DNA of 64,000 nucleotides from a virus (Duplodnaviria > Caudoviricetes). The stretch lies in the IMG/VR virus record IMGVR_UViG_3300031992_000011, one strand, 5' to 3'. How positions within the stretch are numbered: position 1 is the first letter of the stretch; each line of letters starts with the position of its first letter. Below are positions 1-64,000 of this stretch, piece by piece. Made by a program: the position numbers and the translations under genes. The notes under the pieces are model-generated. The model was given only the letters and a program-made list of their open reading frames with translations. It did not search any database and was not told the DNA's origin.

Positions 1-259
1 TCGCCGGTTCTTTCTCGTCACATGAGACGCTGTGGAAAGACCGTGGCAAGCGGATATTTGACTCTTTTGTGCCGGAAGGCAGAAATATGGTGCGGATTGA
101 ACCGTTGTTTGTCATTTTCACGACAATAACAGACCCTATGCACCTGTCGCTTTCGGTGGCGGTAAGTATGTCAATCACCGTCCCGACACGGATGACTTCG
201 TCATTGTAAAAATACAGTTTGTCACCCTTTTGACAATCATTCAGTCGCTTTGTCTCCAT
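1..259 (-). CDS. hypothetical protein, truncated by the window edge (METKRLNDCQKGDKLYFYNDEVIRVG...)
   Basis: Manual translation: ATG at 259 overlaps the end of the MTase gene and the frame stays open to position 1. Not in the ORF track. Confidence 0.7.
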   Translation of the reverse strand, partial: METKRLNDCQKGDKLYFYNDEVIRVGTVIDILTATESDRCIGSVIVVKMTNNGSIRTIFLPSGTKESNIRLPRSFHSVSCDEKEPA

Positions 260-1130
260 CGTTTTTATTCTTTTGCTCCTCTTTTTTCTTTTTTTCCTTC
301 GGTTTAGGCGGTTGCTTGATCATTGTCTTTCCGGACGTCCTGAAATTCTCAAGTCGCTTCTTCGAGAACTCAACCTGTGCCGCCGAAAGTTCGCATCCTA
401 TGCAGGACATGTCAAAACCGCGCTCCGCGGCGAACTTCTCAACCGCTATCGCCGTGGTCCCTGTGCCCATGAACGGATCCATCACCTTGCATCCGTCCGT
501 GGCGTATATCTCAAGCAACGCCTCGCACAGTGCTGTCGAATATGTCGCCTTGTTCAGGTCGCAAGCGCCGTCATTGTTCGGCGCCTCGATGAAATTGAAC
601 ATGTTCTCGAAATACAACTGTCCTGTGTCCTCTCTCTTTGTCTTCACCTTTTTGTTGGCGCGATAGGTCATGAACTCGTCTTTTCGGCACAGCACGAAGA
701 CAAACTCCGTGATGCGGGTCATTTTGTTCTTTGACACGTTGTTTGGGAGCGCTGACGATTTCTTCCACACGATACAGTCGCCCACCGTGAAGTTGGTCTG
801 CTCTATTATGCTTCCCATTGCCAGCCACAATGTGTCAGGATTCTCGTTCCCGTAACTGATGTTATACAGCACTACACCGTCCTTCGCCAATATGCCGTCG
901 AAGAGTTTGAACAGTTCAACCGTCCAGTCGCGGTATTCGTACTGGTTCATGTTGTCAAGGCAGATGTCATAGCGCCGGTTGTATGTGTCTATCGCCTTTT
1001 GTGTTTTCACTGTGCTGCGGCTTGTCGAATACGGAGGTGACGTCAGTATGATGTCGACCTTGTAGTCCGTGGCGGCCTGACGCTTCATCACGTCAATGCA
1101 GTCCTCGTTCTTGAAGTATATCTTTGCCAT
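237..1130 (-). CDS. DNA amino-methyltransferase, beta class (N4-cytosine/N6-adenine family), orphan
   Basis: Catalytic TSPPY lies near the N-terminus and SAM-binding DPFMGTGTT near the C-terminus (beta motif order). Lys-rich tail. No cognate endonuclease is recognisable nearby. Confidence 0.92.
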   Translation of the reverse strand: MAKIYFKNEDCIDVMKRQAATDYKVDIILTSPPYSTSRSTVKTQKAIDTYNRRYDICLDNMNQYEYRDWTVELFKLFDGILAKDGVVLYNISYGNENPDTLWLAMGSIIEQTNFTVGDCIVWKKSSALPNNVSKNKMTRITEFVFVLCRKDEFMTYRANKKVKTKREDTGQLYFENMFNFIEAPNNDGACDLNKATYSTALCEALLEIYATDGCKVMDPFMGTGTTAIAVEKFAAERGFDMSCIGCELSAAQVEFSKKRLENFRTSGKTMIKQPPKPKEKKKKEEQKNKNDGDKATE

Positions 1131-1141
1131 TTCTATTCTTG

Positions 1142-1357
1142 TTAGTATGGTAAAACTATAGAAAACAGTCGCGATAGTGCTTGGTCTCTGGCATCTGTCA
1201 GCAACTTGTCAAGTTCGTCGTCGTTGTACATCTTCCGAAAAAGTTCCTGCATTTTTTCAGTCACGCACACTTGTTCTCTTGTGTTGCAACTTTCATACGT
1301 TTTTCGCACCTTTGTATATGCGTCGTACATGTTTTTGGGTCTGAATTCTGTTCTCAT
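1142..1357 (-). CDS. hypothetical protein
   Basis: 71-aa ORF lying between a Bacteroidota-type promoter and the MTase gene. Confidence 0.7.
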   Translation of the reverse strand: MRTEFRPKNMYDAYTKVRKTYESCNTREQVCVTEKMQELFRKMYNDDELDKLLTDARDQALSRLFSIVLPY

Positions 1358-1391
1358 CGGTTGGTTTATATTTGCATTTTAAATTTTTGCA

Positions 1392-1424
1392 CAAAGTTAA
1401 TGTGTAGAAACGGAATTAAACAAA
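1392..1424 (-). promoter_or_regulatory. Bacteroidota sigmaA-type promoter
   Basis: Minus strand TTTG (1424-1421), 21 nt, then TAACTTTG (1399-1392), matching the -33/-7 consensus. Confidence 0.75.
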
Positions 1425-1443
1425 CGTTTTAACATAAAAAAAG

Positions 1444-2016
1444 TTAATTCATGTTTGCTTGCTGATACAATGAGTTTATCAGCATGTTCTGCGCCTCAAT
1501 GAATGCCACATTGTGCTTCAGTGTGTCCGGCATTTCACGGTCTTCCGGATGTGCGATATACTTGATAATGTCAGCCACCTCCGTGAAATATCCGGAAGCG
1601 CATGATATGAAATCATCGACGTTCTCCTTGATTTCCTTGTTCTTGTCCGAGACGTATTTCTTTATGTCCTGAATTTGTGACCACGCCGTCGTGAGTTTCA
1701 CGTCGATACTCGAATCCATGAACTTGTCGCGCAGCACATCCTCTATGGCGTCACACATCTGTGTCACCTGATTGATGTGGCGTTGTGTGCGGCAGAAACC
1801 GGTGTAATCGTCAAAGAGCAGCGCCTCTTCGTCATTAGACGCGACATCTTTGAATATTTTTGATGCGGCTTCGATGTCAATGAAATAGTTCTTCGACATC
1901 ACAGTCTCGTCGAGGACGAAAACGCCTTTCGGGAACGCGTAGTCTCCGATGCTGTTCATCTTCAGGTTCTTTCTCACGCTGTACAATGCAATTTGTCTGT
2001 AATCAATGTCTTCCAT
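1444..2016 (-). CDS. hypothetical protein
   Basis: 190-aa ORF, preceded by a near-consensus promoter (TTTG 2059-2056, TACCTTTC 2034-2027). Confidence 0.8.
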   Translation of the reverse strand: MEDIDYRQIALYSVRKNLKMNSIGDYAFPKGVFVLDETVMSKNYFIDIEAASKIFKDVASNDEEALLFDDYTGFCRTQRHINQVTQMCDAIEDVLRDKFMDSSIDVKLTTAWSQIQDIKKYVSDKNKEIKENVDDFISCASGYFTEVADIIKYIAHPEDREMPDTLKHNVAFIEAQNMLINSLYQQANMN

Positions 2017-2070
2017 CTTTTTTTTGGAAAGGTAATGAAAAAATCAGGTATAATGCAAATTCTAATTGTT

Positions 2071-2111
2071 AAAAAAACAAAAAGACACTATGCTCACGCA
2101 CCGTGTCCTTT
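2071..2111 (-). terminator. intrinsic terminator with GUGA loop
   Basis: Minus strand AAAGGACACggTGC-GTGA-GCAtaGTGTCTTT followed by T tracts. Confidence 0.7.
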
Positions 2112-2264
2112 CTACCTCTTTGATGTTATGAAAAAATTTGCCCTAAATGAAAAACTTTAGTTTCGTTACGAACATCCGTACTGTCTCAGTAAAGACATCC
2201 GTTGTTAATATGTATGTCGCTGTATCATTTTTTCAACCCCATATATGTTTTTTGTCCGGATTTT

Positions 2265-3413
2265 TTAGATGGCGTAAATTCCCAATGGTGTACCGGCCAG
2301 TACCTTCTTCATGTCGTCGACAAGTTCGCCTTGCCGCTTCATTGTCTCATACGGGTTCATCCTCTGCAATCGCTCCTTGAGGTCTGTCATCGCATTTTCT
2401 CTTTCTTTCTGCCCAAGCGTCATCAGCATGTTGTAATCCATCTGCACTGGACTTGCTATCATGTTTATCGAGCCTGAGAATTTTCCTCGTATCAGCGCGA
2501 GTGTCTCACACGCAATGCCAAAGAGAATCTGCCTAACAATCACTTTTGTGGGAGCGTTCAGCAACGAATAGTCTATCTCGGCCAACGGCACTTGATCCGG
2601 AGAAAGTAGCACGTCCGGGTTGTCCACCCTGCATTCGTCGACATTGTCCGCCGTTACATCATAGTATGTGTACCACACGTAACAGTTGTTCAGCCCGAGA
2701 TAACCCTGTCCGCCCGCGCCGAATGTGAGCCTGCTGCCGGGCGTGGACATCAGATGTATCAGGTGCGTCCCGTCAGGACCGGCAGTCACCTTGTATGTGA
2801 GGTCGCTGCGGATGAACTGGTTCTTGTATTTCAGATCCGCTGACATTGTGGCTATGTCGGCGAACGGTATCGCATATAGACCGACACCCATTCCGTATGC
2901 GCTTGACATTCCGCCGAACGCGACGGCGGACCCGAGTCCCATCTGTCCGGTGACGCCCCCTCCGAATCCCACACTGTATCCGGCGAAATTCGCCCACAGC
3001 GCGGCGTCTGACGTCGGAGGTGTCACCCACAGCACCTTGTTTATCTCACGTCCGGCCGGGACGACATACACCTGCCTTCCTTCCTCTATTTTGAAAAAAT
3101 CCTTCTTGAGTTCCCATTTGCCTTGCTGCTGAAGTCCTACATTCTTGCTGAACCACTGCGAGTAGTCCTTTGCCAGGTCAAGCGTCCTGACCGACAGCGC
3201 AAACGCGAGGTCTATGTTTGTCGTGTTCTTTCCGTAAAGGTTGGCCCAGTTGCTCTCAATAATGAAATTCTGAACCTTCTCGGCATAGTCTCCGACCGCC
3301 TGTTCAAGAAGGTCGCAAAGCGCGTCGTCGGTCAGTTCAACCTTCCTCACCGGCGCGCCAAGTCTGCTTCTTATCTGTTTGAACAATTTGTGTTTTTCCT
3401 CGTTGAGAATCAT
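2265..3413 (-). CDS. neck/head-completion protein, T4 gp13-like
   Basis: N-terminus IRSRLGAPVRKVELTDDAL resembles the gp13 LRRLGAP signature, and it has RGKFSG and a C-terminal PLGIY. Start moved from the track's 3806 to ATG 3413. Confidence 0.8.
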   Translation of the reverse strand: MILNEEKHKLFKQIRSRLGAPVRKVELTDDALCDLLEQAVGDYAEKVQNFIIESNWANLYGKNTTNIDLAFALSVRTLDLAKDYSQWFSKNVGLQQQGKWELKKDFFKIEEGRQVYVVPAGREINKVLWVTPPTSDAALWANFAGYSVGFGGGVTGQMGLGSAVAFGGMSSAYGMGVGLYAIPFADIATMSADLKYKNQFIRSDLTYKVTAGPDGTHLIHLMSTPGSRLTFGAGGQGYLGLNNCYVWYTYYDVTADNVDECRVDNPDVLLSPDQVPLAEIDYSLLNAPTKVIVRQILFGIACETLALIRGKFSGSINMIASPVQMDYNMLMTLGQKERENAMTDLKERLQRMNPYETMKRQGELVDDMKKVLAGTPLGIYAI

Positions 3414-3509
3414 ATGATGATAGTATCTTTCTGTAAATATCTGAAAAAACATAACACCCGTTTGTTCTCTTCCACTATTTATGTGTACAGTAAAATCTCT
3501 ATAAATAAA

Positions 3510-3752
3510 ATGGAAAGAATTAGTGAAGCACGTCTTAGGAAGATAGTGAAGGAAAGTGTAAGGCATGCGCTGAATGAAGGGACAACAAACCAGGAAGACT
3601 TCAACATATGCGACGAGATATTCGACATGTGGACAGGTAGGCAAGTCTGGGAGTTCATCTACAACATGCTGAACAGTGACCAGATACACGAGATAGCGGA
3701 AGAGCTTGTCGACGCCGGTTTCTACGACGACGGATACGACACGGAAGAATGA
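3510..3752 (+). CDS. small acidic protein, putative internal head protein
   Basis: ATG 3510 follows an A-rich leader. N-terminal ISEARLRKIVKESVRHALNE helix, then an acidic remainder. TATTTAT at 3476. Confidence 0.7.
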   Translation: MERISEARLRKIVKESVRHALNEGTTNQEDFNICDEIFDMWTGRQVWEFIYNMLNSDQIHEIAEELVDAGFYDDGYDTEE

Positions 3753-3771
3753 ATCACACCAGCAGTCACGG

Positions 3772-4173
3772 ATGGCACAGCAGTTTTTCATAACAAAGGG
3801 TTCCACACTCCCGAGTTTACGTCTTGAGGCGATTCATGACGGGAGGCATGATTTCCGCAACCTTTATATAGCGCTTCAGAACGCCGACGTCACATTCTCG
3901 ATGTCGGAACAGTCGACCGGAATAAAGCGGATAGCGAACGCAAAGGCGTATGTGGTCGAGAAGGCGGATTCAGGATGCGAGGAGGCATACGTGCTGGAAT
4001 ACAGATGGAACAAGAGGGACACGGCGGAATCCGGCACTTACATCGGACAGTTCCACATCGTGTTCAACGACGACCTTGTGATGGATGGCATGTCCTTCCC
4101 GAAGGGGGAGATGTACGTCCCCATCGCGGAGGATCTGCTGATAACCGTCAGCGACGCCGGAATCAAAATTTAA
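3772..4173 (+). CDS. hypothetical beta-rich protein, possibly BppU N-terminal-like virion protein
   Basis: FFITKGSTLP...LEYRW...DTAESGTYIGQFHIVF pattern. Start set at ATG 3772. Confidence 0.6.
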   Translation: MAQQFFITKGSTLPSLRLEAIHDGRHDFRNLYIALQNADVTFSMSEQSTGIKRIANAKAYVVEKADSGCEEAYVLEYRWNKRDTAESGTYIGQFHIVFNDDLVMDGMSFPKGEMYVPIAEDLLITVSDAGIKI

Positions 4174-4189
4174 TAACCGCCAACGACAA

Positions 4190-4732
4190 ATGAAGACAAA
4201 ACTGACGCAAAAACAAAAGTCTGTCCTCAATGAGGTGCGTTCGATGATGGACAAACTCGAGAATAACCCTTATGGCCGGACAATCGACAATCCTGAATCA
4301 GACGGTTTCGGACGGTTTAATCCGGGTAATGGACGGCCGGATATTGACAACCCGTCATTGCCGCGCATCAAGAACAGACCCACAAACGAAAAAGTTGACG
4401 AGAAACTGATCGCAGACATCAGCGAGTCTGTCATGCGTGCGCTGAACGAAATGAACTACAACGGCATCGACGACATAATCGAAACCGCATATAATGACTA
4501 CGACTGCGGGCAGAAATACTGGGAGATTGTGCGCATGCTGCGCAAGAAAGTGGAACATGGCACCGAACTGGACCTTGGCGTACTATACAAGTCGTCAATG
4601 ATGGACAAATATTGCCGTTTCTGCTACCGTAAACTTGGAATAGGAAGACGAGACATAAATCCTAACAGTTCGCCTCAGATGTTCAAGAGGACGATGGCGA
4701 AACGAATGATAGATGACGTTTACAATTATTAA
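4190..4732 (+). CDS. hypothetical protein, putative internal head protein
   Basis: 180-aa ORF carrying VLNEVRSMM and LIADISESVMRALNE motifs. Confidence 0.7.
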   Translation: MKTKLTQKQKSVLNEVRSMMDKLENNPYGRTIDNPESDGFGRFNPGNGRPDIDNPSLPRIKNRPTNEKVDEKLIADISESVMRALNEMNYNGIDDIIETAYNDYDCGQKYWEIVRMLRKKVEHGTELDLGVLYKSSMMDKYCRFCYRKLGIGRRDINPNSSPQMFKRTMAKRMIDDVYNY

Positions 4733-4741
4733 TTAAAAGAA

Positions 4742-5014
4742 ATGAGCAAGATAACAAACGGCCTGATTGAGCGATTCGGCACAGACAAAGTGCTTCACTT
4801 CCTTGGAGGGGCTTGGATAACGGCACTGTTCGGCGTGCTCGGATGGTGGGGTTTGATCGCAAGTTTTGTCGCCGTGTTCGTGTTGTCATATATCAAGGAG
4901 GAATTTCTTGACGACAAATTTGACAAGGTCGACATACAGGCGGCGCTGATTGGAAGTGCCGCTAGCGCTGTCATGTACAGCATAATCAGACTGATTTACA
5001 GTCTATTCGCTTAA
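4742..5014 (+). CDS. small membrane protein (DKxLHF motif, VanZ/YfiM-like)
   Basis: DKVLHF, hydrophobic helices and a KE...D motif. Confidence 0.65.
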   Translation: MSKITNGLIERFGTDKVLHFLGGAWITALFGVLGWWGLIASFVAVFVLSYIKEEFLDDKFDKVDIQAALIGSAASAVMYSIIRLIYSLFA

Positions 5015-5029
5015 AATCACCAATCTTAG

Positions 5030-5476
5030 TCACACATACTTCAGGAGCATATCGCGCCTTGCGAGCATGCTCTCAAGTTCGTCCTCGGCCTCGGCGAACT
5101 GTATGACAATCCGGCACGGTTCCGGATACTCGTCCGCCTCGTCAAGGTTCTCGGAAGCCAACGCGATGCATCGGTCGCGGCAGTCCTGCATGCTGAAGCA
5201 GCAGTTGTCTTGCGCCACGTCCAGTTTCACGGTCGTCTTGAGTTCCGCGACACGTTCGTATTGGGATGAATCCGGAACCATCAGTTCGCGGTTTGCGACA
5301 CACGCCGGTTTCTCCGACCATCCCTCCGAGAACGTGTCCTCAGGCGTGCTCGACAGAAATATGTGGTATATGTTCATCCCGTCCGAGTTTTGCCCTATCG
5401 GAAGCACATACACGACAAACAGATTATCGTCGTCTTCGTCAACGAACCCTATTTCTTTGTCTAAATTTTCATCCAT
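5030..5476 (-). CDS. hypothetical acidic protein
   Basis: 148-aa ORF overlapping the exonuclease stop, consistent with an operon. Confidence 0.75.
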   Translation of the reverse strand: MDENLDKEIGFVDEDDDNLFVVYVLPIGQNSDGMNIYHIFLSSTPEDTFSEGWSEKPACVANRELMVPDSSQYERVAELKTTVKLDVAQDNCCFSMQDCRDRCIALASENLDEADEYPEPCRIVIQFAEAEDELESMLARRDMLLKYV

Positions 5477-5990
5477 GTTTCTGTTCCTCCAACAATTTTA
5501 TGTGGCATTCGCCACACGCCATCGCGTCGTCAATCGCGGAATGGTGCTTTTCGAGAATGACACCGAGTCTGTCGCATACGCTGTCCAATGTGTGCGTGCT
5601 GATGTCCGTGAGCAGACTGCGGCTTTCTTTCAGCGTGTCTATATACCGGTAATCCGAATTGGTGCCGAAAAAATCAGAGCATGCGTTGATGCAGCTTTTC
5701 TCGAACGCGGCGTTGTGCGCCACGATCGGACTGTCGCCTATCATCTTGTCGACAGTTTCCCACACCGAAGGAAATGAAGGCGCGTCCTTCACGTCGTCAT
5801 AGCACAAACCGTGTGTCATGACGCAGTAGTAATTTTCGCTTTTAGACGGCGGGCATACGAGACTGTGAAATTTCTCAACAGGTCTGCCATTCTCAAAAAC
5901 AACACAACCGACGCTGCACACAGTAGCGCGCCACGTGTCAAGAATTTCAAAGTCCAACGCAACAAACCTGTCTTTCCGTCCATCATCCAT
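5469..5990 (-). CDS. 3'-5' exonuclease, DEDDh family (DNA pol III epsilon-like)
   Basis: ExoI FVALDFE, ExoII AHNAAFE and ExoIII HHSAIDDA. TGATG coupling to the helicase stop. Confidence 0.9.
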   Translation of the reverse strand: MDDGRKDRFVALDFEILDTWRATVCSVGCVVFENGRPVEKFHSLVCPPSKSENYYCVMTHGLCYDDVKDAPSFPSVWETVDKMIGDSPIVAHNAAFEKSCINACSDFFGTNSDYRYIDTLKESRSLLTDISTHTLDSVCDRLGVILEKHHSAIDDAMACGECHIKLLEEQKHG

Positions 5991-8005
5991 CACTTGTCCT
6001 TTTCAGCATTGATGACCGTGTCCATGATCAGTTCCTTACGCATCACCTTCTCGAACATGTCCTGCGAAACAGAGTCGGTGAACAGCTGATATATGCAGAG
6101 GGCATCCTTCTTCTGCGTTATGCGGTAGATTCGGTCCTGTGCCTGTTTGTTGTCAGCCGCCGACCAAGAGTACGAGTTGAAGATGAGATAACGCGCAGAG
6201 GTCAGCGTGAGGCCAAGCGACATGGCTGCCTCCTGACCAATGAACACCTTTGTCTTCTTGTCGGTCATAAAAGCGTTCTCCGCCTTGTCCTTCTGTTTCG
6301 GAGTCATCTTTCCGTCATAGGTCACGCACTTCTTGCCGAAGTGTTCCTTTAACTTCCTGATTTCTTCCGAAAAGTTGCACACGATGATGACTTTCTCCCC
6401 GTCTTCGAGAATGTCTTCTGCAAGTTCTATCGTGTGCGGCACCATTGCCTCGGCAAGATACTTCCGGACAAGTGTCCCCTCGATGAGTTGCTTGTACTCC
6501 TCGTTGCTCTCATCGCCGTTCTCCACCCTGGCGTTCACGTACTCGTCCCAAAGTCTGTCGTATTCCGACTTCTCTTCGGGGGTCAGGTCGTAATACCGTG
6601 AAGTTACGGTCTTGTTGACCATTCCCGGTATGTCGCGTGAGAGACGCCTGATGTAAAGATGCTTTATGGCTTCGCCGAGTTCCTCGAGATTTGACGACCC
6701 TTGCGGAATAGTCATTATCTTCGCGTTGTCCCGTATGAATGCCACGCAGTCACCTCTCATCGACCCGCTCATGGTGTCCCACGAGCAGTGGTTTTTCCTT
6801 TCGTAGACCGTGCGCCACTTCACCCAATCACCCGGTTTCATCATCTCCTTTCCGTCGCAGTAACGGTTCACATATCTCACATAATCCTGTGTCACCGGCG
6901 CATTGATGAGTCGCAGTATGTGATACAGGTTCATCGGCGTGTTTGTGAGCGGTGTACCTGACAAAAGGAACACATACTCGACACCGGTCTTTGAAAGAAA
7001 GTCGGAGATTACGGCGTAGCGTATTGACGTGTTGTTCGACAGTTTCTGTGCCTCGTCGATTATCACACAGTCGAATTTCGACTGGTAAAGCGGAGAGTTC
7101 GCCAACGCCTTCTGTATGGCGTCCTTTTTCCGTGTCTTGACCATCTTCGGTATCTCCTCGCCGGTCTTTTTGTCGACCTTAAATTCCGGTACCTTCAGTT
7201 TCTCGGTCTTACCGTCTTTCCCGACGATGATTTCTTCACGATACTTCTGCTCATAGGCCACCTCATAGTACCTCTGCACTATGTCGTAGTTTATGACGGT
7301 GAACAGTGATGTCTCTCCGTCCCATAACGACCCGCTTACGACCTTGCAGTCGGACTCGTCACTTGTGTAAAGCGCTATCTCGCGCCGCCATGTCGACTTA
7401 AGCGACGCTGTCGTTATCACAAGTATGCGTTTCGCTCCGCTCTCGAGCGCGGCGACAACGGCTTGACTTGTCTTTCCGAGTCCGGGTTCGTCAGCAAGGA
7501 TGCATCGCTTGTTCGTCAACAAGAACTTCACGCCGTCGCGCTGATGCTCCTTCAGTTTTCTCCCCGGTGTCATCGAGTCGTACTTGTCAAAGTCCACCTC
7601 CAACGACTTGTAGTCTGAATTGTCGTTCAGGTCGGTGAGAATGAACCTTTTGCCTATAAACATCAGTTGTGGCGGAACTGACTTGCGGTACTGAGCGTAG
7701 CAGTGATAACTTCCTCCCATCTCCCCGATGATGCTTGCGAGCCATAATTTTACCGGTGTAAAGTCGAGGTTGAATTTGCTGCGCATCTGCTCCCCGTAGT
7801 CGCCTGACAATCTCACAAGTTTATTGACATCGCGTCTACTGTAGTTCGCATTGCTGATGATGTACTCCGTGTTGAAATCACCTTCAGCGAGCAAGAGGCG
7901 ACCACTCTCATACATACGCTTGAAACGAAGAATATACTCGTTACTGCCTGTGTATGAGCGTAATATTGAATACGCTTTGGTTATGTCACTCTCTTTTTTC
8001 GCCAT
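5990..8005 (-). CDS. SNF2-family helicase/ATPase
   Basis: LADEPGLGKT, IIDEAQ, LSGTP and QAQDRIYRITQ. Start set at ATG 8005 (MAKKESD). Confidence 0.92.
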   Translation of the reverse strand: MAKKESDITKAYSILRSYTGSNEYILRFKRMYESGRLLLAEGDFNTEYIISNANYSRRDVNKLVRLSGDYGEQMRSKFNLDFTPVKLWLASIIGEMGGSYHCYAQYRKSVPPQLMFIGKRFILTDLNDNSDYKSLEVDFDKYDSMTPGRKLKEHQRDGVKFLLTNKRCILADEPGLGKTSQAVVAALESGAKRILVITTASLKSTWRREIALYTSDESDCKVVSGSLWDGETSLFTVINYDIVQRYYEVAYEQKYREEIIVGKDGKTEKLKVPEFKVDKKTGEEIPKMVKTRKKDAIQKALANSPLYQSKFDCVIIDEAQKLSNNTSIRYAVISDFLSKTGVEYVFLLSGTPLTNTPMNLYHILRLINAPVTQDYVRYVNRYCDGKEMMKPGDWVKWRTVYERKNHCSWDTMSGSMRGDCVAFIRDNAKIMTIPQGSSNLEELGEAIKHLYIRRLSRDIPGMVNKTVTSRYYDLTPEEKSEYDRLWDEYVNARVENGDESNEEYKQLIEGTLVRKYLAEAMVPHTIELAEDILEDGEKVIIVCNFSEEIRKLKEHFGKKCVTYDGKMTPKQKDKAENAFMTDKKTKVFIGQEAAMSLGLTLTSARYLIFNSYSWSAADNKQAQDRIYRITQKKDALCIYQLFTDSVSQDMFEKVMRKELIMDTVINAEKDK

Positions 8006-8025
8006 ATTGAAAACGGTTTCGACCG

Positions 8026-8057
8026 CAAAAGTAATACATACCGGCCAAATGTCCAAA
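8026..8057 (-). promoter_or_regulatory. Bacteroidota sigmaA-type promoter for the SNF2 operon
   Basis: Minus strand TTTG (8057-8054), 20 nt, then TACTTTTG (8033-8026). Confidence 0.65.
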
Positions 8058-8120
8058 AAATCAAGTGCTTTCTTTAGATTTTTTAACTTTCTTGTTCCAA
8101 CGGAAGTATATTTACCTGTG

Positions 8121-9392
8121 ATGGAAAACAACGGAACATATGTGATATTCACGGCGCAGAACGTGGACGATCCGGCGGAACTCATGCGCCGCTATCCGAG
8201 CGCGCTGCCGAACAAATACTATCATCACTCGACGAACCGTTTCGGCAGGCAGCCTTTTGACGACCGCGAGGGAGAACCGATGCGGTTGCACATAACAGGG
8301 AGGCTCGTAACAGACAGAGTGGACGCTCTTGTCGTGGACAATCCTAACAGTGACAACGAAATACCGCACATAACGCTCGCAACCGCTGACGGAGTGAAAC
8401 CTTTCGCCAGCAACGCGGAACTCAAGGCGCACTATGCGGACATAGAACCGCTTGACGACTATGTGGACACAACATTCCGCAACAACATGTCGCGCAGCAG
8501 AAAAAATGAATCATTCCTTCGTCCGTCGATGCCGTTGAACGAGAAAAAGGGGGGTCACAACTACGCAGGACGCGACGACGAGTTCTACACGCGTCCGGAA
8601 GACATCGAACGGGAGTTGTCAAACTATGACCTCAGCGGAAAGGTCGTGTACTGCAACTGCGACGTCCCTTCAATGTCGGAATTTTACAAGTTCTTCAAGA
8701 ACAACTATGACTCCCTGAGATTAAGTGGACTTGTCGCCACCTACTACTCCGACACTCCATGTATGTACTGGTTCAACGGAGACTCTGAAAGGAAAATTCC
8801 GATAAAATCGGGACGCTTCCAAGACAATGAAAGGATTATGCGGATGTGTGACGTGGTGGTCACAAACCCGCCTTTCTCAGATTCAATGCCACATCAACTT
8901 GTGAATATGGCAAGGAAAATGGGTAAAGATGTAATCATTGTTGGGCCGTTGGACATGGCGCGGAGGAACGACATGTTCGAATTGGTAAAAAGCGGAAAAC
9001 TTAACTACGGACACAGTCCCATAAACAGATACAGAAGAGACGGAGAAAAATCACGGACAGCGCCGACCGCTTGGTGGACCACATTTCCGGTTGAACGCGG
9101 AAATTATTCCACAGGAAAGTCATACAATCCTTCAAGATACAGAAAATACGACAATTATGACGCTATCGAGTGTCCGCGTTACAGTGATTTACCTGACGAT
9201 TATGACGGAAAAATAGGGGTTCCTTGGAGGTTTCTCGGAAAACTTGACAGGCGCCAATATGATGTCGTAGACAAGATAAGGCCAAGACTTGACGGCAAGA
9301 ATCTGGATACAAGACTGATAATCCAACGGAAGAGCGTCACCGAAGCGCTTGTCAGAAGGATAACTGAAATGATAATGAGGAAACTTTTTTGA
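8121..9392 (+). CDS. fusion of a 2H phosphoesterase domain and an EcoRI-family adenine DNA methyltransferase
   Basis: N-terminal part has two HxT motifs (HHST, PHITLATADGVKP..SN). C-terminal part has DEFYT..DIE.EL, KVVYCNCD, DVVVTNPPFS and YDNYDAI. Start set at ATG 8121. Confidence 0.8.
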   Translation: MENNGTYVIFTAQNVDDPAELMRRYPSALPNKYYHHSTNRFGRQPFDDREGEPMRLHITGRLVTDRVDALVVDNPNSDNEIPHITLATADGVKPFASNAELKAHYADIEPLDDYVDTTFRNNMSRSRKNESFLRPSMPLNEKKGGHNYAGRDDEFYTRPEDIERELSNYDLSGKVVYCNCDVPSMSEFYKFFKNNYDSLRLSGLVATYYSDTPCMYWFNGDSERKIPIKSGRFQDNERIMRMCDVVVTNPPFSDSMPHQLVNMARKMGKDVIIVGPLDMARRNDMFELVKSGKLNYGHSPINRYRRDGEKSRTAPTAWWTTFPVERGNYSTGKSYNPSRYRKYDNYDAIECPRYSDLPDDYDGKIGVPWRFLGKLDRRQYDVVDKIRPRLDGKNLDTRLIIQRKSVTEALVRRITEMIMRKLF

Positions 9393-9395
9393 CAC

Positions 9396-9914
9396 ATGCC
9401 GGGCAACTTCAGGACACCTATCGAACGGAACAACTTGTTCTATTCGGACGAGGATTTCGATTTCGAGACCGACATATTGATGGACTACCTTGAGGAGGAC
9501 ACGAACCAGACCGTCGTCGTGTACGAGGTGGACGCTTCGACAACGACAGTCAACTCGACATACAAGGAGACGAACGGCGTTAGGTACAAGCCGCCGAAAG
9601 AGATTCCATGCCTGTTTGAAATCAAGGAATCCGAGATAAAGTCCTATGACAGCAAGAGCAGCAACGCGGTGTACTCAATCGGAGGGTCGCTGACCGTGTA
9701 TGTCATGCCGAAGGTGCTCGAGAAATACAAGTGCGACATCAAGAGGGGCGACTATATAGGGGTTCAGATAGACACCGACCGTATGGTGTACTATGCGGTC
9801 GTGAATGACGGAAAGGTTAACACGGCGAACTCGAACTACGTCGGCGCTTACAAGACCGCGTGGAGGATAGTGACCTGCAGCCCGGTGGACAATAATGAAT
9901 TCAACGGAAAGTGA
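9396..9914 (+). CDS. putative head-closure/neck protein (gp14-like)
   Basis: Size, beta-rich pattern (IKRGDY) and position before the gp15-like and sheath genes. Confidence 0.5.
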   Translation: MPGNFRTPIERNNLFYSDEDFDFETDILMDYLEEDTNQTVVVYEVDASTTTVNSTYKETNGVRYKPPKEIPCLFEIKESEIKSYDSKSSNAVYSIGGSLTVYVMPKVLEKYKCDIKRGDYIGVQIDTDRMVYYAVVNDGKVNTANSNYVGAYKTAWRIVTCSPVDNNEFNGK

Positions 9915-9916
9915 CG

Positions 9917-11038
9917 ATGGGAAGAAGACAGCCGAAACAGAGAATAACGACACCGAGGTACAAAGACCGCTCGGAAGGCGTGGAGCGGAGGATGTCATAC
10001 GCCAAGACCATACTTGACAAAGAGCCGGAGTTTCCGAAACCGCTCGAGTATGAGGACATAGACGCTGCATTCACCGAATTCGCCGAAAAAGTTGTGGACC
10101 TGACCGACCCGGACGGGAAAAAAGTCCCGACATTCACACTGTACAGCAACCAGAGGTTCAGCGAGTACTCGCAGACTTGGGAGCACACAGACCAAGACGG
10201 AAACCTTCTCATGAACTTCAAGACAGTCAACCGAATGGGCAATCCCGGACCCGGCAGGAACCAGGAGGGACACTGGAACATACCCGGAGACAGAAGGTAT
10301 ACCCTCCTCATGCGGAACGTGCTCAGTGACAACGGTACTGAACACGTCGAGGTGTACTCGATGAAGCAGCCTTACGCAGTTGACATGTCATACAGGATAA
10401 CGTTCGTCACAAACACCTATGAGATGCTTAACCGCTTCAATGAGAGGGTGAATGAGATGTTCAAGTCCAGACAGTGCTACATACGCCCGAACGGACATTT
10501 TGTGCCAATGGTTCTCGACGAAATGACTGACGAGACACAGTACACGGTCGAGGACAGGAAATTCTTCACACAGTCAGCCAACATCACAGTGATGGCATAT
10601 ATCATACACGCCAAGGACTTCGAGGTGAAGAAATACGCAAAACGAGTGAAGATGCACGACAGTGTGGAGAAAGGGAAAGTGGTCGTGGACATAGACGAAC
10701 CGCTGTCCGTTTCCGATTTCCAGCAGGTCGAGATGAACATATCATTCAGCGTAGGCGAGACAAACGTGACATTTGACATGTCAGGAGAACTCGCAGTCAC
10801 CGGCGGAAGGCGTGAGAATATACGGGACTTGAGAGTCTCCATCAACGGAACACCCATGTATGTCGACAAGGGTTTCCGCATGAACGACGGAGACACTGTG
10901 AGAATGCGAATCTTTCCGGTGGACTACACAAAACCGTCGAAAGTCACGCTCATTGGACACGACCCGACATCAATTCCGAATGAGGCGGAGGACGTTTCTG
11001 CCAGTGTTCCATTAGTGACAAGCGTCAATGTTGACTAA
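9917..11038 (+). CDS. putative tail completion/sheath terminator (gp15-like)
   Basis: EDIDAAF and PYAVDMSYRITFVT patterns, located upstream of the sheath gene. Confidence 0.55.
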   Translation: MGRRQPKQRITTPRYKDRSEGVERRMSYAKTILDKEPEFPKPLEYEDIDAAFTEFAEKVVDLTDPDGKKVPTFTLYSNQRFSEYSQTWEHTDQDGNLLMNFKTVNRMGNPGPGRNQEGHWNIPGDRRYTLLMRNVLSDNGTEHVEVYSMKQPYAVDMSYRITFVTNTYEMLNRFNERVNEMFKSRQCYIRPNGHFVPMVLDEMTDETQYTVEDRKFFTQSANITVMAYIIHAKDFEVKKYAKRVKMHDSVEKGKVVVDIDEPLSVSDFQQVEMNISFSVGETNVTFDMSGELAVTGGRRENIRDLRVSINGTPMYVDKGFRMNDGDTVRMRIFPVDYTKPSKVTLIGHDPTSIPNEAEDVSASVPLVTSVNVD

Positions 11039-11071
11039 TCATACGTTTCAACTTAATTTTTAGGTTGTGGC

Positions 11072-11208
11072 GGGGCCCCTGTACATAATGTCTCTCATCA
11101 TGGGCCCGCGGCCCCTATGATAATGTCTCCTGTAGATTATTTTTTTATTAAAAAATAAATGTCTCATAGGGGCCCAAAGAAAAAAGAAATATATAAAGAA
11201 AAAAGAAA
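11072..11208. repeat. intergenic cluster of direct and inverted repeats
   Basis: Four GGCCC boxes, three AATGTCTC, a perfect inverted repeat GGCCCCTATGA/TCATAGGGGCC around an AT-only core, and AAAGAAAAAAGAAA twice. Confidence 0.8.
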
Positions 11209-11220
11209 GGGTACTGTGGA

Positions 11221-11565
11221 ATGAAAAGTGTGACCATGACGCTGATGGAACTTATGAAGGTTTCTGATGCGATGACCGAACTCATAGAGTGCGAGGAGAA
11301 ATTCCCGATAGGGGTCGCTTATCGACTTGCGCGCATAAACTCAATCGTCAAGGAAGCGGAGTCGTTCACCATGGACCGGTTCGGAAAAGTTGTCGACCTG
11401 AACAAGGAGAATCTCACCGACGACGAACGTGACATCGTTGACGCTCTTATGGCAACGCAAATACGCATAGACGTTCCTGACATCACAGAGTCCGAGATTC
11501 TGTCCGGCGAAGGTGTAAATATCAGCATAGGCGATATCGCGAGCCTTTTGCCGCTCATGTCGTGA
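11221..11565 (+). CDS. hypothetical protein
   Basis: 114-aa helical, acidic ORF. Confidence 0.75.
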   Translation: MKSVTMTLMELMKVSDAMTELIECEEKFPIGVAYRLARINSIVKEAESFTMDRFGKVVDLNKENLTDDERDIVDALMATQIRIDVPDITESEILSGEGVNISIGDIASLLPLMS

Positions 11566-11575
11566 CTTACCTCGC

Positions 11576-11582
11576 TATTTAT
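11576..11582 (+). promoter_or_regulatory. putative late promoter (TATTTAT) for the tail sheath gene
   Basis: The motif recurs upstream of many structural genes (see findings). Confidence 0.55.
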
Positions 11583-11619
11583 TTAGAAATAACAGCAATT
11601 AAAGATTTATCAACAAGAT

Positions 11620-14600
11620 ATGGGAAACAACAACAGCGCAAGACAGACGCATGTCAGCCCGGGTGTCTACACCAAGGAGACTGATTTGACTTATGCGTCA
11701 AAATCGCTTGGGATTACCACTCTTGGTGTGGCCGGCGAGACTGTGAAAGGTCCAGCCTTCCAACCGATGATGGTCGAGAATTGGCGCGAATTCCAACGCT
11801 TGTTCGGAGGTACCGACGCCTCTAAGTTCAGAGGCAGCCAGTATCCGAAGTACGAGTTGCCTTATATCGCGCAGTCATACCTCAAGCAGTCGAACCAGAT
11901 GTACGTGTGCCGAGTGCTCGGACTTTCTGGTGTCAACGCCGGACCTGCGTGGATAGTTTCTGCTGCAGCAAACGCAATCAAGACAAAGGACTACGACAAG
12001 ACGGTCATCTCAGTCATCCGCTCAAGAGGAGAACACGAGAAAGCCCACAAGGTGAAAGACGCTAATCCGGAGCAGGGAATATGCGAAGACGTTTATCAGT
12101 TCGACGGCATCAAGTATTATGCGAAGGATGTCATGCTGATACCGAGCGCCGACCTCACATACAACGACGGATGTAATGACTCATTCGATTCGAAGACGGG
12201 TGATTTCACTGTGGACGCGATGAATTATGGGCGTTTCACTATCCTTGTCCTTGTCGACGACAGCGAGGAATCGAAGACAAAGTGGGAAAACTACAAGATT
12301 AACGCCAAAACAATGCTCGACGATTCGTCGACAACCGAGGAACAGTGGGCACAGTTCAGGGATACAGTGTCCAAAGACGAGATTGTCTCAGTCTACTCAG
12401 TATCACTCAATCCGGGCGAGAAAAACTATATCCTCAATATTCTTGGAGGGGATCCCGAGAACGGTGACGCGGAGATTTATGTCGAGGAGCTCTACGACGT
12501 TGCGCTCAAGCAGCTCATCGAGGGCGGCGACATTGACGCAATCAACCACGAGCTCGTCCATTTCGAGAACAGGAACATCATACCGAAGTACAAGGCGGTC
12601 AATGACGTATTGACCGAGATTGAGGACACTCTCACAAGAAAGGACATCGGCAAGAGATTCCTTTATGTCGGAGCGCTTTCGGTCGACGAGGACGGAAAAC
12701 CTATACCTGTCCACAAGACCACGGACAACGGTGTGACGTACACGGAATGCGCAGGACAGGAGGGTGGAATATACAAAGTTGTCGCATACACAAAGGACAA
12801 CGGCACCAGGGAATATTACTACGTGCTCAGCCAAGACAAGGGAAAACAAGACGAGATACTTGGCGACTATGAGCAGCATCTCGAGAACAAAGACAACCCC
12901 GGAGTCTTTGAGGAGGCGGTAAGGTCCATGTCCGACAACACATACTACGTGATGGCGAAAGACAAGGACAACAATCTCAAGGTGACGGCGATAACCATCG
13001 ACATGAACAACTACAAGGAGGAATACCGATATGCATCGACACCTTGGATTGTGTCCGAACTGAAAGGTTCGGCTAACTATGTAGAACTGAAGACACTGTT
13101 CAGGTTCCACACCATTTCTGACGGAAACATGTCCAACACAGAGGTCAAGGTGTCAATCGAGAACATCAACCCGACATACGGAACTTTTGACGTTGTTGTC
13201 AGGGACTTCTACGACACAGACGCGTCGCCTGTCGTGTATGAGAGATTCCGCGGCGTCAACCTCGTGCCTGGCGACAAGAACTACATCGCCATGAGGATCG
13301 GATCGTCGGACGAGAAATATGTGACAGTCTCTTCTTACATCACTGTCGAAGTGAACGAGAACGACGTGACCAAGACTTCAATACCGGCCGGTTTCCTCGG
13401 TTATCCAGTCAGAAATTATGCCGGATTCGGACTCTACAAGTCGGAATTCAGCGACGGCGAGAAGCTGAAGAACCCGTATCTGAGGTACAACACCAACGTG
13501 GACGACGACATCCGCATCGGAAAGCAGTACTTTGGACTTTCTGACCTCACCGGAATTGACGAGGACGTGCTTAAGTACAAAGGGTTTGAGGCATACAACG
13601 GAATCCCGACCGGTTACACGCCCGGTTTCCACCTCGACTCACGAATTTTCAGCGGAAAACCGGACGAGAACGGTGTCGTCGAGCTGGATGGCATCAAGCA
13701 GACCGTCACGGTCGACGGTGTCGCCGGATACGAGTGGGTGACAGTCGGCGCCGGCAATGTGACCGCTTTCGGTGAAGAACCGAGAATTGGCACTGACGAC
13801 GTGATGATGAACACAATCTACGAGGACAAGCGCTACCGCAAGTTCACGCTTGCATTCTACGGAGGATGGGACGGATGGGACTATTACCGCACGGCACGAA
13901 GCAACGGTGACGAGTTCAAATATCTCCGATACAAGGGGAACATCAATCTCGAAAGCGGCGAAGGCGACAACTTCAGCGTCATAAGAGAACCTGAACTCTA
14001 CAACTTTGACAAGGACGAGAAGGTGATCAACTCAGACTGGTACGCCTACATGTCGGCAATCAGGGCATTCGCAAACCCGAGAGACTATGACATCAACGTG
14101 TTCGCCACACCGGGTATCGACTATGTCAACAACAATTCGCTCGTCGGCGAGACAATCACGATGATTGAAGAAGAGAGGGCTGACTCGATATACGTCGTCA
14201 CCACGCCAGACAAACCGTTCGGCGCAAGCGACTCGCGTGCCGACATGTACAGTCCTTCGGACGCAGTCGACAATCTCGAGGATTCGGAGATAGACAGCAA
14301 CTACGCGTGCACGTACTACCCGTGGGTCAAATACTTCGATCCTGACAACTCTGTCTACCTGTACTTGCCGCCGACAAGGGACGTCGTGAAGAACATGGCA
14401 CTCACGGACAACACAAGGTTCCCGTGGTTCCCTGCCGCAGGATGGAACAGGGGCGATTTGGACACGACCGCAGTCAGTCCGAAGATGTCACTGAAACTGA
14501 AGGAGCAGGATGAACTCTATGCAGGACGCATCAACTTCATCAACAAGTTCGCACAGGACGGAATGAAGATTTGGGGCGACAACAACCTTCAGGTCGTCGA

Positions 14601-14922
14601 GAGCCAGCTGAACAAGATTTCGAAACGCAGGCTGTTGCTGCACATACGCAAACTCTGCGCAATCGCAGGAATCGGACTCATTTTCGACCCGAACGACAAC
14701 ACGACCAAGCAGTCATTCGAGAGTGCGGTCAAACCGATACTTGACAATGTCCTCAGCAACAGGGGCATCATTGATTGGAGACTTGAGATTGACGACAGCC
14801 AGGAGGCAAGGGACAGACTGGAACTTCCTTGCAAGATATATCTCAAACTCACCCCGAATTTGGAATATATCACAATCGACTTCATTGTCACTCCGAGCGG
14901 TGTTTCGTTCGACGACATTTGA
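11620..14922 (+). CDS. contractile tail sheath protein (gp18-like)
   Basis: SPGVYTKETD, GETVKGPAFQP, TYYPWV and PWFPAAGWNRG motifs, plus a C-terminal LEYITIDFIVT. Confidence 0.95.
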   Translation: MGNNNSARQTHVSPGVYTKETDLTYASKSLGITTLGVAGETVKGPAFQPMMVENWREFQRLFGGTDASKFRGSQYPKYELPYIAQSYLKQSNQMYVCRVLGLSGVNAGPAWIVSAAANAIKTKDYDKTVISVIRSRGEHEKAHKVKDANPEQGICEDVYQFDGIKYYAKDVMLIPSADLTYNDGCNDSFDSKTGDFTVDAMNYGRFTILVLVDDSEESKTKWENYKINAKTMLDDSSTTEEQWAQFRDTVSKDEIVSVYSVSLNPGEKNYILNILGGDPENGDAEIYVEELYDVALKQLIEGGDIDAINHELVHFENRNIIPKYKAVNDVLTEIEDTLTRKDIGKRFLYVGALSVDEDGKPIPVHKTTDNGVTYTECAGQEGGIYKVVAYTKDNGTREYYYVLSQDKGKQDEILGDYEQHLENKDNPGVFEEAVRSMSDNTYYVMAKDKDNNLKVTAITIDMNNYKEEYRYASTPWIVSELKGSANYVELKTLFRFHTISDGNMSNTEVKVSIENINPTYGTFDVVVRDFYDTDASPVVYERFRGVNLVPGDKNYIAMRIGSSDEKYVTVSSYITVEVNENDVTKTSIPAGFLGYPVRNYAGFGLYKSEFSDGEKLKNPYLRYNTNVDDDIRIGKQYFGLSDLTGIDEDVLKYKGFEAYNGIPTGYTPGFHLDSRIFSGKPDENGVVELDGIKQTVTVDGVAGYEWVTVGAGNVTAFGEEPRIGTDDVMMNTIYEDKRYRKFTLAFYGGWDGWDYYRTARSNGDEFKYLRYKGNINLESGEGDNFSVIREPELYNFDKDEKVINSDWYAYMSAIRAFANPRDYDINVFATPGIDYVNNNSLVGETITMIEEERADSIYVVTTPDKPFGASDSRADMYSPSDAVDNLEDSEIDSNYACTYYPWVKYFDPDNSVYLYLPPTRDVVKNMALTDNTRFPWFPAAGWNRGDLDTTAVSPKMSLKLKEQDELYAGRINFINKFAQDGMKIWGDNNLQVVESQLNKISKRRLLLHIRKLCAIAGIGLIFDPNDNTTKQSFESAVKPILDNVLSNRGIIDWRLEIDDSQEARDRLELPCKIYLKLTPNLEYITIDFIVTPSGVSFDDI

Positions 14923-14947
14923 TATCGTACAAACGGAAAAAAGAAAG

Positions 14948-14984
14948 AAAATTGACGGGTGACGAATGTCATCCGTCAATTTTT
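14948..14984. terminator. bidirectional intrinsic terminator after the sheath gene
   Basis: AAAATTGACGGGTGAC-gaat-GTCATCCGTCAATTTT with A/T tracts on both sides. Confidence 0.85.
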
Positions 14985-15061
14985 GTGACGTGATGGACTG
15001 TTTATTGGGAAAATGACAAAGAACGAACATAAAAAATAGCAGGGTCAACAGATATATAGAC

Positions 15062-15103
15062 AAAAAAAGGTCGGATGAAAACACATCCGACCTTCTGTTT
15101 TTT
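15062..15103. terminator. intrinsic terminator
   Basis: AAGGTCGGATG...CATCCGACCTT flanked by A and T tracts. Confidence 0.8.
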
Positions 15104-15124
15104 GTGATTCACGCTTATCGTCTA

Positions 15125-15379
15125 TCAACCCTTCGCCAGGAACATGATTCCACCGAATGCACCACCGGCAATAGCGCCGATAAGTTCGACGATAATGTAT
15201 TTCAGTCTGTCGCTTGTCCACTCTTCACGTCCCCACTCATAAGACCCGACAGTAGCGACACCTGTGTAGATACCAGCTACGATGGCAGCGCCAACAGACT
15301 GGCCGATGAGGAAAGTCAGGATTCCGCACACTATAGCGATAAGAGCCGGAACCAGGAATTTAAACAAATAATCCATCAT
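15125..15379 (-). CDS. small multi-pass membrane protein
   Basis: 84 aa with three hydrophobic Gly/Ala-rich helices. Confidence 0.75.
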   Translation of the reverse strand: MMDYLFKFLVPALIAIVCGILTFLIGQSVGAAIVAGIYTGVATVGSYEWGREEWTSDRLKYIIVELIGAIAGGAFGGIMFLAKG

Positions 15380-15446
15380 TGTTTTAGAAAAAATTAAAAA
15401 TTATCATAGTGAATATAGTGACCGTCCGCAATGGTTGTCAACAGCA

Positions 15447-15800
15447 TCACTTTCCTTTGCCTATTTCGACGGACTTGTCAAGTATCTGCCAAATCTTCTT
15501 GAGGACGTCATACTGCGGTGATTCGGGCGTGTTCGCCAGTTTGGCGAGCCCCTGTATGGCGATCTGCCTTATTTGGTTCATATAACCGGTGACTTCCGGG
15601 TCGGCCGGTGCCTGCTGAACTTCTTCCGCGTCGTCTTCATCGTCCATGCTTGGCATCCAGTCATACCCCGGACCGTTCTCATAAGGAACAGGACCCTCTC
15701 CATCTTGTCCGAACACGACACTTTCGAGCGTGAGCGACTTTTTCCCGTCGAGCATATGGTTCATCTCATTGATGAGATTCTCATTGTGTCTTTTCTTCAT
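15447..15800 (-). CDS. hypothetical acidic protein, putative head-associated
   Basis: LINEMNHML and LTLES motifs. Minus-strand TATTTATA at 15828-15821. Confidence 0.7.
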   Translation of the reverse strand: MKKRHNENLINEMNHMLDGKKSLTLESVVFGQDGEGPVPYENGPGYDWMPSMDDEDDAEEVQQAPADPEVTGYMNQIRQIAIQGLAKLANTPESPQYDVLKKIWQILDKSVEIGKGK

Positions 15801-15843
15801 AAATCGTTTTCGATTTTAATTATAAATAGCTGAGAGCAAGAAT

Positions 15844-16419
15844 ATGAGGCAACCGGTAAAAAAGAAAACATCACAGAAAAGAAGCAACCCGAGGGCGAAG
15901 AAGCGGACCAAGGAATACGGCACGTCAAAACTTGAGGCGGACTTTGCCCGCGACTTCCTTGACGCCAACGGACTTAAGTACATATATCAGTACAAGGCCG
16001 AAAGCATAGGGCGGTTCTACGACTTTGCCGTGACCGCGGACACTGACTACCCGTACCGGATGGTCGAGAAAGACGGCATATGGAGCGTCGACCAGAACGG
16101 GCAGTATTTCTGTGTGGACTTCATCATCGAGGTCGACGGGGACTACTACCATGCCAATCCGCTCGTCGTAAACGAGTCGGAACTGAACCCGATGCAGAAG
16201 CACAACCGGCGCGTGGACGAGCAGAAGGACAGATGGTGCGCGATGAACTGCATACCGCTGATGAGGGTTTGGGAACACGACATAAGGAAGAATCCCGGAA
16301 AAGTGCTCGAAGAACTGTCGAAATACGCCAAGATAGCGCAAAAATTACAAAAAAAGAGAAATATGAAGTCAGGTCCGCACTGGTCGCTTGACAAAATCAG
16401 GCCAAAGAAAACATATTGA
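15844..16419 (+). CDS. PD-(D/E)XK endonuclease, DUF559/Vsr-like
   Basis: FYDF...IIEVDGDYYH...LMRVWEHDI. Confidence 0.8.
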   Translation: MRQPVKKKTSQKRSNPRAKKRTKEYGTSKLEADFARDFLDANGLKYIYQYKAESIGRFYDFAVTADTDYPYRMVEKDGIWSVDQNGQYFCVDFIIEVDGDYYHANPLVVNESELNPMQKHNRRVDEQKDRWCAMNCIPLMRVWEHDIRKNPGKVLEELSKYAKIAQKLQKKRNMKSGPHWSLDKIRPKKTY

Positions 16420-16446
16420 AGTAGGGAACTATAGAAGAATATTTAG

Positions 16447-17037
16447 ATGATAGCTACTTTGCAAATACCGTACGGATACGGTGACTGTGTAGGCGGATTT
16501 GAGTACGGTAAAGAGATAGACCAAGAGACATACATCAAGCAACTCATAGACGACTACAACTACCACAAGGTCGGCGTCGACCAAATGATGACGACCCGTC
16601 TGTCGCGCAACATAGCGATAAACCCGTTCCGTAAGGAAAAAAGGGAATACCGGCAGCAGAAGCAGTCAATATTCTCGGTTGACTGCTACTTCAGTGACAA
16701 GAATTTCGAACCGCTGAAAATAGAGGACCTGCTCACGTTCTACCGTCAGGACAAGAGTTTCGTCATCGTGGTACAGTTCAAGGACATCAGGGACGTGAAG
16801 AAAGAACCTGACGTCGAGAGCGACCTGAAGATGTGGATGAGCGAGACGCTGAAAATCGAACGCACGGACATGCTGACCGACATCGAAAAATTCAAGTCAT
16901 TCTCGAAGAAGGATCTCAAGATAACATTCAGAGAGTCAAAAATGTCAGCAGTGATACTGAACACGAAGATGGTCAGTGTCTACAGCGGAAACAAGTTCGC
17001 CCTTTGGGTAGACAAGATAAGATTCACCGACAAATAG
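16447..17037 (+). CDS. hypothetical protein
   Basis: 196-aa ORF within the tail module. Confidence 0.8.
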   Translation: MIATLQIPYGYGDCVGGFEYGKEIDQETYIKQLIDDYNYHKVGVDQMMTTRLSRNIAINPFRKEKREYRQQKQSIFSVDCYFSDKNFEPLKIEDLLTFYRQDKSFVIVVQFKDIRDVKKEPDVESDLKMWMSETLKIERTDMLTDIEKFKSFSKKDLKITFRESKMSAVILNTKMVSVYSGNKFALWVDKIRFTDK

Positions 17038-17045
17038 CAGCATAA

Positions 17046-18500
17046 ATGGCAGACATCAAGCAGCAACCAAAGAAGAATTACAGCAAGGAAGAGCAGATCG
17101 CGATCGTGAAAGCGTCAAACCAGATGCTGACAGAGGCACTCGGGCGTATGATAGAACGCGGTGTCGAGGACAGCAAGATACAAGAAATGAAGACCGCGAT
17201 CGGCGAGAACCTGGACTACGCCAAACACTCACTCGACGCGACAAAGGAAGACGTGGACAACGCCATGTACCACGGAGCGAGCATATCGGCGATCAAGTCG
17301 TATGAGGAAAGACTGAAACGAAAAGGCATCACGGACGAGGAGATGAGGAGAAAGGACATAGCGACAACCGGCGCCACAACCGTCCAAAACGGCGAAACCG
17401 CGAGCGAACCCGCCAAAAAGAGAAGACAGCGCAAGAAAAAGGCCGCCGGCGAATCAGATTCTGGTGCAAAGAAACCGGACACAAAAGAAGCGCCGCAGGT
17501 GATAGAAGAGGCAAAACCGCCTGTCGCCCACACAAATCCCGGACCAAAAGACGCCGTCCGCAAGGAGGAGCAACCGGACAAGGACAAGTACTACAACATA
17601 GAGCAGTTCAACCTTGACGAGATTCCCGACTATGTCCAATACGACATCATACCGCTTCCGTCACGCGGACAGTGCTATCCGAACAAGAAGTCGAGGATAC
17701 CCGTGGCGTATCTCACGGCGGCCGACGAGAACATCATAGCGTCGCCGAACATGTACCGTGACGGAAAACTGATCGACGTAATACTGCGTAGAAAGATACT
17801 CGACAAGAGTGTCGACATCGACAAACTGTGCACAGGTGACAGGGACGCCATTGTGCTATGGCTGAGGGCGACGTCATACGGGGACGACTTCCCGATATCG
17901 GCCGAAGACACGGTGAGCGGAAAGAGATACGAGACAACAGTGAAACTTTCATCCCTCAAATACAAGAACCTCATGCTTGAGGGCGACGAGGACGGACTGC
18001 TCACGTATCAGGACGGGAAAAACGTGATCAAGTTCAGGTATCCGAGCCACGCGGACGAAGAGGAGTTGAGAGAGAGGCTGTCGAGACAGATGGGGAACCA
18101 TGACAGGTACACAGCGCTCATGTCGCTGTTCCGCCTCAAGACTGACATGAAAAAAGTCGACATAAGCGAAGAGGACAGGAAAAACGCGACCGAGGACATT
18201 GACGAGCTGAGCGACATACTGTACGCCATCGCTGACGAGGAAAAGGTGAACTATCCGGAGACCATCACCGAACAGATGAAGATATACACCAAGTCCGTGA
18301 ACGGGAACAGCGACCCGGAATACATCAGCAAGTTCATAGAAAACATGAGGAGCGGAGACGCCCTCAAGTACAGGGAATTCGTGAACGAGAACTTCCCCGG
18401 GGTCGATTTCAGAGTGACAGTAAACAGACCGGAGTCAGATGGAGGTGGCTCGTTCGACACGTTTCTTAGACTCGACGATAATGTTTTCCTCAACTTCTGA
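17046..18500 (+). CDS. baseplate hub/tail assembly chaperone (T4 gp26-like domain) with a long N-terminal extension
   Basis: IIPLPSRGQCYP, YLTAADENII and GDRDAIVLWLRATSYG. Lies upstream of the tape measure gene. Confidence 0.7.
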   Translation: MADIKQQPKKNYSKEEQIAIVKASNQMLTEALGRMIERGVEDSKIQEMKTAIGENLDYAKHSLDATKEDVDNAMYHGASISAIKSYEERLKRKGITDEEMRRKDIATTGATTVQNGETASEPAKKRRQRKKKAAGESDSGAKKPDTKEAPQVIEEAKPPVAHTNPGPKDAVRKEEQPDKDKYYNIEQFNLDEIPDYVQYDIIPLPSRGQCYPNKKSRIPVAYLTAADENIIASPNMYRDGKLIDVILRRKILDKSVDIDKLCTGDRDAIVLWLRATSYGDDFPISAEDTVSGKRYETTVKLSSLKYKNLMLEGDEDGLLTYQDGKNVIKFRYPSHADEEELRERLSRQMGNHDRYTALMSLFRLKTDMKKVDISEEDRKNATEDIDELSDILYAIADEEKVNYPETITEQMKIYTKSVNGNSDPEYISKFIENMRSGDALKYREFVNENFPGVDFRVTVNRPESDGGGSFDTFLRLDDNVFLNF

Positions 18501-18681
18501 ATATGAGAAGACACTGAAGAACGAACTTTACCTTTGCCACAGGCACATGAAGATAAGTTTCACGGAACTGCTCAGAATGCCTGTAGCGGACAGAAAGACA
18601 TACATCTCGATACATAACCGCGAGGTAGACAAGGAGAAGCGGCAAATGGAGGAGGCGAGGCGCAACGCCCGCAAAAGATGA
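18481..18681 (+). CDS. small tail assembly chaperone partner, possibly a frameshift extension of the upstream gene
   Basis: +1-frame ORF overlapping the upstream stop, containing SFTELLRMPVADRKTYI. Confidence 0.65.
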   Translation: MFSSTSEYEKTLKNELYLCHRHMKISFTELLRMPVADRKTYISIHNREVDKEKRQMEEARRNARKR

Positions 18682-18684
18682 ACG

Positions 18685-18716
18685 TTTCCGCGGGCGCGCA
18701 TAAGCGTCCGCGGAAA
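18685..18716. terminator. GC-rich hairpin between chaperone and tape measure genes
   Basis: TTTCCGCGGGCGC...GCGTCCGCGGAAA, immediately followed by TATTTAG. The U-tail is weak. Confidence 0.55.
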
Positions 18717-18744
18717 TATTTAGCTATAAACGTAAGATTATCAC

Positions 18745-21700
18745 ATGGCAAACAACGGCGAGATAAACATAAAAGACCTTGAACAACTGTTCAGAAGTGT
18801 GGGCAGACGTGAATTGGAGGCCGTTTTGATACCGGCATACAAGCAATTGCTTCAGTCGTCCGTAGAACCGTTCGACGATATTGCTGAGTATCTTTCTGAA
18901 GAAAATCGCAAAAATCTAAGAGCCGCATACGACGAATACAAGGATGCAATCGAGACTTTAAATCGGAGTATAGAAGAACAAGTCCAACTAATAAAGGACA
19001 TTGACGACGAGATATCCTCAAAACAGCAGGAACTGAGACGCGCCAGAGGCAGAACGGCGAGGGCCAGCATACAGCATGACATAGACGAACTTAAACTCGA
19101 CAGACAATCTGCCGAGAATAACCTACAGATGTCCAAAGACCTCCGCGACAGAAAACACGAGGATATATTTAGCGATCCGAAGAAGAAGAAGGCGAAGGAA
19201 GCGGCAGAAAAGGCTGTAGAATTAGAGAAGGAGAAGATAGAACGAGCGTCAATGCGGCGCAAGATGAACAGCGCCATGGGCGATACATGGATAGGCGGAC
19301 GCTTAGACAATCTGGCGGCGAGGCAGGAGAAACTCACGAAGTTCGGCAACATGGGGAACTTCATGCAGAACAACGCCGGAGGCCTGGCCAAGATGGTCGG
19401 CGGAGGAGGCAAGCTCGCAAAAGTGTTCTCGACGCTCGGCGGCGTGGTCGGAAAGGTCGGAGGAATGTTCACGAAACTTCTTGGACCTATTGGGTGGATA
19501 ATCGAGATAGTCAAGTTCGCGATGGACACGTATGGCGACCATCTCAAACTTCAAGCCAAACTTACGGAGATAGAGACCCAGAGACGACAGGACTACACCG
19601 ACTACATGACCGGACAGTATACCGTAGGCACGGACAAGGCGCTCGCGTATATGGACTACACCGGACAGGTGGCCATGGCAAGACGCGGCGCCGGCGCGGC
19701 GGACCTTACCGATGCGAACGGACTCTTGGTCGGACGTTCGGCAACGGCGGCAGAACTCGGGTACGGACTCCCGTTCAACGGAATAAACGAGACTGCTTAC
19801 CAGGCGGCCAGCGCAGCAGTGAAATTTGCCGCGGACGCTCAGAAGACGGAGAGGGCACACGGCGTCAGAATGAGGGACATCGAGAGGACGTCAGCAGCAG
19901 CAAAGGCGCAATACGAGCAAACAGCAGGAATGGCCGGGTTCCGGGAGAGGGAGAACGAACTGAAACTGATCAATGACATGTTTGACCGGAACATGGACGC
20001 CATGCGGGAAAGAATCGGCGCCGGAGCATCCGCACAAGGACTTGACTATCTCACAAAGAACGAAAACAGCGGCAATCAGATAGAAGGGCTCACGAAGGAC
20101 GTACAAGAAAAAGTGTACGGTGCAGCGAAAAAAGGCGCTGGAGGAGGCACATGGGCATCACAGGCAATGGCCGGAGCGGAGGCAGGCGGTGGAGAAAGGA
20201 CAAGCGCAGGTGCGTCCGCCGTATTGACTGCGATAGGGATGCTTAGCGACAGTATGCTACAAGGAACGTTGGATGTCACAAATGCAGACTTCAAAAAAGA
20301 GACTGCCAGACTGTCGCAGGAACTTCAGTTGGAAAAGGTGATAGCTGAGCGCAACTACAACCTTGGGGTGAAAAGGATACAGCTTGAGACACAACTGGCG
20401 AAAACAACGGATGACGCAAGAAAAGCCGCAGCGGACCAAGTGACAGACGCCGCCGCCCGCGTTGTCGAGGCACAGCTCAAGCTGGCGCAGAACACAGAGA
20501 AGTGGCTGGACAAACTTGACGAGGTGTCAAACAACACCGCAAGGAGCATGGGGATAACCGATCCCGCCGCGATGAGGAGATACCAGTACATGCTGATGCA
20601 CAACGCGAGCGACCTCGGCAAGAAATGGGGCGTCCAGCCTGAAGAGGTGATGAAGATGCAGAGCGGTTTCGCCGAGAACACCGGAAGAAACAGGACACTC
20701 ACCAAGACAGAACTCGACAAGATGCTCGCGTTCGGTTATCTTACCGGTGACAACGCACAGGCCGGGGCGATAGTCAACGGGCTTCAGATATTCAACAAGA
20801 GCGCGTCTGACAGCATCGACCTTATGGACAAGCAGATGCAGAAGGTCAACAAGATGGGTCTGAATGCAAGGAAGTATGCAAAGGATTTTCTTGACAACAT
20901 CAAACTTGCCAACAAATACAACTTCAAAAACGGCGTGAAGGGACTCGCCGAGATGACCGCATGGGCACAGAAGACCAGGTTCAACATGTCGTCATTGTCA
21001 TCAATTCTCGACAAAGTGCAGGAAGGCGGACTTGAGGGCGTCATCAAGCAGTCCGCAGGTTTCCAGGTGCTTGGCGGTAACGCCGCAATGTACTCTGACC
21101 CTCTCGGCATGATGTTCGACGCTTGGAACGACCCTGACGCTTACGCCAAGAGAATGTACAACATGACAAAGGGGTATGGTTCTATCGACAGACGCACCGG
21201 CGAGACCAAGTTCAATCAGAACGAGAGCATGTTCATCGCCGAAATAGCGAAATTGCAAGGCAGGTCACCCGAGGAACTCAGGAACGAGATACGTGAAAGG
21301 AACAAACGGGATGTGGTCACTTCGCAACTTAGTGCCGAACAACTGTCATCGTTGAATGAGGATCAAAAGACATTGTTGTCGAACAAGGCCGTGTTCAACG
21401 AAAAGACCGGCAGATGGGAGGTCGCAATGGACGACGGAACGATCAGAGGTCTCAACGAAATAGGGTCTGAAGACATCAAGCATCTGCAACCGCAAGGGCA
21501 CGAGGAAACAATAGAGAACTATATGGAACAGATACTCACCGCGCTCAAGAGGGTCACCGGTGAGGAGATATGGGAGAAAACCGAGTCTGGTATATCGGCA
21601 TACGAGGAATACACGGCCAATTATCTTCAGAGGATGGCAACGTCAAACGACAACTTCCTTCAGAAACGCGAAGAATATGACAAGACCATCAAGGAAGGGA

Positions 21701-22779
21701 TGGATGCTGCCACGAAGAATCTGAAGACATTCCTTGACATATTCCAAGACAACAACGATCCGCTTAGGGCAGAGGTCGACAAACTCAAGGAAAGCGCAGC
21801 GAACATGGCCGGCAGCGTGGAGACACTTGGTTCGATACTTTCTTCAGCGAACGGGAACCTTAGCGCCGGTTTCGACGAACTGACCGGTGAATTGAATGAC
21901 GCAGAACGGAGGATACGGGAATTCTTCCATCTTGAGGAACAACTGAATCAAGATAAGTCTTCAAAGGCCAACAGGGTGTTTGACGGACTGATGAAAAAGG
22001 CGTTGCAACTGAGCAGCAACACGCAGTTGGATAAGTTCACGAAAAATCCGTTTGCAACAACCGGAAAATGGTCACAAAAGGATTGGTCAGATTATGGGAG
22101 TCCGATTGAACAACTAAGAAAAATGGCTTCCACTCCACATTATTCAATAAAGGAAGCCAGAGATCTGATAAAATCAAGTAAGATAACAGACTATCTTGTA
22201 AATCAAGGGTATTGGACTTCAAAAGGCACCGCGGACGATGACGACGCCATCAGAGACTTCATGAAAAACATCGGCAGATACGAAGTCGTACATGAAGACG
22301 ATAAAAATATGCGGTACACTAAACTAAGGAGAGTAGCTGATGCACTGATACCATCGAACGGATCCTCTACCTTTATATCCGGCGGTTCCGGCGTGCAACA
22401 CATAAACGATGGCGTCATAACCAACCCGAGCGACCGCATACTGGCATTCAGGCCCGGCGGAAGCGTTGCCAACCTATGGAACACGATGGCCGAGGCAATG
22501 AATGTGATGTCTGACTATATCTCGCCGATGTCGTCGACTGTTCCTTACGCGAACGGAGGATACGGGCAGAACAACAACCCGAGCGAAATCAGAGTGACAC
22601 TCGACGGAACGCTGAACGTCAGCGGAGGAGGGCAGAGTGTGGACATCATCAACATGCTCCGATACGACCCGACGTTCGCGAGGGAATTCGGAAAGGCGAT
22701 GATCATGGCGATAGACAACGGACAGAACGGGAAGACCTTGCATCCGGTAATGAACAGAGGGTACACAACAATTTCATAA
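18745..22779 (+). CDS. tail tape measure protein
   Basis: 1344 aa, coiled-coil and Ala/Gly-rich with an amphipathic GG-rich segment. Sits between the chaperone pair and baseplate genes. Confidence 0.8.
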   Translation: MANNGEINIKDLEQLFRSVGRRELEAVLIPAYKQLLQSSVEPFDDIAEYLSEENRKNLRAAYDEYKDAIETLNRSIEEQVQLIKDIDDEISSKQQELRRARGRTARASIQHDIDELKLDRQSAENNLQMSKDLRDRKHEDIFSDPKKKKAKEAAEKAVELEKEKIERASMRRKMNSAMGDTWIGGRLDNLAARQEKLTKFGNMGNFMQNNAGGLAKMVGGGGKLAKVFSTLGGVVGKVGGMFTKLLGPIGWIIEIVKFAMDTYGDHLKLQAKLTEIETQRRQDYTDYMTGQYTVGTDKALAYMDYTGQVAMARRGAGAADLTDANGLLVGRSATAAELGYGLPFNGINETAYQAASAAVKFAADAQKTERAHGVRMRDIERTSAAAKAQYEQTAGMAGFRERENELKLINDMFDRNMDAMRERIGAGASAQGLDYLTKNENSGNQIEGLTKDVQEKVYGAAKKGAGGGTWASQAMAGAEAGGGERTSAGASAVLTAIGMLSDSMLQGTLDVTNADFKKETARLSQELQLEKVIAERNYNLGVKRIQLETQLAKTTDDARKAAADQVTDAAARVVEAQLKLAQNTEKWLDKLDEVSNNTARSMGITDPAAMRRYQYMLMHNASDLGKKWGVQPEEVMKMQSGFAENTGRNRTLTKTELDKMLAFGYLTGDNAQAGAIVNGLQIFNKSASDSIDLMDKQMQKVNKMGLNARKYAKDFLDNIKLANKYNFKNGVKGLAEMTAWAQKTRFNMSSLSSILDKVQEGGLEGVIKQSAGFQVLGGNAAMYSDPLGMMFDAWNDPDAYAKRMYNMTKGYGSIDRRTGETKFNQNESMFIAEIAKLQGRSPEELRNEIRERNKRDVVTSQLSAEQLSSLNEDQKTLLSNKAVFNEKTGRWEVAMDDGTIRGLNEIGSEDIKHLQPQGHEETIENYMEQILTALKRVTGEEIWEKTESGISAYEEYTANYLQRMATSNDNFLQKREEYDKTIKEGMDAATKNLKTFLDIFQDNNDPLRAEVDKLKESAANMAGSVETLGSILSSANGNLSAGFDELTGELNDAERRIREFFHLEEQLNQDKSSKANRVFDGLMKKALQLSSNTQLDKFTKNPFATTGKWSQKDWSDYGSPIEQLRKMASTPHYSIKEARDLIKSSKITDYLVNQGYWTSKGTADDDDAIRDFMKNIGRYEVVHEDDKNMRYTKLRRVADALIPSNGSSTFISGGSGVQHINDGVITNPSDRILAFRPGGSVANLWNTMAEAMNVMSDYISPMSSTVPYANGGYGQNNNPSEIRVTLDGTLNVSGGGQSVDIINMLRYDPTFAREFGKAMIMAIDNGQNGKTLHPVMNRGYTTIS

Positions 22780-22820
22780 CCTGTGTTAATTATACTTAAA
22801 GCGACAACAGAACACAACAC

Positions 22821-25800
22821 ATGGCATCTTTGAGTGACAGACTTGGCGACCTGAATTTCTCCAAGAAATTCTCCGAGTTCGCCGACAAGATAAACGGCAG
22901 TGTGCGAAAACGTACAGGAAACGACGCCACGTCACTGTTTGAGAACATAGAGACAGGAAACCGTTACGACAACTCTGACGGCGACAGAGGAGTGCTTCCG
23001 TCTGCGCTTACCGGACTTTATGGAAGACTCAACATAAACGGCGCTTCCACAGAACTCCGCCAAAACAGTTATATTGACGTGATGACCATGCTGTCCGAGA
23101 TGAACCCGAAGGATTTCTGCGACTTCAACGGGCTTATGGGCGCGTTCATGAACCGGCTGATGCAGATAAACATCAACGAGAAGGACATCACACTTGGAGC
23201 GCTCGGACAGGATGCGGCCATAAACGGGGATTCGAACAGGTTGTCGCCTGACATACCTAGATACAGCTATACAGAAGGGCGCAACTACCTCGACTTTGTA
23301 GAGCGCGCCAGAATGACGAGCGGAAGCGACATGTCCACCAGGACGACGAACAACGTCGACACGCCATATTACACAAACGGCAACGAGATATACCGATACA
23401 CCGAGAACCTGTACCCTGACGACAACGGAACGGGGACGTTCTCGAACAAATGGAATGTAGCAAGCCACAGGAACTCCATACTGTACAAGACAAAAAGACT
23501 TTTCGCACAAGGGAAGATAAACTCACTCATATCAAGGTTCGGGACAAACGCAGACCCGCTCTCCACGCCGTTAGACTACACCGGGCGAAAAGGGACGAGG
23601 GTTGGCGGCGAATCACGAGGCAGGAACCTGCTCGCCAAGGACACGTCAAAAAACTACAACGGGTACAACAACCCGTACTGCCGTGTGTGGACACATCATC
23701 ACCAGTACGACCGCGTGTCGAGGATGATAAGGCCGTTCGGCGGTGACTCGACCCTTGAGAAAATGCACGCGTTCCCGAAGGTCAACCCTGTCGAAGGGAG
23801 CAGCGACCAGACGAAGTTCGACACAAAGGGATGGCGCTATTCGGTCATGAGCAACGACGGAGAGAGCAACTACAACGGGTTCGTGAACATAACGCCGAAG
23901 TTCCTCGGAGGGGCGGAGAAGAACATACACACAAAGCAGTGTATGCTCTCCATCGAGAACCTTGCGTGGAGGGGATACAACCCGTATGAGTTCGAGAAGG
24001 CGCTGTCGTGGGAACAGAGAGGCCCTCTTGGCGGAAGGATAATGTGGTTTCCCCCATACGGTCTCACATTCAACGAGACGTCAAACGCGAACTGGTCGTC
24101 TAACAGTTTCATCGGGCGCGGGGAGGACGTGTACACATATGTAAACACACAGAGGACAGGAAGTCTGAGTTTCATCCTGCTCATAGACCATCCGTCCATA
24201 CTTGACTACGCCACATGGAACGACTACGGAAGATACCGGTGGGGCGGCGACACAGACCGTTCGTCGAACGGCGTGACAGACGAGAAGATACTGCAGTTTT
24301 TCGCCGGATGCGACTCGGCCGACGGCGGAGACGCGTCAAGCCTGTTTCATGACGCCAAAGAGACACCGCTCACTGACGAGTACAAATATGAGTTCGTTCC
24401 CGGTGAAATCATAACACCGCAGCTTGTTCCGGAACCTGAAAAACCGGAGCCAAAACCGGAAGATGAACCACCGAGGGAACAACCTGACTCGGTCGAGTTC
24501 TACATATTCTTCCCGAACAACTATTCCGGATACTATGACTACCCGAACAATCCTAACGGGGACGTAGATGCCGTGATGTATCTGATGGCCGGAACCGGCG
24601 CACAGATGGACTTGACGGACGGAACAATAAGGACCATGCGAATCTCTGCCGACCAAATTACGGAAGACGGGACAGGATACGAGATTGACCGAAGTCTGTC
24701 AACAGACAATACGACGATGATGCCAAGACTCAAACCCGCCAAAGGGGGATATACCGCACTGATGGATGACGGGTGGCATTATCGTGTTGACGGCGTGTAT
24801 GTGCAGAAAAAGAACAAACTGTACACGATAAGCGGAAGAACGGAAGGCGGGCAGCTAAACGACACGAACAAGAACACACTGGCGCAGAAACTGAAGTACA
24901 GCAAGAACGACAAGTACAATCATTATGAGGATGAAGCATGCCTTGGGTTGAACAAGAGCGTGTCGGCAGTCAGGAGCAACCTAAAGATAAACGACGAAAC
25001 GCCGAACCTGTATTCCGCTTCCGAGGTCATATGCGCCGCCTTGCGGTACAAAAACAAGACAACCGCAGCGGACAAGGTAAAGTCAAAGGTCGAGTCAAGA
25101 CAGGTCACCATCGACGGCAAACAAATGGAAGCGGTCGACGCCCTTGTCAAATTGTTCAACGAAAGGGAGATTTCCGAAGTTGAGGCGCACGGGTATGCGA
25201 GTACAGACGGTTCGACAAACGCAAGTGTCAGAAACCAGTTTCTTGCGGAACAAAGGTCAAACACAATCGCGACATGGCTGGAAAACATATGTGGATTCAA
25301 AAAAGGCGTAACTGACGGCAATGGTCCTGATGGGGTTGGATATGACAAGAACAAAGAAAACTCGCCGCTGTCCAAAGCATCACGTTATGCTAAAGTTATC
25401 ATTAAATTTGTCACCGAGTCCAAGCAGGACGCCGCAAAGGTAGATGGTGGACAACAGTCTGAGACTACAAGCGAACCGGCGGAAACAACAACACCGGAAA
25501 TTTCTTCCGCTGAGACTGCGCAACAGAACGCAGACAAAACCATTGAAAAACTAAAAGGCGAGTATTTAAAAATACTGACACAGGAAGACGAACAATATTA
25601 TGGTACGTGGGCGCTTTATCGTTTTCTATACTCCAAGTGGGATCAAGACGTGCACAGCAACATGTCACATATTTTAAGTTTAATAGCGCCGTTTGAGTTT
25701 AATACAGATTTGACTGAATTTGCCAGCAAAAAGGTTGACGAATACATCGGATGGGCGAACGATTCTCGTTTAGGCGGATATAATGCGGCATACGAACCAT

Positions 25801-27506
25801 ACATAAATGGCGCAGAGGAAATAGGAGCGTTGTTAGATACAGAAGGAACGTATGAAGAGATGATGGCATTTTTCGAGGAGAAAAAAAATGGTCCTGACGG
25901 TGAATGGTATAAAAATTTCGAGCAAAAACTAATGCACGAGCAGATCGGCAACGATGAACGTGTAATCCTTGCATACGCAGGCGCGTGTCTTTTTGGTGTT
26001 TTGTACATGGGATACATTAAAAATTTCTTCAAAGAAATAAAAGATTACACAAGCACATTACCACAATCAGACGCTGCGGCGGAACAAACCGACGCGAGCA
26101 TATCTGACGCGAACAAGGCAAACAAGATAAGTGACACATCGCCGAGCGAGGCGACCGTGGAGACCGGTCAGAGGGTCAGCAAATATGTCGGATACAACGA
26201 AGTGCTTCGTCCGGACGGCAGTTCATACAACCCGAAGCGGTACAGGACGACGAACGACGGCGAGGACAGCATATGGATAGATGTTGGTGACGGAAAACTG
26301 CAGAAGATAACCAGACAATACAAGGCGCGGTTCGCAAACAACGACGCCGGCATCGAGAACGACAAGGACGAATACAACAAGTACAGATATGACCAAGAGT
26401 ACTACTTCTACCGCAAGCTTGAACGGGAAAGCCCGCTGGTGTTCCAGAGACTTGTCGACAAACTGAAGTATTTTGACCCGGCATTCCACTCAATGACACC
26501 GGAGGGATTCAACGGCCGGCTCACGTTCCTTCATCAGTGCACAAGGCAGGGCAACACCGTCACAATGTCAGACAGCGGCGGAAAGACGGCCAACAACCTG
26601 GCGTTCGGGAGACCTCCTTTCTGCGTATTGCGGATCGGCGACTTTGTCAATCAGATGGTCATCATCAACAACGTGAACTTTGACTACACGGTGTCAGAGG
26701 GCATAACGTGGGACCTCAACCCGGAAGGCGCCGGAGTACAGCCTATGCTTTGCCGCGTCACACTCACACTTACGCTGATAGGAGGAAGCGATCTGGCCGG
26801 ACCGATACGCAGACTGCAGAACGCGATGTCCTTCAACTACTACGCCAACGCACGTCTGTACGACAACCGGGCGGACAGGGTGATGTACAACTCAGAGGGT
26901 GACGCGAGACTCGAGGGCGCTGTCGACTGGGAAATCAACAAGGAACAGTCCTATTCATACAGGACAGCGATGTACAACAAACAAGACCCGTGGGCGAATT
27001 GGATAGACGAGAACAGAGACCGTCTCGTGGAGTCGGCCAAGACGGAAGTCGGAATGCTTCCGCAGATAGACGGAATCAAGTTGCCTGACTTCGGCGGCAT
27101 AGGAACGCAGCAGCAAACGGACGGCGCAGACTCTGCGAGCAGCGACACAACACGCCAGCGCGGAAGCGTAACCGGTGAAGAAGAACCGTCTGCGGCAGGA
27201 ACATCCGTATCCGCGACACAGAGAAGCGCAAACGACAGTCCGGAAACGCCAAAACCAAACTACACGGCTAATGCTGTGGACCAAATGAAAAAATATCTTG
27301 ACGCGCTCGGTCGAGATAAGTCATATCATGACAGTGAAGGGCTTGACTACTATCATCTTATAGACTACATTGAAATGGACAAATTATTTAATCCACAGGT
27401 GATGAAAGACGACAGGAATGGCAACAAATTCTGGCGGGGGACTCTTGAGATGTTTGAGACAAATCCGGAGCTATGGACAGGTGGAGGCAATAAAAAAGAA
27501 CAGTAA
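22821..27506 (+). CDS. large baseplate/tube-initiator-like protein with an internal OmpA-like domain
   Basis: WFPPYGLTFNE...FIGRGE.VYTY..T.R.GSLSF and GRPPFCVLRIGD...WDLNPEG..VQPM tube-fold motifs, plus HGYAS..G....N..LAEQRS. Confidence 0.65.
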   Translation: MASLSDRLGDLNFSKKFSEFADKINGSVRKRTGNDATSLFENIETGNRYDNSDGDRGVLPSALTGLYGRLNINGASTELRQNSYIDVMTMLSEMNPKDFCDFNGLMGAFMNRLMQININEKDITLGALGQDAAINGDSNRLSPDIPRYSYTEGRNYLDFVERARMTSGSDMSTRTTNNVDTPYYTNGNEIYRYTENLYPDDNGTGTFSNKWNVASHRNSILYKTKRLFAQGKINSLISRFGTNADPLSTPLDYTGRKGTRVGGESRGRNLLAKDTSKNYNGYNNPYCRVWTHHHQYDRVSRMIRPFGGDSTLEKMHAFPKVNPVEGSSDQTKFDTKGWRYSVMSNDGESNYNGFVNITPKFLGGAEKNIHTKQCMLSIENLAWRGYNPYEFEKALSWEQRGPLGGRIMWFPPYGLTFNETSNANWSSNSFIGRGEDVYTYVNTQRTGSLSFILLIDHPSILDYATWNDYGRYRWGGDTDRSSNGVTDEKILQFFAGCDSADGGDASSLFHDAKETPLTDEYKYEFVPGEIITPQLVPEPEKPEPKPEDEPPREQPDSVEFYIFFPNNYSGYYDYPNNPNGDVDAVMYLMAGTGAQMDLTDGTIRTMRISADQITEDGTGYEIDRSLSTDNTTMMPRLKPAKGGYTALMDDGWHYRVDGVYVQKKNKLYTISGRTEGGQLNDTNKNTLAQKLKYSKNDKYNHYEDEACLGLNKSVSAVRSNLKINDETPNLYSASEVICAALRYKNKTTAADKVKSKVESRQVTIDGKQMEAVDALVKLFNEREISEVEAHGYASTDGSTNASVRNQFLAEQRSNTIATWLENICGFKKGVTDGNGPDGVGYDKNKENSPLSKASRYAKVIIKFVTESKQDAAKVDGGQQSETTSEPAETTTPEISSAETAQQNADKTIEKLKGEYLKILTQEDEQYYGTWALYRFLYSKWDQDVHSNMSHILSLIAPFEFNTDLTEFASKKVDEYIGWANDSRLGGYNAAYEPYINGAEEIGALLDTEGTYEEMMAFFEEKKNGPDGEWYKNFEQKLMHEQIGNDERVILAYAGACLFGVLYMGYIKNFFKEIKDYTSTLPQSDAAAEQTDASISDANKANKISDTSPSEATVETGQRVSKYVGYNEVLRPDGSSYNPKRYRTTNDGEDSIWIDVGDGKLQKITRQYKARFANNDAGIENDKDEYNKYRYDQEYYFYRKLERESPLVFQRLVDKLKYFDPAFHSMTPEGFNGRLTFLHQCTRQGNTVTMSDSGGKTANNLAFGRPPFCVLRIGDFVNQMVIINNVNFDYTVSEGITWDLNPEGAGVQPMLCRVTLTLTLIGGSDLAGPIRRLQNAMSFNYYANARLYDNRADRVMYNSEGDARLEGAVDWEINKEQSYSYRTAMYNKQDPWANWIDENRDRLVESAKTEVGMLPQIDGIKLPDFGGIGTQQQTDGADSASSDTTRQRGSVTGEEEPSAAGTSVSATQRSANDSPETPKPNYTANAVDQMKKYLDALGRDKSYHDSEGLDYYHLIDYIEMDKLFNPQVMKDDRNGNKFWRGTLEMFETNPELWTGGGNKKEQ

Positions 27507-27508
27507 CG

Positions 27509-27832
27509 ATGGCATACTACGACAGATATAAGCAGTTCCGCAAGGACGGAAAGGTCGAACTTGTTCCGTTCGTCAGGATAGGCGAGGAAGTGTCCGACCT
27601 TCACATCATTTTCGACAAGGAGAAGATGCGTCTTGACAATTTGTCTTACAAATACTATGGCGATCCGGACTACGCGTGGCTGATACTTCAGGCCAACCCG
27701 TCACTCGGCGGATATGAGTACAGCATCAAGGACGGAGTCAGGCTGCGGATACCATATCCGCTAAACTCGGCACTTGTGCGTTATGACAGGGGGATATCCG
27801 CTGCGATGGCGCACACTTCTACAGTCAAGTGA
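27509..27832 (+). CDS. baseplate wedge protein, gp53/LysM-like
   Basis: RLDNLSYKYYGDPDYAWLILQANP...LRIP. Confidence 0.8.
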   Translation: MAYYDRYKQFRKDGKVELVPFVRIGEEVSDLHIIFDKEKMRLDNLSYKYYGDPDYAWLILQANPSLGGYEYSIKDGVRLRIPYPLNSALVRYDRGISAAMAHTSTVK

Positions 27833-27864
27833 ATTTTGTTTGAATAACCAAAAACAACATCGAG

Positions 27865-30800
27865 ATGTCGCAGAACAACAAGGAAGGAAAAAGCCCGCAG
27901 GACAGCGGAAGGATTATCTATTACGACCCGAACGACGCGTTCGGGGAGATAAATGGTGTTCCGTTGACACCGGACTACAGCGAGATGTGCATTGCGTTTG
28001 ACCTTGTTGTTGAAATGGTCAACCGTTTCCGCTCAAATGGTTTGATAGGCGAGAACGGTTCCAGGAAGTTCAAATTGTCATGGCGCTCTCCGATAGCGAC
28101 AAAACCGGACGGTGAGCGCACAGAAGACTACATGACCTTCCTCCGCGGCAACGGTTCGACAAAGGAGGACGGAGGGTATCTGACGACATACTACACCGAC
28201 GTGTCCTTCGATGACCTGCGCGCCGACAGCGAAGGCGTGATAGTGGAGGGCCTCGGCGTTGAGTCTATACAGGTCGCGTTTGAGAGCTATTACGCTCCGA
28301 CTGTCAGCATAAAATTTGTGGATTACCGCGGTTCGGCCATATTCGCGAGAGAGGAACTTGTCCACAACAACGACGAGATAACTTCAGACACGATATTCGG
28401 ATGTTTCTTCACGTGTCCGTATCCGAAGTTCCGTCTTCAGATGAAAGGGTTTTTCGGCAAGCCGGTCACATATCAGCTCACTTGCTCGTCATTCAAAGGT
28501 AACCTCAACCCGTCGACCGGCAATTTTGAGGCGACTGTCACATTCATAGGATACCAGTACGGAATTTTGACCGACATACCGCTCAATTATCTGATAGCGG
28601 CGCCGTATTGCGACTACGAGGGATCAAGCTATTGGGCATCAAGGGAGAATTCACCGGAATGGGACTTGGGAGGAAGACCGATGGTCAGGTTATACGACCT
28701 GTTCCGTGACATTGAGGACGCAATGTCCGACAACGAGCTGATAAAGGGTGTGACGAACGATACGGAGGATGCGATGAACGACTCCAACGCGGAGATGGAC
28801 GCCATAAGCATCATACAGTCGCACTACACCATATTTCTCAACAGTTTCGCAGAAAAGACAGGGGCGAGCGGTTTTGTAACGACGGAAGGTGAGCATGCGC
28901 AAGTGCTATTCACCTACAAGTCAGAGGACATACAGAACATTGAAAGCGTAATCGACTCAGAATGGCGCACATTAAGTGACCTTGTCGACGACTTCAATAC
29001 GAACCATCCCGGGACACAGCTGACCGGAGGGGAAGAATCCATATTCAAGAACGGGATTGAACATACAGCGAAAGCGGTGGATTTCTTCATACTGCCGGAG
29101 AACAGGATTACATCAGCGAACAGCAAGTTGGCGAGAGTGTCATACGTACGCAAGCGAGAAGTCACCAAATACAGTCTTGAGGGTGTCGATGTCCAATCAG
29201 GGTCGTCGATAACGAAGGACATGTCGGAGGCGATATACAACACGTTCGTTGAAGGGAACTCAAATGACAACAGGTGTGACAGGTACGCGTACCTATTGGA
29301 CATGGGCGGTGTACTATACAGATGCAATGACAGAATCAGGGCGATAAGGAAAGACCTCAACACCGCAAAGGAGAACCGGGAGGAGATGTACATCAGACTG
29401 GCCGACGCCAAACTTCATGTCATACCGAGGATAGGGAACATATTCAAGATTATATGCGCCCATATCGAGACATTCGCCCACATGATGTATGAGCTCAACA
29501 AGCGCGTCAGCCAGAACTCTTCGGCGAGAACGCCGTCAATGCTCGGTGTGAACATAAACAGGACTGACGTGTCACCCGGCGCCACAACAACCATACCGGC
29601 GTGGCCGATGATATACGCGTCACAGAACAGCGACACCGTGTACTCGATAGACGAGACGGAGGACAATGTCTTCGGGTGGGTCGGTGACTTCAGCCACAAT
29701 TTTGAGGAGGAGAAACTGATACGCGCACTCTATGCGGCTTCATACAAGGCGACCGGCGGCGGTCTTGACTATGACAAATACAAATACACAGTGAGATATC
29801 TTCCGATGTTCCCGATGGATGTGGTCTTGAACGGTTCTCCGTTCTCTTCCATAGGCGGAATATCGGACGAACGCAGGACAATATCTGAGCTTGCCGGATA
29901 CATCGGTATGAGAACAGCGCAGATTTTCGGAATTTGCGAGCCGGAGAAGGTAGACGACGGATTGGCCAAAGCGATAGGAATGGTGGACGCGTTCAATTTC
30001 TACGCGCAGGTCAAAGACAGACAACTGATAAGCGAGAGGATACTGAACGTAACAAAGGAAGACACATTGAAAAAGGCGCTTTATGGAATCATGCTATGCG
30101 ACGAAAACTATGACAAGTACGCCGTCACCAACGAAAACGGAAAAAGCGCCCATGTGTTTGAGACTAACAAATGTGTCCAGCCAAAGGTAAAAGAGCAAAG
30201 ACACCCGATATATGTCGAAGACGGTGGAAATCTGCAGTATGTGCATTATGTGACAAAGGAAAAACACGGAATACTCCCGTCCCAGACGCCATCCTTCAAG
30301 GCAAAATCATTCAATTACAGTTATGTGGCGGACACCGATGAACCATACTTCACCGTCAACAGCGACGGATACAAAGATTTGCTGTACAACGCCGCAGACG
30401 ACGCGGAGGATGTGTTCGGAAAAGACAACTCCGACATTGACACAGGATTATTCACCGTGTTGGATCCCAAAATATCCACGGGAATGATATCCCGCTACAG
30501 CGAGATGAACACCGGCGAGTTCAAGATCAACGGCGAACCGGAAAAACTTGAAGAAATCAAAAAGGTGCTGGACAGGTACTGGAAAATCGGGAAATCAAGT
30601 TATAGCAATTACATTTCCCCGGGCATGGGTCTTACGGACCGCTATGACAAAATCGGGGTCGCAAATCTGCTGTGGACCAACGGAAGACCAAAAGACGGGA
30701 ATTTCTCGCCGTGGCACGTAATTCATGAAGTCACCGACGCGAAACATTCCGCCACATACGACATCGAAAGCGGCGAATTCAAAGTCGGGGAAGAAAAAGA

Positions 30801-33399
30801 GACGAGCGAGATAAACACTCTTTGCGTCTCGTTATTGCGGGCATACACCATAATAGGCGGACGGAACACGGTAGTGTCATCGCTTTTCGGACATAAGATG
30901 TACGTGCAACAGACGGACACAAGTTCGAAGGCATACCTATTCCTCCTTGCCCTTCCGTTCAATTACACCAAAACACCTGGAATATTATACGACAGCAACA
31001 GGCACGCGAGAATAGAAGGTGTCCCATACGGGTACGCGCTAGGCCTTGGCGCAATACTGTGGAGGCAAAAGAAGATGTCTGGCGGCCAAGGAGGCGATCC
31101 GATCATATGGGACGGATACGAGCCCGCCGGACCGAATGAAAGCGCCTACTACCATAACACCGGGGACAAAGGGTTCGTCGGGTTTGTCCCGAAGGGAATG
31201 TCCACCAACTTTTCGCGGGTTGACTACAGTAAATTGTCACGGATCAGTGCGCCGGAAAAAAATGAACTGATACGGCATTTTGAGGATTTCGTCAACAGTC
31301 CGGAATGGGCGAAAATACGGTATGCGACGGACATATACTCACCGGACAACGCCAAGAAGATAGAGGAGATGACCAAACTCTTCTTCGACATGATGGACAC
31401 CGACACCGAACACACGGAACAGAAAGACAAGACTGTCGACATGGAAATCGCCGACAAGTGGGTAAAAGCGCTGTTCTCCTCGTTCAAGTGCAGAGGAAAC
31501 AACGCGTTCTGCTACGCGTGCGGAAATTTTGCCTTACACGACAACCCGAACAAAGACTCCATGATACTGCTGATGAGGGACGATTGTGAGGCGCAGGAGA
31601 TAATACGCGCCCTCATACGCTATGAAGTGCTATTTGCGGACGCGTACGGAAACAAGTCAGGGGAAAAACCCGGACAATACAGCGACATCACAGTAGACAA
31701 GTCCAATCTCGATTCATATCTTGACGGTTTCTCGTCCAAGCTGAACGAACTGGCGACAAAAAACATGGAGGGCGTCGTTGTGTCCGACACCGAAGTGGAG
31801 GTCGAGAAGAACAAAGAGATAGAGTACAACCGCGACATCATGGTGTCCATGTACAGATATCTGAAGAATGTATGGGACAAGTGGCTGATAGCGATGACTG
31901 AGGACGAGTTCCGTGTCGAGAACTTCTTCAACAAACACTTCCGTTTCATCGACATGATGTACCGGGACATATATGACCGGATGATGATAAATTGTGAGAC
32001 CTTGTTGGATTCTTACAATTCCGTCCGCGCCAACAAGGACATCACGGTGTTCAAGTTCATGGGTGACATAGCGACGGATCACCACTGCATGTTTTTGGCG
32101 CTGCCGGACTTCATCGTCCTCGGTGACGACGACAAACAGAAGGCAATGGGCGAGATGCAGAAAATTTTCACGCCGATGCCGTATGTGGACATGCCGGAAC
32201 CGAACAACTGGAACTTCTTTGTTTTCATATACTGCTCGAACATATCGGAGAATATCGGTTCATTGAACGGGTACACTGACGATACGTTGAACATATGGAG
32301 CTGCAACGGAGTGGAAGCGAACGCTTCAGGTTCTTTCAAGAAGTCGAATTTCTTGAGTGACAACGAGACACGGTACGGATACAATGTCCCGTCATTTGGC
32401 GTGACATTCGGCAGACAGAACAACCATCTGTTCAAGAACATAAGCGTGAACATGGAATCGCCGGTGATGACAAGCGCCGCAATAAACACGCTGTCACACA
32501 TAGCTCTCAAGGGCGCCGGCAACGACCACGCTATCGCATATGTGGGTCAGGACACATATCCGGTGTTTTCGAACTACTCGTTCCAGTGCGAGGTCGAGAT
32601 GATGGGGGACGCTCAGATACAACCTCTGATGTACTTCCAGCTGATGAATGTGCCGCTGTGGAGGGGGACTTACATGATATTCAACGTAAGGCACACAATG
32701 ACACCGGGGAACATGGTGACAACCTTCACAGGCATGAAGATGGCGAACCGGAGTGTGAACTACACGAACGCGTGGTTCACGAAAAAGGTCAACTACAATG
32801 AAACCAAGAACGGTAACGCGGCATCGTCAAAATGCGGGCCCGAAACAACAGACACTGAGACGACAGCAGAGGCCGGACCTGTCCTCAAACCGGTTGCGGC
32901 GCTTAGAAAACTTTTTGACGGAAACGACGTCGACCGCAGCTGGCCAAACGCAAGACCCAAGTCATGGTATGACCAATTCATTGTCTCTGCCGAAATCATG
33001 GTGAGGACATCGCCTAACGGCACCCCGGTCAAGGGTTCCGTCCAAATAAACAAGCACTTGGTCAAGAATGTGCAGGGCATATTCAATGAACTGCTGAACG
33101 TGCCCGGATTCTATGTGCAATACAAATCAGTCTACGGATACGACTACCGTGCCGTCAGGACACCCGGGAAAAAATCAAACAGGATGTCGAACCATGGTTT
33201 TGGGTGTGCCATCGATTTGTGGTCGAAGATTAACCCGTACAACACGAATGAGAAAGCCCCGAAGACGGGTGACACGAGCGACCCGATACGTTTCCGTTCT
33301 TTTGACCATCCGGTCGTGAAGGTATTTAAGAAGTATGGATTTGACTGGGGCGGACGGTATGGAGATTACATGCATTTCTCATATCCGGCCGGTGGATAA
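27865..33399 (+). CDS. baseplate hub-like protein with a C-terminal M15-family peptidoglycan peptidase
   Basis: Hub-like VEMMGDAQIQP..YFQL..G.Y.I..V.H motif, and C-terminal R...SNHGFGCAID...WGG...DYMHFS. Confidence 0.8.
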   Translation: MSQNNKEGKSPQDSGRIIYYDPNDAFGEINGVPLTPDYSEMCIAFDLVVEMVNRFRSNGLIGENGSRKFKLSWRSPIATKPDGERTEDYMTFLRGNGSTKEDGGYLTTYYTDVSFDDLRADSEGVIVEGLGVESIQVAFESYYAPTVSIKFVDYRGSAIFAREELVHNNDEITSDTIFGCFFTCPYPKFRLQMKGFFGKPVTYQLTCSSFKGNLNPSTGNFEATVTFIGYQYGILTDIPLNYLIAAPYCDYEGSSYWASRENSPEWDLGGRPMVRLYDLFRDIEDAMSDNELIKGVTNDTEDAMNDSNAEMDAISIIQSHYTIFLNSFAEKTGASGFVTTEGEHAQVLFTYKSEDIQNIESVIDSEWRTLSDLVDDFNTNHPGTQLTGGEESIFKNGIEHTAKAVDFFILPENRITSANSKLARVSYVRKREVTKYSLEGVDVQSGSSITKDMSEAIYNTFVEGNSNDNRCDRYAYLLDMGGVLYRCNDRIRAIRKDLNTAKENREEMYIRLADAKLHVIPRIGNIFKIICAHIETFAHMMYELNKRVSQNSSARTPSMLGVNINRTDVSPGATTTIPAWPMIYASQNSDTVYSIDETEDNVFGWVGDFSHNFEEEKLIRALYAASYKATGGGLDYDKYKYTVRYLPMFPMDVVLNGSPFSSIGGISDERRTISELAGYIGMRTAQIFGICEPEKVDDGLAKAIGMVDAFNFYAQVKDRQLISERILNVTKEDTLKKALYGIMLCDENYDKYAVTNENGKSAHVFETNKCVQPKVKEQRHPIYVEDGGNLQYVHYVTKEKHGILPSQTPSFKAKSFNYSYVADTDEPYFTVNSDGYKDLLYNAADDAEDVFGKDNSDIDTGLFTVLDPKISTGMISRYSEMNTGEFKINGEPEKLEEIKKVLDRYWKIGKSSYSNYISPGMGLTDRYDKIGVANLLWTNGRPKDGNFSPWHVIHEVTDAKHSATYDIESGEFKVGEEKETSEINTLCVSLLRAYTIIGGRNTVVSSLFGHKMYVQQTDTSSKAYLFLLALPFNYTKTPGILYDSNRHARIEGVPYGYALGLGAILWRQKKMSGGQGGDPIIWDGYEPAGPNESAYYHNTGDKGFVGFVPKGMSTNFSRVDYSKLSRISAPEKNELIRHFEDFVNSPEWAKIRYATDIYSPDNAKKIEEMTKLFFDMMDTDTEHTEQKDKTVDMEIADKWVKALFSSFKCRGNNAFCYACGNFALHDNPNKDSMILLMRDDCEAQEIIRALIRYEVLFADAYGNKSGEKPGQYSDITVDKSNLDSYLDGFSSKLNELATKNMEGVVVSDTEVEVEKNKEIEYNRDIMVSMYRYLKNVWDKWLIAMTEDEFRVENFFNKHFRFIDMMYRDIYDRMMINCETLLDSYNSVRANKDITVFKFMGDIATDHHCMFLALPDFIVLGDDDKQKAMGEMQKIFTPMPYVDMPEPNNWNFFVFIYCSNISENIGSLNGYTDDTLNIWSCNGVEANASGSFKKSNFLSDNETRYGYNVPSFGVTFGRQNNHLFKNISVNMESPVMTSAAINTLSHIALKGAGNDHAIAYVGQDTYPVFSNYSFQCEVEMMGDAQIQPLMYFQLMNVPLWRGTYMIFNVRHTMTPGNMVTTFTGMKMANRSVNYTNAWFTKKVNYNETKNGNAASSKCGPETTDTETTAEAGPVLKPVAALRKLFDGNDVDRSWPNARPKSWYDQFIVSAEIMVRTSPNGTPVKGSVQINKHLVKNVQGIFNELLNVPGFYVQYKSVYGYDYRAVRTPGKKSNRMSNHGFGCAIDLWSKINPYNTNEKAPKTGDTSDPIRFRSFDHPVVKVFKKYGFDWGGRYGDYMHFSYPAGG

Positions 33400-33420
33400 C
33401 GATTTAAAAACACATCAATT

Positions 33421-34764
33421 ATGAGCAAATGTGCGGTGACAGGTGTGCCAAGCGCGTCGACAAAAGAGGGAAAAATGCTATACATGGCCGGCAGACTTTT
33501 AAAAGAAGGGGTGCTTGGCCAACAACTTACACCAACACAGGTCTGCGCGATAGTCGGAAACGCAGGACATGAAAGCGGCGGATACAGACCGGATGCGTAC
33601 AATCCAAACGACAGAGGCGCGCCTGGTGGCGGGTTGTTTGGTTTCCGCGGCGCGACAGGCGAATATTTTGAGGAAATGAAGCAATTTTGTGCAAGACAAG
33701 GAAAGGACTGGAAAAGTTCAATCGAAGCGCAGCTGACCTTCTTCATGACGGTACGGAAAAGCAACCACACAAGATGGCTCAATTGGATAAAGAAACACCC
33801 GAACGAAGGGCTGTACGACGCGACCGTCGCTTTCTGCCGAAAGTGGGAAGTGGGGGACTGGGCCCGCGACAGATATAATTACGCCAAAAAAGTGGCAGAA
33901 CTGTTGAAGAAGTATGAAGGATGCGAGGTCACAATCGACGAAGAACCCGGAAGCACAGAGTCAACATGGCCGTGCGACCAACTGTCCAGCACTGAATTGG
34001 ATGAAATGTACACAAGTTTAGACGCGGCGCTCAACGGCGAATATTCAGGACGCGAAATCGCAATAGTCGGGGACTCTTGGTCGGCCGGACTGATTAATGC
34101 GATACCTGAAATGAAAGGCATATACAATTGCCAATATTGTGTAGGTTCAAAAAAAGTTAAATGGTGCGCCGATCAGGTGAAGAACGTGGTCGATCAAGGG
34201 GCAAAAATCGGAATTTTTATATGCGGACTGAACAGCGCCTACTCCAAATTCAGCGACAGCAGCACAGGTCGCGACAGGATGTCGACCGGACTGTACAATG
34301 AATACGGTTATTTGGTTGATGAATGCGATCGCTGCGGACTAACCGGGGCAGTAATAACGTCTTTCCCGTACACAAAGCATTCCGATATCAAAAAAAAGTC
34401 ATCGTCCATGTTTTCTGACGCCATGGCGGACAACCACAACAAGACGCTTCAACATATCATTGACCTAAAAAACAGAACCGCCATAAACTGCAAATTCGAA
34501 TATTGCAATATAACAACCGGACTAAAGGATGCGAGAGACCATATGTCCGAAGGCGGGTTTCATCTCGAACGAACGGAAGATTTCAAAAAATTACGCGATC
34601 TGATAGGTACTTCCCTGTATAGGTTAAACAACAAACTCCAAAAACGTGAGGAAGAAGTAGAACGGGTACATGCAGGGTCATTGGACTACGGGAGAGAAAA
34701 TAAGCAGACGGCGACATGGCAAGACTATTTTAACAATTTGTTGTCGATGAACGGGAAAAAATAA
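33421..34764 (+). CDS. phage tail lysozyme domain fused to an SGNH/GDSL hydrolase domain
   Basis: AIVGNAGHESG...GGGLFGF...QL.F for the lysozyme, and IAIVGDSWSAG...GLN...GGFHL for the SGNH domain. Confidence 0.75.
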   Translation: MSKCAVTGVPSASTKEGKMLYMAGRLLKEGVLGQQLTPTQVCAIVGNAGHESGGYRPDAYNPNDRGAPGGGLFGFRGATGEYFEEMKQFCARQGKDWKSSIEAQLTFFMTVRKSNHTRWLNWIKKHPNEGLYDATVAFCRKWEVGDWARDRYNYAKKVAELLKKYEGCEVTIDEEPGSTESTWPCDQLSSTELDEMYTSLDAALNGEYSGREIAIVGDSWSAGLINAIPEMKGIYNCQYCVGSKKVKWCADQVKNVVDQGAKIGIFICGLNSAYSKFSDSSTGRDRMSTGLYNEYGYLVDECDRCGLTGAVITSFPYTKHSDIKKKSSSMFSDAMADNHNKTLQHIIDLKNRTAINCKFEYCNITTGLKDARDHMSEGGFHLERTEDFKKLRDLIGTSLYRLNNKLQKREEEVERVHAGSLDYGRENKQTATWQDYFNNLLSMNGKK

Positions 34765-34784
34765 ACAATTTTTAACCTTACCAA

Positions 34785-34816
34785 TTTGCGAAGATGTCAT
34801 ATTTTATCTATCTTTG
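34785..34816 (+). promoter_or_regulatory. Bacteroidota sigmaA-type promoter
   Basis: TTTG 34785-34788, 20 nt, then TATCTTTG 34809-34816. Confidence 0.75.
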
Positions 34817-34837
34817 TGCCGGAAAAAATAACAGAAA

Positions 34838-35455
34838 ATGTCCGGCAAGATAGGCAACATAGTATCAAGCAGGAGACCTCCCGGATTCGGACCGCAATTC
34901 AACCTGATACAGGACATCAAGGACGAGGACAAAAACCTGCCGACACTGGTGATAGGATATGACAACGCATCCAAGATGATAGACGAATTTTCCGTACTTG
35001 ACACAAGGAGTTACGACAACGGAAGGGTGTGGTGGGCATTCAAGAAGACCGAACGACGCTCGGAACACGAGTCCGTGCTGTCCGAATTCAGGACATACGC
35101 AATAAAGAAGGCGCTCGGGGAGATAAAGTATGTGTACATAGATTTCATCTGCTACAGCATGGAGCGAGTGAAAGCGCTGATAAGCTTCATGTACAGTCCA
35201 AAAAGGAAATTCATCTTTGTCACCCGCAATGATTCATTCATGTTCATATACTGTCCGGAATATCCTGTCGTGTGGGGCATATCACTCTCATTGTGCGAGT
35301 ATATAGGCATATCAGCAGCCAAAGTCATCAACAAGGTTGTCTCGAACCGGTTCAACGAACTGATAAAAGGAACCTCATTCATAGACCGGGAACTACGCAA
35401 GCACATCGGTAACGACACGCATTACATACCGGCCCTTTATCATATTTTGCGGTAG
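34838..35455 (+). CDS. hypothetical protein
   Basis: 205-aa ORF (LPTLVIGY motif) directly behind the promoter. Confidence 0.8.
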   Translation: MSGKIGNIVSSRRPPGFGPQFNLIQDIKDEDKNLPTLVIGYDNASKMIDEFSVLDTRSYDNGRVWWAFKKTERRSEHESVLSEFRTYAIKKALGEIKYVYIDFICYSMERVKALISFMYSPKRKFIFVTRNDSFMFIYCPEYPVVWGISLSLCEYIGISAAKVINKVVSNRFNELIKGTSFIDRELRKHIGNDTHYIPALYHILR

Positions 35456-35487
35456 CATTATATTTAAAAGAAGAAATAAACCTGATT

Positions 35488-35805
35488 ATGCCACAAAGAT
35501 TCATCAGAAGGAGCAGGCGTGACAAGTTTGTCCGCATACCGGACCGGCGAAACACGCCGACATACACTGTAGTCGCCGTGGATGAGAACAAAGACGGCGA
35601 AACGAAGGAAAAAGATAACACAAAGAAAAAAAGCAACAAGGACATGACTGACAATCTCGACAAGATAAAGGACGCGCTCGGAATCGACGCCAAGACACCG
35701 AAGAAAAAGGTGAAAGTGGAGAAGAAGGACAGGGGCCTTTTCGAAAGGACAGAGGAAAGCACAATCCTCATCACCGAAGACAATAAGATGGTTCTCAACG
35801 ATTGA
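35488..35805 (+). CDS. hypothetical Lys-rich protein
   Basis: 105-aa ORF with TATTTAA at 35461. Confidence 0.65.
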   Translation: MPQRFIRRSRRDKFVRIPDRRNTPTYTVVAVDENKDGETKEKDNTKKKSNKDMTDNLDKIKDALGIDAKTPKKKVKVEKKDRGLFERTEESTILITEDNKMVLND

Positions 35806-35811
35806 CAACCC

Positions 35812-36645
35812 ATGTACCCGAGAAAAAAGAGCAAACTTTACGAATTCACCATATCCAGTTCAATGAGGGAGGACGACGACCAGCAACAGGCGCAGAACAA
35901 TCCGAACGGAAATGGACAGATGGGTGGAGGGAACCAGCAGGACTTCGGAGCGACTGGTGCTGATGGGATGCAGCAGGGTGACGTTCCTATGCAAGGGATG
36001 TCACCTGACATGGGAAACGCCGGCGGAATGCCGCAAGGCGGTCAACCGGACATGGGTGCACAGCCAAACGCCAACGGACAGGAAGGCATGCCGGAAACAG
36101 AACCGCAAGCGGACATGGCGCAAGGTCTCGACATACCGGATGACGGAATGGGCGGATTTGACGGCCCGGTGGAGGATATTGACATGGATGTCGATCCGGA
36201 CACTATGCAACCCGGAGACGAGGTGATCGACGTGGACGAACTGACAAATGCTCAAGAAATGTCGGCGGAGAAGATTGACGGAGTCGACGAGAAACTGACG
36301 ACATTGGGGCAAGTCGTGAAAAAGTTCATCGCCGCGATAGAACAGAACGACGCGAAGATTGACGAACTGAAAGCGGAATTCGAGAAAAGGAATCCGACAC
36401 AGCAGGAAAAATTCAACATCCGGTCACAGGCATCAGGACCTTTCACTGAAAGTCCCAGGGAATTTTGGGAGAAGAAGGTTGCGTCAAACCCGAATTATCA
36501 GGTGATGTACAACAATGAAGTCCCGACAAAGGACGAGCAGCAGGAGTTCGAACTCAGGAAGACTGACATCGACGGTATGCCTGACAAGTCAGTCGCCGAC
36601 TCGTTTGACTATCCGACCAAACTGAAGGACATTCTCAGTTTTTAA
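35812..36645 (+). CDS. acidic low-complexity/coiled-coil protein, possibly scaffold-like
   Basis: Gln/Gly/Met/Pro/Asp-rich N-terminal half followed by a coiled coil. Confidence 0.65.
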   Translation: MYPRKKSKLYEFTISSSMREDDDQQQAQNNPNGNGQMGGGNQQDFGATGADGMQQGDVPMQGMSPDMGNAGGMPQGGQPDMGAQPNANGQEGMPETEPQADMAQGLDIPDDGMGGFDGPVEDIDMDVDPDTMQPGDEVIDVDELTNAQEMSAEKIDGVDEKLTTLGQVVKKFIAAIEQNDAKIDELKAEFEKRNPTQQEKFNIRSQASGPFTESPREFWEKKVASNPNYQVMYNNEVPTKDEQQEFELRKTDIDGMPDKSVADSFDYPTKLKDILSF

Positions 36646-36666
36646 AAGAACTCGTTCATAAGCATG

Positions 36667-36703
36667 GTGCGGGTCAGCGAAAAAAAATCTGATCCGCACT
36701 TTT
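36667..36703 (+). terminator. intrinsic terminator
   Basis: GTGCGGGTCAG...CTGATCCGCAC-TTTT. Confidence 0.75.
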
Positions 36704-36724
36704 CATGAAAAAATTGTTAAATAT

Positions 36725-36755
36725 TTTGGCGATACAACATAAAGTAGTATCTTTG
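36725..36755 (+). promoter_or_regulatory. Bacteroidota sigmaA-type promoter for the replication operon
   Basis: TTTG 36725-36728, 19 nt, then TATCTTTG 36748-36755. Confidence 0.78.
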
Positions 36756-36803
36756 TATTAGAAAAGTGATGTAGCACTATAACTAGATTAAACATAAACA
36801 AAA

Positions 36804-37754
36804 ATGGCAGCAAACTATGTAAACATCAGTCCGGATGCTATTGAGGCACAGCGTACTGCTCTCGAATCAGAGAAGACTTCATTCAAACCAAGAGTGGAGT
36901 TCAACGAGAAGAACTATCTCAACCTCAGGGTCGAACCGGGCAAAAACGAGAAAATTGTCACCGTGAGGATACTGCCGGTCAGCGCCACTGACGGGAGGGC
37001 GTTTTTCACAATAAACACACACTCCCTCAAGGTAAGTCCGGAAATCTCAAAGAGCGGATTCAAATCATTCATATGCCTTAATGACGAGAACCTCACCGAG
37101 GGGAAAGACCATGCAGAGTGCCCGTTGTGCGCAAAATCCAAGGAATTGTACAAACTTGCCGACGCCTGTACAGACGACATCGAGAAGAAGGCGCTCGTGA
37201 AAGAGGCCGGTCAGTACAAGGCAAAGCGGACATTCATCGTCAGGGTCATTGACCGTGCGCACGAGGACGAAGGCGTGAAGTTCTGGCGTTTCAACGAACA
37301 TCGCAACGGAGACGGGTTCTATGATCAGCTCATGAACCTGTACACAATCAGGAACAACGAGGCGGTCAACGCCGGAATCGAGGGCGGGTTCAACATATTC
37401 GACCTCAAGCATGGAAAAGACATCGTCATCACATTGAAGTATGACGCAGTGAACAAGAAGACCGTGTCGTCTATCACAGACGCCGGTTTCGCCACACCTC
37501 TCGCAAAGACGGATGAGCAGATCGCTGAATGGGTCAACGACCAAAAGACGTGGAGGGACATCTATGCTTCAAAGAGTCACGGGTATCTACAGATTGTGGC
37601 TGACGGGGGCATTCCATATTATGACAAAGAAAGTTCTTCGTGGAAAGCAAAGAACAGCAACGAAAGTGCGGCGGTCCAAGCGGACTACACACCTCAGACG
37701 GTAGTGCCTGAAGCGACTCCGGCTGCGCTTGACGAAAGCGACCTTCCTTTCTAA
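36804..37754 (+). CDS. single-stranded DNA-binding protein, T4 gp32-like
   Basis: VRILP, C..CPLC zinc ligands, G.DI.IT and an acidic DLPF C-terminus. Confidence 0.88.
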   Translation: MAANYVNISPDAIEAQRTALESEKTSFKPRVEFNEKNYLNLRVEPGKNEKIVTVRILPVSATDGRAFFTINTHSLKVSPEISKSGFKSFICLNDENLTEGKDHAECPLCAKSKELYKLADACTDDIEKKALVKEAGQYKAKRTFIVRVIDRAHEDEGVKFWRFNEHRNGDGFYDQLMNLYTIRNNEAVNAGIEGGFNIFDLKHGKDIVITLKYDAVNKKTVSSITDAGFATPLAKTDEQIAEWVNDQKTWRDIYASKSHGYLQIVADGGIPYYDKESSSWKAKNSNESAAVQADYTPQTVVPEATPAALDESDLPF

Positions 37755-37808
37755 GCAAAAATGATTTATCACGGGTGCTGCCGTCGGCGGCACCCAATAT
37801 CAACAAAA

Positions 37809-38438
37809 ATGTCTAAACTTTATTTCAAGTATGGACCGATGGGTTCGGCCAAAAGCGCGATGCTGCTGATAACGGCACATTCGTTCGAGGAACGCGGAAT
37901 ACCTTTCCTCTGCATAAGTCCACAGGCCGACACCAGAAATGGTGACAGTGTCATATGGTCGCGTATAGGGGCAAAGAGGGATTGTGTGTCCGTCATCGAC
38001 AGCGACAACATATATGACCTCATCATCGACTATTCAACTGTCGCGGTTGAGGGGTACCTGTACAAGGCGCCAAAATGGATATTGGTGGACGAATGCCAAT
38101 TCCTCACGAGCGAACAGGTGGATCAACTTGCGATGATTGTCGACAGACTTGACATCAATGTCATATGCTACGGACTAAGGACTGATTTCAAGACGAAACT
38201 TTTCGACGCGTCCAAGAGACTGATGGAACTTGCCGATGACATAGAAGAAATGAAGATATCATGCGAATGTGGACGAAAGGCGATAATAAACGCAAGGATA
38301 GACCATGACGGGCATGTCATAACCGACGGCGAACAGGTCGTGATAGGGGGTGATGACATGTACAAGGTAATGTGCAGAAAATGCTATACTGAGGCAGTAT
38401 TCGAACAACAACAAATGAGAATTAAAAACAATAACTAA
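37809..38438 (+). CDS. tdk: thymidine kinase
   Basis: YGPMGSAKS, ILVDECQF, YGLRTDF, CECG and CRKCY. Start set at ATG 37809. Confidence 0.95.
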   Translation: MSKLYFKYGPMGSAKSAMLLITAHSFEERGIPFLCISPQADTRNGDSVIWSRIGAKRDCVSVIDSDNIYDLIIDYSTVAVEGYLYKAPKWILVDECQFLTSEQVDQLAMIVDRLDINVICYGLRTDFKTKLFDASKRLMELADDIEEMKISCECGRKAIINARIDHDGHVITDGEQVVIGGDDMYKVMCRKCYTEAVFEQQQMRIKNNN

Positions 38439-38440
38439 CA

Positions 38441-39574
38441 ATGGCACAACCAGTAAAAAAAGGAGCGGGAATCAAGGGCAGAAAGACAACCGCGGAAAAA
38501 ATTGCTGCGCTGAAAGCATTTAAAGAAGAGAACAATCTCGCTGGTATCAAAGAGAAAGAACTTTCGTGGTATATTTTACCGGAAGCGTTCCAAAACGCGA
38601 CACGAATGCCGGGTATTGCCCGTGGATACGTTACCGCTGTTAGGGGTCACTCAAACACTAACAAGTCAACCATAAAGTTGGAATTGATAAAAGCGGTGAT
38701 ACACGCAGGTGATTTACCGGTGGTTTTTGAGTTGGAAAACAATTTTGCGTGGGAACATGCGAAATCAATCGGTGTTGACGTCAATGAATATGTCGACGAA
38801 GATACCGGTGAGGTTGAATATGGACCGGGTGACACGATGTTGTATTATGACACCGCAAAACTTTATGAATTGTACGGTAAATTTGATCACGAGCACGGAA
38901 AGTGGTTAAATAAACCTGCAAGAGAAACCTATGTAATTGAGGATGTCGCAATGTGCATCAAAGACCTTGTGCGGAAACAGCGGGAAGGTGTGTTACCGTT
39001 CAATCTCGTGTTTATCATCGACAGTATCGGTGTAGGTGATTGTTATAGGGCAGCAGAGAAGAACTCTTCAAATAACATGTGGTACGCCGGCGCCGTGTCT
39101 GTGGCATTTAACACAATTGTGAACGACCTGATTCCTTCATCAAGAAACGTGAATTCGGAATACACGAACACGATGTTTGTCGTAAACAAGATATGGGTTG
39201 AAACAACCGCTATCGGTCTACCTTCTGCAAAGAGCAAGGGAGGTGCAAGTTTGACATATGCCTATCGTTGTATCCTGTTCACTGGTGGGGTCGCGTCCGG
39301 AAGCGTCAAGGCACTTACCGCTACATCCGGTGGCAAAGAGTTCCAATATGGGACTAAGGCCAAGATAAAAGTTGAGAAAAACCATATTACAAACATAACA
39401 TATAGCGGAGAACTGTGTTCTACACAACATGGATTATGGGACCCGAATAAACTAGATGAGTATAAAAAGAAATACGCGTCGTTTATCAAGGAAAAACTCG
39501 CTGAAGTGAATAAGGTTCCGATTGAGGATATTGGCGAAATCACGTATTCAGAAAATGACATCGTAGATTCGTAA
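38441..39574 (+). CDS. RecA/UvsX-like recombinase
   Basis: Variant Walker A GHSNTNKST, Walker B FIIDSIG, VNKIW, KGG and KIKVEKNH. Confidence 0.82.
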   Translation: MAQPVKKGAGIKGRKTTAEKIAALKAFKEENNLAGIKEKELSWYILPEAFQNATRMPGIARGYVTAVRGHSNTNKSTIKLELIKAVIHAGDLPVVFELENNFAWEHAKSIGVDVNEYVDEDTGEVEYGPGDTMLYYDTAKLYELYGKFDHEHGKWLNKPARETYVIEDVAMCIKDLVRKQREGVLPFNLVFIIDSIGVGDCYRAAEKNSSNNMWYAGAVSVAFNTIVNDLIPSSRNVNSEYTNTMFVVNKIWVETTAIGLPSAKSKGGASLTYAYRCILFTGGVASGSVKALTATSGGKEFQYGTKAKIKVEKNHITNITYSGELCSTQHGLWDPNKLDEYKKKYASFIKEKLAEVNKVPIEDIGEITYSENDIVDS

Positions 39575-39595
39575 ATACCCACCAAATTCCGTAAG

Positions 39596-40062
39596 ATGGC
39601 AAAGAAGGTATACAGTGTTTCTGAAATTATTGAGAAACATAAGGAAAAAGAAAAAGTACCTGTAGAGTACGATTATTCAAAGACCGAGCCCGGTACCATT
39701 AGTGACAAAATCACAGTGGTCTGTCCGAAGCATGGCACGTTTGAGCAATCGTTATTAGGTCATATAAACGGTAAGGGTTGCATAAAATGCGCGATGGAAC
39801 AGAGGATAAGCATATTGCCATTGAATGTCAGGGCGTACAGCATTTTGATTCTGTAGACTTTGGTGGAAATGGCGTTGATTATGCCAACAAACAATTGAAC
39901 TACGTTCAAGAACTCGATTCAAAAAAACGAACACTATGCAAGGAACATGATGTAATTTTGATTTACTACGTTGATAAGAAATATGTGGATAAGACAAAAG
40001 AAACAGGTGTTCATACTTTTTCTACTATTAAGGAATTATTGGATTTTATAGATTTAAAATAA
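39596..40062 (+). pseudogene. degenerate homing endonuclease (zinc-ribbon repeat plus PD-(D/E)XK nuclease), internally deleted and frameshifted
   Basis: One frame reads YDYSK...CPKHG.F.Q...H..G.GC..C and another reads IAIECQGVQHF...D..KR.LC. The middle of the gene appears absent. Confidence 0.75.
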
Positions 40063-40082
40063 TGCAACAAAATTTTTGAAAG

Positions 40083-40400
40083 ATGAAAGTGATTTTGACA
40101 AAGAAGGCCGAGTATGAACTTAATCCGGACAAATTTACGGAGATACCGTCAGGCGTTTTTGAGATGCTCGTTGGCGGTGACGCTACACCGTTCGACTGCT
40201 CGACATACTCGAAGATGGAAGAGGTGGTCGTGTTTGACAGCAAGGACGACTACATAATAAAGAGAAGCGAATTTGACATTGACCCCGAAAAGCCTGTCTA
40301 CGTGAACGGCAAGGGGCAGATTTTTCGTTTCCTGCGGAAAGAGAACATTCCCACTGATGCCACAGCCGATACCGAAACGAGTGCTGGACAAGAAACCTGA
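40083..40400 (+). CDS. hypothetical protein
   Basis: 105-aa ORF overlapping the next gene. Confidence 0.7.
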   Translation: MKVILTKKAEYELNPDKFTEIPSGVFEMLVGGDATPFDCSTYSKMEEVVVFDSKDDYIIKRSEFDIDPEKPVYVNGKGQIFRFLRKENIPTDATADTETSAGQET

Positions 40401-41529
40401 ACTCGGAGTCAAGAAATACACGACGCTCCTCATCGACGGTTCGAACGTGCTTGAACTGTCGATGAGGGGATGCCGTCAGTTGTCGAGCAACGGAAACGAG
40501 ATTGGCGGTGTGTTCCAGTTTCTTCTGCAGTTAAAGATTATGCTACAGAAGGGGAACTTCAGTCACGTCTATGTGTTCTGGGACGGCGAGAACTCCGGTG
40601 AACTCAGGTATCGTCTAAATTCTGACTACAAGGCGAACAGAGACAAGAACTATGATGAGACCGACTTGTCGGATTATATGATGGCCGTGAACGAAAGGAT
40701 AAAGTCCATGGAGTCGTATTTCCGTTCAAAAGGAAAGAAAAAACCGGCGGTAAAGAATGACGATGACAAGGAATTGTTCTACCGTCAACGGGATATCATC
40801 ATGGATTGCCTTGAAGAGATAGGTGTACGGCAGTGCGTATGCGAACTAACGGAGGCAGACGATTTTGTCGGTTACTATGTCTCACACAAGGAAGCGAACG
40901 AGCGGATAGTGATCATGTCCAACGACCGAGACTTGACACAGTTGATAAGTGACGACGTGATTGTGTATGTACAATCCCTCAAGAAGTTCATCAACACGAA
41001 AAACCACAAGGAGGAGATTGGGTATTCACACAAGAATGTGCTTCTCAAGAAAATGCTGTGCGGAGATCCGTCGGACAACATCAAGGGAATAAAGGGTCTT
41101 GGGGAAAAAACACTTTTCACAAATTTTCCGGAGATCCGTGAACGCGAGGTGACACTTGATGAGGTCGTGAGAAAGGCTGCGGCGATAAACGAATCGAGAG
41201 CGTCCGAGAAAAAGAAACCGCTTGCATGGGCGTCCAATATAGTGAATAGGGTGACGGACGGTGCGCAAGGCGATAGGATATATGACATCAACCGTCAGAT
41301 AATCGACCTGAAGTCTCCACTCATGACAAGCGAGTCAAAGGATCTGATATCGTCCATAATGCATCAGCCGCTTGACATGGAAGGACGTTCGTTTGAAAAC
41401 CTTTACCGCATCATATGTGACAGCGGCATAGACGAACTGACGGATGAGTCAAAGTTTTCACAGTTTTTTTCTGAAATGAGAACTTTATATGAAAACGAGA
41501 AAAAATTTTCGGAAAAGTTTTTGTCCTGA
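40357..41529 (+). CDS. 5'-3' exonuclease/flap endonuclease (T4 RNase H-like)
   Basis: LLIDGSN, YKANR, EADD, SNDRDL.QL and GDPSDNIKGIKGLGEKT. Confidence 0.92.
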   Translation: MPQPIPKRVLDKKPELGVKKYTTLLIDGSNVLELSMRGCRQLSSNGNEIGGVFQFLLQLKIMLQKGNFSHVYVFWDGENSGELRYRLNSDYKANRDKNYDETDLSDYMMAVNERIKSMESYFRSKGKKKPAVKNDDDKELFYRQRDIIMDCLEEIGVRQCVCELTEADDFVGYYVSHKEANERIVIMSNDRDLTQLISDDVIVYVQSLKKFINTKNHKEEIGYSHKNVLLKKMLCGDPSDNIKGIKGLGEKTLFTNFPEIREREVTLDEVVRKAAAINESRASEKKKPLAWASNIVNRVTDGAQGDRIYDINRQIIDLKSPLMTSESKDLISSIMHQPLDMEGRSFENLYRIICDSGIDELTDESKFSQFFSEMRTLYENEKKFSEKFLS

Positions 41530-41661
41530 CGAAAAAAGTGGTATCTATATGTGAGAAATGCGACATATCGACGTTTTACGCCTTATGCAACAAAAAAAAA
41601 TGTTAAACTTATAGTGAACAAAAGTGAGTTTTAACATGTCTAACATCTAAAAACAAACAAA

Positions 41662-42564
41662 GTGGTTACCGAATTAGCAACAAACGAAAAAAAGCAAAAG
41701 GCGAAAGCGGCTAACGAAGCCTTTTGGGAGAGATTTCAATTCCTGCTGTGGATAAATGACGACATCATATGTCAACGATACTTCCGTATCAACGGATACA
41801 ACAGAGACATGTGCCACACGGAAGAGTTTACAACCGTCATGGAAAACTGTGTCAGGATGATACAGGATGACCTGAAGTACAAGAGTTTCATACTTCAGTC
41901 ATACACGTGCGACTGCCCAATCAAGTTGACCGGATTTGTCAACGATCCGGCAACTGACAGCGATGTGTTCTTATTGTCAAACCCGAATATCCGCGGCAAT
42001 GTGACACTATCCGACGGACGCACTGTCGAAAAGACTTATTTCGAATACCCCGAGGGGACACCGGAAATGCACTACATGGACAACGACACTCTCGAACCGT
42101 GGGACGTAGTGTTCAAATTCCAGTTCCTCATTGATGACAAGACTGTGTATGAGCGCATATGGGACGGGACACAGTACCCGAAATACGTCCGCAACAGTGT
42201 GGACTTGACCAACAGCAACGCGGCATACCGCGACAAAGACCCTCAGAACCTGAATTTCTCCGCATCACTGCAGAAGCATATGACTTTCGGCAGAAAAGAC
42301 CTCACTTACCACATCATCAAGAGCATAATCGGGGTGCTCAGTTGGAAACAGGAGGACTATGAGAGAGAATCCACACTGTATGACACCTATGGTGACACGA
42401 CTTATGCGCTAAGGCCGCAGAACAAGTCATACATTGACGGATGGAGGTCTGCAACCAATCAGAAGACGAGGAAGCATGCCGCACAGATAGACAAATCCGA
42501 GCGATACTCCCAATACGGAGGTATGACCGAGGGCGAGTGGAACTATATCGAAAAGCGCCTATAG
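41662..42564 (+). CDS. hypothetical protein
   Basis: 300-aa ORF with a GTG start, between the exonuclease and helicase genes. Confidence 0.8.
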   Translation: MVTELATNEKKQKAKAANEAFWERFQFLLWINDDIICQRYFRINGYNRDMCHTEEFTTVMENCVRMIQDDLKYKSFILQSYTCDCPIKLTGFVNDPATDSDVFLLSNPNIRGNVTLSDGRTVEKTYFEYPEGTPEMHYMDNDTLEPWDVVFKFQFLIDDKTVYERIWDGTQYPKYVRNSVDLTNSNAAYRDKDPQNLNFSASLQKHMTFGRKDLTYHIIKSIIGVLSWKQEDYERESTLYDTYGDTTYALRPQNKSYIDGWRSATNQKTRKHAAQIDKSERYSQYGGMTEGEWNYIEKRL

Positions 42565-42652
42565 ATAGCACCGAGAGAACAGACAAAACACCGAGGGTTT
42601 CCGAACAACAGCGGAGACCTTCGGTTTCTAAACCATCTAAAGATTTCGTGAC

Positions 42653-44086
42653 ATGTCAAAAAGCAACACGACCGACAAGTCTAACCTTGGGTATCTCGGT
42701 ATAGATTTTCAGATAAAGCTGGTGAAATGCTTTTTTGAGGACCAGAACTTCTTCTGTGGCATAACAGACATCACGGACCAGAACATGTTCACCGACGAGA
42801 ATCTGCGGAGGATTGTCGGGTTCATGAAGGACCGGTACAACTTCACCGGTGTCACGCCGACGTATCTTGAGATTGAGACCATTGTAAGGGCGAAGGTGTC
42901 TGACGCCATAAGTGTCCGCATGCTGATAGAGACGCTGAACAGGATAAAATCAACTGACCTTCAGTTCATGGACATCATCGAGGACGAGTCCGAAAAGTTC
43001 TTCAAACAGCAAAACCTCACCAAGGCGATACACGCCTCGATGGACATCATAAAGAAGGGCGACTTCCAGTCGTACCCCAAAATAGAAAAAATGATAACTG
43101 ACGCACTGGCCGTCAACACGAAGCAGGACCTCGGTTTTCATATTTTCGACCACATCGAGAGCGACTTGAGTGACGAATACAGAGTGGCCATCCCTACCGG
43201 TGCCGACAAACTCGATGAGGCGCTCATGGGAGGCATAGGCAAGGGAGAACTTGGTGTGATAGTGTGCCCTAGCGGTGTAGGAAAGACATCATCGACCACA
43301 GGTTTTGCCGCACACGCCGCAACATACAAGCATGAATTGAACAATTTTCAGGGGTTCAAGGTGCTGCATTTCTTCTTTGAGGACACTGAGACTGCCATAC
43401 GACGGAAGTATTTCGGATATATGCTTGACATCGACGCCAGCATGCTTTCAGACCCGAACATACGTCCGAAGGCGCTTGAGATGCTCAGACAGGACAGCGA
43501 GATAAAGCAAATGCTCAACAGGAACATCATCAGCAAGCGTCTCGAAAATGGCGAAACAACAGTTTCCAACATCAAGCATCTGATTGAGAGGAATATTGCG
43601 CTCGGATTCAAACCGGACCTTGTCATCATAGACTATTTTGAATGCCTTGCATATGAGAAGACCGACAGGAACGACAGTGAATGGTCACGTGAAGGCGCGA
43701 CAATGAGACAGATAGAGGCACTTGCGAACAAACTGAACATTGCGATATGGGTCCCGGTGCAGGGCACAAGGGACTCACTCGGGGCGGAGTTTGTCGGACT
43801 TGCGCAGGCCGGCGGATCGGTCAAGAAGGTGCAAATCGCGCATGTGATCCTGACGTATGCACAGACGGACGAGATGAAGCGCAACAGCAAGGTAAACATA
43901 TTTCTCGGAAAATTCAGGGGCGGAAAGATAACCCGAAACAAATTTCTGAACGTCACCCTCAACAACGGAACGTGCAAGTTTGACATGTCGAACATAGACG
44001 ATGACGACACAATGGACAATGTGTCGTTCACCGACCGGCAGAACCAGTTGGCAAGACAGACTCTCAACATGCAGCGAAGAAGATAG
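42653..44086 (+). CDS. replicative DNA helicase (DnaB/T4 gp41-like)
   Basis: GGIGKGELGV..PSGVGKT, LVIIDY, W.P.Q..R and K.R motifs. Confidence 0.92.
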   Translation: MSKSNTTDKSNLGYLGIDFQIKLVKCFFEDQNFFCGITDITDQNMFTDENLRRIVGFMKDRYNFTGVTPTYLEIETIVRAKVSDAISVRMLIETLNRIKSTDLQFMDIIEDESEKFFKQQNLTKAIHASMDIIKKGDFQSYPKIEKMITDALAVNTKQDLGFHIFDHIESDLSDEYRVAIPTGADKLDEALMGGIGKGELGVIVCPSGVGKTSSTTGFAAHAATYKHELNNFQGFKVLHFFFEDTETAIRRKYFGYMLDIDASMLSDPNIRPKALEMLRQDSEIKQMLNRNIISKRLENGETTVSNIKHLIERNIALGFKPDLVIIDYFECLAYEKTDRNDSEWSREGATMRQIEALANKLNIAIWVPVQGTRDSLGAEFVGLAQAGGSVKKVQIAHVILTYAQTDEMKRNSKVNIFLGKFRGGKITRNKFLNVTLNNGTCKFDMSNIDDDDTMDNVSFTDRQNQLARQTLNMQRRR

Positions 44087-44226
44087 GCAAAAAAAAGTTT
44101 CATGACACATTTGTTTGTGCCACAATATTATAAGTGCAGACATTGGACCGGCGGAGTGTAAATTGATTCTAAAACGCCGGTTCTTGTCGCTATATATGAT
44201 TTAGCAACTTAGATAAACACATAAAC

Positions 44227-46425
44227 ATGGACGTCAAAAAAAGGGACAAGACTTTGGAGAAATTTAATTTCTCTAAGATAGAAAACGCTGTTAAAAAGGC
44301 ATTTAGCGAAACGAACGTTGATATGCCGGAAGATGTTCTGCAATGCCTCAAGGACAAATACGACGAGAGTTCAGATACTGTCGTCGATGTCGAGGAAATA
44401 CAGGATAGTGTCGAAGACTGTCTGATGTCATACAGTCCGAAAGTGGCCAAGGCATATATCATATACCGGTATGAGCACAAGGTCATGCGCGAGAACAAGG
44501 ACAAGCTGTTCCGCGAGGTCGGAAGGAAACTCAAGGCCGAGGACGTGCAGAACCAGAATGCCAACGTTGACGAGTATTCATTCGGAGGAAGGATTGGCGA
44601 GGCGACAAGACTCGTGACCAAGGAATACGCGCTCAAGAACTGCATGACAAGAAAGTCGAGGAACAACCATTTGAACAATGAGATATACATCCATGACCTT
44701 GACAACTACGCCGTAGGAATGCACAATTGTTTAAGTGTTCCATTCGACGACCTTCTCGCCAACGGTTTCAGTGTGAGACAGACCGACATACGACCGGCGA
44801 ACAGTGTGGACACCGCAATGCAGCTGGTCGCGGTGTTGTTCCAGATTCAAAGTCAGTCGCAGTTCGGCGGGGTGTCCGCCACACATCTTGATTGGACAAT
44901 GGTTCCATATGTGCGAAAGTCATTCTTCAAGCATTTCAATGACGGACGCGAGTGGGTAAGCGGCAAGGAACGTCTGCCGAAGACAAGCAAAATCACCGAG
45001 ACGCCGATAGAGTCATGGAAAGATGTCGACAACAAGGCGTACGAATATGCGCTCGCACTGACACAAAGGGAGATAGACCAGTCAGTGGAAGGTCTTTACC
45101 ATAACCTCAACTCACTTCAGAGCAGAAGCGGAGACCAGCTGCCGTTCTCCTCAATAAACTACGGCACATGCACACTGACCGAAGGGCGTATGGTGATAAA
45201 GGCGCTGCTGGAAGGTTCGATAAACGGTGTCGGCAAGTTTCATCGAACACCGATTTTCCCGTGCGGAATATTCCAAATGATGTCCGGCGTGAACCGCAAA
45301 CCGGGAGAACCGAATTATGACATGTACAAACTCGCGCTACAGTCGACAGCGAAGCGGCTGTATCCGAATTACGCGAACTGTGATTGGAGCGGAAATGCCG
45401 GATATGACAGGAATGACCCGCGGACATATTTCTCGACAATGGGATGCCGTACAGCGAACGGTTTTGACATCAACGGGTTTGGTCAGCTCAAGGACGGCCG
45501 CGGCAACATATGTCCCGTGACAATCATCATGCCGAAAATCGCGATGCTCGCCAAGTCGTCAGTCGGAGAAAACGCGACAAAGGAAGAAACGGTGAACGCG
45601 TTCATGAGGATGCTTGACAAAAAGATAGGTGAAGCGAAAGATATGCTGCTCGAAAGGTTTGAATGGATTGCCAGCCAAAGCCCGTCGTCAGCAAAATTCA
45701 TGTGGGACAACAACACCATGGCCGGATATGTGCCGGAAGAAGGGATAAGGTCCGCGCTCAAGCACGGCACACTGTCGCTCGGACAGATAGGACTTGCCGA
45801 GACGCTCATCGCACTGATCGGGTGCGACCACACCAAACCCGAAGGAATGGAATTGGCCAAACGCATTGAGGGATTGTTCAAGAAGCGCTGCGCCGAGTAC
45901 AAGGAGAAATATCGGCTGAATTTCGGCGTGTACTACACTCCGGCCGAGAACCTGTGCTACACTTCAATGAAGAAATTCAAGGCTGAATACGGGGTGATAC
46001 CCGGCGTTTCCGACCACGAATACTTCACCAACTCGATGCATGTTCCGGTGTGGCACGAGATGACACCGTTCGAGAAGATAGACATCGAGTCGCAGCTCAC
46101 CGGATACTCTTCCGCCGGATGCATCACATATGTCGAACTTCCGAGTACGGCAAAGCACAACATCGAGGCGCTTGAGACGATAGTAAACTACGCAATGGAC
46201 AAGGACATACCTTACTTCGCGATAAACGTGCCTGTCGACACCTGCGAGGACTGCGGATACACCGACGAACTCGGCGAGGTGTGCCCGGTGTGCGGAAGTA
46301 GAAACATATCAAGACTAAGGAGAGTGACCGGGTATCTCACCGGCAGCTACAAGCAAGCCTTTAATTACGGAAAACAAAAAGAAACCGAAGAACGTGTCAA
46401 ACATGATGCCATAACCCTTGAGTGA
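44227..46425 (+). CDS. nrdD: anaerobic ribonucleoside-triphosphate reductase (class III) with ATP cone
   Basis: VKKRD ATP cone, HNCL, MGCRT, TPAENL, YFTNS, CxxC/CxxC and RRVTGYL glycyl-radical motif. Confidence 0.97.
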   Translation: MDVKKRDKTLEKFNFSKIENAVKKAFSETNVDMPEDVLQCLKDKYDESSDTVVDVEEIQDSVEDCLMSYSPKVAKAYIIYRYEHKVMRENKDKLFREVGRKLKAEDVQNQNANVDEYSFGGRIGEATRLVTKEYALKNCMTRKSRNNHLNNEIYIHDLDNYAVGMHNCLSVPFDDLLANGFSVRQTDIRPANSVDTAMQLVAVLFQIQSQSQFGGVSATHLDWTMVPYVRKSFFKHFNDGREWVSGKERLPKTSKITETPIESWKDVDNKAYEYALALTQREIDQSVEGLYHNLNSLQSRSGDQLPFSSINYGTCTLTEGRMVIKALLEGSINGVGKFHRTPIFPCGIFQMMSGVNRKPGEPNYDMYKLALQSTAKRLYPNYANCDWSGNAGYDRNDPRTYFSTMGCRTANGFDINGFGQLKDGRGNICPVTIIMPKIAMLAKSSVGENATKEETVNAFMRMLDKKIGEAKDMLLERFEWIASQSPSSAKFMWDNNTMAGYVPEEGIRSALKHGTLSLGQIGLAETLIALIGCDHTKPEGMELAKRIEGLFKKRCAEYKEKYRLNFGVYYTPAENLCYTSMKKFKAEYGVIPGVSDHEYFTNSMHVPVWHEMTPFEKIDIESQLTGYSSAGCITYVELPSTAKHNIEALETIVNYAMDKDIPYFAINVPVDTCEDCGYTDELGEVCPVCGSRNISRLRRVTGYLTGSYKQAFNYGKQKETEERVKHDAITLE

Positions 46426-46427
46426 CG

Positions 46428-46913
46428 ATGAATTATCAGAGAATAACCTACACTGACATAAACAACGGCACCGGATGCCGCGTGACCCTTTGGGTTTCCG
46501 GATGCACGCACCATTGCAAAGGATGCCACAACAAGTGCACTTGGGATTTCAACGGAGGCAAACCGTTTGACGCCGAAGCAAAGGAAAAACTGTTTTCCGT
46601 TCTGTCACTTCCGTACATAAAGGGACTTACACTGTCAGGCGGCGACCCTATGGACAGTTATCTTGACGTCGCAGACCTCGTACATGAGGTAAAGTGCAAG
46701 TTTCCGAAAAAGGACATATGGATGTACACGGGATACACACTCCACGAGGCGGCAAAGAAAGACGTGCTATCCATGCTTGACGAGATAGACTATGTCGTTG
46801 ACGGGGAATATGTCGAGGAAAAGCGGGACACGTCATTGGCGTTCAGAGGTTCGTCCAATCAGATAATATGGAAACGCTGTGTCAATGACACCTTTGAAAA
46901 GGTGGAATTGTGA
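46428..46913 (+). CDS. nrdG: anaerobic RNR activating protein (radical SAM)
   Basis: CTHHCKGC, GLTLSGGDP and FRGSSNQ. Confidence 0.96.
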   Translation: MNYQRITYTDINNGTGCRVTLWVSGCTHHCKGCHNKCTWDFNGGKPFDAEAKEKLFSVLSLPYIKGLTLSGGDPMDSYLDVADLVHEVKCKFPKKDIWMYTGYTLHEAAKKDVLSMLDEIDYVVDGEYVEEKRDTSLAFRGSSNQIIWKRCVNDTFEKVEL

Positions 46914-46940
46914 AACAACCCAGCTTGACACACTCAAAAC

Positions 46941-46974
46941 AAAATGCCCATATTTAACAATGTGGGCATTTTTT
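46941..46974 (+). terminator. terminator after nrdG, with TATTTAA inside the hairpin
   Basis: AAAATGCCCA...TGGGCATTTTTT. Confidence 0.75.
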
Positions 46975-47001
46975 GTATACATACGCCCGCGACAGTTGGG
47001 A

Positions 47002-47391
47002 ATGGCCAAGATTCAACATTACGACATAAAGTTTCCTGTAACGCACAAGTCCGACGAGAAGACACTGTTTGACCTGAACGGCAACGCCGTCGAGGGGATA
47101 CGTTCACAGCTCATGCACTTGATATTCACGCCGGTCGGCGAGAGGTTAAGGAAACCAAATTTCGGGTCAAAACTGATACAGTTCATATTTGAGCCGAACG
47201 ACTCACAGACTTACGGCGACGTGATAGGGGAAATTCGAGACATGGTGCGGATGAACATTCCCGGATGTGAACTCGGGAACATAGACATATACGAGACCGA
47301 CAATGGGCGGGGTCTCATCGCCAGTGTCGAATTCAGCGCAGTCGACGAAGCCGGCGACAGATACGAGGACAGAATCATAACACGACTATAA
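47002..47391 (+). CDS. baseplate wedge protein, gp25-like
   Basis: IKFP...LIFTPVGERLRKPNFGS.L..FIFEP. Start set at ATG 47002. Confidence 0.9.
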   Translation: MAKIQHYDIKFPVTHKSDEKTLFDLNGNAVEGIRSQLMHLIFTPVGERLRKPNFGSKLIQFIFEPNDSQTYGDVIGEIRDMVRMNIPGCELGNIDIYETDNGRGLIASVEFSAVDEAGDRYEDRIITRL

Positions 47392-47392
47392 G

Positions 47393-49432
47393 ATGTCAGA
47401 GAAAAGAATATCATACCTTGACAGGAACTTCAACGACTACCGTTCAGCGATAGTCGACATGACAAGGAAATACTACAATGACGTGATACCCGACCTAAAC
47501 GACGCTTCGGTCGGGTCGTGGATTGTGGACGTGTTCGCGGACATCGCGGACAACCTGTCATACAACATCGACAGGGCGTACCAAGAGACGTCGATAGACT
47601 CGGCAAATCTCGGTTCGTCGCTGATGAACATGGCACGCACACAAGGGGTGAAGATACCCGGACGCAAGGCCGCCGTGGTGGAGGTGGAGGTGTCGTGCGA
47701 ATTGCCGCTGAGAGCGTCGTCTTCAACAGACTCATACGGAGACCTAAGGATAGCGGACGAGAGATATGCTCCGCTGCTCAAAAGGGGATGCCTCTTCTCG
47801 AACGGGATGTACACGTTCGAACTGTCCGAGGACCTCGACTTCTCAAAACAGTTCAACTCGCAAGGTGTGTCAAACCGCGCCATAACCCCGAACCGTGACA
47901 CGAACGGCAATATCGTGTCCTACACATACCGCAAACTCGGGATTGCCGTGGCAGGACAGAGCAAGGTCTATAAAAAGTCAATCACGAACAGTGACATAGT
48001 CCCGTTCATGACCATAACGATCGACGACAGGGACATACTGAATGTGGACAGCATCATCGTAAAAGACGGGTACGGAATCAACACAGACCCCGCCGTGGAG
48101 GAATATTTCGTGGACGAAGAGGCATATGTCGGCAGAGACGGGAAAACCGTGCAGAGATTCTTCGAGACCGACAGCCTGATTGACCAGTACAGATACGGAT
48201 ACGAGATAGAGAAGAACGGAGACGGGTTCTACAACCCGGTATGGGAAGACGAGATGCGTGCGGTCTACTCCGAGAACGACTGCGAGATGAAGACAGTTCC
48301 CGTCAGGAAAGTGGCGAGGGGAATGTGGAAGAGACTCAAGAACAAATTCGTCACGGAATTCAATGACGACTGGACACTGAACATCATATTTGGCAGGGGA
48401 ATAAGGAACATTTATGGTGAAATACCGTCCAACGCGTCCACCTTCACACAGTATATGATGACAAGGATGGAGGCCAATGACTATCTCGGTGTACTGCCTG
48501 AGAGCGGTTCGACCGTGTTCGTGAGATACCGAGTCGGTGGCGGAGCGATGACTAATATCGCACCCGGGACGCTTACAGACATACTATTCCTCAACATGAC
48601 GATAGACGGCGACTGTTCAGACGAAAACAGGGCGCTTGACGCAAGAAAGAAAAGGGATGTGCAGTCTTCACTTTCAGTGACCAACACAACCCCTTCATAT
48701 GGAGGCAAGGACGAACCGTCAGCCGATGAAGTTCGCTACCTCATCAAATACGGAACGTCCGAGCAAGGAAGATGCGTCACGCTAAAAGACTATCAGTACC
48801 GGGTAATGATGATGCCGCCGATGTACGGATGCCCGTTCAGGTGCGGCGTTACGGAGGAGAACAACAAGGTCGTCATATACACACTCGGTCTCGACTCACG
48901 AGGATATCTCAAGAGCGACATCGCCGAACCTGTGGCCGAGAACATCAAGACGTATCTTTCAGAGTACAGGATGATCAACGACTTTGTGGAAATCAGGTCG
49001 GGATATATCATCAACGTCGGTTTCGAGGTTGACATCTTCGCCGAGAAGACATACAACAGCAGCGAGGTGGCAAAAAGGGTGATCGACAAGGTCTATGACT
49101 ACATGGACATACGCAGGCACATGATGGGCGAGGACATATTCCTCGGCGACCTTGAAAAGGAGATTTCCAAGATGGACGGAGTGCAGAACCTCATAGCGTT
49201 GCGGTGCTACAACAGGGTCGGCAGCACGGACGGGTATTCGGACAGCGAGACGACGCAGGCACTTGTCCATATACCGTGGTGCGAGAACGGAATGAGCAAC
49301 GAAATCGTCAGCGCAGAAAGACAGATAGACCTTGAAGCATCCGACAAAGTCCTTTTCAGCGAGTGCAATTCGATGTTTGAAATCAAATACAAGAACAGAG
49401 ACATCGTGGTGAACGTGAAGCAAAGAGGATGA
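47393..49432 (+). CDS. baseplate wedge protein, gp6-like
   Basis: YLDRNF, D.LSY.ID, IIFG.G, YRVGGG..TN, GGKD and Q.RCVT..DY. Confidence 0.9.
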   Translation: MSEKRISYLDRNFNDYRSAIVDMTRKYYNDVIPDLNDASVGSWIVDVFADIADNLSYNIDRAYQETSIDSANLGSSLMNMARTQGVKIPGRKAAVVEVEVSCELPLRASSSTDSYGDLRIADERYAPLLKRGCLFSNGMYTFELSEDLDFSKQFNSQGVSNRAITPNRDTNGNIVSYTYRKLGIAVAGQSKVYKKSITNSDIVPFMTITIDDRDILNVDSIIVKDGYGINTDPAVEEYFVDEEAYVGRDGKTVQRFFETDSLIDQYRYGYEIEKNGDGFYNPVWEDEMRAVYSENDCEMKTVPVRKVARGMWKRLKNKFVTEFNDDWTLNIIFGRGIRNIYGEIPSNASTFTQYMMTRMEANDYLGVLPESGSTVFVRYRVGGGAMTNIAPGTLTDILFLNMTIDGDCSDENRALDARKKRDVQSSLSVTNTTPSYGGKDEPSADEVRYLIKYGTSEQGRCVTLKDYQYRVMMMPPMYGCPFRCGVTEENNKVVIYTLGLDSRGYLKSDIAEPVAENIKTYLSEYRMINDFVEIRSGYIINVGFEVDIFAEKTYNSSEVAKRVIDKVYDYMDIRRHMMGEDIFLGDLEKEISKMDGVQNLIALRCYNRVGSTDGYSDSETTQALVHIPWCENGMSNEIVSAERQIDLEASDKVLFSECNSMFEIKYKNRDIVVNVKQRG

Positions 49433-49456
49433 CAAACAACGGCAAAAAACAACATT

Positions 49457-49493
49457 AGCGCACCTTCATGTCAAGAAGGTGCGTTTTTTTTTT
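49457..49493 (+). terminator. intrinsic terminator
   Basis: GCGCACCTTC...GAAGGTGCGT followed by a long T tract. Confidence 0.85.
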
Positions 49494-49536
49494 GTCAGAT
49501 ATTCCCTACTATTTATGGTAAGAAACAACACTTTTT

Positions 49537-49962
49537 ATGGGATACTATATACATTTGTTTGAAACAAAGGCAGCGCATGACGCAGTGTATGACGGTGAAA
49601 ACTACAATGAACCGTGGGTGGCGAGCATTGACGCGACCGGTGACGTGACATACAACAAAAAACGGGAATATGAAGTTGTAGACTATCCTCAGCTGACGAT
49701 ACTGTATAAACCGGGGGAATTTCACTATGACTTGGTGAACACCGGTAACACGAGATTACACATCACCAGAATAGATACAAACGTGAAATATACAGATGAT
49801 TCACCCGATGACCACAATATGAGTATGGAGAACATCTATCTTGACAGCGAGGAAAGAGAAACACGTGGGATTCATGAGGAAACCAAAAGCATCGAGGTTG
49901 AAGTATATGTGGATGGCAACCCGGAGATAATAAACAATGGCACCACTTTTATCGTGCAATAA
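49537..49962 (+). CDS. small stand-alone protein: N-terminal YIHLFET...EPWV...YNK module plus Ig-like domain
   Basis: Has its own TATTTAT (49510) and terminator. NTGNTRLHI is an Ig/DUF1573-like pattern. Confidence 0.65.
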   Translation: MGYYIHLFETKAAHDAVYDGENYNEPWVASIDATGDVTYNKKREYEVVDYPQLTILYKPGEFHYDLVNTGNTRLHITRIDTNVKYTDDSPDDHNMSMENIYLDSEERETRGIHEETKSIEVEVYVDGNPEIINNGTTFIVQ

Positions 49963-50003
49963 CCAAAAAAGAACAAATACACACAAACTGATACGGAAAA
50001 ATT

Positions 50004-50031
50004 AACGCCGGTTGTGAGAACCGGCGTTTTT
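50004..50031. terminator. terminator between convergent genes
   Basis: AACGCCGGTT-gtgag-AACCGGCGTT-TTT. Confidence 0.8.
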
Positions 50032-50047
50032 ATTGTCTCATGTGAAA

Positions 50048-51241
50048 CTATTTCAACACTGCTTTGCGCATTTTCTTTGCAATGTCCGTCTTTTCCCACG
50101 GAAAGTACTCGATCAGGTAGCCGTGTGCGTCGAGACCGAACGGACACCACGATGAATACGAAAGATAACCGCTGACAGACGCAAATCGTTCGATTATCTT
50201 GGCCGGACGCAAGTCCACATTCTCGCGTATCCATTCGAGAAGTTTTGTCTTGACCTCCTCATTGCGGTCAATCTCCACGTCGACCGAAGAAGGCTCGGGA
50301 ACACCTATGGTATAGGACAGAGTGACCTTTGCAGTGTCCGCAATCCCGGATTCGACAATGTTCTTCGCCAGATAACGCGCCATGTATGCGCCTGAGCGGT
50401 CGACTTTCGTCAGATCCTTGCCGGAGAAAGCGCCTCCGCCAACGTTACAGTAACCGCCATAGTGGTCGACGACAATTTTGCGTCCGGTCACGCCACAGTC
50501 AGACACGCTTCCGCCGATGTTCCATGTTCCACAAGGGTTCACATCTATGATGATGTCCTTGCCGGCGATATATCGTGAGAAAACGTCATTGTCCATTCTC
50601 ATGTGGTTTCCTTTGATTTGGTTCAACACCTCGGCACGTACGTCAGAGAGCGGACACTGGTGCATTGTCGAGACGAGGATTCTCTCCACGCTGGCATTGC
50701 CATCATCGTCATACCATACGGTGACCTGTGTCTTCGTGTCCGGTCCGATTTTGTATCCCCACAGCGAAGAAACACGTTGGCATATATGTGTGGCGATATA
50801 CATTCCGAGAGGCATCCGTACGGGTGTCTCGGAGCATGCGTATCCGACCATGAAGCCTTGATCGCCTGCGCCGATGTCACCGTTCTCCTTGTCGACACCG
50901 CTGTGTATCTCGCTGGACTGCTTGCCGATAAGGTTGATCACCTTGATGTTGTCAGGGGCGAGGTTGTGGTTGGAAGGGTACATGCTGACACCGTCGAAGT
51001 TGCCGGCAAACGCGTCCCTGACGATGTTGTCGACGTCCACCTTGGCGCTTGAGTGGACCTCGCCTCCAAGCACGACAATATTGTCCTTGACCATAGTTTC
51101 GATGCCGCATCTCGCATAAGGATCCTTTCTCACATAAGCATCCACGAGGTTGTCGCTGATCCAGTCAGCCATCTTGTCCGGATGTCCTTCACTCACACAT
51201 TCACATACAACATACTTTCCTTTAATCTTTTCCATTGTCAT
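50048..51241 (-). CDS. metK: S-adenosylmethionine synthetase
   Basis: E.VSEGHPDK, GAGDQG, D.G.TGRKI.VD.YGG and GGGAFSGKD.TKVDRS. Confidence 0.97.
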   Translation of the reverse strand: MTMEKIKGKYVVCECVSEGHPDKMADWISDNLVDAYVRKDPYARCGIETMVKDNIVVLGGEVHSSAKVDVDNIVRDAFAGNFDGVSMYPSNHNLAPDNIKVINLIGKQSSEIHSGVDKENGDIGAGDQGFMVGYACSETPVRMPLGMYIATHICQRVSSLWGYKIGPDTKTQVTVWYDDDGNASVERILVSTMHQCPLSDVRAEVLNQIKGNHMRMDNDVFSRYIAGKDIIIDVNPCGTWNIGGSVSDCGVTGRKIVVDHYGGYCNVGGGAFSGKDLTKVDRSGAYMARYLAKNIVESGIADTAKVTLSYTIGVPEPSSVDVEIDRNEEVKTKLLEWIRENVDLRPAKIIERFASVSGYLSYSSWCPFGLDAHGYLIEYFPWEKTDIAKKMRKAVLK

Positions 51242-51385
51242 TAATTGTTTGTTTTTTCCGTGAAGGTAAGATGTAATTTCCTAATATACAAATAAATTTT
51301 GTTAAAAAAACAAAAACTACCATTTTTGGTGGTTGTTGAAAGAAAAGTTTTCCGACACCTATTTTTAGATATAAAAGGGAAATAG

Positions 51386-51670
51386 ATGGCATGCAATTGC
51401 AAGAAGAGGTATGACGACATGGCGGCCGCCGTCGGTCAGGACGACAAGCAAACAACGGAAGAATGGACATTATTCGGTGTCGCGAGAAGCGTGGGCATGT
51501 TTTTCGGGCAGATACTGTTCGGAATAATCGCATTCATCGTAATTATAGTAATGGCGGTGCCATTCTTCTGTTATCTAATCGTAGCATTGACCACCGGTCG
51601 CGAACTTACGGTTGGCCTGAAGAGAAACAAGAGGATAAAATTTAGTCTTAACAAGAGGAACAAGAAATGA
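51386..51670 (+). CDS. small membrane protein (MACNCK N-terminus)
   Basis: Long hydrophobic segment and basic tail, with ATGA overlap into the next gene. Confidence 0.75.
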   Translation: MACNCKKRYDDMAAAVGQDDKQTTEEWTLFGVARSVGMFFGQILFGIIAFIVIIVMAVPFFCYLIVALTTGRELTVGLKRNKRIKFSLNKRNKK

Positions 51671-54600
51671 GCGACAGCCGGTCATACAGGATAAGGACAG
51701 ACATACTGAAGGACGAGAGTTCTTCCGTGCATGTAAATCTCACACAGACATACGACACATTCCAGATACTGTCGGTTGAACTGACACAGAGCAACGCATA
51801 CAAACTGTATCAGTCCGACTACGGCGTACTTGTCGGAAGAATATACGCGAACGGGGGCGTTGGCGTTCCGAACGCTAAGGTCAGCGTGTTCATCGAGGCC
51901 GACGGGAATGACACGCAAACCATGGACACCCTGTACGGGTTCAGCAACACCATGTCAAAGAATGTGGACGGGGTCCGGTACAACCTTCTGCCTGACTATG
52001 TGGACGACGCGTGCCATCAGACTGTCGGAACATTCCCGAACAAGAGATATGTCCTTGACAACGATGACATAATCGAAGTGTTCGAAAAGTACTACAGATA
52101 CACGACGACAACAAACAGCTCAGGCGACTACATGATATTCGGCGTTCCGAAAGGAGGGCAGAGGATACACGTCGATGTGGACCTGTCAGACATCGGCATA
52201 CTTTCACAGCGGCCGAGGGACATGATATACAAGGGGTACGACCCCAACCAGTTCGAGTCACCGAACAAGTTCAAGAAAGACACGAACCTTGGCGCGCTTG
52301 TCCAGATAATCAGCCACGACGCCGGCGTGTACATCCATCCGTTCTGGGGCGACACCAGTGACGAGGGTGAAGATATCGCCATCACCCGTTACGACTTCGA
52401 GATACCATACAGGTTCGAACCGACATGCGTGTTCATGGGAAGCGCCATAACCACGACTGGCGGCGCCGCGATAGGAAAGAACTGCACACCTACGGAGTCG
52501 CTCGGAAGGATGAGGGACATCGTGACAGGCGAGGGCAACATCGAGATGATACGCAAGACCCTTGACGGAAGAATCGAGGAATTCAGCATCAAAGGGAACA
52601 GAAACATAGACGGTGACGGCGTGTGGTGCTATCAGATACCTATGAACCTGGACTACATGACAACCGACGAATACGGAAACCTTGTCCCGACAGACGACCC
52701 TGCGAGGGGAATCCCGACAAGGGCGCGTGTGAGGTTCAGAGTCTCATTGGACGAGTCACCGGCCGACAATACGGCGAGGAAGAGGGCCAGATACCTCATC
52801 CCGAACAACCCCAGGGACAACGAAGACTATCCCGACTTCAGTACAACAAAACAAGTCGATTATGAGTTCGGCACAAACACAAAGGAAGAAAACTTCCGGG
52901 ACCTGTTTTGGAACAATGTGTACACCGTGAAGAGCTACATACCGAGAATACAGAAGTATCTCAGGACGACAGAAAGAAGGCACACCGGGATAAAGCTCGT
53001 GAAGAACCACGGCGACAACAACCCGATGCCGTACAACAACATGAGCATAAAGCTCACGTTCACATACAGACTCCTGTGCGTGTTGGCAAAAGTGTTCGTG
53101 CAACTCATCGTGTTCGTGAACAGACTTATCGGCATACTGTCATTCCCGTTGTGCATACTCGCCGAAACATTCCTCACTATAGCGAAGGGGCTTTGCTTCA
53201 GCATATTAGGAATCAAACCGTTGTGCTGGCTTGGCGCGCCGTTCAAGGCGATAGGAAACCTGTTCTACTCGATGGTGCCTTCATGTGTGAAGATAGACAG
53301 TGAGTTCTGTGGCGACAACATGACACACGCGTACACTTTCTACCCCGGATGCGACTTGGCGAAATGCGCATGGGAGAAGACAAAGAAAAAACATGCGGAG
53401 GACGAGAAGAAGGACGGAAAAACGCCGGAAGAAATGACAACTCCCACTCGCGGAACGGAGGAACTGTACAACTGCATCGAGAACGCGCTCGCCGAAGACA
53501 ACGATGTGACCTCATACAACTTCAGCAACGACTGGATCAACGGAACGCTGTACATGCCAATGTGGTTCAGGTACATCAAACACGCGCACAGAATATTCTT
53601 CGGACTATTCAAGACCAAGGAACGCGACCAGTGGTGCTCAGCGGACAGACCTATGGGCGGACTTCCTAAACTGATAGACGTCTGTTCAATCGGAAGGGGA
53701 GGTTCCACAGTATACCGCAACCACGACGGAAAACGCGAAACGGCGTACTATGTCAGCGGTTCGGTACAGTGCCCAAAGGAGAAAAAGAAGAACGTGTGCC
53801 ACAAGCGGGTCACGTCCGAGTCGCTGGACTACGGTCTGATAGTCGCGAAACAGACCATGTTGGGGCAGACAGTGTACTACTACAAACCGGTCGAATACAG
53901 TAGAGGAAAACTCAAGGTACTGTTCGCGACGGATTTAGTGCTGCTAGGCAGCCTTAACGACTGTGACAGGATCGGAACGCCACAATTCTTCAAGTATATC
54001 GAGAACAGCACGTACATCATGCCGGACACTGTGCTTTCCGCCGAGAATGAGACAAGCGTCACAATGGACAAGGACGGGAAAATGCAGACGACATACGGTT
54101 CAAACAGCGTGAGCGAATCCTCCGGCGCGGACTGGGGAAACAGCAACGGCGACTTGTGCAACAAGGATGACAAATACGGAGAGAAATCAGACGGTGGGCT
54201 TTTCTTCAGCATAGGATGCAGCAGCATAAGGACAACACCTAAGTCATGCGTGAACCTGAGCAGGGTGTGTGAGGCCGGAGTGACACTTGACCATTCGCTT
54301 GAGGTGACGGTAAGCGACGGGGAATATGAGCGCATACCGCCTGACGGATTCATCTCGGATGACGAAGTTTATGGCGAGTCGTGGAGGAGCATGTTTGCCA
54401 CAATGAACGGAAACAGTCTCAAGACGAAGGTAGACATCGGCACAGGGTTCCCTGTGTACGATTTCAGATACCTCCGCGCAGACGCTTTCGACAACTCGCT
54501 ATACTATGAAATGAAGGCAAGACAGACGCAGTGCGGAAAAGTGAATTTCAAAAACAACTACAAGTTGGAGAAATTCAGCGCCGGTTACTACGACTTCAGA

Positions 54601-57600
54601 ATGGGTCTGTCAAATTTCTTTTATGACGACGAGATACACGCGTTTCCGAGATACGAGAACTCATTCTATTTTTATTTCGGGCTCAAGTACGGCAAGACGG
54701 CCATCGACAAGTTCAACAGCCTATATTACTCGCAGTGCACAGATGACACAGAGTACGGCGAGCAGTACACGGTGTTGTCAAAACCGAACAGTTGGTGCTC
54801 TGATATCACGGAAACAGATGTGGACAATGACGGGTATGTCGCCATGGACCTGTCCAAGATGGCAAGTCCGTTGACTGTCACGTTCTCGGGCAGCGACGGC
54901 GCAACCGCGTATAGAGCGGAAATTGCAGAAACAGCGTCAAAATTCTATATCGCGCAAAATCCCATCGACAAACTTGATACACAGGGGTACAAACATGTGA
55001 CATTCAAAATACCGAACACCGACGACACGGTGAACAGCATAAAGAACGGAAGGTACGTGGTGACCATAGAGGACGCGAACGGCGACATCACGCAAACAGT
55101 GTACATACTTGAACCTGAACAGATGAAATTCGACACCGTCGTCAGCGCATTCGAGGACGACGATAATGTCCTACTGTCTACCCACAACAACGACCGGGAC
55201 GAAATTGCGAAGGATAATGTTTCCGTGAATCAGTCACTCACGCCATACACCAGAGACATAGGGGGAACTATATGTGTGAAAGGAATGAGGGATGAGGACG
55301 AGGACGGAAACGTTGAATACGTGTACTCATATGATATCCAAGTAACCACAACCGACGAGGGATTAGGTGGCGGATCAACATCACCAGTACCCATAGCGTC
55401 TGCAAGAGTAGTAAACAAAGTACTCAACACAGACTACTCGACCAAGAACGTACTGCTACCACTACCGGATGGGGACACTGATTACACGGAACCGATTGTG
55501 ATAATTGGCGTGCCAAAACCCGACATAGACTACACGGTCAAAGTGATCAGATTGTGTGATGATGGGTTAGATACTGGTGACATGACCACAATGAATGTCA
55601 CGGTGGAAGGCCCGAGACCGATGAAACTTTACATCAACGATGTCATTGATTATGACGTCATCAAGGATTGGGGGACTGGTGTTGATGTGAAGTGCGGTGA
55701 ACAAGACATTCTGAAATCGAATGAAGGTAATTTCAAAAAATGGGACAAACTTTCCACAGCAGATTATGACTTGAGCGTGCTTGACAGCATAACAGGACTT
55801 GTCGACATGATGGACTCCTATGCTGACATATTTGACGAAGAAACCTTAGAACAGATAAAGGGATACATCAAAACAGGGAAAATTCAATCTACTGAAGAGG
55901 ATGTAAATGACGTAAATGATGTAATAGGCAAAGCAAAAAGCGCTACTCAAGGGATACGCAATAATCTACAAAAACTTGTCACAGGGGAGGAAGCCTCTTT
56001 TAAATGTGATGAAACTCATGAGGACGAAACACAAGATCGAGTAACAGATAAAGATTGGGAAACAACATGCAAGAACTATCACATGGACGACCCCGCCAGC
56101 GTCATAGAATGGATGGAAAGCGACGACGGTAAAGGGAGTTATTGTTTCAAAGGAACTGCGAACTATGAAGGGGAAGAAGAACCGAACGAGGGCGAAAAAG
56201 ACCCGAAACTGTTTTATGTCAACAAAGGCACAGAAGACGAACAAAAATGGTACAGTTATCCGATTGCGACATACTGCGACATCAACGGATACATCACGAA
56301 CACGATATCCATCATAGATGGGCAGATCGCGTCAATGGACGAACTGCTGAACGAGGATGAAGGCATAAAGGCCACAGTGGAAGGGATACGCTCCGATTTC
56401 ATAACCAACATGAAGCGCACATTCTGGAAGATATGCGAGGGAGAGGTAAAGACCTTCGACTTCACTTTGGACACGCAGAACAAAGGCAATTTAGGCGGAA
56501 AGACATATCCGTTCTATGAGGCCGGTTTTCATAACGAGACGACTGACGAGGAAACTGGCGTGAACTATTTGGACGATTTGTACACATGTCCTGACGAGAA
56601 TAAGAGCGTCCAGACGATAGAGAACGTCACCATACCGACCGTGACCTATAAGGACAGCCCTTATTACAGTGGCGGAAGTGATATAGACGGAAGAGACTCA
56701 TACAGCCAGGTAAAGTTTGGAGGCGTAGAAAAGGAACAATATTACATCAGGGCGATAAATCTCCGTCAACGCTCAATACCGCCGGATGATGGCAGCATGA
56801 ATCATCAATACTTCTCATTTCCGCTGTTGGACAAGACGTTCACGAGCGAGTACAACATGTGGTCTTCCATAATCGGGATGCCGAACTATTTCTACGATCC
56901 GGATAACAATGAGAGTCCAAAGCACATATACATGTTCGGGCTTTTTGCCGGATACATACTGAACGGCATGCCGTCAAATGTCGAGGATGGAAACCGCGTA
57001 CCAGAAGGAGAATTGACACAATTCGAGACGCAGTCGTTAGGGTATTTCAACGTGAAACTCGAAACATCTTACGGAGCAAATGAAGATGAGGACACTATGC
57101 CGGTAAAGAGACTGATTACCGGAGGCGATCTTCCACAAGATTTCACTGTCACAATATTCGGGCACCGCATTACGGTCAGTTCAGCAAACGTCGCAACTAT
57201 AACGGAGATGATGAAGTCATACCGTAAATACAAAGGCCACAATTATATACCAATACTTCCGGTGGACGACACGCTCAATCTGAAGGACGGTCTGGAATGT
57301 GAGATAAACGAAGAGATAAATGGCACGATGTCGGTTGGAATCACAGAAACAGAAATAGTGTCTCCGAAAACAAAGGGAAGCATCACGGTCGAAGTTGAAG
57401 GGGTGTATGACGAGAATGTGAAAATCAATTATTATTGGTATCATCTTAATGAGGCCAAGAATTACCCGTTGAGTGGGGTAAAAAAGCAAACGCAAACTGT
57501 CGTGGATATCGGAGACATAGGCATAAGTTCTGTCGAGTTGGAAGAAGGTTCTGTGATACAGTACAGCAGCAACCCTATCGGAGATGATCCAAGAAGTAAA

Positions 57601-58500
57601 TTCTCAATAAAGAAGAATGGCGGAGGTTATGTATATGCCGTCGCTGAGATAAAAGACGGCAACAAAATCAAAAGATGCCTTACACCGCTTTACGACCTCA
57701 ACATACCGACCATATACGGCGAGGTGTACAACCTGTTCATGATAGACACAATAGAGCCAGATGAAGATGCAGGCACGGAAGAAGATTATGAAGGATGCGT
57801 CAAGCGCGCAGCGTTTGCATTGGCCTATGTCGAACTAAGAGAAGGCAACTATGGCAACTCGGACAAGAATAAGGAAAGGACATACCTGAACCATTTCCCG
57901 TCAACCATAGAATTTGAGGCAACGATATATGATGGCGGAAGCGTGAGAGGAAACGCAAGGATGGAAGGTTCAGAGAGTGTCTGTGTCATAGAGGCTTCTG
58001 ACGAGAATGTCAAGGGCATGAGCGAACGGCAGCGCGGGTACCGCGACGGTTTCTGTGGCGGGGACACACATTTCATCGTCACCGACACGACAGGAATGAC
58101 ATACGAAGCCCAATATGTTGACTGCAGCGGGGAGAGAAGGAAGTATAAAGATGGCGGAGGTCAAGCTGACTTGGACAATTGTTCCACTTTAGTGACTGTC
58201 GATTTGATGTACAATGATGACAGAGATGACGAGAGACTTTATTGGCTTTGCGACGAAAGAGACCGGAAAAAAAATCTGCATAGAAACAGAATAAGGATGT
58301 TCAACAAATATGCATCAGATGCCAACGTCTATGAATTTAAAGCGCCTGAAGGATATGAAATTGACGGCGATGGTAGCTATTATTATACAAAGGAAAACGG
58401 CGCACACGTCCAACAACATTTTAATAATATCACCGCTGACAATACAGTAATAATAAGCGGACCTTCGGTCATAAAACTGAACAAATCGACGAATGGATAG
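51667..58500 (+). CDS. giant putative virion (baseplate/tail-associated) protein, 2277 aa
   Basis: N-terminal G...PNAKVSVF...TTTN.SGDYMIFGVP.G beta-sandwich pattern, an internal hydrophobic segment, and location downstream of gp25/gp6. Confidence 0.65.
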   Translation: MSDSRSYRIRTDILKDESSSVHVNLTQTYDTFQILSVELTQSNAYKLYQSDYGVLVGRIYANGGVGVPNAKVSVFIEADGNDTQTMDTLYGFSNTMSKNVDGVRYNLLPDYVDDACHQTVGTFPNKRYVLDNDDIIEVFEKYYRYTTTTNSSGDYMIFGVPKGGQRIHVDVDLSDIGILSQRPRDMIYKGYDPNQFESPNKFKKDTNLGALVQIISHDAGVYIHPFWGDTSDEGEDIAITRYDFEIPYRFEPTCVFMGSAITTTGGAAIGKNCTPTESLGRMRDIVTGEGNIEMIRKTLDGRIEEFSIKGNRNIDGDGVWCYQIPMNLDYMTTDEYGNLVPTDDPARGIPTRARVRFRVSLDESPADNTARKRARYLIPNNPRDNEDYPDFSTTKQVDYEFGTNTKEENFRDLFWNNVYTVKSYIPRIQKYLRTTERRHTGIKLVKNHGDNNPMPYNNMSIKLTFTYRLLCVLAKVFVQLIVFVNRLIGILSFPLCILAETFLTIAKGLCFSILGIKPLCWLGAPFKAIGNLFYSMVPSCVKIDSEFCGDNMTHAYTFYPGCDLAKCAWEKTKKKHAEDEKKDGKTPEEMTTPTRGTEELYNCIENALAEDNDVTSYNFSNDWINGTLYMPMWFRYIKHAHRIFFGLFKTKERDQWCSADRPMGGLPKLIDVCSIGRGGSTVYRNHDGKRETAYYVSGSVQCPKEKKKNVCHKRVTSESLDYGLIVAKQTMLGQTVYYYKPVEYSRGKLKVLFATDLVLLGSLNDCDRIGTPQFFKYIENSTYIMPDTVLSAENETSVTMDKDGKMQTTYGSNSVSESSGADWGNSNGDLCNKDDKYGEKSDGGLFFSIGCSSIRTTPKSCVNLSRVCEAGVTLDHSLEVTVSDGEYERIPPDGFISDDEVYGESWRSMFATMNGNSLKTKVDIGTGFPVYDFRYLRADAFDNSLYYEMKARQTQCGKVNFKNNYKLEKFSAGYYDFRMGLSNFFYDDEIHAFPRYENSFYFYFGLKYGKTAIDKFNSLYYSQCTDDTEYGEQYTVLSKPNSWCSDITETDVDNDGYVAMDLSKMASPLTVTFSGSDGATAYRAEIAETASKFYIAQNPIDKLDTQGYKHVTFKIPNTDDTVNSIKNGRYVVTIEDANGDITQTVYILEPEQMKFDTVVSAFEDDDNVLLSTHNNDRDEIAKDNVSVNQSLTPYTRDIGGTICVKGMRDEDEDGNVEYVYSYDIQVTTTDEGLGGGSTSPVPIASARVVNKVLNTDYSTKNVLLPLPDGDTDYTEPIVIIGVPKPDIDYTVKVIRLCDDGLDTGDMTTMNVTVEGPRPMKLYINDVIDYDVIKDWGTGVDVKCGEQDILKSNEGNFKKWDKLSTADYDLSVLDSITGLVDMMDSYADIFDEETLEQIKGYIKTGKIQSTEEDVNDVNDVIGKAKSATQGIRNNLQKLVTGEEASFKCDETHEDETQDRVTDKDWETTCKNYHMDDPASVIEWMESDDGKGSYCFKGTANYEGEEEPNEGEKDPKLFYVNKGTEDEQKWYSYPIATYCDINGYITNTISIIDGQIASMDELLNEDEGIKATVEGIRSDFITNMKRTFWKICEGEVKTFDFTLDTQNKGNLGGKTYPFYEAGFHNETTDEETGVNYLDDLYTCPDENKSVQTIENVTIPTVTYKDSPYYSGGSDIDGRDSYSQVKFGGVEKEQYYIRAINLRQRSIPPDDGSMNHQYFSFPLLDKTFTSEYNMWSSIIGMPNYFYDPDNNESPKHIYMFGLFAGYILNGMPSNVEDGNRVPEGELTQFETQSLGYFNVKLETSYGANEDEDTMPVKRLITGGDLPQDFTVTIFGHRITVSSANVATITEMMKSYRKYKGHNYIPILPVDDTLNLKDGLECEINEEINGTMSVGITETEIVSPKTKGSITVEVEGVYDENVKINYYWYHLNEAKNYPLSGVKKQTQTVVDIGDIGISSVELEEGSVIQYSSNPIGDDPRSKFSIKKNGGGYVYAVAEIKDGNKIKRCLTPLYDLNIPTIYGEVYNLFMIDTIEPDEDAGTEEDYEGCVKRAAFALAYVELREGNYGNSDKNKERTYLNHFPSTIEFEATIYDGGSVRGNARMEGSESVCVIEASDENVKGMSERQRGYRDGFCGGDTHFIVTDTTGMTYEAQYVDCSGERRKYKDGGGQADLDNCSTLVTVDLMYNDDRDDERLYWLCDERDRKKNLHRNRIRMFNKYASDANVYEFKAPEGYEIDGDGSYYYTKENGAHVQQHFNNITADNTVIISGPSVIKLNKSTNG

Positions 58501-61294
58501 GAATGAAATTGTGACAAAGGGCGGTGCGTATGTGACCGGTGGGGTCGACCACGACAAGTTCATCACGATAGAACTTCCGCGGTCAAACGCCCTTCTGCAC
58601 TACAATGATGTCAAACGCGATATCGACCATTATGAGCAGTTCATCAAGGAAAAGGCGTCGTGCACCAAATATCGCATTATCGCGACAATAAGACCGTACA
58701 TGACTAATGTTCTGCTTAATCCTTATACAGAAATAGTCAGAATTGACGACAACAGCACCAAAATCATAATACAGCCTGGTGAAAATTTTGGTAGCCAATT
58801 CAGCAAAGTGAACGGAAATCAAAACCCGACAAAGGCAGACATGATTCAGAACACCGAATATTCACATCCGGAACACGGAGGCTGCATTTACCTCCCCGGA
58901 CACGACATATTCGACAACCATTTGTTGAGAAACACGGGGTTCTCGGTCATCACGACAAACAACGGAAGGAATAGAAACGTATTCAACACGATATCAGACT
59001 ACGCCAGAAACGAAGACGGGAGTGTGGTAAAAATAGCGGTGCGTGAGGATGTGAATAATGTGACAGACAAAGAGAGACATCTGTACCGCATTGGGGATAT
59101 AATGAGCTATGAAGATAGCCGTGAGAACAATCTTGTCGAGGAGAACGGATGGTTCGGGTTCATGAACGCGTCGACACTGAAGACCACGTACGCCCCCTCA
59201 TCCGGTGCTGCGCAAAGACAGGAAACATGGTGGAACTGTGTAGACAACAGCAAAAATCCATGTGATTTCATTGACATGTATCCCGGAAGAAGAGAGTTCT
59301 CCATGATACCACAAGTTAACCCCATCACAAATGAAACGGAAACAAACTGGGATTTTGTTCTCACCTATCCGTCATCACACTATCGTGACGGGAACATCAT
59401 CAACGAAAGCATCGGCGCCGTTGCGGTTGTATGGTCGCTCACAGTAACTGAGGGTCAAAACTCGATGCTTCTATACATGAGAACGCCGTTCGCCCATAAT
59501 CTCGAACGAGGTGATGAGATAAAATTGTACATATACAAGGCGGCAAACGGCAACGACGGACCGGGTTACGTCGAATTAAACGAGGATGAGCATTTCACGG
59601 TGGCCGGTGTTGGCAATGCATCCGGTGAATATCCGGACATTTATTTCTTTGTCCGAATTTATCAAGACGCCGAAAATACAGACGACGTTATTTTTGACGA
59701 AGGAGAACACGACGCATTCTTTGCCGGTGCAGGAAACACTCAAACAAGGAACGTTTTGCTACGGTACAAAAAAGTCGTAAATGGGAACGAGTGCGACTAT
59801 TATATCAGACGTTTCAAACAAGTTGACGACAAAACATTATCCGAGAATTACAGGTTGTCATTCGCAAAAAGCATATATGACGACAACATACTTCAGATAA
59901 CGTTCACAGACACTGTCAATGTCGACGGAATCAAGGACAACAGAGGAAGACCGGTGACATCACTTTATTTGACGGCGTTAAAAAAGACATCTTCAAAAAC
60001 CGATTACGACGGATACAAAACAGATACGAGCCTGTGCAGATGTTTCGGTCCGCTTTCGTACGGTTTCGATTATGCACAGACATCGGTAGACGCCACTTTA
60101 AATAAGTTTAACGAAGCAAGCGAACACTTAAGAGACGTTCACTACATCATCCACGATGATGAAGACGACGCTCCGATACAAGATGCCGATTCCCGAGAAT
60201 ATATGGGTGACTTGGTCGAATATTCACCGTACACCGACACTGAGACAATTCTTTGTGGGGTATGTTACCGTTTCAACACGATGCAGAGGGAATACCTTGA
60301 CTTTGAACCTGACATTGGTGACAAGCAACCGACGATAACTTATCATGAAATTTCAGCGGATGACGAAGTGAAAGAAGACGGAACGTTGTCCGGTGATAAC
60401 GGGTTTAAGGTTGAATCAAGAAAAGAGGTTGTGAACAAAAAACAAGAGGGATATTATTATCGGCCGCATTACCAAATACAGATACGGCAGTTTGGTGAAC
60501 TACAGTCCGGAAAACATCGTGAGATGTCCGTGATAGAAGCACACCCTGTCGCTTCTGATTCTGTTTACGTTTCTGTGCGAACCCGCGCACCGCACAGGAT
60601 GTCGGTCGGGGACACGGTAATACTGAGACTGTCAAACACCAACCAGTACACAAACTTCCATGTCACTTCCGTAGAAAACAGCGTCAGGTTCGGAATCCGC
60701 CCATACGACGGACGGTGGGCGTTTAAAGAAGTTGGCGATGACAACACGACCAAATATACCCCATATACATGGATATCTTTGTGCAAGTACTTGTCGTCCG
60801 ACATTCCTTCGCTGACCTATAAGATATGCGGCGCACTTTGGGAAAAATACATGGATGTAGGCGTCAACGACAAAGCCAAATACTACAGATACTGGCAGTA
60901 CATAAAAAGCGGACAGTATTTTGACAGGGGAATGGAACAAGCCATTGAAGACTTGGGATACTCAGATGATTTCAATGACCTTCGGAATGCGTCCAACGTC
61001 CTGTTTCTTGCGCAAAACAAGGACATACCTGACTACGCGACCCAGACCGGACCGAACAGTTATGTGTGGCATGAGATATACAGCAACGGGGACGACAGGG
61101 CGACCGGCATACCGGACTATACGTTCGCAAACGGGGCGATATACCTGACGCCGAATTTCGGGATTTATCTCAAAAGACAAGACCCGGAAGGCATAAGTCA
61201 ACTGAACGACGAAAAGACACCGCCGGACATCATGGGTGACATAATGGACAAGTCTAATTATGAATACATCGAAGAAATAGACACGACATGCTGA
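58493..61294 (+). CDS. putative virion structural protein, 933 aa
   Basis: Overlapping operon structure, beta-rich, with repeated PH.L..GD.V motifs. Confidence 0.6.
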   Translation: MDRNEIVTKGGAYVTGGVDHDKFITIELPRSNALLHYNDVKRDIDHYEQFIKEKASCTKYRIIATIRPYMTNVLLNPYTEIVRIDDNSTKIIIQPGENFGSQFSKVNGNQNPTKADMIQNTEYSHPEHGGCIYLPGHDIFDNHLLRNTGFSVITTNNGRNRNVFNTISDYARNEDGSVVKIAVREDVNNVTDKERHLYRIGDIMSYEDSRENNLVEENGWFGFMNASTLKTTYAPSSGAAQRQETWWNCVDNSKNPCDFIDMYPGRREFSMIPQVNPITNETETNWDFVLTYPSSHYRDGNIINESIGAVAVVWSLTVTEGQNSMLLYMRTPFAHNLERGDEIKLYIYKAANGNDGPGYVELNEDEHFTVAGVGNASGEYPDIYFFVRIYQDAENTDDVIFDEGEHDAFFAGAGNTQTRNVLLRYKKVVNGNECDYYIRRFKQVDDKTLSENYRLSFAKSIYDDNILQITFTDTVNVDGIKDNRGRPVTSLYLTALKKTSSKTDYDGYKTDTSLCRCFGPLSYGFDYAQTSVDATLNKFNEASEHLRDVHYIIHDDEDDAPIQDADSREYMGDLVEYSPYTDTETILCGVCYRFNTMQREYLDFEPDIGDKQPTITYHEISADDEVKEDGTLSGDNGFKVESRKEVVNKKQEGYYYRPHYQIQIRQFGELQSGKHREMSVIEAHPVASDSVYVSVRTRAPHRMSVGDTVILRLSNTNQYTNFHVTSVENSVRFGIRPYDGRWAFKEVGDDNTTKYTPYTWISLCKYLSSDIPSLTYKICGALWEKYMDVGVNDKAKYYRYWQYIKSGQYFDRGMEQAIEDLGYSDDFNDLRNASNVLFLAQNKDIPDYATQTGPNSYVWHEIYSNGDDRATGIPDYTFANGAIYLTPNFGIYLKRQDPEGISQLNDEKTPPDIMGDIMDKSNYEYIEEIDTTC

Positions 61295-63075
61295 AATACA
61301 ATGTGAACATCAATGACGTCTATGAAGACCTTGAACGGTTGGACGTGATAGATATCGACCTGTCAGACTACACCGGAAATGACGGCACAGAGACCGGACA
61401 GGTCTATACGACCATCACAGTTTCCGACCCGTGGCGTGTCGGGGTCGGCGACCTCATCACCGCCAAGATGCTCAGGACTGTGGACGATCAAGACAATGAA
61501 CGCGACGGACATTTCACAGACTCATACAAAGTCACGTCAGTGTCAGACGACGGACTGTCGTTCACAGTGCCGCATGGACGGAGGTATGAACTGGACGGGA
61601 GAAGCGCTGACATATATGCGGTGACCGGCGAGGACGGCACTCAGACATATTACATCGAAATCCGTTTCAACCAACTGCATTTCTTCCGCGAATCCGACTC
61701 GATAACATTGTACATCACCGACCACAACGGAGAGGAGATTCCCGCACAGTGTGATTTTGTCGATGTCATGGCTGTAAGGCATGAATACGATCCAGAAAGC
61801 CAAGACGACATCATGTTGCTGAACATGCTCACCGGCAATGCAGAAAATGGTGAATACTTCAACATTGATTTGAGCCGTTTCACGATAACACGCGACCAGT
61901 TCATGTTCGAACCGTACGGATACAACGACCACATACTCGACCTATATGTCCAGAAAACTGCGAGAAGCGTACAGTTGCCGCTTTCTGTCAAATTCGCCAC
62001 CGACATGTACCAAGACGGGAACCGCGAGGCGTTCGCCCAAAGACTTCTTGACTCGTCGATAAATTCAATACGCGAGAACGAGAAGGATGTCTATTACCCG
62101 TGCAAAGGGTTAGACGGTGACAGAAACCCCGTCGAAGTCGTCAAACTGATAAAATTCAACCTTCATATGAGGAAGAGGAGCAAAGAAGGATGGAATGTCG
62201 AGACAGGTGCCGGATGGAACACCATTTCCAGCAACCCATATGGCAATGGCAATCGGGAGTACCAATCAGACCTGTTGTGTCATCTCGGGTTCACGAACAA
62301 TGACGTCCGTTTTCAAAAAAACACGTTGAGGCACACGTTCATAAGGCTTCTTTTCTTTGACAGTCCGAATCCTGCGACACAGACGCTGCTCGCAGAGTCC
62401 ACAGTTTTTTACAACGCCCCGCTCGCATTCGCCAGATATGCCAAATATTACACTGAGGATGCGGACAATTATGTCGCATGGGATGACAACGGTGAACCAC
62501 CGACGCAATTGAATGGCGACAGTAAACCACCGACGCAATTGAATGGAATAAGGGTGACACGAGAGTACTTTCCGGACAGCAATAAACAACACGACTTTCC
62601 TTATATCGACGAAAGGAGACTCGGCGCACAGTTTGTCACCGGTGACCGCGAGACGGAATGGTCATCTGACGGGTTCTACCTGTATCTGTGGCATGATATC
62701 GGAAATACAGACGCAGAAACAGACAACACGTTATACATGCGGGTCGAACTAAACCACGCCGGATACGGAAGAATAGTTCCGTTCATGTATCCTTATTATG
62801 ACGATGGCGGGCAAAATAACCACGTCAAAACAATGAGCGAAATATTAGATGATTTTAATGGCAATACACAATATGACATTGAGACATACATGGACTATGC
62901 CCATATAAGAATAAAGTACGAAAAAGCATCCGACGGCAGGTGTGTGTATTATCTTGACACGGCGAAATATGGCGATGGCATGTATAAAAACGGCACACTT
63001 TACATTAACCTGTACGAGGCAAGAATAAAGGAGGAGAACACCAATGAAGAAAATACAGAGGAAGGTGGGGATTGA
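61288..63075 (+). CDS. putative virion structural protein, 595 aa
   Basis: Overlapping operon structure, acidic and beta-rich. Confidence 0.6.
   Translation: MLKYNVNINDVYEDLERLDVIDIDLSDYTGNDGTETGQVYTTITVSDPWRVGVGDLITAKMLRTVDDQDNERDGHFTDSYKVTSVSDDGLSFTVPHGRRYELDGRSADIYAVTGEDGTQTYYIEIRFNQLHFFRESDSITLYITDHNGEEIPAQCDFVDVMAVRHEYDPESQDDIMLLNMLTGNAENGEYFNIDLSRFTITRDQFMFEPYGYNDHILDLYVQKTARSVQLPLSVKFATDMYQDGNREAFAQRLLDSSINSIRENEKDVYYPCKGLDGDRNPVEVVKLIKFNLHMRKRSKEGWNVETGAGWNTISSNPYGNGNREYQSDLLCHLGFTNNDVRFQKNTLRHTFIRLLFFDSPNPATQTLLAESTVFYNAPLAFARYAKYYTEDADNYVAWDDNGEPPTQLNGDSKPPTQLNGIRVTREYFPDSNKQHDFPYIDERRLGAQFVTGDRETEWSSDGFYLYLWHDIGNTDAETDNTLYMRVELNHAGYGRIVPFMYPYYDDGGQNNHVKTMSEILDDFNGNTQYDIETYMDYAHIRIKYEKASDGRCVYYLDTAKYGDGMYKNGTLYINLYEARIKEENTNEENTEEGGD
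62495..62546 (+). repeat. in-frame 30-bp-period tandem duplication (PPTQLNG twice)
   Basis: AACCACCGACGCAATTGAATGG at 62495-62516 and 62525-62546. Confidence 0.9.
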
Positions 63076-64000
63076 GTGCATGACCAGCCGCATTCCGGGA
63101 CTGTTCGCGTATATTGACTACTCCGAAACCGGAGGCACAGTTCTGCGGAAGGCCACCGAGAGTTCAGACGGGTGTTACGGGAAGGTTGTCGAAGCCATCG
63201 TGTGCCCGTGCCAGCTGACAGTCGACGGAGAAGACATCATACTCCGGGCACACATATACAACTACAGCGAACTGATGTCAGCTTATTACACATACAAGGA
63301 CATCACGCCGGCAAAACACCCGTTCATGAAGATGATGCGCGACGCCATCGGGGAGGTGCATCCAAGAGACACAGGAAAGTTCACAGAAGAAGAAGACCTT
63401 GTTCCGGAGACACTGTATCTTTCCAACGCAAGAACGTTGCTTAAAGAGATGGATGCGCTCAAGAAGGCGTGCGACATGCTGGACACACTCGCAGAGATGG
63501 GGGAAGAAGACACCGAAATTTGCTGCCGATGCGAAAAATACAAGAGAATGGGCGGACAGAAGATGCAGGAACTACTGGCGGAACTAATTGAAAAGGCGGA
63601 AAACACGGCGAACAGCATGTACAACCTCGCCAGATACGGCAAGGGTAGACTGTCATTGAATATACCGCTAACTCTAACGAAGAAAGAAATCGGACACTAT
63701 GGTCTGGCGGAAAAAGACCTCAAGAAAGGGGAAGAACAGATTAAAGAAGGCACAACCATACAATATTGTTCAGTGAAAGACACAAGCCGTCTGACATCAT
63801 TAAGAGGAGAGGCACCGTCAGACGCTTATGGAAATCCTGCGACACCTGGTTCCGATGAGGATTTTTTGGGGTACTACACTGTGGGGAAAATACGGAATGC
63901 GCAGTACGAGAGAGATGAGAATGGGAATATAACCGGATGTGTTGGCGACCAAATACAAAACATAACAGTCAATGAGGGCACCCGAACGCTCACATTTGAG
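63044..64000 (+). CDS. hypothetical protein truncated by the window end (MKKIQRKVGIECMTSRIPGLF...)
   Basis: Manual translation from ATG 63044. The frame is consistent with the final codons of the window. Not in the ORF track. Confidence 0.8.
   Translation, partial: MKKIQRKVGIECMTSRIPGLFAYIDYSETGGTVLRKATESSDGCYGKVVEAIVCPCQLTVDGEDIILRAHIYNYSELMSAYYTYKDITPAKHPFMKMMRDAIGEVHPRDTGKFTEEEDLVPETLYLSNARTLLKEMDALKKACDMLDTLAEMGEEDTEICCRCEKYKRMGGQKMQELLAELIEKAENTANSMYNLARYGKGRLSLNIPLTLTKKEIGHYGLAEKDLKKGEEQIKEGTTIQYCSVKDTSRLTSLRGEAPSDAYGNPATPGSDEDFLGYYTVGKIRNAQYERDENGNITGCVGDQIQNITVNEGTRTLTFE

What the first reader, a model, noticed from the sequence alone, without database searches (positions are those of the whole stretch)
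8121..9392. 2H phosphoesterase + DNA methyltransferase polyprotein with late-gene and head-protein signatures: candidate virion-delivered double counter-defence protein
Seen: residues ~1-125 carry two HxT motifs (HST near 8226, HIT near 8367). A linker with KNE/LNE follows, then an EcoRI-family adenine MTase (NPPF at 8865-8876), then a terminal helix VTEALVRRITEMIMRKLF. The gene sits behind TATTTAC and 3 nt ahead of neck/tail genes, unlike the other MTase, which is under a host-type promoter. Established: 2H phosphoesterases include T4 Acb1 (cleaves CBASS cyclic nucleotides) and the cyclic phosphodiesterase domains of RNA-repair enzymes, and T4 gp21 protease cleaves internal head proteins after L/I-x-E. 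Inference: the protein is packaged, cut at LNE into two enzymes and injected, so one part removes cyclic-nucleotide signals or heals 2',3'-cyclic RNA ends while the other methylates incoming DNA against restriction. I do not know of this fusion being described.
Basis: partly seen in the sequence, partly recalled or inferred. Interest (0 to 1): 0.85.

Follow-up and report, generated by a model that had tools for sequence, protein, structure and literature searches.

The report
Tagged phosphodiesterase–methylase phage cargo fusion
A large uncultured bacteriophage, probably of gut Bacteroidota, encodes one protein joining a cyclic-phosphate-cutting enzyme to an EcoRI-type DNA methylase, with short tags and cut sites suggesting it is loaded into the phage head, cut apart and injected to help the phage survive host defences; packaging has not been shown.

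Summary
The 423-aa fusion is real: it recurs in an independent assembly (99%) and two divergent phages (59-64%) at the same locus. Residues 1-125 form a 2H phosphoesterase, but of the CNPase/tRNA-ligase-CPD type (Z 12.5), not Acb1-like (Z 6.8). Residues ~150-400 are an intact orphan EcoRI-family adenine methyltransferase. The gene is an accessory insert behind the neck operon's existing TATTTA late element. The cargo reading gains real support. All 75 methyltransferases of this phage clade start just after a hydrophobic-x-Glu site (5/38 in classical relatives). Their leaders switch to match each host phage's own tag. Relatives encode a T4 gp21-like protease and carry the same helix on their scaffold. 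The nearest 2H relatives sit inside crAss-phage cargo proteins. KNE is not a cleavage site, and the linker helix is eroded here. Both domains swap partners freely, so they are probably co-delivered rather than coupled. Packaging, cleavage, substrates and methylation target are untested. The scan noted similar tagged-cargo systems in other phages. Verdict: new variant of T4 internal-protein/polyvalent cargo; interest 0.55.

The parts
8109..8115 (+). TATTTA(C) late-promoter-like element, shared with the neck operon of relatives that lack this gene
   Evidence: also upstream of the fusion in L002/L003 and L095
8121..8495 (+). 2H phosphoesterase domain (aa 1-125), CNPase/fungal tRNA-ligase CPD type; HST at 8226, HIT at 8367
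8496..8570 (+). Disordered linker (aa 126-150) with LNE (8535-8543), the conserved hydrophobic-x-Glu site before the methyltransferase; the tag helix present here in orthologues is largely deleted
8571..9335 (+). EcoRI-family N6-adenine DNA methyltransferase (DEFYT, YCNCD, NPPF at 8865-8876 intact), phage-specific clade
9336..9392 (+). C-terminal V-T-E site plus amphipathic tag helix (aa 406-423), like the lineage's cargo leader and scaffold N-terminal helix
9396..9914 (+). Conserved 172-aa gene, probably a neck/head-tail joining protein; first gene of the late operon into which the fusion inserted
5990..8005 (-). Divergent SNF2 helicase gene, the left boundary of the insertion site

Best explanation
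A late-expressed, two-module internal head protein of a large T4-like myophage, probably infecting gut Bacteroidota. Shown: two intact enzyme domains, a late-type element, processing-type sites on both sides of the methyltransferase, a tag helix, and recurrence in related phages. Inferred: an amphipathic helix like the scaffold's N-terminal helix recruits the protein into the prohead core. The gp21-like protease then cuts after LNE (141) and probably after VTE (408), freeing the 2H enzyme and the methyltransferase, and both are ejected with the DNA. The methyltransferase would methylate an unknown short site on phage DNA against host restriction. The 2H enzyme would hydrolyse 2',3'-cyclic phosphates (cut RNA ends or 2',3'-cNMPs) to 2'-phosphates, as CNPase does. 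The two are independent cargo modules that came to share one tag and one promoter, not a coupled machine.
For: Hydrophobic-x-Glu lies 9-14 residues before the methyltransferase start in 75/75 members of this clade, against 5/38 classical members and 14% background; these form one branch, 32/32, SH-aLRT 100. The leader changes with the host phage: a long helix leader in this lineage, but a T4-CTS-like MKxIxxYIxE in L011, shared with its TATTTA-driven neighbour. A second, distant EcoRI-like clade in the same phage group also carries helix + site. Stand-alone 2H relatives carry the same leaders. The tagged 2H branch nests among domains from giant ART-PolyVal proteins, at least one being a crAss 'RNAP-associated protein fused to zincin protease' homologue; crAss RNAP-associated proteins are mass-spectrometry-detected virion cargo (PMC10172136). 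Six of nine related genomes encode an S77 prohead protease. Their capsid protein has I-Y-E/A at residue 60 and their scaffolds start with the same helix. The helix leader is enriched behind TATTTA (23/44 vs 228/961, p 1e-4). The linker is disordered. Window vs L001 differ at 16 synonymous and 6 non-synonymous codons. T4 precedent: gp21 cuts after L/I-X-E, and Alt loses both termini (PMC9026906).
Against: No virion proteomics, expression or activity data exist for this uncultured lineage. The 75/75 count is one inherited origin, not 75 events. The window protein has no N-terminal leader, and its linker helix is eroded (score -4.9; the C-terminal helix scores only 9.7 against a threshold of 9.2). 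Glu-containing amphipathic helices are common. The TATTTA element predates the insertion. The head genes were seen in relatives, not in this window. An injected methyltransferase must refold and outrun restriction. GAATTC usage gives no signal for the target.
Confidence: 0.55

Rival explanations
1. Late but not injected: the protein works in the producer cell, methylating progeny DNA before or during packaging (possibly tethered to the prohead by the tag), and the 2H domain clears cyclic phosphates late in infection.
For: Late element and position. The window encodes a SAM synthetase at 50048-51241, which would serve methylation in the producer cell. Pre-methylated virion DNA protects better than methylation after entry (general knowledge).
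Against: Conserved processing-type sites and lineage-matched leaders are not needed for a cytoplasmic enzyme. The 2H domain's nearest relatives lie in crAss cargo-type proteins.
Confidence: 0.25
2. Packaged as proposed, but the 2H domain is an Acb1-like enzyme that destroys CBASS or type III CRISPR cyclic oligonucleotides.
For: It has the 2H fold, and Acb1 is the next fold class (Z 6.7-6.8). Iyer et al. 2017 proposed signal degradation for 2H domains in polyvalent proteins. Phage 2H enzymes vary widely in substrate (10.1101/2025.08.21.671373). No RNA ligase or kinase gene lies beside it.
Against: CNPase Z 12.5 (rmsd 2.5, 122 aligned) and Trl1 entry 6u05 Z 11.3 far exceed Acb1. 88/114 homologues hit tRNA_lig_CPD, 1/114 Acb1. 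Atlas relatives are fused to HAD_SAK_1, AAA_33 and CCA/poly(A) polymerase RNA-repair domains.
Confidence: 0.15
3. The tags are vestigial in this copy: two former cargo genes fused and the protein persists as an ordinary cytoplasmic accessory enzyme, uncut.
For: About 8 residues of the linker helix are lost relative to P0003 and L095. There is no N-terminal leader. An NPP-deleted, presumably dead relative (P0059) shows this module can decay.
Against: LNE and the C-terminal site plus helix are kept; catalytic motifs are intact; changes are mostly synonymous.
Confidence: 0.1
4. Assembly artefact joining two genes.
For: None found; raw reads could not be examined.
Against: The same open fusion occurs in four other contigs from independent samples at 59-99% identity, with the same synteny.
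Confidence: 0.01

Closest known systems
T4 internal head proteins IPI-IPIII and Alt, with capsid targeting sequence and gp21 cleavage (PMC9958956, PMC9026906)
   Same: Late, accessory proteins with L/I-x-E-type sites; the lineage has a gp21-like protease, scaffold and gp23-like capsid protein; counter-restriction purpose as for IPI*; terminal propeptides as in Alt.
   Different: The tag is a 15-25-residue amphipathic helix placed at either end or between domains, not a 10-aa N-terminal CTS. The cargo is two enzymes in one chain. Packaging is not shown.
Polyvalent proteins of phages and conjugative elements (Iyer et al. 2017, PMC5512222)
   Same: Unrelated conflict enzymes in one chain near virion genes; 2H and adenine methylase domains are both listed components; partners seen here (ART-PolyVal, zincin-like, PBECR3) are typical.
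   Different: Their methylase is DarB-type (EcoKI/TaqI-like, fused to an SF2 helicase and LPD36); 'EcoRI' does not occur in that paper. This protein is small and would be cut by the head protease rather than a zincin.
Phage P1 DarB
   Same: Virion-borne adenine methyltransferase domain protecting injected DNA from restriction.
   Different: Different methylase family, no helicase, no DarA/Hdf system seen.
CNPase / fungal Trl1 CPD
   Same: Closest fold (Z 11-12.5) and Pfam family of the 2H domain.
   Different: Minimal 120-aa version without kinase or ligase, 10-17% identity; activity untested.
Acb1 (T4, FBB1)
   Same: 2H superfamily, phage-encoded, two HxT motifs.
   Different: Much lower structural match (Z 6.8, rmsd 4.0); no Pfam Acb1 hit for this protein.
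M.EcoRI family (PF13651)
   Same: All catalytic and SAM-binding motifs present.
   Different: Orphan; separate phage clade with a leader and shorter internal loops; target unknown.

Membership tests
2H phosphoesterase superfamily | Two conserved HxT/S motifs | tested here: met
   H36-T38 and H83-T85 conserved in 114 homologues
2H phosphoesterase superfamily | 2H fold | tested here: met
   Model pLDDT 95.9; top matches are all 2H enzymes
CNPase / tRNA-ligase CPD group | Profile match PF08302 and closest fold | tested here: met
   23.1 bits vs cut-off 23; 88/114 homologues; Z 12.5
CNPase / tRNA-ligase CPD group | Hydrolyses 2',3'-cyclic phosphate to 2'-phosphate | not testable with these tools
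   needs an enzyme assay
Acb1 | Profile match PF23474 | tested here: not met
   no hit for this domain at E 0.01; 1/114 homologues weakly
Acb1 | Acb1-like structure with lid | tested here: inconclusive
   Z 6.7-6.8, rmsd 3.7-4.0, well below CNPase; lid not examined
Acb1 | Cleaves CBASS cyclic oligonucleotides | not testable with these tools
   needs an enzyme assay
EcoRI-family adenine methyltransferase | PF13651 over cut-off with intact NPPF and SAM-binding motifs | tested here: met
   152 bits; alignment; Rossmann N6-adenine methylase fold
EcoRI-family adenine methyltransferase | GAATTC specificity | tested here: inconclusive
   GAATTC observed/expected 0.77, 1.08, 0.68 in carriers vs 0.42-1.02 in non-carriers
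Type II restriction-modification system | Adjacent restriction endonuclease | tested here: not met
   neighbours are an SNF2 helicase and a conserved structural-module gene
T4-type internal head proteins | [quoted passage not shown] | tested here: not met
   the protein starts at the 2H domain; the tag helix is C-terminal. Some homologues do have a CTS-like start
T4-type internal head proteins | L/I-x-E site at a domain boundary | tested here: met
   LNE at 139-141, position conserved across the clade
T4-type internal head proteins | gp21-like protease in the phage | tested here: inconclusive
   present in 6 of 9 related genomes; this genome's head genes lie outside the window
T4-type internal head proteins | Present and processed in virions, ejected on infection | not testable with these tools
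   uncultured phage; no proteomics found
Polyvalent proteins (Iyer 2017) | Two or more unrelated enzymatic conflict domains in one chain near virion genes | tested here: met
DarB-type methylase-helicase module | EcoKI/TaqI-like methylase fused to an SF2 helicase and LPD36 | tested here: not met
   EcoRI family, no helicase in the chain

The most novel reading that the evidence does not exclude
A whole clade of EcoRI-like methyltransferases has become dedicated virion cargo across large phages. Each enzyme takes on the host phage's own scaffold-mimicking loading tag, is cut free by the head protease and methylates the genome inside the capsid or on entry. A minimal CNPase borrowed from crAss cargo proteins rides along and counters an undescribed defence based on 2',3'-cyclic nucleotides or RNA ends.
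Probability: 0.3. Interest if true: 0.8.

Novelty: new variant of a known kind. Interest (0 to 1): 0.55.

Why it matters
If true, it gives a stand-alone, packaged DNA methyltransferase (the known precedent, P1 DarB, is a large helicase fusion) and a phage CNPase-type counter-defence enzyme whose substrate would point to a host defence that uses 2',3'-cyclic phosphates. It also supplies a sequence rule (scaffold-like helix plus hydrophobic-x-Glu) for reading the injected arsenal of uncultured jumbo phages. Both enzymes are small and directly assayable.

Tried and rejected
Sequence searches of PDB with the protein or the 2H profile found nothing useful; only fold search placed the domain. No M.EcoRI structure appeared among the fold matches, so the methyltransferase could be compared only with other N6-adenine methylases. 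No own genome is held, and L001's record cannot be searched. A JGI metagenome scan found no locus. No cultured phage carries the fusion or a close neck protein; the nearest by portal are Mel-JY01 and Flavobacterium phage immuto at 36%, with no proteomics paper found. An HMM of the tag found nothing, so a position matrix was used. Word-avoidance analysis did not reveal the methylation target. RNA-ligase partner search: RtcB in 2 of 5 relatives; the Rnl1 search had no positive control and is uninformative. Literature searches found no description of this fusion or clade, but the library lacks most subscription papers. The longer ORF from TTG 7851 and the SNF2 start at 8185 overlap each other and were rejected as mechanical extensions. 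KNE was rejected as a cleavage site. The first methyltransferase tree was the quick tree (careful search unfinished); no one-clade test was run for the second clade, which sits on a long branch. No complex prediction was run.

Full report
Setting. The window is part of a large T4-like myophage: gp13-like neck protein, tail sheath, baseplate, DnaB, anaerobic NrdD and tail lysozyme. Relatives found through the neck protein (46-71% identity for most) include contigs of 235-401 kb. A Bacteroidota host is inferred from TAnnTTTG elements before host-type genes and the lack of Shine-Dalgarno motifs (own knowledge), and a gut habitat from anaerobic NrdD and the crAss link. Neither is proven.

Observation. 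The fusion is not an assembly error. It is 99% identical in a 118.9-kb Logan contig, 64% identical in two ENA contigs and about 60% identical in another, always between a divergent SNF2 gene and (where the contig reaches) the 172-aa gene. Window and Logan copies differ at 16 synonymous and 6 non-synonymous codons, consistent with purifying selection.

The N-terminal domain. A 114-sequence alignment keeps both HxT motifs and folds at pLDDT 95.9. The best structural matches are mouse CNPase (Z 12.5, rmsd 2.5 over 122 residues) and the fungal Trl1 entry 6u05 (Z 11.3). Acb1 scores Z 6.8, rmsd 4.0. Of the homologues, 88 hit Pfam tRNA_lig_CPD and one hits Acb1. Atlas relatives are mostly viral, and some are fused to RNA-repair domains. 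It is therefore a minimal CNPase-type 2H enzyme, most likely acting on 2',3'-cyclic phosphates. Fold does not fix substrate: phage 2H enzymes differ widely (10.1101/2025.08.21.671373).

The methyltransferase. It matches PF13651 at E 2e-44, keeps the family's motifs, and folds as a Rossmann N6-adenine methylase preceded by a disordered linker and followed by a separate helix. No restriction enzyme is adjacent. Its target is unknown; GAATTC counts are uninformative.

Evidence for head cargo. (a) All 75 scorable close homologues have hydrophobic-x-Glu 9-14 residues before the conserved start, against 5 of 38 classical members and a 14% background. They form one well-supported branch, so this is one origin kept through divergence to about 40% identity. 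(b) The peptide before the site varies with the phage. It is a long amphipathic helix in this lineage, but a T4-CTS-like ten-mer in L011. There the gene lies on the opposite strand among small genes, behind TATTTA, and shares its ten-mer type with another TATTTA gene nearby. (c) A second, distant EcoRI-like group in the same phage family also carries helix plus site (long branch, independence not formally tested). (d) Stand-alone 2H relatives carry the same leaders. The tagged 2H branch nests among domains from 2,000-7,000-aa ART-PolyVal proteins. One of these is homologous to the crAss 'RNAP-associated protein fused to zincin protease', and crAss RNAP-associated proteins are virion cargo by mass spectrometry (PMC10172136). 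(e) Relatives encode portal, S77 prohead protease, scaffold and gp23-like capsid protein, in G005 all behind TATTTA. The capsid protein has I-Y-E/A at residue 60 in five genomes, and the scaffold begins with the same helix. In T4, gp21 cuts after L/I-X-E, removes 65 residues from gp23 and trims both ends of Alt (PMC9026906). (f) Across ten relatives, N-terminal helix genes are enriched behind TATTTA (odds ratio 3.5, p 1e-4, crude gene calls).

Cautions. In 14 related loci the SNF2 gene abuts the 172-aa gene with nothing between, and 7 of 8 spacers examined already carry TATTTA. The fusion therefore inserted behind an existing late element, and its neighbours say little about its role. KNE aligns with RDE in orthologues and is not a site. 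About eight residues of the linker helix are deleted in this copy, leaving LNE and the C-terminal helix. Both domains swap partners: the methyltransferase occurs alone or with zincin-like, ART-PolyVal and unknown domains, and the 2H domain with ART-PolyVal, PBECR3 and others. Most relatives have neither domain or only the methyltransferase. The pairing looks like shared delivery, not a joint mechanism. Nothing here shows packaging, cleavage or activity.

Mechanism. Most likely (0.55): late synthesis, recruitment to the prohead core by the scaffold-like helix, cutting after E141 and probably E408, and ejection. The methyltransferase then protects phage DNA from restriction, and the 2H enzyme removes 2',3'-cyclic phosphates. 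The main rival (0.25) is action in the producer cell, before or during packaging, which the phage's own SAM synthetase would suit. An Acb1-like role for a packaged 2H domain gets 0.15.

Comparison and novelty. It works like T4 internal proteins and P1 DarB, and it fits the definition of polyvalent proteins, in which 2H and adenine methylase domains were both already noted (PMC5512222). It fails membership of Acb1 by profile, of the DarB module, and of the strict T4 CTS class. I found no description of this fusion, of the tagged EcoRI-like clade or of this helix tag. The scan itself has noted tagged-cargo systems in several other phages and the same tag family in this genome; these are unchecked notes and were not counted as evidence. 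Verdict: real feature, new variant of a known kind, interest 0.55.

Noticed in passing
window 3510-3752 (+), 4190-4732 (+), 15447-15800 (-): Other small genes carry the same tag: 3510 and 4190 score 21 and 17 on the helix matrix; 15447 has L-I-N-E near its start and TATTTA upstream. No Pfam family matches the tag.
   Followed up: partly
G005:137131-138462 and scaffolds in L154, L157, L175, L181: The prohead scaffold begins with a helix ending in hydrophobic-x-Glu that resembles the cargo tag, suggesting the tag mimics the scaffold.
   Followed up: partly
L098:8765, L101:8739, L106:4254: A second, distant EcoRI-like methyltransferase group with helix leader and intact NPP motif; the genomes carrying it strongly avoid GAATTC (observed/expected 0.13-0.24).
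   Followed up: partly
window 50048-51241 (-): Phage-encoded S-adenosylmethionine synthetase, all three Pfam domains.
   Followed up: partly
P0059 (L013:8001-8804): A widespread variant of the tagged methyltransferase (27 cluster members) with a 38-residue deletion that removes the NPP catalytic motif but keeps both tags; probably inactive, yet common.
   Followed up: partly
L004-L008: In crAss-like giant proteins the 2H domain is inserted just upstream of the ART-PolyVal core, between two conserved motifs, at 58-71% identity to the alignment query; it suggests domain traffic between crAss phages and these myophages.
   Followed up: partly
L001:16950-18842: The near-identical strain has an extra 630-aa DUF723/Mom-like gene after the tail sheath that the window lacks (gap 14922-15447), probably a mobile homing-type gene.
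   Followed up: no
window 1-64000: GATC (0.37), ATCGAT (0.09), CTAG and CGCG are under-represented; several relatives lack GATC almost entirely. GC is 49% against 30-39% in most relatives.
   Followed up: no
L150:1468-2282 (Campylobacter phage F336): A 35%-identical methyltransferase homologue is annotated as two overlapping CDSs.
   Followed up: no
L001:10001-10021: In the Logan strain an upstream in-frame ATG adds seven residues ending V-M-E before the 2H domain and overlapping TATTTA; the window has ACG there.
   Followed up: no
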